Assembly (NCBI GenBank): GCA_964482505.1
Contig: CAYZYD010000001.1
Coordinates: forward strand, 1 to 25,358
Source of the DNA: an uncultured Planctomycetia bacterium
GTDB lineage: Bacteria > Planctomycetota > UBA8108 > UBA1146 > JAJFFE01
DNA length: 25,358 nucleotides
Direction: 5' to 3'
The first letter of the stretch is position 1. The number at the start of each line of letters is the position of its first letter. Below the pieces are notes generated by a model. The model was given only the letters and a program-made list of their open reading frames with translations. It was not told where the DNA came from and did not search any database. This document shows positions 1-25,358 of the stretch, in pieces. A program made the translations under genes and the position numbers.

Positions 1-433
1 GAAGCGGCCCCGAGACCCCGACCGTCAAGTGGAGACTCCCGCTCAATAGACCCGCCCCGAAGGCGTGCGAGCTACGATCGAAACGCGGGCGCCAAGTCGA
101 CGGGATCAAAGCCACGACGAACGGCAGCAGTCCGAGCCCGATCTCGATTTGCGTGCGACTCAAGACCCATGCCTCGGTCGCTAGCAGAAAGATGAGCGCG
201 GTCGTGCTGAGCCCGAGCAGATAGGGTCCGAGCGCCCGAAAGTCGGCGTAGCCGATCAGCCCGAGAGACCGGGCTGCATTCGCGATGCCTTGGGTCACTC
301 CGTGTGCGAAGAGCGCCTCGGCGGGAGAGAGCAGGGCGAGGTAAACTCCCATCAGGAGAAGACCCCCCGCCATCCCGAAGACCCCGCTCAACCCCGAAGT
401 CAAAAGTACCGCCAACACGATGACTACCAGCAT
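1..433 (-). CDS. Sulfite exporter TauE/SafE (TSUP) family membrane protein, 3' end truncated by the window edge
   Basis: Not in the ORF track; translated by hand from the ATG at 433, which has AGGAGG 6 nt upstream. It reads MLVVIVLAVLLTSGLSGVFGMAGGLLLMGVYLALLSPAEALFAHGVTQGIANAARS...GLLSGSLHLTVGVSGPL with no stop before base 1. The protein is hydrophobic with the TSUP-type SG.FG..GG and G..GP motifs. Confidence 0.8.
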   Translation of the reverse strand, partial: MLVVIVLAVLLTSGLSGVFGMAGGLLLMGVYLALLSPAEALFAHGVTQGIANAARSLGLIGYADFRALGPYLLGLSTTALIFLLATEAWVLSRTQIEIGLGLLPFVVALIPSTWRPRFDRSSHAFGAGLLSGSLHLTVGVSGPL

Positions 434-502
434 GATCGACCTCCTGACGAGGAGTATCGATATCGGGCAAGCATGCTTCTAACGAATGTTCAGAATCGTT
501 AC

Positions 503-519
503 TATTCAATAAAGGAATA
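503..519. promoter_or_regulatory. Putative LysR-type regulator binding site (T-N11-A inside a perfect 5-bp inverted repeat)
   Basis: TATTC-aataaag-GAATA, with T505 and A517 separated by 11 nt. It sits in an AT-rich patch about 70 nt upstream of the TSUP start, between the divergent TSUP and LysR genes. Confidence 0.65.
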
Positions 520-743
520 TTAGCAGCCTGCCCGAAAAACTGCTTTCGAGGCGGGAGGCTGAGATTTCGAGCCCATTGCGCCCGGCGAATCGAAGGCGTA
601 CAGGTCATACTTCGAGGTATCTGTCGGGGGGCTGGGCGAAGGAAGCTCGGCCTCCCGCGCGGAATGAGCGTTTCGGGCGGGCTGCGAGAGAGAGAGGTCG
701 GGTCGCCGTGAATCCGCCAAAGTCGCCGCTCAAGAGTCGCTCG

Positions 744-1625
744 GTGATCGAGTGTCTCGAGACGCTTCATACGATCCAGCTCGCGGGAACGATGACCGCC
801 GCCGCCGAGCGGCTCCGACTGACTCAGGGCACCATCTCAAAACGGGTTCAACAGCTTGAACGCCAGTACGGCGAAGCTCTGGTGGAGAGAATCGGTCGGC
901 GCGTCCAGTTGACTCGAGCCGCGGAACGACTCCTCGTACGCGCCCTGCCGCATCTCCTCGGGCTCGAGCAACTCGTCGAGCAACCCCCCGAGGCGTGCAA
1001 TCTCAGATATCTCAGCCTCGCCATAAGCGAGTCGATCCTCGCCTCCTGGGGCGCGAGGACGCTCCGCGAAACTCTCGAGCGATTCCCGGAGCTCAAGCTC
1101 GAACTGCACACCCACCGCAGTCCCGTGGTGGTCGCCGGAGTGAGCTCGGGCCGCTACCAACTCGGAATCGCTGCGGGTCGATACTCGGCCACGGAATCGC
1201 TGAGTGTCGATCCGCTCGGCCACGAGGCTCTGTCGGTGGTGGGGAAGCTGCCCGACCCCTTACCAAAGCGCGCGCCTTTGCGCGTCCTTTCGATCGAAAG
1301 AAACTCGGGCACGGGACAAGCGATCAAGACGCAGCTCGAGGCCGCGGTCCCGGCTCTGGAGATCGAAAGAGAGCTCGAGTCCTTTGGGGCGATCACCCAA
1401 CTCGCACTATCGGGTTTCGCGCTGGGGCTCGTGCCCAGCGGACTCGCGGCTACTTACCGCATTCCGGCTCGCAAGCGACTCGATACCGATATCGTCCGCC
1501 CGATCGTCGCAGTCTCGCGACGCGGCACCGGAACCGACGCGGCTCTCCGTGAGTTTATCGACGAATTCGGCCGGCGAGCGATGAGCGTCCTCACCGATGC
1601 GAAGAAGCCCCAACGGTCGGAATGA
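744..1625 (+). CDS. LysR-family transcriptional regulator
   Basis: N-terminal LTTR winged HTH (LETLHTIQLAGTMTAAAERLRLTQGTISKRVQQLERQYGEALVERIGRRVQLTRAAE) followed by a substrate-binding domain. GTG744 was chosen because it gives the canonical start of the HTH (293 aa); the track's start at 576 is probably over-extended. Confidence 0.92.
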   Translation: MIECLETLHTIQLAGTMTAAAERLRLTQGTISKRVQQLERQYGEALVERIGRRVQLTRAAERLLVRALPHLLGLEQLVEQPPEACNLRYLSLAISESILASWGARTLRETLERFPELKLELHTHRSPVVVAGVSSGRYQLGIAAGRYSATESLSVDPLGHEALSVVGKLPDPLPKRAPLRVLSIERNSGTGQAIKTQLEAAVPALEIERELESFGAITQLALSGFALGLVPSGLAATYRIPARKRLDTDIVRPIVAVSRRGTGTDAALREFIDEFGRRAMSVLTDAKKPQRSE

Positions 1626-1664
1626 CCGGCGGGGCTTCGGCAACTAATCGGAAACCAAACTTCG

Positions 1665-1832
1665 CTAGTGTCCTGTTCGAAAAGTTCGAGCAAGAATCGC
1701 CGGCCCTCGACCTCCCTGGCGTTGTTGCCGCTCCTCGAAGGAGTTACCAATCCGACTTGCGTCGCGGCGCCTAGCCAGGAAGGCCGAATGGCTCGCCGAG
1801 TTCTCACTCGAACTTTCCGAACAGGACACTAG
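1665..1832. mobile_element. MITE-like non-autonomous element: 22-bp terminal inverted repeats flanked by CTAG
   Basis: The left end TGTCCTGTTCGAAAAGTTCGAG (1669-1690) and right end CTCGAACTTTCCGAACAGGACA (1807-1828) are reverse complements with one mismatch. CTAG flanks both sides (1665-1668 and 1829-1832). The interior is self-complementary, there is no transposase, and a related half copy lies at 19863-19934. Confidence 0.75.
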
Positions 1833-2905
1833 AGCGGCACCTGCCACTGATCCTCGCGAACGTTATTGGCGATCTTGAGCGCCCCCGTCGCGACGAGCAG
1901 TCGGTAGTCTTCGGGGATTACGACGGTCGCCCCTTCGTAGCCTTCGCCGCGAAGCTTCTGCTGAATCAGATCCTTGAGACCGCGGATCTGCGAACCGCCT
2001 CCCGCAAGGATGATGTTCTGAAGCACATGCTCAACGGCGTCCGACTCGACCTTCGAGAGAAGCTCACGAATCGAACTCAAGATCGGCTCGACCACAACCT
2101 CGCAGCATTCGTTCATAATGTCTGAGAAGTCGACCGTCTTCGGCTTACCGTCGACGTAAACCTTGATCTTCGCGTCCTTCTTCTTACCGACGAAGGCGTG
2201 ATTCTCCTTCATCTTGGTGATCGTGACGCGAGTGAGTCGGATATCGGGGAAGCGTTTGGAGATGATCTCTTGGAGTCGCTCGTCGATCGCGTCGCCTGCG
2301 ACCGGAACACTGACCTGATCGTTGGGGCCCGGATAGTAACCCTGCACGAGACAGCAGTCGGTCGTTCCCGCTCCGATATCGACGATCAGCGAGTGCTTCG
2401 TCGGATCGATATAGCTTGCGTCCTCAACCGCGCGCTCGTCGTCGCGCAACCCCATGGCCGCGAGGAAGGGCTCGGGCACAATCAGGATTCGGTCGAGCAC
2501 TCCGGCGAAGACCGATCGAATGATTTTCTGCTTCTCCTCCGACGCATTGGCGGGTGCCCCGACGATGCCCCAGAGTTCGCTATTACCCTTGGGATCGATC
2601 TGTTCGCGCAGGAACTTGGCGAAGTCACCGCAGACTTTGGGGTCGTCGACAAAGCCCTTCTTGAGCGGCCACTTGAGATCGAGGTGGAGCCGATACTCGA
2701 GCGCATTTTCTCCGAAGAGCACGTTGTTGTCGGTCGGGAGGATGCCCGGAATGATGCCCGGCTTTGAGTAGCCGACGAGCGACGGGTAGACGCACTGCTC
2801 GTAGTTGATCGGCTTGCCATCTTTTGAGGCGCGAAAAACGCTAGTGTTGGTTCCGAGGTCGATACCGACACGGAGAATGGTCTTGCTTGCGGTCTTCTCC
2901 GCCAT
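1829..2905 (-). CDS. Actin-like ATPase, MamK-like rather than canonical MreB
   Basis: Actin-fold motifs GIDLGTNT, VPEPF, VDIGAGTTD and LAGGGS. It shares PGPxDQV and LQNIxxAGGGSxIRGL with MamK as I recall that sequence. ATG2905 has AGGAG 7 nt upstream; 358 aa. Confidence 0.88.
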   Translation of the reverse strand: MAEKTASKTILRVGIDLGTNTSVFRASKDGKPINYEQCVYPSLVGYSKPGIIPGILPTDNNVLFGENALEYRLHLDLKWPLKKGFVDDPKVCGDFAKFLREQIDPKGNSELWGIVGAPANASEEKQKIIRSVFAGVLDRILIVPEPFLAAMGLRDDERAVEDASYIDPTKHSLIVDIGAGTTDCCLVQGYYPGPNDQVSVPVAGDAIDERLQEIISKRFPDIRLTRVTITKMKENHAFVGKKKDAKIKVYVDGKPKTVDFSDIMNECCEVVVEPILSSIRELLSKVESDAVEHVLQNIILAGGGSQIRGLKDLIQQKLRGEGYEGATVVIPEDYRLLVATGALKIANNVREDQWQVPL

Positions 2906-2953
2906 GCAGGGGCTCCTTTCAGCCGCCACTCCCGACCCGAGCCGAGAGTTTCG

Positions 2954-2975
2954 GAGGCCAAGGGGGATCGGCCTC
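2954..2975 (-). other. Intercistronic stem-loop without a U-tract
   Basis: On the minus strand it reads GAGGCCGA-tccccc-TTGGCCTC, an 8-bp stem with one G:U pair. It begins 2 nt after the stop at 2978 and lies upstream of the actin RBS. Confidence 0.45.
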
Positions 2976-2977
2976 TA

Positions 2978-5062
2978 TCACTTCTTTTTCGCGAGGTGAC
3001 CGTCGACGAGTCGCGGCTCGGCGAGCACGCGGATAATCGACGTATAGTCTTCATTCGACGCCGGAAAGAGTCGCGGCGCCATTGCTACGGATCGGCTCGC
3101 TTCGCGACGGAACTGAAGTAAAACCTGCGGGAATTCGGGACGGTCGGGTTCGTTGCGAACTACGACCCCGAGTTCGCCGGTGGCGAGTTCCACCCACGAT
3201 CCGACGAGGTAGAGCCCGTGCGCCCTGACGCAGCGAGCGAGACCCGCCTTGAGGACAGGTTCGGCGCCGAGTTTCCGGTAATGGCGTTCGACATGGGGGC
3301 GCCACCCCGCCACTCCGTCGGGCTTGGACCGAGTTAAGTGCGAGGCCGCTCGCCAGAGTTCGAGATCGCTACGCTCGAGCGCTCGATCTTCGCCGCAGTC
3401 GTAGCCCGGCAACTCGCGGAGATCGGCGACCGATTGCTCGAGCTTTTCAAAGAGTGGCGGCTCTTCATTGGAAGTATCGACGAGGGCGGCGAGGACAACA
3501 TCGCGCCAGCGCCGGGTGAACTCCGCTCCGGGCTCGAGTTCGACCCCGAGTATGGAAAGCGCAAAGGCGAGGCTCGACCAGCTCAGTTCAAATGGCGAGG
3601 GGTTCGGAGTCGGACGCGTAAGCTCAGAGAGCGCGAGCGCCCGACACCACTCGCCCGGGCTCGCCTCCTCAACGAGCCTGGCAAACGCTTCGAAGTCGAG
3701 CTCTTCACGATTGAAGATCGAGCGGAGGAGCGCCCGCCAAGCACGCTCGAGTCGCGCGAGCGATCGATACTCTGGAAAGGCTTCGAGCGACATCAACGGA
3801 CGGCATAGAGACAGGGCCGAGGATGGACTCGAAACGGTAGCAGTCGACGCTTGTGCCAACTCGGCTTCGACGGCGAGTCGCCGCTGTCGTTCGTCCTCGT
3901 ACTTGGCTCGGATCGAATCGACCGTCTCTTCGAGTTGGCTCGCTTCGGCGCGAACCCGCTCGAGCTCGGCATTTCGTTGCGCGATCAACGTGAGCAGCTC
4001 CCCGACTCCGCCGAGTAGTTCGGGATTCGATTCAGCCCCGCTAGTCCGCCCTGGTGATAGCCCAGGCGACGACGGTTCGCCGGCTTCTGTAGCGGGGCTT
4101 TTGACCTCTCGCGGCGCCCGAGGCGCGGGACGGTCCTCCTCGCGGATCCGCTTCGCCTTGGCCCGGAGTCGTTCTTGACCGGTGCGCGGCTCGTCGGGCG
4201 CCGCGGGTCGACTCGCCTCGAGAATGGGATCTTCAAAGTTCGCGAGCGGTCGCTCGGGCGGACGCTTCGAAGACTGCTTCTGCGCTTCGTGCGCGAGATA
4301 TGAGATAGCGCCCCCGTCGCGACGGCTCTCAATCGGCTGCTCTGCGGGCAGCGGCCGCCAACCCTCTGAAAACTCGAGTCCACTCTCGGGGATATCGTGG
4401 TAGTCGCGATCGTCCGAGGGGCTGTCGAGATAGGTGCGCTCGAGATCGAGATCTATTTCGAACGACTCCGGTTCGGAGAGCTCGATATCGACAAACGACG
4501 GAGCCGACTGGTAGGCGGTCGCTCCCGGCGACGAGCGGGTGTCGCCCTCTCTCTTGGATTGGCTCGGGCTCTCCCGAACCGGGCCAGGCGCGGGCTCGCC
4601 ACCACTGCCGAGCCGCTCTTCGAGCGCGGCCAAGATCTCGGCATCGGTCAGCCCTTCGAGACCCTCTTCGGTATCCGCTTCCGGATCGACGCCAAACGAA
4701 ATCGACCACTCGCCCGCGCTGGAACTCCCCTCCCACGGCGCGAACTCCTCCATCGGCGATAGGAACGGGGCTTCATCGAGCCGCGTCAACCGATCGAGTC
4801 CGGGGCCGGGCCCGATAAAGTTGAGCGCGCCACAAGCGCGAAGCGGAGCGACGTGCTCGAGCAGTTCGTGGATCGCACGCGTGTCGATGTAGGCGACGAG
4901 ACGAAAGTCGAGGTAGATCGCGAGCTCCGCGCCAGACTGCGCCTTCGAAGCGACCTCGGAGCGGAGCGGCTCCCAGTGATCGGGCTCGATCAAGAGCGAA
5001 TCAAACCGCCCCGACAAGACGAGGTGGAGCGCGTGCGCCTGGTGGTGGAACTCAAACTTCAT
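2978..5062 (-). CDS. Multidomain protein: STAS-like domain, acidic/Pro-rich linker, coiled coil, degenerate HD-GYP-like C-terminus
   Basis: ATG5062 overlaps the upstream stop (ATGA); 694 aa. STAS-like segment YLDFRLVAYIDTRAIHELL. Heptad stretch IAQRNAELERVRAEASQLEETVDSIRAKYEDERQRRLAVEAELA. The C-terminal GLYLVGSWVELATGELGVVVRNEPDRPEFPQV matches the YPvGSlVeLntGEvgvVv extension of HD-GYP proteins. Confidence 0.7.
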   Translation of the reverse strand: MKFEFHHQAHALHLVLSGRFDSLLIEPDHWEPLRSEVASKAQSGAELAIYLDFRLVAYIDTRAIHELLEHVAPLRACGALNFIGPGPGLDRLTRLDEAPFLSPMEEFAPWEGSSSAGEWSISFGVDPEADTEEGLEGLTDAEILAALEERLGSGGEPAPGPVRESPSQSKREGDTRSSPGATAYQSAPSFVDIELSEPESFEIDLDLERTYLDSPSDDRDYHDIPESGLEFSEGWRPLPAEQPIESRRDGGAISYLAHEAQKQSSKRPPERPLANFEDPILEASRPAAPDEPRTGQERLRAKAKRIREEDRPAPRAPREVKSPATEAGEPSSPGLSPGRTSGAESNPELLGGVGELLTLIAQRNAELERVRAEASQLEETVDSIRAKYEDERQRRLAVEAELAQASTATVSSPSSALSLCRPLMSLEAFPEYRSLARLERAWRALLRSIFNREELDFEAFARLVEEASPGEWCRALALSELTRPTPNPSPFELSWSSLAFALSILGVELEPGAEFTRRWRDVVLAALVDTSNEEPPLFEKLEQSVADLRELPGYDCGEDRALERSDLELWRAASHLTRSKPDGVAGWRPHVERHYRKLGAEPVLKAGLARCVRAHGLYLVGSWVELATGELGVVVRNEPDRPEFPQVLLQFRREASRSVAMAPRLFPASNEDYTSIIRVLAEPRLVDGHLAKKK

Positions 5063-5889
5063 CGGAGCGGCTCGAATGACGAAAGCCCTTCGGATCGCGC
5101 GAGCAACTCTTCGAGCTGTCCCGCGCTCGCTGGTTGGGAAGTGTTTCGGGTGTCGTAGAGGAGTGCTTCGCGCTGATCGGGCGCGGCTTCGAGAAGGCCG
5201 AGAAGCTCCTCGACTCGCGCATTCGCCAACCCGAGTTCTGCGCCGATCCCCGCCGGACCCGAACAGTCCGAGAGCAAGAAGTATCGCTCTAGTGCTTCGG
5301 CTAACTCGATCGGGTTCCACTCCTCGCGATCGAGATTGTCACGAATCCGGAGGCTGAGCGCCTCGCGTTCGCCGACCTTGAGGATCCGAGCGGGCACCGA
5401 ACTCCAACCGAGCGACTTCGCCGCGAGGAAACGACGGTGACCACTGATGATGCAGTAACTCGATTGTCGCGAATGGCGGAGCAGGATCGGTTCGATCATG
5501 CCGAGCTGATCGAGCGAATGACGCAGCGATTCAAACTTCTCGAGATCGGTCGAGAGCCGCGGGTAAAAACCGTCGGCACGGATGCGGTCGAGCCGAATCG
5601 CATGAATCCAGCGACTCGGGGCAAGCTTTCGGGCGAGCCAGTCCCGCAGGCTTGGCCGCGAATTCGTTCCGCAGAAGGGACATGCAGATCCCGGAACCTC
5701 GCCGCGACAGACGCGGCACCGATCGTGATCGCTTGCCGGCCCAGAGTCGAAGAGGCGACGGAAGAGCCACGACTCACAACTCGGGCAGCGAAACACCTTA
5801 CCGCGCGCCGGCTCCTCCTCTTGAAAGTCCTCCCCACAATTCGGACAGGCGAACTCGGGCGGCTCGAGTTCGAGATCAGACTCGGGCAC
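5059..5889 (-). CDS. ParB/Srx N-terminal (CTPase) domain protein with an N-terminal double zinc ribbon
   Basis: Four CxxC pairs (CPNC, CPSC, CRVC, CPFC), then LGMIEPILLR...IISGHRRFLAAKSLG...RDNLDREEWNPIELAEAL. GTG5889 has GGAGG 7 nt upstream; 276 aa. Confidence 0.85.
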   Translation of the reverse strand: MPESDLELEPPEFACPNCGEDFQEEEPARGKVFRCPSCESWLFRRLFDSGPASDHDRCRVCRGEVPGSACPFCGTNSRPSLRDWLARKLAPSRWIHAIRLDRIRADGFYPRLSTDLEKFESLRHSLDQLGMIEPILLRHSRQSSYCIISGHRRFLAAKSLGWSSVPARILKVGEREALSLRIRDNLDREEWNPIELAEALERYFLLSDCSGPAGIGAELGLANARVEELLGLLEAAPDQREALLYDTRNTSQPASAGQLEELLARSEGLSSFEPLR

Positions 5890-8119
5890 GGTAGTACCTC
5901 CGACCGTAGTAGTAGGAGTAGTAGCCCGGAGCCCGTTCGGCCAGGCCGTTGAGGACGATGCCGAGGACTGGGGCGCCGACATCCTGCAGACCTTGGCGCG
6001 CCCAGTGCAGATCTTGGCTCGTCGTCTTACCGGCCCGGACGACGAGCAGAGTTTGGTCGGCGAACGCGGATAGGATCAGCGCGTCGGAGACGAGGTTGAG
6101 CGGCGGGGTATCGACGACGATGAATTCGTACTCCGCTCGAGCCGCGTCGATGAACTCGCGCATCCGATCCGTCGCGAGTAGCGCCGCGGGATCGTCGGGC
6201 TGCTCTCCTGCGGCCACCACGTCGAGCTTCGGAATGCGTGTCTTGTTGATCACCATCGTCGGAAGATTGGGATCGTAGATCGTCGCCACCGACTCTTGCG
6301 CCATCACGCGTTCGACCTCCCAGGGTCTGAGCCGTAATTTTGTCGGTAGCGGACTGGATTCGGCTCGAGTCGCCTCGAGCCGACTCAGTAGCGCCGCTTG
6401 GCGCGTGTACTCCTGACCGATGAGCCAGTCGGTGAGGCCGGGGACAAGACCGGTCCCGACCAGCGCGTGGACACGCGGTTGGCGCAGGTCGCAATCGACG
6501 AGCAGCGTGCGAATCCCGAGGAGTGCCGCCGACGCGGCGAGGTTCGTACTCGCGAGCGTCTTGCCCGCGGCGGGATCGGGCCCCGATACGAGCAGCACCT
6601 TCTGATCGTCGAGCCCGACGAGCACCTTCTTTGTAATGCTCTTAAAACCTTCTGAGAAGAGGCTCCGACCCGACACGTCGATCGACTCGATCTCCTCAGG
6701 CTTAAAGATCGGGATAACGCCGAGGCAAGGCGCGCCCACATGCTTTCGCAAGGTGTGCTGATTGTGGATGCGATGGTCAAAGAGCTCGACCCCGTAGACG
6801 GACGCGATACTCAGCACGATCCCGAGCATCATGACGAGCAGAAAGTAGTTTCGAAACGCGGGGCCGATCCGCCGCACCGTCCCGACCGGCTCGAAGACAG
6901 TGACGACCTCTTGGGCGAGCTGCGACGCCCCGACAAGCCCATCGAGAGTTGCTTGCAGATTACCGAGTCGCTCGCTCTTCTCCTTGCGCTCGCGCAAGAG
7001 CTTCTCGATCGGCGCTTCGTAGCGTCGAATCTTATCGAGTAGATCCTGGGTTTCGCTCCGGAGTTGGCGGGCGCGATCGCGCTGAGTCTCGAGTTTCGCC
7101 ATTTCGACCGAAGCGCGCGCTTGCGCCTCGCCAAGTTCGTCGAGATTGAGGTTTGCGGCTTCGCGCACGCGCCCCTGAAAGACCGATTCGGGATTGAGAA
7201 ACGAGGCGTAGACCGCCCGCTGAATCTCGAGGTCGCGCGCGGCCGACTGGTATTCGGGATGTTGCGGAGTGAACCGCCGCGCGACCTGGTCGAGCTTGAG
7301 TTCGGCCTCGATCACGGCCCTAGCCGTCGAGACGATCATGTCGTGTACCGGGAAGCCACTCGTGAGCGGCAAGAGCTCGAGCGGGGTCTCGGGCCGGCCA
7401 TCCTCGCGCTCTTGAGCAACGCGGCGAACGCGCTTGAGCTCTTGGCGAGCCCCCTCGACCTGACCCTCGAGCTCGACCTCCATCAGATCGAGCCGTGCGA
7501 TCTTGTCGTGCAGCGAGCGGGTCCAACCGTCGACACGATTTCCTCGCGGGATCTGCGCTTCGCGACGGAGACGATCGATCTCGACTTGAAGGGTCTCGAT
7601 CTGCGCCGCGACTTCGTTGACGTTTGCTTCAAACCGCTCGCGACTTCGCTCGACACTCTGTTCAAAATATCGTTGCGACGTCTCACGAATCGAATCGATC
7701 GCGACCTCGAGTACTTGAGCCGCCACGGTTCGATCCGGGGTGTGGTACGAGACGCGAACGAGGGTATTGGTCCCCTCGGTCGATTGAGGGTCGATGCGAA
7801 GAGCCGCCCGATTCCAGGCCAAAGCGAGATCGCTCCCACTCGCTTCGAGCCGTTCGCGAATCGAATCATCGAGACCGCGCTTGCGGACGAGTTCGACAAA
7901 TACCGGGAGCGAGAATGCCTCGAAGATCGGCATGCCTTTGAGCGCATCGCTCGAGAAGGTCCCCGCGCTTTGGGTGTTGACTTTGAGAAGCGCTCTGACT
8001 TCAAAGCGGTCGGGCTGCGCACGGAGGATCGCGACATTCACGGCGACGGTGAGCCCGAGCACCGTGAGCGCCAACCATTTGCGGCGTAGAAAAAGAGCTA
8101 TGATCTCCGTAAATTCCAT
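5876..8119 (-). CDS. Wzc/GumC-type polysaccharide co-polymerase fused to a bacterial tyrosine (BY) kinase
   Basis: Two TM helices flank a long coiled-coil loop. Walker A GPDPAAGKT, Walker A' VDCDLRQP, Walker B VVDTPP, and C-terminal tyrosine cluster YYSYYYGRRYY. The start at ATG8119 (MEFTEIIALFLRRKW) gives the usual Wzz-type N-terminus; 747 aa. Confidence 0.9.
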   Translation of the reverse strand: MEFTEIIALFLRRKWLALTVLGLTVAVNVAILRAQPDRFEVRALLKVNTQSAGTFSSDALKGMPIFEAFSLPVFVELVRKRGLDDSIRERLEASGSDLALAWNRAALRIDPQSTEGTNTLVRVSYHTPDRTVAAQVLEVAIDSIRETSQRYFEQSVERSRERFEANVNEVAAQIETLQVEIDRLRREAQIPRGNRVDGWTRSLHDKIARLDLMEVELEGQVEGARQELKRVRRVAQEREDGRPETPLELLPLTSGFPVHDMIVSTARAVIEAELKLDQVARRFTPQHPEYQSAARDLEIQRAVYASFLNPESVFQGRVREAANLNLDELGEAQARASVEMAKLETQRDRARQLRSETQDLLDKIRRYEAPIEKLLRERKEKSERLGNLQATLDGLVGASQLAQEVVTVFEPVGTVRRIGPAFRNYFLLVMMLGIVLSIASVYGVELFDHRIHNQHTLRKHVGAPCLGVIPIFKPEEIESIDVSGRSLFSEGFKSITKKVLVGLDDQKVLLVSGPDPAAGKTLASTNLAASAALLGIRTLLVDCDLRQPRVHALVGTGLVPGLTDWLIGQEYTRQAALLSRLEATRAESSPLPTKLRLRPWEVERVMAQESVATIYDPNLPTMVINKTRIPKLDVVAAGEQPDDPAALLATDRMREFIDAARAEYEFIVVDTPPLNLVSDALILSAFADQTLLVVRAGKTTSQDLHWARQGLQDVGAPVLGIVLNGLAERAPGYYSYYYGRRYYRARV

Positions 8120-8459
8120 CGCAACTCTCAGGGCTCGCCGGACCGCACCTTCAAAAACACGAGGCCGCCTCGAGTTATCGGCGTCGGTGGGGCAAAAATC
8201 TGAGAGCGGAATGCAAACTCGCCGCATCCGATTGAGAGCATTCCGATAAGTCGGCGCGCTCCACTCTGTCTGCGCCGCCGGAATCGAAGCTCGAGATAGA
8301 CTCGGTGGAATCGCAACTTCGAGCAATTCGGAATGACTCGATCAAAAATATTCCGGGGTTGCCTCGGGTGAATCCGTGATAATAGTACTTGGTCACTCTG
8401 AAGCGATGCGCATACTCACGGCAATTGCGGGAAGAGAGTCCGAAAGAGGGAGGAAACTC

Positions 8460-10880
8460 GTGAAGCGTCTCGTGGTTGCATTGAGCTTAGCACTCGGAGT
8501 CTTTGCGATTTGGCAGTGGTCGAGCCCGCCAGAGCAGAAATCCCCAGCGCCAGCTCAGCCCGGCGAGTTAGACCAAGGTCTCGAAGAGACCCGCCCTCTC
8601 GATCCGGTGACAAACCCCGGCACCGCGAGCCCAGCTATATTAGCTGCTTCCACTAAACCCGCTGGAATGGCGGCGGGTGGACTCGAGCTCGTCGGGTCGG
8701 TAGCAACCCCCGCAGGGCAACCCGTCCCCGGGCTGACGCTAAAGCTGAGATCGCTCACCGACGGCGAGCCGGGGACAACGATCACCGATGCTGAGGGCAA
8801 GTTCCACGTGGCTCATCTCAAGCCGGGCGCCTACGGCATTAAGGCTCTCGTCGGTCGCGACTTTATCCCCCCGGTCGAACAGTTCTTCGAGCTGAAGGAA
8901 CCGGTCACCAAGCAAGATCTGGTTCTCCTCCCCGCCTTCACCTACCGTTGTCAGTTCCGAGCAGGGGGACTCCCAGGTCCGCGCACCGAGATCTCGTTTC
9001 GTTTCGAGAACCAGATCATCAGCGAGATATCAAACGAGAATGGTCAACTCGAACTCCTTCTCCCCCACGGACAGCAGGTCTTGGTCCAATATTGGCCTTA
9101 CGATCTCCCCGCCCTCAAGGATGCCCGAGAGCCCCAGCTCTTCTCAACCGACCAGCTTCCGTCGGTCTGGGAGCTGCCCGAATGTGGCGAGCTCGAGATC
9201 ATCTTTGAAAAAGAGCCCAACAGTATCGAGGTTGAACTCTGCGAGTTTTCAGGATTCAAGCTCAAGAGCACTAAAGCCAGGGTCAAGGGAATACCCGTCG
9301 GTCAGTACCTCTACTACGTCAATTGCTCGCAGGGCGAGATTCGCGGCGAGATCGTGATCAAACCGCGACAGTTGACCAAGATCGACTTCGAAGAATCCCG
9401 AGTCGGTCGACTTCTCGTCGTCGACGAGCTCGGGAATCCGATTGAAGGCGCGTACGTCTCAGGATCGGGTAAGTATGTACAATCGACGGATGAGCAGGGT
9501 TACGTCTTCGGTACTCGAGGCCAAAGCCGTCTTGAGATTTACAAGTTTGGGTATTACAGGAACGACATCATCTTGCCGCGTGAGAACGAGGTCGTGACCC
9601 TTCAGGGCCTGATACCGGTCGAGCTTCTGATACTTGAGGCGACTCCAGATACTCGAGTTTTTACGGGTCCGGTGCGTCACGTCGTGGACGCACTCTCGGA
9701 TGAGTTGACGGTTATCTGGGGGAATGAGCTCGAGATCGAGCAAGGAAAAGCTCATGTCTTGGCGCCGTCGGGGGATCTTAAGGTGACCCGGTTCGACGGC
9801 AAAGAGCTGCGCAGTTGGAGATTTCAAATCGAACGTCCCGGGCCTCACCAGTTCCTCATTGAGACGTGTACCTCCCCGCGCAGCGCATTGTCCGGGGTCG
9901 TTACCCTGCGAAATGTCTCGACGCTCGCCGAGATCGTGGCAGAGGAAGACACGCTATGCCTCAAGTTTAGCCGACGAACGCACTCTCAAGTGGACTTCGC
10001 AGAGATCGAAGACCTCGTCGAACGAGACGGGCTCATCGAGGTTGCTTACACCGCACTCTTGGAGCCTGGCGATTACCACATCGAACTTATGAGTCGATAC
10101 AATCCCTCGGGCATGAAGACTATCGAAAGCTCCGATCTGCTCGAGCTCAGCGCGTATCGCCAAGCGATCGCGATGGTCAAGAAATCGATCCCCAAAGATC
10201 TTGAGAGACTCAATCTCGAATTTGAGTTCAACCGCGTCGCATTCGAGGTCGCGGGCGCGGAATCGATCAGTGCGACGCTCAGCGGACGGAGGATCCAAAT
10301 ACCGAGTTCGCTCAAGCTTGCGAGCGGTTATTACTCACTCTTTTCGCACAGCGACGAGGAGGGCTGGTTTCCGACTCAAGGCTTTCGAGTCCCCGGCACC
10401 ACAACTGTGTCGGTTGAACTCCAAGATCCGGTCGAAGTCGAGCTTCGTGGAATCCAATGGGAAAGCAACTGGTCGGTCAGTCCACTCAACTCACTAGCCG
10501 TGGAAGTCCAAGTCATCAGTAAAGATCCTCCCCGGTTGCGCTGGCAGGGCGAGTTGGGTTACGGGGTCCTCGAAGCGAGCAATAGTCTCCGGCTCGAAGA
10601 CACTCCCAAAATCTTCCGCGTCTTAAAAGACGGCTCGGTCGAGTGGATCAGCCGCGAGGCGGGCGGCGCCGTTGTGGTGCGAAGCAGTGCACCCAACGTG
10701 CGGGTTTCCGTGCAGCCGCTCAGTTGGGATATCCCCGCCCTCCCGTACCGGAGCTCGAAAGTCTATCAATTGCCCCCGGGTCGATACGAAGTGGATGTCA
10801 CGGGCGGCCGGAATAACCACTTCAAGGGCGTGATCTCAATCCAAACGGGCGAGACGACGATCATCGAGCTCGATCGCTGA
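8460..10880 (+). CDS. Membrane-anchored or secreted protein with carboxypeptidase-regulatory-like (Cna-B type) beta-sandwich repeats
   Basis: GTG8460 has GGAGG 6 nt upstream. N-terminal hydrophobic helix KRLVVALSLALGVFAIWQW, then a Pro/Ala linker. Repeats such as GSVATPAGQPVPGLTLKL...TDAEGKFHVAHLKPGAYGIKA and LVVDELGNPIEGAYV...TDEQGYV; 806 aa. Confidence 0.75.
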   Translation: MKRLVVALSLALGVFAIWQWSSPPEQKSPAPAQPGELDQGLEETRPLDPVTNPGTASPAILAASTKPAGMAAGGLELVGSVATPAGQPVPGLTLKLRSLTDGEPGTTITDAEGKFHVAHLKPGAYGIKALVGRDFIPPVEQFFELKEPVTKQDLVLLPAFTYRCQFRAGGLPGPRTEISFRFENQIISEISNENGQLELLLPHGQQVLVQYWPYDLPALKDAREPQLFSTDQLPSVWELPECGELEIIFEKEPNSIEVELCEFSGFKLKSTKARVKGIPVGQYLYYVNCSQGEIRGEIVIKPRQLTKIDFEESRVGRLLVVDELGNPIEGAYVSGSGKYVQSTDEQGYVFGTRGQSRLEIYKFGYYRNDIILPRENEVVTLQGLIPVELLILEATPDTRVFTGPVRHVVDALSDELTVIWGNELEIEQGKAHVLAPSGDLKVTRFDGKELRSWRFQIERPGPHQFLIETCTSPRSALSGVVTLRNVSTLAEIVAEEDTLCLKFSRRTHSQVDFAEIEDLVERDGLIEVAYTALLEPGDYHIELMSRYNPSGMKTIESSDLLELSAYRQAIAMVKKSIPKDLERLNLEFEFNRVAFEVAGAESISATLSGRRIQIPSSLKLASGYYSLFSHSDEEGWFPTQGFRVPGTTTVSVELQDPVEVELRGIQWESNWSVSPLNSLAVEVQVISKDPPRLRWQGELGYGVLEASNSLRLEDTPKIFRVLKDGSVEWISREAGGAVVVRSSAPNVRVSVQPLSWDIPALPYRSSKVYQLPPGRYEVDVTGGRNNHFKGVISIQTGETTIIELDR

Positions 10881-10943
10881 GGTCGACTTTCTTCCGATCG
10901 ACTGCTAAGTTCTGGGATCCCTCGTTCTCTAGAATGGACCCCG

Positions 10944-11441
10944 ATGCTTTCAAAAGAGCAGTTCCTCGCGAGTCTCGAAACCGAGCACCAGATCCTCAAC
11001 CACCTCGGTTCGAAGGTCGACGCAAACCAACTCGAATACCGCCCCAGCGACACCATGCGAACCACGCTCGAGCTGATGCGCTATCTCACCTTCTGCGGCG
11101 TCGCTCCGGCCCGCGCCGTGATTCAGAATGACTGGAGCGTCGTCGGCGAGTATCAGGCCAAGGCTCAGGAAATGGCGGCGGATCAATTCGAGAACCATCT
11201 GAAACTCCAGTTCCAGGAGATTCACAATCTGCTCGAACCCGTGAGCGCTCGTGATCTCGTCTCGAAGGAGGCGAACCTCCCTTGGGGAGTCACTACCCAA
11301 CTCGGAGCCGCGCTCGTCGACACGACTCTCAAGTTCCTCACCTCCTACCGACTCCAGCTCTTCTGCTATCTCAAAGCTTCGGGGAATTCAGAATTATCGA
11401 CCTACAACGCTTGGATAGGAATCGACAAGCCCGAGCAGTAG
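10944..11441 (+). CDS. DinB/YfiT-like four-helix-bundle protein
   Basis: LEYRPSDTMRTTLELMRYL and SYRLQLFCYLK resemble the DinB segments ldyrP....rt..ellhHi and HHRgQl.vYLR; 165 aa. Confidence 0.55.
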   Translation: MLSKEQFLASLETEHQILNHLGSKVDANQLEYRPSDTMRTTLELMRYLTFCGVAPARAVIQNDWSVVGEYQAKAQEMAADQFENHLKLQFQEIHNLLEPVSARDLVSKEANLPWGVTTQLGAALVDTTLKFLTSYRLQLFCYLKASGNSELSTYNAWIGIDKPEQ

Positions 11442-11446
11442 GCGCG

Positions 11447-12340
11447 ATGATTCCGAGCGACGAGAGAGAGCCCCGAGAAGAATGGGACCCCGGCGACGAC
11501 GAGGACGGCGACGACCCTCCCGTCGCCCCCCCCGATCGTGTCGAGCAGGCTTACGAAGAACGCGGAATCGGTCCCAAGTGTCGATCTCCTTCCGCGGCCC
11601 CGCTCGCTCCAATTTCGGTCCTCTACCGCGACGAACACTTCTGGGCGATCGACAAGCCAGCCGGCTTTGCCACGGTCTCCGAACGCTGGCAACCCGACGC
11701 CGAGACGCTGATCGCCGCGCTCTGGCGGGAGTGGCAGAAGCGCGATCCCGAAGCGCTCAAACCGCACGTCGTGCACCGACTCGACAAAGATACGCCCGGA
11801 GTTCTGATTTTTGCGTGCCATCGCGACGCTCAAGTCGAACTTCGTCGACAGTTTCAAAACCGCGAGGTTCGCAAAACCTATCACGCGCTCGTCGAGGGGG
11901 AACCCGAACCCGCCGAGGATACGATTGAACTCACCCTCGATTCCGACCCGAAACGCTCGGGGAAGATGGTGGCCTCCAAGTCGGGCAAACTCTGCCGAAC
12001 CCATTATCGAGTTGAAACGCGGTTTCGCGGGGTGACTTGGATCGAGCTCCAACCGCTCGAAGGTCGAACGCATCAGATCCGGGTGTCGCTCGCGCACCGT
12101 GGCCACCCCTGCGCGATTGACCCCTTCTACGGATCGGACCGCCCGATCACGCTCGACCGTTTCAAGAAGACCAAGGGGAGACCCGGGGTGTTGATCGATC
12201 GCCTCACCCTCCACGCGAGCCAAATCGAAATTCGCCATCCAGCCACGGGTCGACCTCAGACGATCAGAGCAAAACTTCCCAAAGACCTCGCCTCAACCCT
12301 CAAACAGCTCGAGCGGTGGGCCTCAGCGGAACCGCGATAG
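11447..12340 (+). CDS. RluA-family RNA pseudouridine synthase (no S4 domain)
   Basis: Motifs IDKPAG, VHRLDKDT and GRTHQIRV, plus the C-terminal RLTLHA. ATG11447 lies 5 nt after the upstream stop; 297 aa with an acidic N-terminal tail. Confidence 0.9.
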   Translation: MIPSDEREPREEWDPGDDEDGDDPPVAPPDRVEQAYEERGIGPKCRSPSAAPLAPISVLYRDEHFWAIDKPAGFATVSERWQPDAETLIAALWREWQKRDPEALKPHVVHRLDKDTPGVLIFACHRDAQVELRRQFQNREVRKTYHALVEGEPEPAEDTIELTLDSDPKRSGKMVASKSGKLCRTHYRVETRFRGVTWIELQPLEGRTHQIRVSLAHRGHPCAIDPFYGSDRPITLDRFKKTKGRPGVLIDRLTLHASQIEIRHPATGRPQTIRAKLPKDLASTLKQLERWASAEPR

Positions 12341-12544
12341 TGCTGCGCCATTTGAGTCACGAGGCCTCGACGCGGAGAACTCGGAAAAGACTCAACAATT
12401 CGTGAAGCAGTTGTTAGCTTTTGATGGGTGGAACGGCCAGCCGCTCCCCTACCGCTATCCTTCGCCGTCACGCCCTCCCTCCTCTTCTTTGCCCGATCGG
12501 CCCGCGCGCGAGCCCTCCTCTTTCGAACCCTGGAGCACCTAGCT

Positions 12545-14986
12545 TTGACGGTATGCCCCCGCGAGAAACCTGCATTCTGGCGAGCCCTGATCCTCGCAAG
12601 CTGCCTCGCCGGATCGGCAGACCTCCCGGCGCAGGTCGCCGTCAGCTTCGATTCTGCGTTTGCCCTCAATGAAACCCAAGAGCGCGAGCAACTCAAATCG
12701 AGCCGCTTTGCGCCAGTGGCCCCGGCCCCGCGTCAGGGACCTCTGGGCTATATCGAAATCGAACTCGGGCCGGGCTTTTATCTGCACTACCGGAGCGAAG
12801 AGCTCGAAGAAACCCAGGAGGAACGCCGCGAGTTGCAACGACAGGCGCTCGTCTACTTGAGTCGCTTCGTCAACTTTGCCAATCGTCCTTCCAAATTCGA
12901 CTCCCTCTTAATGTCTTTCAACCGAGCCTGGGGAGGTCATTCGGGAGAAGAGCGAGCCGCTCTACTGCGATCGATCGAAGACGAGCTCGTCAAATTGACA
13001 ACCATTATCAAAATCGAGGGCGTGGCCGAGCGGGAACTCGCACTGATCTATTGGCGTCGGTTTGGCGATTGGCGCGAGGGTTACAAAGTGTGGACGGGGA
13101 GGGTGGTGGCTGAGCGCGAGGAATCGCTACGCCGCGTCTTGAGCCACGAACAGCAAGCCCTCGCCGAAGTTACCCAAGAGATCTTGAGTCTGCGCAACAG
13201 CTTTTACGACGCGCGTCGGGCCGAACTCGAATCGATCTTCTACCGCGCTTTGGTGCGACTCGAACCCGGAGCTCCGATCGATAAACTCGAGTCCGCCCTC
13301 GATGAGACGAGCCGCACCCTCGAATCGAGACGCGCCGACGCCTTGATCGAACTGATGGCGGGACTGAGCCAACCGCGCCAACTGCTGCACGACTTCGAAA
13401 CGCAAACGCAGGCTCGCATCGCCGAGGTTGAGAGTGAGTGCCTGGGAAATCTGACGTCCGTCGGGGCCGAGTTCCGCGCTTCGCTCGCCGACAACTTCAA
13501 CCGCTCGCGCCAAGAGCTCCGGCAGCTACTCGCCGCTTCCGACGGGCCCCTCACGGCCCGGGACCTCTCCCAACTCGAGCGAGATCGCGAAGCGATCTAC
13601 GACCTCCTGACCTCCACCACTTGGGAGAGTTACCGCTTTACGCACAACACCCTGCTACAGCGGTGCGGTCCCTTTGTCGATCAACTCAAACAGAGCTTAA
13701 AGTCCTACGAAGCGGACTTTCGGCGCAAGGTCCAAGCCGAGGCGCGCCACTTGATCGATCAGGTGAGGACAAGCGCTCGTGAGAACAAACAGCGAGTACA
13801 AAAGGCGGTGCGCAACTTCCAACTCGAAGCGAATAAGTTTCGAAACGAGTACCGCCAGTTTGACTCGACCTGTAGCGACCGCTGGGTCTCCACCCCGTTC
13901 GACCAACTTCCGGGTATCCAGATCGCGCGCGGTCTCGGCTACGATCTCTCGGGTTGGCGACTCGCCTTCTCCTCATCCTATCTCGATACCCGGCGAGAGC
14001 CGCTCGAGCAGCAATTCCACGCGATTCTGCTGCTCTATCGGCTCTGCCGTTCGGGGGACGCCAAGCTGCTTCAGCCCTTTGTCGATCGATTCAACGGGAT
14101 CTGGACCAAGCGCAACTTCGACTCGAGTAAGTTTCGCGAGCTCGAACGCGCCCTCTGGGATGAACTCAAGGATCTTCAACCGCAGTTCGAAGCGCTCGCT
14201 CGAAACGAAGTGCGTGCGATCTTTACCAAGTCGCGCGGTAACTGGCGACGGTATCTTGCCGAACAGAGGAACGAACTGCGCGTCTTTGTCGGCCGCACCG
14301 CCGCACGACTCGAGAGCGATGCTTCAGACGATCTGCTCGAGGGATTCCAACTCAGTCGTAAGCTCACGGGAGACCTGCTGCGGAGCAGCCTAAAGCTCCG
14401 TGGTTCGATCGAACGCGATTATCTCAAGAACCAGTCCGGCGACTTTGCCGTCGAGCGCGCGCAGCAGTTTGAGACGATCTTCGTCGACGCCCTCACGCTC
14501 GAGAATTCGGTCTCAAACCAGCTTGCCGAAGTGGCCCAAGCTCAGAGCGCCCGCCGGCAGCAGCGCGTCGCAAGTGAGATCCGTGACCTCAGCGACCGCC
14601 TGGACCGCGCCCTCGAAGCGATCGCGCTCCTCGACCAGAAGTTCGAGCAGGAGCTCGAAAGCGCTCTCGAAGAGCAACTTCTCCAAGTCGACGATATTTA
14701 CGCGGGGGTTCCGAGTGTCCGCAGCCTCTACCCCTACCTGAGCCAATTCGAACAGGTCGGTAAGTTGCTTCACCGCACCGAAGATCGTCTGCTCGTCAAT
14801 CGTGAGCTTCAAGATCAGCTGCGAAAGCTGGTCGACGAAGCGCGGGCTGAACTCAAACCGGCGGAGCCAGCGATTGAGACGGACCAGAGCGTCGAAATCT
14901 ACCGAACCTTTTGGGAGCTGACGAGTGAGATCTACCGATCGTCACGGGCAGCCGAACGAACCCTCAAGCAAGGCTTGGATCGGTAG
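12545..14986 (+). CDS. Large predicted alpha-helical/coiled-coil protein of unknown function, probably secreted
   Basis: Long ORF with typical codon usage, rich in E/R/L/Q/A. Signal-peptide-like segment PAFWRALILASCLAGSADLPA|Q. The start is uncertain: TTG12545 has GGAG upstream, while the track gives 12428. Confidence 0.7.
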   Translation: MTVCPREKPAFWRALILASCLAGSADLPAQVAVSFDSAFALNETQEREQLKSSRFAPVAPAPRQGPLGYIEIELGPGFYLHYRSEELEETQEERRELQRQALVYLSRFVNFANRPSKFDSLLMSFNRAWGGHSGEERAALLRSIEDELVKLTTIIKIEGVAERELALIYWRRFGDWREGYKVWTGRVVAEREESLRRVLSHEQQALAEVTQEILSLRNSFYDARRAELESIFYRALVRLEPGAPIDKLESALDETSRTLESRRADALIELMAGLSQPRQLLHDFETQTQARIAEVESECLGNLTSVGAEFRASLADNFNRSRQELRQLLAASDGPLTARDLSQLERDREAIYDLLTSTTWESYRFTHNTLLQRCGPFVDQLKQSLKSYEADFRRKVQAEARHLIDQVRTSARENKQRVQKAVRNFQLEANKFRNEYRQFDSTCSDRWVSTPFDQLPGIQIARGLGYDLSGWRLAFSSSYLDTRREPLEQQFHAILLLYRLCRSGDAKLLQPFVDRFNGIWTKRNFDSSKFRELERALWDELKDLQPQFEALARNEVRAIFTKSRGNWRRYLAEQRNELRVFVGRTAARLESDASDDLLEGFQLSRKLTGDLLRSSLKLRGSIERDYLKNQSGDFAVERAQQFETIFVDALTLENSVSNQLAEVAQAQSARRQQRVASEIRDLSDRLDRALEAIALLDQKFEQELESALEEQLLQVDDIYAGVPSVRSLYPYLSQFEQVGKLLHRTEDRLLVNRELQDQLRKLVDEARAELKPAEPAIETDQSVEIYRTFWELTSEIYRSSRAAERTLKQGLDR

Positions 14987-15183
14987 CCCTCACCGAAGCG
15001 TACTTTCGAACCGAGGTTGGCAGGCGCGCCAGGCCGACCGAGTAGATAGACAGACAAACGTGTGCCGGAATGCGTAGCATGCGCTGGCTCAGTCTTCGCT
15101 GCGCCTACACAGCTCGACAGGCAAGCAGCCTCAACTCAAAGCAACCTATCAGCGGTTTGTCCGCGTCGAGCTCGCTCAGCTCC

Positions 15184-15663
15184 TCAACTTAGAGTGGACG
15201 CTGCGGCCGGCGAAGCTGAAGAGTGGGGTGTCGAGAGTTGGCGGTCGAGCAGATCGGCCCAGGTGGCGAGATAGAGAATCGCGTCTTCTCGTCGGTTGCG
15301 TTCGAGATAGCGCTGGCCGTCGGGTAACGCCGCCAGCACTTCGGGATCTGAGAGCGATTCGAGTTGAGCGATGTCTTTTCGGCTCATCCCAGCGGATAGC
15401 ATCTCGTCGACGATGTGCTCGAAGGTAAAGCCCGTTCGTGGACAGTGCTCGATCACGTGCTCGGTCCAGTCACAAACCCCGACGTATCGAGCCCGCTCGA
15501 GCGCTTCTCGGTGAATGTCAGCGGGACTCAGAGAGGTCAGCTCTTGAGCGAGGTAGCCGCAATTACAACGGCCCATATGCCCCCACTCAAAACGCTCTCC
15601 TTCAGAAAGACGCGCGGCGACGCGCTTGAGAGCCGAGATCAATCGTCTGTTTGGTCGTGCCAT
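15184..15663 (-). CDS. Conserved hypothetical protein with a WGHMGxCNCG motif
   Basis: 159 aa with a protein-like composition. FEWGHMGRCNCGYLAQE, DWTEHVIEHCPRTG and the C-terminal YLATWADLL resemble an uncharacterised family that I recall but cannot name. Confidence 0.75.
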   Translation of the reverse strand: MARPNRRLISALKRVAARLSEGERFEWGHMGRCNCGYLAQELTSLSPADIHREALERARYVGVCDWTEHVIEHCPRTGFTFEHIVDEMLSAGMSRKDIAQLESLSDPEVLAALPDGQRYLERNRREDAILYLATWADLLDRQLSTPHSSASPAAASTLS

Positions 15664-15791
15664 GGTGCGGTTCCTCCAGCGTGCTTGGACCTGAGGCGTG
15701 TATCAAGAGTAACGAGTTTCTCGAGTTCGGCAAAGGGGGCCAGGTCGATCCACCGAAGAGGTCGCAATCAAAGTCTTGCGGGAGCCGCGAA

Positions 15792-17471
15792 TTGAGCGAT
15801 CCCCCGAGAAGATCTTATCAGTCTCAACCACTTGCGCATTCTACGGAACTTCGAGCCCTCGTCCGCCGGCTCAAAGACTGCGTTCCTTCGCAGCTCGAGG
15901 CGGACCTCGATTCGCGCTTTCGCAATTGGGAAGCTCTCGAGCGCCAAGTCGAAAGTGATCGAGCGCGACGAGTGCTCGCCCGAGTTGGCGGGCCGGAATC
16001 TTCTCAAGTCGACGATGTCTACGATATCTACTCAGAATTCTTCGCGGCCGACCGCGCACTCTTAATCCAATGGCTGACCGATCAATCGACCTGGCTCGAG
16101 AACCGCTTTGGGTCGCCTCTTATCGAGCGTTGGCGCGAGCGCCAGCGTCTCAACCTCGCCGGGGTGCTTCCCCAAACTCGTAAAGAACACAAGCTCGCGC
16201 GCGCCTACTCAGACCGCCTCGATCGAGCCCGGGTGCGCGTCGGCCGCCACGGCGAAGGGTCGGTGTCGCTCTCGGAGGTGGAGGAATACACGCGAGCACC
16301 CGATGAGGCTGTTCACCAGGCTGGCCTCATCGTCCGCGCCGCTTGGCTCAACGAGCAGCACCTCGAATTGAGCGGGATCTACGAAAATCTGCTCAGAGTT
16401 CGGCAGCACCGAGCGCAGTCACTCGGAATTGCGAACTCGCGCGAACTCTCAGCGCTCGAGTACGGTCGCGATTACGATCGTTCCGAAGCGAACGAATTTC
16501 GGTCGGCCAGTCTCCAACAACTCGTCCCAGTTGCGCTCGAGTGGTCCGAGCGAGCTCACCGGATCGGCCGTCGTCTCCCTTCACCCTTATGGGGCTTCGG
16601 GTCGGGCCGCGTGAATCTCCCGCACGAAGAATCGCCCGCGTTACTTGTCGATTCGGTCGCTACTTCGCTCGCGCCGCGACTCCCCGAAGTCGCCGACACC
16701 CTCCGAATGCTCTTTGAGTCGGGCGCCGTCGACTCGAGGCCGAAGGCGCGCGGGAGTTTTACGACGTTTCTACCCGACGCGAGCCAACCGGTCTTAGTCT
16801 TACCCGGACTTGGGGGGGTCGATTCGATCGCGCCACTCGTTCACGAGCTCGGTCACGCCTTCGCGTGGCAGCAGGGAGTTCGCCGGTCGGACAACCTCCC
16901 CTTCCGCGACTGGCAACCCCGTCCCGAGGTCGCGGAACTCCAGGCAATCGCGCTCGAATGGCTCGCGCTCCCCGAGCTCGAGGCGCACTGGGGCGACGAA
17001 GTGGCGGCCGAGCTTCGGCGCCAGCAGATCGAGCGCTCACTCTCCACGATTCTGACCGCCGTTCTCATCGATGATTTCGAAGAGCGCGCCGCCCTCCATC
17101 CCGGAGCGGACGCAGAGACACTTGTCGAGCACTGGCGAGCGGTGGCGCGTCCGCTCTTTGACTGGCGCGGCGAGACCCCGGCCACGCTCCTCGACCGGGA
17201 CTCGCTCTGGCTCCTCTGGGCGCCCCTCTTCCGCTACCCGCACTACACACTCAGCTACGCCCTTGCCCATGTGGTCGGCCTCGAACTTGCCGAGCTCAAC
17301 GCGAGAGATTCGGCCGAAGCGTCGGTGCGTTACCTCGAATTGTCGCAGATGAGCGGCCTCGAACCCTTCCGGGAGGTTGTCGGCCGGATTGGGCTTTCGG
17401 ATCCGTTTGAGCGAGGTACCCTTGTCGGGGTCCGCGAGCGCTGCCGGAAGGCGATTGAGCGCTCGCTCTAA
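15792..17471 (+). CDS. M3-family zinc oligoendopeptidase (PepF-like)
   Basis: HELGH (HExxH), EVAELQAIALE carrying the third zinc ligand, and HYTLSYALA. TTG15792 with GGAG upstream was chosen because the track start overlaps the divergent gene. Confidence 0.82.
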   Translation: MSDPPRRSYQSQPLAHSTELRALVRRLKDCVPSQLEADLDSRFRNWEALERQVESDRARRVLARVGGPESSQVDDVYDIYSEFFAADRALLIQWLTDQSTWLENRFGSPLIERWRERQRLNLAGVLPQTRKEHKLARAYSDRLDRARVRVGRHGEGSVSLSEVEEYTRAPDEAVHQAGLIVRAAWLNEQHLELSGIYENLLRVRQHRAQSLGIANSRELSALEYGRDYDRSEANEFRSASLQQLVPVALEWSERAHRIGRRLPSPLWGFGSGRVNLPHEESPALLVDSVATSLAPRLPEVADTLRMLFESGAVDSRPKARGSFTTFLPDASQPVLVLPGLGGVDSIAPLVHELGHAFAWQQGVRRSDNLPFRDWQPRPEVAELQAIALEWLALPELEAHWGDEVAAELRRQQIERSLSTILTAVLIDDFEERAALHPGADAETLVEHWRAVARPLFDWRGETPATLLDRDSLWLLWAPLFRYPHYTLSYALAHVVGLELAELNARDSAEASVRYLELSQMSGLEPFREVVGRIGLSDPFERGTLVGVRERCRKAIERSL

Positions 17472-17505
17472 GATCCCTCTTGCGACCTGAGGAAGCGGCC
17501 TATCG

Positions 17506-18810
17506 TTGCCATCGTTTGATCTCCCCGAGTGGCGGGAGAAGCCCACTCACGCACGCCCCCAACTCCCTCGCGCCGTCGCGCTCAAAGCGATCACCCCCGA
17601 CGATCCCGCCGAGATCTACCCCGATCTCGATCCGTTCGCCGAGCTCAAGAGTCTCGCAGGGACGGCGGGGCTCGACGTCGTCGCGACCCTGAGTCAACGC
17701 CGTAGCAAACCGCACCCGTCGACCTATGTCGGTAAAGGCAAACTCGAAGAACTCGTCGACCTCGCCGAAGAACACGAGGCGGAAGTCATCCTCGTCGACG
17801 ATCCGATCAGCCCGAGTCAGGGCAAGACGATCGAAGATCGCTCCGAGCGCCGCGTCGTCGATCGCGCCGAGCTCATCATGGATATCTTCGCCGTGCGGGC
17901 CCAGACACACCAAGCCAAACTCCAAGTCGAGCTCGCGCAACTCCGTTACTCGCAAAGCCGACTGACGCGGATGTGGACCCACCTCTCGCGTATCGAGGGA
18001 GGAATCGGCATGCGCGGACCGGGGGAGACCCAGCTCGAGACCGACCGCCGCATTATCCGGCGCAAGATCTCACTGCTGCGCGACAAACTCGACGATATCG
18101 AACAGCAGCAAGCGACCCAGATGAAGGGCCGTCGCGATGCGTTCAAAGTCGCGCTCGTCGGCTACACCAACGCGGGCAAATCGACCCTGTTCAAGCGACT
18201 GACCGCCCAGGACACTCTGGTCGAAAACCGACTCTTCTCGACGCTCGACACCAACACGCGCAAATGGGATCTCGATATCGGTCGCGACGTCCTGCTTTCA
18301 GATACCGTCGGCTTCATCCGCAAGCTCCCCCACTCGCTCGTCGCTTCGTTTCACGCGACCCTCGCCGAGGCGCGCGAAGCGGACCTCTTGCTCCACGTCG
18401 TCGACTCGACCTCGCCGACGGCCACCGAGGACATCGAAGTCGTCAACCAGACGCTCAAACAAATCGGCTGCTACGACCGGCCCACCCTCTTCGTCTTCAA
18501 CAAAATCGACGAGCTCCCCGAAGGCCAGCGCATCGAGCTCAACCATCTCGTCGCGAGCAGCGCGGGTCGCATCGCGATCAGCGCCCACACCGGTACTCAC
18601 GTCGACCATCTCATCGAAGAGGTGAAACGGAGAGCGCAAGCCGGAGAGTCGGTCGAGGAGTATCTCGTCCCTCACGATCGCGGCGATCTCGTCAACCGTC
18701 TCCACGATCGCGGTTCGATCGAGTCAGAAGAGTATCTCGACGGGGGAATCAAGATTCGGGTGCGGCTCTCCGCGGCCGAACGCAGTCGGTTCGAACGCCT
18801 CCTCAGTTAA
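17506..18810 (+). CDS. hflX: GTPase HflX
   Basis: YVGKGKLEEL, QLETDRR, G1 GYTNAGKST, G3 DTVGFI, G4 NKID. Confidence 0.96.
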   Translation: MPSFDLPEWREKPTHARPQLPRAVALKAITPDDPAEIYPDLDPFAELKSLAGTAGLDVVATLSQRRSKPHPSTYVGKGKLEELVDLAEEHEAEVILVDDPISPSQGKTIEDRSERRVVDRAELIMDIFAVRAQTHQAKLQVELAQLRYSQSRLTRMWTHLSRIEGGIGMRGPGETQLETDRRIIRRKISLLRDKLDDIEQQQATQMKGRRDAFKVALVGYTNAGKSTLFKRLTAQDTLVENRLFSTLDTNTRKWDLDIGRDVLLSDTVGFIRKLPHSLVASFHATLAEAREADLLLHVVDSTSPTATEDIEVVNQTLKQIGCYDRPTLFVFNKIDELPEGQRIELNHLVASSAGRIAISAHTGTHVDHLIEEVKRRAQAGESVEEYLVPHDRGDLVNRLHDRGSIESEEYLDGGIKIRVRLSAAERSRFERLLS

Positions 18811-18860
18811 CCGCGTCCCCGACGCCGCCACGACTTGAGAGGAGGATGAGAGAGATCGCG

Positions 18861-19808
18861 ATGCCCAGCGAACCCAAAACCCGACCGGTCATAGCGAGAC
18901 CCGGACCGCATCTTCTCAGTGCGAGTCGGCGTACGGATATCCCCGCCTTCTATATGGACTGGTTCGTCAACCGGCTCGAGGCGGGCTCGCTGCTGACGAT
19001 GAACCCCTTCGGTGGCCAGATCTACCGAATCGATTTATCGCGCGAAGCGGTCCGCGGGATCGTCTTCTGGACTCGAGCCCCGCGCGGGCTGCTTCGCCAC
19101 TTTGACCGAGTGGTTCGATTTTCTGAAGCGCTCTACTGCCACTTCACGATCACGGGGCTTTCGCGTCCATTCGAAACTCACAACCCTGCCCTCGCCAGCC
19201 AGATCGCCATGTTTCGGGCCCTCTCAGATCGACTCTCGCCAGAGCGACTGACTTGGCGCTTTGATCCGATCCTCCTGAGTTGCCGCACCGGCCCGGCGGA
19301 GACGATCGACCGCTTCACCCAGATCGCCCGCGAACTCGCCCCCTACACCGGCAAGTGCGTGACCTCGTTCGTCGATCGTTACGGCAAGACGCGGCGCGGA
19401 CTCGACCGGCTCGAACGAACCGCGGGCGTCCGAGTGGACGAGCCCAGCCTCGACGAACGCCGGGCGCTCGTCACTGACCTCGCGAGCCGCGCCGACGACT
19501 TCGGGCTCGAGCTCGAGCTTTGCACCGAACCCGAGCTCGAGGGTCTGGGGCTATCCGCCTCGGGTTGTATCGGTCAGCAAGTCGCCGAGCTTCTCGACCC
19601 CGACCGCGCCTACGATTCACAGCCGACGCGGACCGGTTGTACCTGCGTGCGCGCAGTCGATATCGGCGCCTACGACAGTTGCCCCTTCGGCTGTGTTTAC
19701 TGCTACGCGACGAATAGTCGCGGGGTGGCCCAGAAACGACTCGCCGCGCACGATCCCGAGAGCGCATGGCTCTGGCAGCCGCAGTCGCTGCACCCTCACC
19801 GCGCTTAA
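18861..19808 (+). CDS. DUF1848 family radical-SAM-like protein
   Basis: SASRRTDIPAFYMDWF, IVFWT and WRFDPI, with the C-terminal CTCVRAVDIGAYDSCPFGCVYCYA (CxxxCxxC). The track's 5' extension to 17973 overlaps hflX and is spurious. Confidence 0.88.
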   Translation: MPSEPKTRPVIARPGPHLLSASRRTDIPAFYMDWFVNRLEAGSLLTMNPFGGQIYRIDLSREAVRGIVFWTRAPRGLLRHFDRVVRFSEALYCHFTITGLSRPFETHNPALASQIAMFRALSDRLSPERLTWRFDPILLSCRTGPAETIDRFTQIARELAPYTGKCVTSFVDRYGKTRRGLDRLERTAGVRVDEPSLDERRALVTDLASRADDFGLELELCTEPELEGLGLSASGCIGQQVAELLDPDRAYDSQPTRTGCTCVRAVDIGAYDSCPFGCVYCYATNSRGVAQKRLAAHDPESAWLWQPQSLHPHRA

Positions 19809-19862
19809 TCGCTGACCCGCCACAAGATTGCCGTGAGATGCCCGCGCGGACGGCTTCTCGCC

Positions 19863-19934
19863 TCGAGGAGCGACAACAACGCCAGAGAGGTTGAGAACCG
19901 GCGATTTGTGCGCGCACTTCTGAAATGAGACACT
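19863..19934 (-). repeat. Diverged half-copy of the 1665-1832 element
   Basis: The reverse complement aligns without gaps to 1667-1738 with 57 of 72 identities (counted by hand), including the shared CTGGCGTTGTTGYCGCTCCTCGA. Confidence 0.8.
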
Positions 19935-19963
19935 CACCCGCATTATTCACGAGCTTGCTACTG

Positions 19964-19992
19964 CGAAGACGTCAGGCGCTTGCGCCTCTTCG
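19964..19992. terminator. Possible terminator hairpin between convergent genes
   Basis: CGAAG-acgtc-AGGCGC-tt-GCGCCT-CTTCG lies 12 nt downstream of the decarboxylase stop. There is no clear U-tract. Confidence 0.3.
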
Positions 19993-20004
19993 TCCCGTGC
20001 TGCC

Positions 20005-21432
20005 TTAACCGCGCGTGAGTTCGTCGGCCGTCTTTTGGAGGAGTTCCCAGACGTTATCCACATGGTGCTCTTCGGTGGCGGTCGCCCCTATCGCCAGTCG
20101 GATTGCGTAGTGACCGCCGATTCTTGTATGGGTCAAGAAGGCGGCCCCGCTCCGATTGATGCGTTCGAGGATCTGCTCGCTCAAGGCGTCGCCTCCCCGA
20201 TGGCGGAAGCAGACGAGGTTGAGTCGCGCGGGCGCGACCAATTCGAACTCGGGGTGTCGGACGACCGCGTCCGCAAACCGCTCCGCGTAACCGATGTGTC
20301 GTCGGACGTGATCGCGCAAGCCGTGGGTTCCGTAATAGCGCAGAACAAACCAGAGCTTGAGCGCGCGAAAGCGACGACCGAGGGGAATCTGCCAATCGCG
20401 ATAATCGATCACGCCGCCGACTTCCGTGGCGCGGTTTCGGAGGTACTCGGGTAAGACACTGAGCGCGTCGAGGAGCGGCTTTGGATCCTGGACGTAGAAA
20501 CAGCTGCAGTCGAGATTGGTCAGCATCCACTTGTGCGGATTAAACGAGTAGCTCTGCGCTCCTTCGAGTCCCTCGATGAGCCCACGGTGTTCGGGACAGA
20601 TCGTCGCGGTGCCGGCGAGCGCCGCGTCGACGTGGAGCCAGAGATCGTACTTTTGGCTCAATTCGGCGAGAGCTGGAATCGGATCGACCGCGAGTGATGA
20701 GGTCGTCCCCACTGTGGCGGCGATCAGTCCGGGCTTGAGGCCCCCTTTGATGTCGGCCTGAATCTGCGCTTCGAGCGCCACTGGATCGAGCGCGAGGTCA
20801 TCGTCGACGGCGACGCGCCGCAGTGCGTCGGTCCCAAGCCCCGCGATCGCGACCGCCTTCTCGACCGACGAGTGCGCTTCGGCCGAGGTGTAGACGCAGA
20901 AGCCGTCGGGATTGCCTACGCGGAAGACGGCCGGGTCGACTCGGGCGCGCGCGGCGGCGAGGGCGCAGAGGGTCGCTGACGAGGCGGTGTCTTGGATGAC
21001 CCCGCCACCACCCTGGGCGGAGTGGTAACGCTCGGGTAGTCCGAGCAGGCCGACGAGCTCATCGAGGACAAAGGTCTCGAGTTCGGTCATCGCGGGGCTC
21101 GTCGACCAGAGCATCCCCTGAGTTCCGAGACCGGCCGAAAGGAGCTCGCCGAGAACCGAAGGCCCCGAACAGTTCGCCGGGAAGTAACCAAAGAACGACG
21201 GCGACTGCCAATGCGTCAAGCCTGGAACCACGACTTTCTCGAAGTCTCTTAGAATGGCCTCGAACGAGGTCGGTTCGTCGGTGAGGGGCGGGAGGGCCGC
21301 GCGTATCTCACCCGGATCGACGGGACTCTGAACGGGCCGCGACTCAACGGTCTCCCAATAGTTGGCGATCCAGTCGATGAGTCGATAGCCCCATTTACGG
21401 AACTCACCGGCGGGCATGTGAGAGTGGGTCAT
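20005..21432 (-). CDS. PLP-dependent group II decarboxylase, aromatic-L-amino-acid (DOPA) decarboxylase-like
   Basis: PGLTHWQSPSFFGYFPAN, WSTSPAMTELE, WLHVDAALAG, SFNPHKW (PLP lysine) and DYRDWQIPLGRRFRALKLWF. Confidence 0.93.
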   Translation of the reverse strand: MTHSHMPAGEFRKWGYRLIDWIANYWETVESRPVQSPVDPGEIRAALPPLTDEPTSFEAILRDFEKVVVPGLTHWQSPSFFGYFPANCSGPSVLGELLSAGLGTQGMLWSTSPAMTELETFVLDELVGLLGLPERYHSAQGGGGVIQDTASSATLCALAAARARVDPAVFRVGNPDGFCVYTSAEAHSSVEKAVAIAGLGTDALRRVAVDDDLALDPVALEAQIQADIKGGLKPGLIAATVGTTSSLAVDPIPALAELSQKYDLWLHVDAALAGTATICPEHRGLIEGLEGAQSYSFNPHKWMLTNLDCSCFYVQDPKPLLDALSVLPEYLRNRATEVGGVIDYRDWQIPLGRRFRALKLWFVLRYYGTHGLRDHVRRHIGYAERFADAVVRHPEFELVAPARLNLVCFRHRGGDALSEQILERINRSGAAFLTHTRIGGHYAIRLAIGATATEEHHVDNVWELLQKTADELTRG

Positions 21433-21733
21433 GAGGTGGTCTTCCGAGCGTGGCGGCTTCCGAGCGCCTGAGGATCGAATTCGTTCGTCTTTCGCCGCCA
21501 GCGGTCGCCTTCCAACTTCGCAGTAGCGGGCTCATGAATTATGCGATCGCAATTGAACTATCCTTATCGAATCCGCAACTTAGAATGGGGTGCCGAAAAT
21601 GTCTCTCCGAATCGGTTATGATTTTGCCAATGAGTGCCATATGAAAACCAGTCAGCGCCTGGCGACTCGCGAGGCACACGCCCTGGCCCCCAACTTTGAC
21701 GAGCCCCGGCTCGGCCCGAAGAGGACCTCGTAG

Positions 21734-24700
21734 ATGCAAGTTCTCCGCAACCGATCCTTCCTCGCGCTGCTCGGCACGCAGTTCCTCGGGGCCTTCAACG
21801 ATAACGTCTATCGCGGCCTGCTGTTGCTGCTCGCGCTCGAATCCGAAATCGAGTTCTTCGGCATCCAAGCGGAATCGTTCGCACTCGCTCTCTTCGCCTT
21901 CCCCTTCGTCCTCTTCGCGCTACTCGGAGGCTCGCTCGCCGATCGCTTTTCAAAGCGCAATGTGATCGTGACGACAAACATCTTTGAGATCGTGGCGATG
22001 ACTCTGGGTACATTGGCTCTCACCCTGAGTTCAACGGATGCCTCGAGCATCGATCGGACCTCTATGATCGCCTCGCTCGCGGTGCTTTTCATCATGGGAA
22101 CTCAAAGCGCCCTGTTTGGGCCTTCGAAGTACGGTATTTTGCCCGAGATCGTCAAGCCAGGGCTGCTCTCATCGGCTAACGGTCTGATCAGTATGACAAC
22201 CCAGCTCGCGATTATCCTCGGCCTCGTCTCAGCCTCGGGAATCAACCTACTCCTCAAGGAACTCGAACTCCCCGTATACGCGCCGGGCTTTGTCTGTATC
22301 GGTGTCGCGACCGTCGGTTGGCTCTTTTCACTCATGCTGCCAAAGCTCAAAGCCGCCGATCCTTCGAAGAAGCTTGCGCTCAACATTCTGTCCGTGCCGA
22401 TCCACGCCTATCGAGAGTTTCGCTACAACGCCAAAGATTCAGAGCTCATCGGGTCCCTGCTATCGAGTTCGTGGTTCTTTCTCATCGGCTCTCTCGCGCT
22501 GCTCGTCTTCAACGTCCACGCCGAAGCGATCTGGGGGATGGAACGAATTCAAGGGGGAACACTCCTCGCCGCGGTCGCCACCGGAATCGCCCTCGGTAGC
22601 TTGACGGCGGGACAGTTGTCCAAAGGTCGACCCGAGCTCGGACTCGCCCCGATCGGCGCGTTCGGGATGGGACTCGCCTTCTGCACGGTTCCGTTCGCAA
22701 GCGGTAGCGAGGTGCTCTTCAAGCTACCCTTTGCCGAAATAGACGTGACGGGCCAGATGGTCGCGACCCATGCGATCGTACTTGTCGCAGGCTTCTTTGG
22801 CGGTCTCTACATCGTTCCTTTGAATACGTTTGTCCAAGCGCGGCCCAAACCCGAGGAAAAGGGACGCGTGCTCGGGTTTCACGAGCTCTTGAGTTTCGTC
22901 TTCGTCATCTCGGCGGCTGGCGTTTACGAGCTACTCGCCCTCGATGCGTTCAAGCTCAATTCGACCCAACTGCTGGTGGCGACCGGCGTCTTGACGATCG
23001 TCGGAAGCGCGCTCTTCTCGGTAAGCTCACCCGTCTTCGTGCAGCGAGCGATCCTCTTTCTTATCGCCAAGTTCTACCGGATCAAAGTGTACGGAAACGA
23101 AAACGTTCCGGCGCGCGGCCCCGCGCTTCTCGTTGCCAACCACGTCTCGTACGCCGATCCCTTCTTTGTTAGCGCCGCCTCCCCGCGCATTCCCCGCTTT
23201 TTGATGCACCGCTTCTTTATGGGAGTTCCGGGCATCGCCCACTTCGCGCGACTGACCAACGTTATTCCGATCTCCGCGGGCGACGGTCCGCGGGCTCTGC
23301 TCAAGAGTCTCGAACGAGCGGCTGAGCATCTCAAGCGAGGCCACTCGGTCTGCATCTTCGCCGAGGGTAAGATCACACGCACGGGCACGCTTCTCCCCTT
23401 TTCAAAGGGTCTCGAGCGCATCGCTCGCGAGGCGGATTCGCCGATCATCCCCGTCTATCTCGACGGGGTCTGGGGGAGTGTCTTTAGCTACCACCGCGGC
23501 AAGATCCTCTGGCGCTGGCCGCGCAGATTGCCGCATCTATCGGTCTCGTTTGGTGAACCGTTACCACCCGACACTCCGACCTGGAAAGTGAGACAGCGAC
23601 TTCTCGAGACCGGTGCCGAAGCGCTCGAACGCCGCAAACACCACGGGGTCACGCTCGCCACCAGATTTGTGCGGATGGCTAAACGCCGCGGCTCCCGGCT
23701 CGCACTCGCCGACACAACGGGTAAAGAGCTAAGCTTTCGCAAGACCCTCGTAGCCTGCCTGCTGCTCCGCCAGCAGCTCCGCGAGCGGACCGAAGATCAA
23801 GAGTACGTCGGGATCCTGCTGCCCGCGAGCGTCGGCGGCGCGCTCGCTAATATCAGCGTGACGCTACTCGGCAAGGTCAGCGTCAACCTCAACTTCACCA
23901 CGGGTCCCGAAGCCTACCAATCGGCGATCGAGCAGACCGAGCTAAAGACAATCATCACGTCGAAGCGGTTTATCGACAAGATCGGCATGGAGTCCGACGA
24001 GCGCTTTGTCTTTATCGAAGATCTCGCGGCGGCGGCGAGCGGAGCCGACAAGGTCAAGAATCTGCTCGCGACCTACCTGCCGAGCTGGCTGCTAATTCGT
24101 ATCTTTGGTCTTCCGCGCGATCCCGACCAAGTGGCGGCGGTAATGTTTTCGAGCGGGTCGACGGGTCAACCCAAAGGGGTCGAGCTCACCCACCACAACT
24201 TCTTGTCGGAGATCGCCTGCACCGAACCGGTCTTCGACGCGACCCCCGAAGACCGAATGATGGGAATCCTGCCCTTCTTCCACTGCTTCGGCTACGCGAT
24301 CACGATCTGGTTCCCGGTGACCCTCGGGTTTTCGTCGATCTACCATCCCTCACCCCTCGACGCGCGCGGTATCGCCGAAGCGCTGCGGAAGTTCCAAGCG
24401 ACAATCTTTATCGCGACACCTACGTTCTACCAATCCTACCTCCGTCGCTTTAGCCCCGAAGATGTCGCGTCGCTCCGCCTTTCGGTCGCGGGAGCCGAGA
24501 AGCTCAAGTCGTCACTGCGCAAGAGTTGGAAGGAGAAATTCGGAACCGAGATCTTCGAAGGCTACGGCTGTACCGAACTTTCACCGGCGATCTGTATGAA
24601 CACCCACAACCACACCGGGGAGATTCAACAGACCGGTCATAAGCCCGGAACGATCGGGCACCCATTCCCCGGCGTCGCGGTGCGCGTCGTCGACCCCGAT

Positions 24701-25261
24701 ACCTACGAAGTGCTCTCTCCAAATCGAGAGGGGCTCTTGCTCGTCAAAGGTCCAATTGTCATGAAGGGTTACCTGCACCGCCCCGAGGAGACGGCCGAAG
24801 TCATCCGCGACGGTTGGTACGTGACGGGGGACATGGCCAAGATCGACGCCGACGGCTTTATCGAGCTCACGGGACGCTACTCGCGCTTCTCAAAAATCGG
24901 CGGCGAGATGGTACCGCACGTCCGCGTCGAGGAGGCGATCCAAGAGATCATCGATGAGCGGATGGGTTGCCCCGCCGAGTCGGTCGATCAAGACTGCCCC
25001 GAAGCCGCGGTGACTTCCGTCGCTTCGGACGCCCGAGGCGAACAGCTCGTCGTACTCCACACTCCACTCACCTTTTCGATCGAAGAGCTCCACCGCGAGT
25101 TGATCGAAGGTCCGCTTCCCAACCTCTGGTGCCCGAAGCGAAACGCCTTCCACGAAGTCTCAGAACTGCCCAAACTCGGGAGCGGCAAACTCGATCTCAA
25201 GGAGCTGGGCAAAGTCGCCGAAGAGGCGCACCTGAGCGTCGAATCGGGGGCTGGCGATTAA
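21734..25261 (+). CDS. aas: Fused LplT-type MFS flippase, PlsC-type acyltransferase and acyl-ACP synthetase (acyl-[ACP]--phospholipid O-acyltransferase)
   Basis: MFS N-terminus TQFLGAFNDN...SALFGPSKYGILPE. Acyltransferase motifs NHVSYAD (HX4D) and FAEG. AMP-binding motifs FSSGSTGQPKG, EGYGCTE and GWYVTGD; 1175 aa. Confidence 0.93.
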   Translation: MQVLRNRSFLALLGTQFLGAFNDNVYRGLLLLLALESEIEFFGIQAESFALALFAFPFVLFALLGGSLADRFSKRNVIVTTNIFEIVAMTLGTLALTLSSTDASSIDRTSMIASLAVLFIMGTQSALFGPSKYGILPEIVKPGLLSSANGLISMTTQLAIILGLVSASGINLLLKELELPVYAPGFVCIGVATVGWLFSLMLPKLKAADPSKKLALNILSVPIHAYREFRYNAKDSELIGSLLSSSWFFLIGSLALLVFNVHAEAIWGMERIQGGTLLAAVATGIALGSLTAGQLSKGRPELGLAPIGAFGMGLAFCTVPFASGSEVLFKLPFAEIDVTGQMVATHAIVLVAGFFGGLYIVPLNTFVQARPKPEEKGRVLGFHELLSFVFVISAAGVYELLALDAFKLNSTQLLVATGVLTIVGSALFSVSSPVFVQRAILFLIAKFYRIKVYGNENVPARGPALLVANHVSYADPFFVSAASPRIPRFLMHRFFMGVPGIAHFARLTNVIPISAGDGPRALLKSLERAAEHLKRGHSVCIFAEGKITRTGTLLPFSKGLERIAREADSPIIPVYLDGVWGSVFSYHRGKILWRWPRRLPHLSVSFGEPLPPDTPTWKVRQRLLETGAEALERRKHHGVTLATRFVRMAKRRGSRLALADTTGKELSFRKTLVACLLLRQQLRERTEDQEYVGILLPASVGGALANISVTLLGKVSVNLNFTTGPEAYQSAIEQTELKTIITSKRFIDKIGMESDERFVFIEDLAAAASGADKVKNLLATYLPSWLLIRIFGLPRDPDQVAAVMFSSGSTGQPKGVELTHHNFLSEIACTEPVFDATPEDRMMGILPFFHCFGYAITIWFPVTLGFSSIYHPSPLDARGIAEALRKFQATIFIATPTFYQSYLRRFSPEDVASLRLSVAGAEKLKSSLRKSWKEKFGTEIFEGYGCTELSPAICMNTHNHTGEIQQTGHKPGTIGHPFPGVAVRVVDPDTYEVLSPNREGLLLVKGPIVMKGYLHRPEETAEVIRDGWYVTGDMAKIDADGFIELTGRYSRFSKIGGEMVPHVRVEEAIQEIIDERMGCPAESVDQDCPEAAVTSVASDARGEQLVVLHTPLTFSIEELHRELIEGPLPNLWCPKRNAFHEVSELPKLGSGKLDLKELGKVAEEAHLSVESGAGD

Positions 25262-25358
25262 CTCGAGTATCGCGGGTCAAGCCTCCACCAGGGAACTCCG
25301 AGCGCAGGTTGCAAGCGCGGGTCCGATCTCAGCTCGCCCGCAATCCAATCTCGGTGCT
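25258..25358 (-). CDS. Possible 3' end of a convergent gene entering from the right edge
   Basis: An open minus frame reads HRDWIAGELRSDPRLQPALGVPWWRLDPRYSS*, and its TAA overlaps the aas TAA (TTAA at 25258-25261). It is too short to identify. Confidence 0.35.
   Translation of the reverse strand, partial: HRDWIAGELRSDPRLQPALGVPWWRLDPRYSS

Follow-up and report, generated by a model that had tools for sequence, protein, structure and literature searches.

Several described systems share parts with the locus reported here. In Streptococcus pneumoniae, CpsD, which is the BY-kinase of the CpsC/CpsD-ParB system, has a ParA-like fold and interacts with ParB, which is the chromosomal partition protein and is encoded elsewhere, the kinase itself lying in the capsule locus (PMC4574921). 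In the BacNOP-PadC-ParAB system of Myxococcus xanthus, a ParB-fold adaptor joins a cytoskeletal scaffold, in this case of bactofilin, to a soluble ParA-type ATPase (bioRxiv 10.1101/2020.06.17.156356). MamK/MamJ of the magnetosome chain combines an actin filament with an acidic adaptor tying it to a membrane-bound structure, and in ParMRC, the type II plasmid partition system, an adaptor is encoded alongside the actin-like filament. We analysed a stretch of 25,358 nucleotides from an uncultured Planctomycetia bacterium (the window) and found that four of its genes, encoding a BY-kinase (K), a zinc-ribbon ParB (B), a protein with STAS, coiled-coil and dead HD-GYP parts (S) and an actin (A), form a real and conserved module that is undescribed, no description of this kinase/ParB/adaptor/actin combination having been found in the literature searched, and for which we infer a mechanism below. 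As in S. pneumoniae, a ParA-like BY-kinase is paired with a ParB protein, but the window couples the translation of a dedicated zinc-ribbon ParB paralogue to that of a kinase paralogue equally its own, and adds an actin and an adaptor. Where the Myxococcus system places its ParB-fold adaptor between bactofilin and a soluble ATPase, the window has an actin and a membrane BY-kinase and, unlike that system, a STAS and HD-GYP component. The mam genes of MamK/MamJ are absent, and, compared with ParMRC, the window lacks centromere repeats, has a chromosomal housekeeping context and encodes another actin family and adaptor fold. K has the topology, Walker motifs and tyrosine tail of Wzc from group 1 capsule export (Wzc/Wza), but Wza, Wzb, Wzx/Wzy and glycosyltransferase are absent from its locus, it carries a subfamily-specific insertion, and some of its orthologues are pseudokinases.

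The four open reading frames, all on the minus strand, are densely packed and lie where the initial annotation had placed them, with the junctions that it had read: K (5876..8119, 747 aa), B (5059..5889, GTG start), S (2978..5062, 694 aa) and A (1829..2905, 358 aa). K and B overlap by 14 nt, the stop TGA of K being at 5876-5878 and the GTG of B at 5889, with a GGAGG 7 nt upstream of this GTG. The frame is also open from an alternative ATG upstream, at 5982; we favour the GTG, since alignments of B orthologues begin near that residue. B and S overlap in an ATGA (5059-5062), 72 nt separate the stop of S (2978) from the ATG of A (2905), and no convincing terminator was found between the four genes. 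The divergent intergenic region upstream of K (8120..8375) is likely the promoter region, and no sigma-70 consensus was found in it. At the other end, a MITE-like palindromic element of 168 bp (1665..1832), with inverted arms of 32 nt each, abuts the actin stop codon; with at least 25 full copies of 99-100% identity in the same genome it lies outside the system, yet makes up the 3' end of the putative operon. The flanks are housekeeping genes (pseudouridine synthase, HflX, LysR), GC content is uniform and no plasmid or phage hallmarks were found. A survey of the remainder of the window bore out the stated absence of wza, wzb, glycosyltransferase, parA and mam genes, and no integrase, transposase or phage genes were found in the window.

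The actin had been called MamK-like, and this needs correction: by profile and structure matches A is an actin-fold protein of BeeR-like rather than MamK-like type. It scores 405 bits against the NCBIfam BeeR model (cut-off 530) and 249 against MamK (cut-off 400), its best PDB match is BeeR (8r2n, E 2.4e-95) followed by MamK (E 4e-47), and we rejected an identification as MamK, BeeR scoring higher in both comparisons. In the tree, A falls in a Planctomycetota clade that is sister to Verrucomicrobiota BeeR. Its closest solved relative is the Opitutus terrae BeeR (PDB 8r2n; Bergeron et al. 2025, PMC11929497), but A remains under the family cut-off, lacks the disordered N-terminal extension of 30-50 aa and differs at most cross-strand contacts (E153 to K, R157 to S, T307 to E, Q310 to S, N246 to D, terminal L to P). 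With these changes, the three-stranded tube cannot be assumed for A. The neighbours also differ, Opitutaceae BeeR having a small protein of ~130 aa and ribosomal protein genes upstream in place of K-B-S, and the cluster offers a first genomic clue to working partners of this newly described actin family. A separate MamK-family paralogue is encoded in the same genome, on contig C162.

K is best classed, from its matches, as a Wzc-like PCP-2a/BY-kinase paralogue, in line with the BY-kinase call of the initial annotation: TIGR01007 at 144 bits (cut-off 108), TIGR03007 at E 1e-17, Wzz at E 0.007, and CapB/Wzc in the PDB at E 1e-28 to 1e-30. Its two hydrophobic segments (TM1, residues 14-34; TM2, 418-448) enclose a periplasmic coiled-coil loop (35-417) and precede a cytoplasmic P-loop kinase domain (449-747) with Walker A GPDPAAGKT, A' VDCDLRQP and B VVDTPP. 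Within this domain, where HMM and PDB matches split, there is an insertion of ~50 aa with a conserved LR(L/V)RP motif (residues ~572-622; 6254..6406, minus strand). It is conserved in the window copy and in L026, L027, L041, L107, L111 and L115, and neither the canonical BY-kinase of the same genome (contig C51) nor the kinases that form pairs with ParB::HD-GYP proteins have it; judged by these alignments, it is a specific feature of the K subfamily that goes with S and the actin. The window copy, L111 and L107 have the C-terminal tyrosine cluster YYSYYYGRRYY (residues 733-743; 5891..5923, minus strand), of which L041 and L115 retain just one terminal tyrosine; L026 and L112 lack it, the latter keeping one internal Tyr, in a comparison that leaves out L027, whose tail is not reliably readable. 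The Walker A lysine is missing from K of L026, L027 and L112. Kinase activity is therefore not the conserved requirement, since both this lysine and the tyrosine cluster are lost in several orthologues.

B, too, proved to be the zinc-ribbon ParB it had been taken for (ParB_N, 61.6 bits; Zn_Ribbon_TF, E 8e-7). It comprises two N-terminal zinc ribbons, whose 8 Cys are invariant in the family alignment, a basic helix, a ParB N-domain with GHRR and NLDRE motifs and a divergent HTH; residues 129-276 align with PDB structures of Noc/Spo0J, and the C-terminal dimerisation domain is lacking. The role of CTP switch that the initial annotation gave it is uncertain, since every member of the family alignment has another residue in place of the catalytic Glu in the GERR box of ParB (GHRR, GLRR or GQRR).

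For S, the STAS and dead HD-GYP assignments both stood. Profile matches of residues 1-105 (4748..5062, minus strand) to SpoIIAA/RsbS-type chains reach E 1.6e-5, and PF13466 is matched by 11 of 14 family members (best E 1.8e-10; window copy alone, E 0.038), so that the N-terminus is a STAS domain as judged at family level. An acidic linker, disordered by composition, follows, and holds the motif F-x-I-D-L-D/E-x-E-R-x-Y-L ... R-D ... L-x-F ... W (residues ~196-245; 4328..4477, minus strand). The motif HMM finds it in all S-family members, distant ones included, and also in short STAS proteins upstream of the actin and in actin-less S paralogues; it is a candidate partner-binding peptide. A predicted coiled coil (residues ~352-410; 3833..4009, minus strand) is heptad-rich in the family alignment and weakly matches Pfam Filament and Tup_N at 355-404. 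The C-terminal domain (residues ~425-689; 2996..3790, minus strand), a helical bundle with a small beta domain (AF2 model pLDDT 82.6, pTM 0.80), gave 34 close representatives and then ~460 weaker matches in an exhaustive profile search; 9 of 10 weaker matches checked were HD_5 proteins, aligned at the HD_5 end and the C-terminal beta extension, and the best ESM Atlas matches were HD_5 clusters at 0.93. HD-GYP proteins have a beta domain homologous to its own, and alignment to true HD-GYPs, in which neither an HD dyad nor an HHExxDGxGYP motif is seen in S, marks it as HD-GYP-derived with the catalytic motifs gone. In a single complex prediction run, S residues 190-694 with A gave an ipSAE of 0.01, which speaks neither for nor against a contact.

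That the four genes form a conserved set, one of the points on which the initial annotation had staked its reading, was borne out, though they are not always found together. The order K-B-S-A recurs in at least four further loci; L026, L027 and L111 show it, in G006 a contig break inside S splits it, L041 keeps K-B-S with A convergent, and G004 has B-S-A at a contig end. A relative (L112/L113), whose actin is 53% identical and belongs to a different actin subclade, has the permuted order S-A-K-B, and packing is dense in every locus, with junctions that overlap or stay very short. Incomplete sets also exist: K-B-A in another family (G161), K-B-S without adjoining actin (L115), S-A without nearby K-B (L028, L114, L116), K-B on other contigs (G024, G040, G306) and S paralogues without actin (L108, L110). 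The loci come from MAGs, many so fragmented that it can often not be decided whether a gene is truly absent or merely not adjacent; genomes this closely related do not count as independent samples, and most full clusters fall in one actin-tree clade. Among 41 relatives, S was found only in the 7 genomes with an actin orthologue of at least 64% identity, and the zinc-ribbon ParB in 8, all within the 12 carrying a BeeR-like actin. Among 301 evenly drawn Planctomycetota, 9 carry the actin, and the only full-length copies of zinc-ribbon ParB found were those of G000, G306 and G146, with a partial one in G004; 4/4 of these carry the actin. Two subfamily traits go with the module, namely the insertion in K and the 8 invariant Cys of B.

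Both halves of the cluster have counterparts elsewhere. The BY-kinase/ParB partnership recurs in several Planctomycetota families, with or without this actin, and there the ParB is fused to a real HD-GYP domain: G098, G122, G049 and G067 encode ParB_N+HTH+HD_5 fusions directly 3' of a BY-kinase, and another such fusion, in G179, has no adjoining kinase. In actin-less genomes, the motifs of the kinases so paired are intact and their tyrosine clusters strong. On the other side, sister-branch actins have short proteins with STAS and the acidic motif upstream. Given these neighbours, S resembles a fusion of partners from both pairs, which fits a bridging adaptor and lends independent support, from domain fusions, to the linker role first suggested for it.

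We hypothesise, with slightly better than even confidence, that the four genes are one functionally linked module, built from two older pairs, which ties a filament to the membrane; the analysis shows which genes are present, that they are conserved and co-occur, what their domains are and how these are fused, and the contacts, direction of signalling and cellular role proposed here are inferred. In one pair, a ParB-fold protein, HD-GYP-fused in other Planctomycetota, would come after the membrane-spanning Wzc-type BY-kinase; the other would be the BeeR-like actin with an upstream STAS protein bearing the acidic F-x-I-D-L-D motif. In the lineage of the window, S would have joined the STAS and motif part to a catalytically dead HD-GYP part, and the ParB would have turned into a separate zinc-ribbon protein. 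K may form an oligomeric inner-membrane anchor with its MinD/ParA-like domain toward the cytoplasm, on which B could dock via its ParB N-domain and/or the preceding basic helix; the dead HD-GYP domain of S would bind the K-B side, and the filament would be bound by the STAS domain of S, its linker motif or both. Such an assembly would fasten a cytoplasmic actin filament to a complex that spans the envelope, and would probably serve to place or pattern a process of the envelope, for example polysaccharide export or the identity of a pole or bud. CpsD, a ParA-like and ParB-binding BY-kinase (PMC4574921), provides a precedent on the K-B side.

K could instead be an ordinary polysaccharide co-polymerase/BY-kinase serving a Wza/Wzx/Wzy locus elsewhere, with ParB and HD-GYP-type proteins as its c-di-GMP or DNA-binding regulators and S-A adjoining only in some lineages. 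HD-GYP domains and c-di-GMP are common controllers of exopolysaccharide, K has all BY-kinase hallmarks, Wza is encoded elsewhere in the genome and the kinase/ParB::HD-GYP pair exists in actin-less genomes, its kinases there having the intact motifs and tyrosine clusters noted above. We nevertheless consider this explanation unlikely, as a canonical BY-kinase (C51) and a Wza-linked one (C122) are already encoded in the genome, the K subfamily has its own insertion and has lost the Walker A lysine in three orthologues, the zinc-ribbon ParB was found only in actin-carrying genomes of the surveyed sets, S fuses an actin-side to a kinase-side part, and in the permuted order, too, the four genes remain neighbours. 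This last point also bears on the idea that K-B and S-A are two unrelated operons, adjacent through shared ancestry within one small clade. Both pairs do occur apart and one actin clade supplies most full clusters, but the permuted order belongs to a different subclade, K-B-A occurs in yet another family, L115 holds K-B-S without A, co-occurrence is phyletic as well as positional, and B is tied to both neighbours by its overlaps, which leaves this reading rather improbable.

A hybrid DNA segregation system, in which the HTH of B would bind a centromere-like site, the actin would move it as in ParM/ParR and K would tether it to the membrane, seems very improbable. Type II partition combines an actin with a DNA-binding adaptor, and B has the ParB fold and an HTH that aligns with Noc/Spo0J; however, no parS-like repeat array was found in or around the cluster, B lacks the dimerisation domain and catalytic Glu, S-A pairs exist without any ParB, the context shows no sign of a plasmid or phage, and the genome has a canonical ParA-ParB pair on contig C147. 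Already disfavoured, and in our view scarcely credible, is a defence or mobile-element cassette using a ParB-like nuclease-fold protein: although ParB/Srx-fold proteins occur in defence islands and a high-copy MITE adjoins the cluster, PADLOC families were unmatched except for a weak ParB-domain match, no integrase, transposase or phage gene was found in the window, the flanking genes are of housekeeping type, and the MITE is spread genome-wide rather than specific to this locus.

The four genes, called here K (BY-kinase), B (zinc-ribbon ParB), S (STAS/coiled-coil protein with a dead HD-GYP domain) and A (actin), occupy open reading frames on the minus strand at 5876-8119, 5059-5889, 2978-5062 and 1829-2905, respectively. 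Because GGAGG lies 7 nt upstream and orthologue alignments begin there, a GTG was taken as the start of B, and an in-frame ATG at 5982 is also open; with the GTG, the end of K runs 14 nt into B. B and S share an ATGA, 72 nt separate S from A, and a search inside the cluster found no convincing terminators between the four genes. The ORFs and the reading of the junctions thus confirm the co-oriented arrangement described in the initial annotation. GC content across the window is 55-66%, with no compositional island. Outside the cluster, the window codes for a secreted CarboxypepD_reg protein, a pseudouridine synthase, HflX, a DUF1848 protein, a PLP decarboxylase, an MFS-acyltransferase-AMP-ligase fusion and a LysR regulator, a gene content that also bears out the reported absence of wza, wzb, glycosyltransferase, parA and mam genes from these 25 kb. 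The source genome (G000), a Planctomycetota MAG of 4.05 Mb and 82% completeness, is fragmented into 615 contigs, and the sequencing runs listed as containing the locus are all DNA runs labelled stromatolite metagenome.

The four-gene set is conserved, with variation. The order K-B-S-A was also found in loci L026, L027 and L111, and in genome G006 it is interrupted only by a contig break inside S. Locus L041 carries K-B-S with a convergent A, G004 carries B-S-A at a contig end, loci L112/L113 show the permuted order S-A-K-B with an actin only 53% identical, G161, from another family, has K-B-A, and L115 has K-B-S with no adjoining actin. A search of 41 relatives detected S in 7 genomes only, those with an actin of at least 64% identity. 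The genomes are related, so that co-occurrence counts are descriptive and not a test: the zinc-ribbon ParB was found in 8 of the 41 relatives, all among the 12 with a BeeR-like actin, and, across 301 evenly drawn Planctomycetota genomes, where the BeeR-like actin occurs in 9, it was found full length in G000, G306 and G146 and partial in G004, with all four carrying the actin. At distant actin loci, tblastn with the window K and B missed divergent homologues that family HMMs later found.

K is, by sequence, a Wzc-type PCP-2a/BY-kinase. It scores 144 bits on TIGR01007 (cut-off 108), its hydrophobic segments at residues 14-34 and 418-448 give the two-TM layout of the Wzc type, and the chain-length-determinant family TIGR03007 matches the periplasmic part over 138-482. 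The Walker motifs (A, GPDPAAGKT; A', VDCDLRQP; B, VVDTPP) are all intact and a C-terminal tyrosine cluster, YYSYYYGRRYY, spans residues 733-743; the window K looks catalytically competent. The kinase domain is interrupted by an insertion of ~50 aa with an LR(L/V)RP motif, which is conserved in orthologues and missing from the canonical BY-kinase on contig C51 of the same genome. The Walker A lysine is gone from the orthologues in L026, L027 and L112. The tyrosine cluster is likewise missing in L026 and L112, and L041 and L115 keep just one Tyr of it, at the very end. These losses suggest that scaffolding rather than phosphorylation may be the conserved role. In the G024 orthologue (L105, contig C169, 332-2642), HMM positions 11-603 and 601-732 lie in different frames, which reflects either a frameshifted pseudogene or an assembly error.

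B consists of two zinc ribbons with eight invariant Cys, a basic helix, a ParB N-domain (61.6 bits) and an HTH-like region. Its ParB boxes read GHRRFLAA and DNLDRE, in which two Arg and the Asn are kept family-wide, and the Glu of the GERR box is replaced by H, L or Q in 10/10 family members. B aligns to the HTH region of Noc/Spo0J up to residue 276; Pfam HTH_ParB is unmatched in the window copy and matched in its relatives in G161, G098 and G179. The basic helix, R-R-x-G-x-x-x-R-L, precedes the ParB domain and may resemble the ParA-stimulating N-terminal peptide of canonical ParB. A word-based search with the B alignment returned only two further family members, and a scan of metagenome contigs with alignment A5 of B found no relative.

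From its N- to its C-terminus, S comprises a STAS domain, a long disordered linker of acidic composition that carries the conserved motif F-x-I-D-L-D/E-x-E-R-x-Y-L, a coiled coil and a C-terminal domain. The STAS identity, as judged from sequence profiles, is clear at the family level: the family profile A3 matches TM1442, RsbS and SpoIIAA chains (E 1.6e-5 to 1e-3) and 11/14 family members match PF13466, with window S alone staying below threshold (E 0.038). A phosphorylatable Ser/Thr at the DSSG position is not conserved, the window copy reading DTRA and orthologues having S, P, Q or T. The C-terminal domain is modelled confidently as a helical bundle with a small beta domain (pLDDT 82.6). 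Foldseek with this model against the PDB gave nothing at E<=0.001 and only weak PDE hits, the profile against PDB sequences matched only designed helical proteins (noise), a word-based homologue search with residues 425-694 returned only the query itself, and neither Pfam HD nor HD_5 matched window S. An exhaustive profile search over 1.8 billion representatives yielded 34 close relatives and then ~460 weaker matches (E 1e-9 to 1e-3), of which 9 of the 10 checked were HD_5 (HD-GYP) proteins, matched at the HD_5 end and the C-terminal beta extension; the ESM Atlas placed the domain at 0.93 to HD_5 clusters. Aligned to true HD-GYPs, S has ILGVE in place of LLHDVGK and misses the GYP segment, and alignment A2 contains no invariant His or Asp. 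The domain core and C-terminal extension are therefore homologous to HD-GYP, with the HD dyad and the HHExxDGxGYP motif absent, and the initial call of a degenerate HD-GYP was correct. The source genome has a second S-family gene on contig C63 (L108, 6023-7522, minus strand; 28% identity) with the acidic motif and a dead HD-GYP domain; the contig ends within this gene, and no actin gene adjoins it. A similar actin-less paralogue lies beside BatA/MoxR genes in L110.

A has an actin fold, and both its sequence and its place in the tree put it nearer to BeeR than to either MamK or MreB. BeeR, a bacterial actin that assembles into tubes, was described in 2025 with no function assigned (PMC11929497). 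The initial annotation had called A MamK-like, and this did not hold: A scores 405.4 bits on NCBIfam BeeR (NF053558) versus 249 bits on the MamK family NF040964 (cut-off 400), and matches the BeeR structure 8r2n at E 2.4e-95 versus 4e-47 for MamK. A maximum-likelihood tree of 86 sequences, with a MamK-like paralogue as outgroup, groups A with other Planctomycetota sequences (98/88 support) in a clade that is the sister of verrucomicrobial BeeR. A departs from BeeR itself in three respects. Its score lies below the curated equivalog cut-off of 530 bits, which an Opitutaceae BeeR (L065) exceeds with 581 bits. The disordered N-terminal extension of 30-50 aa that is a hallmark of BeeR (PMC11929497) is lacking, since BeeR model position 1 aligns to residue 11 of A, leaving ~10 residues before the first strand (18 with an upstream GTG). 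Most of the cross-strand contact residues of the BeeR tube (PMC11929497) differ as well: E149 is kept, R242, I277 and L284 are conservatively replaced, and E153, R157, T307, Q310, N246 and the C-terminal N and L are changed.

A MamK-family paralogue, separate from A, is encoded on contig C162 (L002, 1010-2113, minus strand; 389 bits on NCBIfam MamK, cut-off 400) and recurs in 41/41 of the relatives searched, frequently as a pair of copies. On C162 it is immediately preceded by an unannotated gene of 422 aa. Saltatorellin, a planctomycete MamK-like actin (bioRxiv 10.1101/817700), was considered as a counterpart of A and rejected, as it appears to match the MamK-family paralogue instead, whose C-terminal EEYWQ is similar to the end of saltatorellin inferred from its published reverse primer. 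Neither the BeeR paper (PMC11929497) nor its preprint reports a genomic context for BeeR. In 42 Opitutaceae/Verrucomicrobiota loci with true BeeR (L046-L101, e.g. L065 9402-9869), a conserved protein of ~130 aa is encoded upstream on the same strand; it has no Pfam family and ends in G-I-A-D-F-I-D-x-M-L-A-Q-E. Its D-F-I-D core resembles the F-x-I-D-L-D of planctomycete S, so that both may be filament-binding peptides, and hhalign of this protein against the N- or C-terminal domains of S gave no similarity.

Following up ParB matches with long reading frames led to loci in several Planctomycetota families (L128 3452-7513, L130 5483-10929, L131 4614-8621, L123 3065-6931, L122 6072-7757) that encode a fused ParB::HD-GYP protein. 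In G098, G122, G049 and G067 the BY-kinase gene is directly followed by a gene for ParB_N, HTH_ParB and a bona fide HD_5 domain. Each of these kinases is complete, its Walker motifs intact and its tyrosine cluster strong (YYYYY tail). Two ParB::HD-GYP genes stand in tandem in G049, the fusion gene of G179 has no kinase beside it, and G122, G049 and G067 have no BeeR-like actin. On the other side, actins throughout the Planctomycetota clade are often immediately preceded by a gene of the S family, either full length (clusters 47 and 93) or short, with 220-240 aa and STAS plus acidic motif only (cluster 117). With ParB::HD-GYP beside BY-kinases and STAS/motif proteins beside actins, window S therefore appears to combine an actin-side part (STAS and motif) with a kinase/ParB-side part (HD-GYP, now dead), which is Rosetta-stone-type evidence that S may bridge the two gene pairs. 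The linker role first proposed for S, on other grounds, agrees with this fusion evidence. Complex prediction of S(190-694) with the actin gave an ipSAE of 0.01, which according to the tool is neither support nor evidence against.

We thus favour a model in which the four genes are one module built from two older gene pairs. K would be an oligomeric anchor spanning the envelope, with B docking on its MinD/ParA-like domain; the single documented precedent is CpsD of the pneumococcus, a BY-kinase of ParA-like fold that interacts with ParB (PMC4574921). The dead HD-GYP domain of S would bind the K/B side and its STAS domain or acidic motif the filament. Our most economical guess at the cellular role is the tethering or patterning of an envelope process, such as polysaccharide export, pole or bud identity. 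More specifically, the locus could represent an undescribed Planctomycetota membrane switch, in which a Wzc-type BY-kinase takes the part of ParA and its dedicated partner is a nucleotide-binding protein of the ParB fold, either free or joined to HD-GYP. In the lineage of the window this switch would be wired through the STAS/dead-HD-GYP adaptor to a BeeR-type actin filament; we regard this as possible rather than probable.

Alternatively, the Wzc-type architecture of K would suit a polysaccharide regulator with an incidental actin. Wza, Wzb and glycosyltransferases were not found in the 25-kb window, the sole Wza match of the genome lies on contig C122 beside another kinase, and we consider this explanation doubtful. 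The cluster could also be two unrelated neighbouring operons. S-A occurs by itself in L028, L114 and L116, and G024, G040 and G306 carry K-B on contigs apart from S-A or A; this separability of the parts is among the main weaknesses of the preferred model. Overlapping genes, the recurrent order and the composite S speak for a single module, and we judge two independent operons unlikely.

The ParB fold and HTH-like region of B could point to a hybrid DNA-partition system. The surroundings of B are not those of a ParB clamp (no parA in the window and no repeated palindromes except for a MITE-like element), no convincing parS-like repeats were found inside the cluster, no C-terminal dimerisation domain was found in B, which ends ~30 residues past the HTH region, and the canonical ParA-ParB pair of the genome is on contig C147, all of which makes partitioning quite improbable here. 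A defence or mobile cassette, which the adjacent MITE-like element might evoke, is hardly credible, as PADLOC reported no defence families.

The system would thus combine a bacterial actin and its adaptors, all made of domain families already known, and the BY-kinase/ParB pairing has a fair chance of being a new kind of switch. Literature on BeeR context, on ParB with HD-GYP and tyrosine kinase, and on planctomycete MamK-like actins did not describe the combination. No work uniting ParB, HD-GYP and tyrosine kinase was found, nor, in the literature searched, a description of the BY-kinase and ParB::HD-GYP pair or of the fusion itself; the main text of a 2025 survey of ParB-CTPases mentions no HD-GYP fusion, BY-kinase neighbour, zinc ribbon, Wzz or actin. 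The locus and its relatives provide concrete candidate partners for the Planctomycetota branch of BeeR, namely a STAS protein bearing a conserved acidic peptide, together with a protein of the ParB fold and a membrane BY-kinase. The BY-kinase and ParB(::HD-GYP) pair would extend the one known interaction of this type, that of pneumococcal CpsD, to dedicated, co-evolving paralogues, and its fused form points to a link of the ParB-CTPase fold with c-di-GMP-type signalling. If the switch reading is true, the BeeR family would gain its first function, as a rigid filament anchored to the envelope and serving polarity, budding or local secretion of polysaccharide. Envelope-tied cytoskeletal modules are of particular interest in Planctomycetota, which have no FtsZ and in many cases multiply by budding.

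Elsewhere in the window, two large plus-strand ORFs at 12428-14986 and 15651-17471 (852 and 606 aa) match no Pfam family significantly. The MITE-like palindrome (168 bp, 1665-1832) has 32-nt inverted arms that are 91% complementary and CTAG at both ends, and it sits exactly on the stop codon of the actin gene, the TAG being supplied by its terminal CTAG. With at least 25 full-length copies of 99-100% identity in the source genome, and partial copies at contig ends, the element seems to have been active recently and is probably one reason why the assembly is fragmented.

Follow-up and report, generated by a model that had tools for sequence, protein, structure and literature searches.

A BeeR-like actin gene linked to ParB-like and Wzc-like genes in a planctomycete genome

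The DNA analysed here, which we refer to as the window, is a stretch of 25,358 nucleotides from an uncultured Planctomycetia bacterium. Positions 1829-2905 of its minus strand contain an intact ORF for an actin-fold protein of 358 aa (the coordinates include the TAG stop codon). The actin gene, the features read within it and its neighbours are as follows.

1665-1832, no strand assigned: 168 bp palindromic MITE-like repeat that abuts the actin stop codon
1829-2905, minus strand: BeeR-like actin gene, based on the ORF and its translation, NCBIfam models, a PDB sequence search and AF2/Foldseek
1832-1852, minus strand: C-terminal DQWQVPL tail, residues 352-358, with W354 invariant in alignment A1
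1991-2002, minus strand: adenosine-binding GGGS, residues 302-305, with G302-G304 invariant in alignment A1
2357-2380, minus strand: phosphate-2 loop DIGAGTTD, residues 176-183, from alignment A1
2393-2446, minus strand: BeeR-type insertion RDDERAVEDASYIDPTKH, residues 154-171, between the EPF hinge helix and phosphate-2
2840-2866, minus strand: phosphate-1 loop GIDLGTNTS, residues 14-22, with G14, D16 and G18 invariant in alignment A1
Actin residues 144-147, minus strand: PEPF, which holds the catalytic Glu, by motif reading of the translation
Actin residues 191-198, minus strand: YPGPNDQV, by motif reading of the translation
2913-2919, minus strand: Shine-Dalgarno-like AAAGGAG, read from the sequence, with 7 nt between GGAG and ATG
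2978-5062, minus strand: upstream gene for a protein of 694 aa, whose end lies 72 nt upstream of the actin gene
5059-5889, minus strand: gene for a ParB_N protein with an N-terminal zinc ribbon (Pfam ParB_N, 61.6 bits)
5876-8326, start provisional, minus strand: gene for a Wzc-like polysaccharide co-polymerase/BY-kinase (MinD/ParA-fold ATPase; TIGR01007 eps_fam)

The actin gene starts with the ATG at 2905-2903, and the AAAGGAG ribosome binding site in front of it supports a short N-terminus, in which 9 aa precede the first strand and 13 aa precede the phosphate-1 motif. An in-frame GTG at 2929 is a possible, less likely alternative start, and the open frame limits any N-terminal lengthening to at most 23 further codons. 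None of the nucleotide-binding motifs is missing from the protein, and the catalytic Glu is in place within PEPF. Residue conservation was taken from alignment A1, which consists of 33 sequences: D176 and G178 of the phosphate-2 loop are invariant, and G180, T181, T182 and D183 of that loop are nearly so, as are D167 and P168 of the insertion. The C-terminus reads REDQWQVPL. Thus, the motifs on which the original prediction had based a MamK-like identity (EPF, DIGAGTTD, GGGS, PGPxDQV and a tail with Trp) are all present in the translation.

The NCBIfam BeeR model (NF053558) gave a score of 405.4 bits with an E value of 1.8e-121, and because of this value the match to the actin family lies far beyond chance; the equivalog cut-off of 530 was missed. 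The MamK model (NF040964) gave 249.1 bits and missed its cut-off of 400. The control sequences P0128 and P0157 scored 562 bits with the BeeR model and 508 bits with the MamK model, respectively, and hence passed these cut-offs. Scores obtained with ParM, Alp7A and PRTRC models were only about 20-27 bits. A sequence search of the PDB returned 8r2n with 322.8 bits, MamK with 164 bits and MreB with about 45 bits. The AF2 model of the actin (pLDDT 94, pTM 0.90) had as its top Foldseek match 8r2n_A, the BeeR filament of Opitutus terrae, on which the predicted fold superposes with TM scores of 0.94/0.95 and an rmsd of 1.6 Å at 43% identity; for MamK (5ljv) the corresponding predicted values were 0.84/0.92 at 32% identity. 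Together these results show that the actin is BeeR-like and is neither MamK proper nor MreB, and that its closest characterised relative is BeeR, not MamK. The term MamK-like used in the original prediction was correct in placing the protein, among bacterial actins, with MamK and not with MreB, MreB-specific models reaching 55-65 bits only, but BeeR is nearer, both by bit score (405 versus 249) and by predicted fold (TM 0.94 for 8r2n versus 0.84 for MamK).

The acidic insertion of about 13 aa relative to MamK, which had also been noticed earlier, is real: in the HMMER alignment, MamK (5ljw) displays a gap of 13 residues opposite actin residues ~154-166. It is not peculiar to this actin, however, since all BeeR-like clades carry it, and RDDERAVEDASYIDPTKH aligns with RDDARLGQSNYIDPVVN of 8r2n. 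For this comparison we distinguished five groups in the tree: WIN, the clade of the window actin; PL2, a second planctomycete BeeR-like clade; BEER and MAMK, anchored by P0128 and P0157, respectively; and a basal group, BAS. An insertion of 12-13 aa before phosphate-2, with a Tyr-x-Asp-Pro core, is found in WIN, PL2 and BEER and is absent from MAMK, MreB and BAS. WIN, PL2 and BEER also share a (D/E)QWQ C-terminal tail, whereas MamK-type tails read YW(E/Q). The signature that combines the insertion (R-D-D-x-R...Y-x-D-P) with the QWQ tail was derived here and not taken from the BeeR paper; the window actin carries both elements. MamK (5ljv/5ljw/5jyg) belongs to the same superfamily and shares the EPF hinge, DIGAGTTD and GGGS, so similar longitudinal contacts may be expected, but it lacks the insertion and ends in the YW(E/Q) tail. 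As for the idea that the insertion is a partner-binding loop containing a Tyr, the Tyr is kept in clades without a kinase nearby, and hence nothing ties it to a partner here. A role of this Tyr as a kinase target was rejected as a conclusion from co-occurrence, as it is conserved in kinase-free clades and lost in one subclade only.

In a careful maximum likelihood tree, MAMK, BEER, WIN, PL2 and BAS are each split from all other sequences by a single branch. A branch with 88/98 support (99* for this group in a quick tree) separates the window actin from MAMK, whose 27 rows include the genuine MamK P0157, and the branch that delimits BEER (99/99*) also excludes the window actin, which falls in WIN. 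The phylogeny that had been proposed as a check hence leaves the protein outside both groups. The backbone between the groups lacks resolution, and a single clade of WIN, PL2 and BEER was not rejected in an AU test (p 0.33). As judged from these sequence comparisons, the actin belongs to a Planctomycetota clade of its own, beside but outside BeeR proper of the Verrucomicrobiota. Window-type actins (at least 350 bits) are present in 20 of the 59 genomes of the class and in 12 of 401 genomes sampled from the phylum, and the 530-bit BeeR cut-off was reached in none of these 401 Planctomycetota genomes. A search of the genome contigs for related loci yielded four close ones.

BeeR polymerises with ATP into an unprecedented three-stranded tube, about 80 Å across; it was published in 2025, without a known role, as a family of the Verrucomicrobiota (PMC11929497). 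The host of the window actin is, like that of BeeR, a non-magnetotactic member of the PVC group. BeeR and the window actin differ in features that bear on the filament. A disordered N-terminal extension of 30-50 aa is described as a hallmark of BeeR (PMC11929497); it is absent from the window actin, whose N-terminal tail has 9-13 aa versus 43 aa in P0128. The cross-strand residues compared were E149, E153, R157, R242, N246, R25x, I277, L284, T307, Q310, N38x and L385. Three of the better-conserved lateral contacts of O. terrae BeeR, E153, R255 and L384, are replaced by K, T and P in all eight members of the WIN clade examined, and four other positions are kept or conservative (E149=E, I277=V, L284=V, X385=L). 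The pairs K127/D221 and K217/D352 could provide substitute contacts. With E153, R255 and L384 exchanged in this clade, the filament architecture is not predictable.

The interpretation that we consider very probable is that of a chromosomal actin-fold ATPase from the BeeR-like branch of the MamK/BeeR superfamily; that it works with the products of the upstream genes is the weaker part of this reading. By homology, the protein would bind ATP and form polar filaments with longitudinal contacts like those of MamK and BeeR. A three-stranded tube is not assured, because the protein lacks the disordered N-terminal tail and differs from O. terrae BeeR at several lateral contacts. From the linkage of the genes, and with less strength, the filament might cooperate with the 694-aa protein, the ParB-like protein and the Wzc-like ATPase, and it may act as a track or scaffold that places ParB-bound or envelope-bound cargo.

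The 694-aa protein matched no Pfam or NCBIfam family. It consists of a STAS-like N-terminus, a long low-complexity linker, a coiled coil, a C-terminal helical domain and a small beta-barrel, and its AF2 model has a pLDDT of 72. A wide structural search with the modelled C-terminal domain placed the HD-GYP proteins 3tm8 (Z 8.3) and 5z7c (Z 7.7) on top, values within a range that can be generic for helical domains, and a Foldseek search against the PDB gave nothing significant (best match PDE10, E 0.58); an HD-GYP-like nature of this domain is therefore suggestive only. A homolog search with the C-terminal region returned only the protein itself. Residues 348-368 form a conserved amphipathic stretch. 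A complex predicted from the ParB-like protein, the actin and residues 430-694 of the 694-aa protein, a construct that leaves out residues 348-368, scored 0.00 and is evidence neither way. The upstream partners of other subclades were considered as homologues of the 694-aa protein and rejected, the similarity not being significant (hmmsearch E 1e-3, hhalign probability 6.7%). The ParB-like protein scored 66.7 bits with TIGR00180 (parB_part), above the cut-off of 58.45; its ORF extends to 5982, and the start at 5889 is uncertain. The Wzc-like protein, with a chain-length-determinant region at residues 207-551, scored 143.6 bits with TIGR01007 eps_fam (cut-off 108).

These genes recur together. 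Taking as P694-like any homologue of the 694-aa protein of the window, the arrangement of Wzc-like, ParB_N, P694-like and actin genes is found in the window and at loci L012/L015/L048, L049 and L061, and in inverted form at L017, and the pair of P694-like and actin genes is found at L016 and L073; the C-terminal ~290 aa of the 694-aa protein are kept beside the actin at L012, L016, L017, L049, L061 and L073. At L055, the actin P0123 of the PL2 clade is part of a trio with a Wzc-like and a ParB(HTH_ParB) gene. The cassette occurs only with actins of at least 64% identity and with this one PL2 member; in relatives with actins of 40-58% identity, the neighbours differ or are not recognisable. Some of the flanking chromosomal genes, namely folB/HPPK and a short-chain dehydrogenase gene, are again found next to the cassette in relatives. 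At the loci of BeeR proper and PL2, genes of 142-153 aa lie upstream, and these displayed no mutual BLAST homology.

As a tentative extension of the preferred reading, possible though on the doubtful side, the actin could supply the cytomotive element of a distinct module of four genes that serves positioning or partition. The ParB-like protein would be a CTP- and DNA-binding adaptor which, together with an HD-GYP-like/STAS scaffold, might couple cargo to growing filaments; this cargo would be DNA or else a complex of the cell envelope that the membrane-bound Wzc-like ATPase, of MinD/ParA fold, organises. Such a module would be analogous to ParM-ParR-parC and made of different parts. Its order is conserved and its packing is tight, the ParB-like stop codon overlapping the start of the 694-aa gene (ATGA) and the actin following after a 72-nt gap. 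Moreover, it is present at six or more independent loci whose actins are 64-68% identical and whose partners are only 26-40% identical, and its persistence despite this divergence of the partners argues for selection on linkage. The trio in a different BeeR-like clade points in the same direction, and its ParB-like protein also exceeds the TIGR00180 cut-off. On the other hand, ParB and Wzc neighbours are absent from most BeeR-like loci examined, including those of BeeR proper, orthology between the ParB proteins of the window and L055 was not detectable by tblastn, and the Wzc-like protein resembles a true polysaccharide co-polymerase, so that its gene may simply be one for exopolysaccharide. 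The similarity to type II partition systems (ParMRC/Alp7AR), in which an actin-like ATPase gene also lies beside that of a DNA-binding adaptor, may be a functional analogy; the adaptor here is of the ParB family and not a ParR ribbon-helix-helix protein, and the setting is chromosomal. In its fullest form, that of an undescribed conserved module made up of a BY-kinase/MinD-fold ATPase, a ParB-family CTPase-type adaptor, a STAS/coiled-coil/degenerate HD-GYP scaffold and an actin, whose filament would be the motor or track with which planctomycetes lacking FtsZ position DNA or a complex of the envelope, we hold the proposal to be unlikely. If it were true, the occurrence of the trio in two BeeR-like clades would be the first genomic clue to the function of BeeR-like actins.

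Public annotation favours another view, a divergent MreB paralog in cell-wall or shape control ("rod shape-determining protein"). All named database relatives of the actin are annotated as MreB, and the Pfam MreB_Mbl model matched it with 78 bits, above the gathering score of 27. The MreB-specific models gave only 64.8 (PRK13927) and 55.1 bits (TIGR00904), however, against cut-offs of 293 and 365.75, sequence and predicted structure are far nearer to BeeR and MamK, and a canonical MreB is encoded elsewhere in the genome (contig C316, 469 bits). In agreement with the original prediction, no mreC, mreD, rodA or mam genes were recognised among ORFs of at least 150 aa in the 25-kb window, and no pbp2 was found near the actin. 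An MreB paralog is hence highly improbable.

An equally slim prospect is that of a ParM/Alp-like partition actin on a mobile element that brings its own ParB. A ParB-family gene does lie in the same putative operon, and a multicopy MITE abuts the actin stop codon, but copies of this repeat are scattered genome-wide: 25 are near full length at 95% identity or more, and of the 133 partial copies, 131 sit where contigs of the assembly end. No integrase gene and no replication or conjugation gene was recognised among the ORFs of at least 150 aa in the window, its GC content is unremarkable, the flanking folB/HPPK and short-chain dehydrogenase genes accompany the cassette in relatives too, and the ParM and Alp7A models reached only about 20-26 bits.

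A dispersed mamK of a magnetosome cluster located elsewhere in the genome is close to refuted: the MamK score of 249 bits, a second gene scoring 389 bits (just below the cut-off of 400) and an assembly that is just 82% complete speak for it, but the window actin falls outside MAMK in the tree and has the insertion typical of BeeR, MamI, MamP and MamQ were unmatched in this 82%-complete genome (NCBIfam HMMs, E <= 1e-3), and genes of the 389-bit type, found in about one third of the 401 sampled Planctomycetota genomes with 70-80% identity across them, are so widespread and conserved that they represent a phylum-wide housekeeping-type gene and not a magnetosome marker. The non-magnetosome setting proposed for the actin is thus borne out by the window and, as regards MamI, MamP and MamQ, by the 82%-complete genome.

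Non-magnetosome MamK-like actins are a class already published, with saltatorellin in 2019 (bioRxiv 10.1101/817700) and BeeR in 2025 (PMC11929497). Saltatorellin, from Saltatorellus ferox, was shown by Wiegand et al. (2019, bioRxiv 10.1101/817700) to form filaments upon expression in E. coli or Magnetospirillum and is, like the window actin, a MamK-related actin of a non-magnetotactic Planctomycetota-related host; its C-terminus, as implied by a published cloning primer, would read ...YWEQLK and would thus resemble the MamK-type tail more than the QWQ tail. What is unusual about the window actin is only that, in this planctomycete lineage, its gene belongs to a conserved cassette that also encodes a ParB-like protein and a membrane ATPase resembling tyrosine kinases; none of the BeeR-proper loci examined showed this cassette. 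Planctomycetes and genomic context are unmentioned in the BeeR paper (PMC11929497) and its preprint. The present results extend the BeeR-like branch, defined by insertion and tail, to the Planctomycetota as at least two further clades. They also indicate that not all BeeR-like actins share the N-terminal "anti-bundling" tail or the whole of the lateral interface, so that filament architecture may differ, and the tight linkage of some BeeR-like actins to ParB-like and Wzc-like genes provides a testable handle on function. With regard to the origin of the magnetosome cytoskeleton, MamK is a clearly delimited group in a MamK/BeeR superfamily that is larger and for the most part non-magnetotactic. 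Two MamK-like paralogs with MamK-type tails (contigs C162 and C445) are encoded elsewhere in the genome, which thus carries three members of this superfamily in addition to MreB.

The actin gene occupies exactly the coordinates of the original prediction, and its strand is minus:

1829-2905, minus strand: 358-aa actin ORF, from ATG at 2905 to TAG at 1831-1829 (ORF and translation)

The sequence AAAGGAG was read 7 nt upstream of ATG 2905. An alternative in-frame GTG at 2929 would add just 8 residues, and the stop-to-stop frame comprises 381 codons. The motifs on which the prediction was based are all present in the translation (GIDLGTNTS, PEPF, RDDERAVEDASYIDPTKH, DIGAGTTD, YPGPNDQV, GGGS and the tail REDQWQVPL). 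The protein scored 405 bits against the BeeR model NF053558 (cut-off 530), 249 bits against the MamK model NF040964 (cut-off 400; both NCBIfam), and 55-65 bits against MreB models (cut-offs 293-366). A sequence search of the PDB placed 8r2n, the BeeR filament of Opitutus terrae, at the top (323 bits), followed by MamK entries (~164 bits) and MreB (~45 bits). When an AF2 model built with 33 homologs as input (pLDDT 94) was used in Foldseek, 8r2n_A ranked first (TM 0.94/0.95, rmsd 1.6 A, 43% identity) and MamK 5ljv second (TM 0.84/0.92, 32% identity), with eukaryotic actins next. Translation and predicted fold taken together show that the gene encodes an actin-fold ATPase which is intact and belongs to the BeeR-like branch. 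BeeR has been described by Bergeron et al. as a MamK-related actin "conserved among Verrucomicrobiota", without known function, which has a disordered N-terminal tail of 30-50 aa and polymerises in an ATP-driven manner into a three-stranded tube (PMC11929497).

At E <= 1e-3 an exhaustive representative search gave 730 clusters, and at E <= 1e-30 it gave 111; its matches and added planctomycete homologs formed the tree set, with the MreB of the same genome as outgroup. The same five groups came out of a quick tree and of a more careful one (IQ-TREE, LG+C20). These are a MamK-like group (support 88/98), whose members include bona fide MamK (P0157, 508 bits) and an actin encoded on contig C162 of the same genome; BeeR proper (99/99*), including representative P0128 at 562 bits; the planctomycete clade holding the window protein (93/59, core 97/93*), here called WIN; a second planctomycete BeeR-like clade, PL2 (96/94*); and a basal group (99/100*). 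The backbone linking the five was without resolution. A single clade of WIN, PL2 and BeeR proper was not rejected (AU test, p 0.33), in agreement with an insertion common to these three groups. The prediction that the actin is not MreB therefore holds, the protein falling outside MreB in the trees; it falls outside the MamK-like group too, and its nearest family model and structure are those of BeeR. Eight long representatives (P0162, P0171, P0172, P0184, P0187, P0194, P0200 and P0203) are fusions of 700-1232 aa that end in a MamK-like actin domain of ~350 residues, which shares 33-36% identity with the window protein.

The insertion of about 13 aa relative to MamK that had been proposed to precede phosphate-2 was seen in HMMER alignments as a 13-residue MamK gap opposite residues 154-171, which pair with RDDARLGQSNYIDPVVN of BeeR. 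In a set of 70 representatives, 29-31 residues separate the EPF hinge from the phosphate-2 DxG in WIN, PL2 and BeeR proper, versus 18 in all MamK-like sequences; this distance is likewise short in the basal group and MreB. A Y-x-D-P core is retained in nearly all BeeR-like sequences, being missing in one WIN subclade only. Since this core is kept whatever the gene neighbours, the insertion is a family signature and not peculiar to the window gene, and it is effectively a synapomorphy of BeeR sensu lato. A tie between its Tyr and the kinase of the operon was rejected on the same ground.

The window protein differs from BeeR proper in other respects. It has an N-terminal tail of 9-13 aa, where O. 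terrae BeeR has about 40 and P0128 has 43; within WIN, tails range from 11 to 52 aa. Published cross-strand residues of BeeR were mapped via the HMMER alignment and a 70-row alignment. E153 is E/D in 11 of 13 rows of BeeR proper but K in all eight WIN rows; R255, probably the "Arg 252" of the paper, is R in 10/13 but T in 8/8; and L384 is L in 8/13 but P in 8/8. Residues of the hydrophobic pocket (I277, L284) are conserved, as is the terminal Leu. K127/D221 and K217/D352 could, from their sequence, be substitute contacts. Because E153, R255 and L384 are replaced while the pocket and terminal Leu are conserved, a three-stranded tube is possible for the window actin, but not predictable.

The gene might instead have been a dispersed mamK of a genome with magnetosome genes. 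HMMs of MamI, MamP and MamQ, however, gave no match at E <= 1e-3 in this genome, a 615-contig MAG that is 82% complete, which argues against that reading. The genome does encode a canonical MreB (contig C316, 469 bits), a MamK-like gene at C162:1010-2113 (minus strand; locus L002), with 389 bits on the MamK HMM against the cut-off of 400, and a fragment of another MamK-like paralog (C445:3-170). Hundreds of Planctomycetota proteins share 70-80% identity with the C162-type actin. Of 401 sampled phylum genomes, 146 match the BeeR HMM at about 185-225 bits, most of them through this type. It is a MamK-like actin that is highly conserved across the phylum, has no magnetosome link and is not a magnetosome marker. 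It occurs in roughly a third of the 401 genomes, often in two copies, and the C162 copy is directly preceded by an unannotated 422-aa gene.

Named close relatives of the BeeR-like window protein are all Planctomycetota MAG proteins annotated "rod shape-determining protein". Defined as at least 350 bits on the BeeR HMM, the window type is present in 12/401 sampled phylum genomes, and in 20/59 genomes and 17/26 genera of the window's class. No planctomycete sequence reached the BeeR cut-off.

Three genes precede the actin gene, forming a cassette with it:

5876-8326, minus strand: Wzc-like protein, first in cassette order
5059-5889 (ORF to 5982), minus strand: ParB_N/zinc-ribbon protein, second in cassette order
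2978-5062, minus strand: 694-aa protein, its start overlapping the ParB stop (ATGA)

The last is separated from the actin gene by 72 nt. Among window ORFs of at least 150 aa, none was recognised as an mre, rodA or mam gene, as the original prediction had said of the adjacent genes; the others encode a LysR regulator, the Wzc-like kinase, the ParB_N/zinc-ribbon protein, the 694-aa protein (without family), a pseudouridine synthase, HflX, a DUF1848 protein, a PLP decarboxylase, an MFS/acyltransferase/AMP-ligase fusion and several more proteins without recognised family.

The four-gene cassette was found beside actins 64-68% identical to the window protein (loci L012/L015/L048, L049 and L061, the 694-aa homolog of L061 being in two pieces of 175 and 308 aa). 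In L017/L069 the set is adjacent but inverted, and in L016/L072 and L073 the only cassette gene ahead of the actin is the 694-aa homolog. Cassette partners are just 26-40% identical between loci. Actins 40-58% identical to the window protein have a different upstream gene. In a complete genome of 7.9 Mb it encodes a 409-aa protein; in L062, L063, L067, L068, L071 and L077, whose actins make up another subclade of the window type, it belongs to a family of 536-656 aa that is specific to them. The 536-656 aa partner (L062:5014-6984, L063:5394-7004 and the other four loci) overlaps the actin start or sits 17 nt from it; in L062 and L063, the two loci with annotation, rpmH and a SIS/CBS gene follow downstream. 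A C-terminal PRGSWVRLTDG in this partner recalls VGSWVELATGE of the 694-aa protein, the profile comparison being not significant (hhalign 6.7%).

Loci of BeeR proper and PL2 often have a small gene (142-153 aa) just upstream of the actin. Those at L057:1058-1513, L065:6519-6947 and L066:2757-3218, 15-56 nt upstream, have no family, and BLAST among the three found no homology. The L057 and L066 proteins have in common a C-terminal stretch resembling DLxxMxDxMLxxER, and a similar amphipathic stretch occurs in the 694-aa family (residues 348-368 of the window's protein); from its sequence, this could be a common candidate actin-binding peptide.

In L055, whose actin is identical to P0123 of PL2, a Wzc-like protein (736 aa) and then a ParB with ParB_N and HTH_ParB are encoded directly upstream of the actin. 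Together with the window-type loci, this places the association of kinase, ParB and actin in two separate BeeR-like clades. The Wzc-like BY-kinase/co-polymerase genes adjoin ParB-family genes in both (window 5876-8326, minus strand; L055:6206-8416), and in neither of these planctomycete loci, which are only distantly related, was a wza, wzb or glycosyltransferase gene recognised nearby.

In the 694-aa protein, the C-terminal domain is predicted to consist of a helical domain and a small beta-barrel (pLDDT 72). The best matches in a wide structural search were Bd1817 (Z 8.3) and V-cGAP3 (Z 7.7), both HD-GYP proteins, with KOW/SH3-like barrels next; the predicted likeness to HD-GYP is suggestive only.

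By homology, the BeeR-like actin would polymerise in an ATP-dependent manner into polar filaments. Linkage suggests that the filament might work jointly with the ParB-like, HD-GYP-like and Wzc-like proteins to position DNA or an envelope complex, a proposal that we consider rather doubtful. Non-magnetosome MamK-like actins have been published before, namely saltatorellin in 2019 (bioRxiv 10.1101/817700) and BeeR in 2023/2025 (PMC11929497); the BeeR papers (PMC11929497 and its preprint) mention neither Planctomycetes nor genomic context. To that literature the present analysis adds planctomycete members and genomic context: by sequence comparison, the window type appears to form a tail-less sister clade of BeeR within the planctomycetes, which scores below the BeeR cut-off and has a conserved cassette of ParB-like, Wzc-like and HD-GYP-like genes.

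Elsewhere in the window, a 611-aa ORF at 17973-19808 (plus strand) contains DUF1848 at residues 315-579 (259 bits); because of an overlap with the end of hflX, translation probably begins later than the ORF does. Abutting the actin stop codon is a palindromic MITE-like repeat of 168 bp (1665-1832), and a partial copy lies at about 19863-19919. The assembly contains 25 near-full copies at >=95% identity and 133 partial copies, 131 of which are at contig ends, which makes the repeat a main cause of assembly fragmentation.
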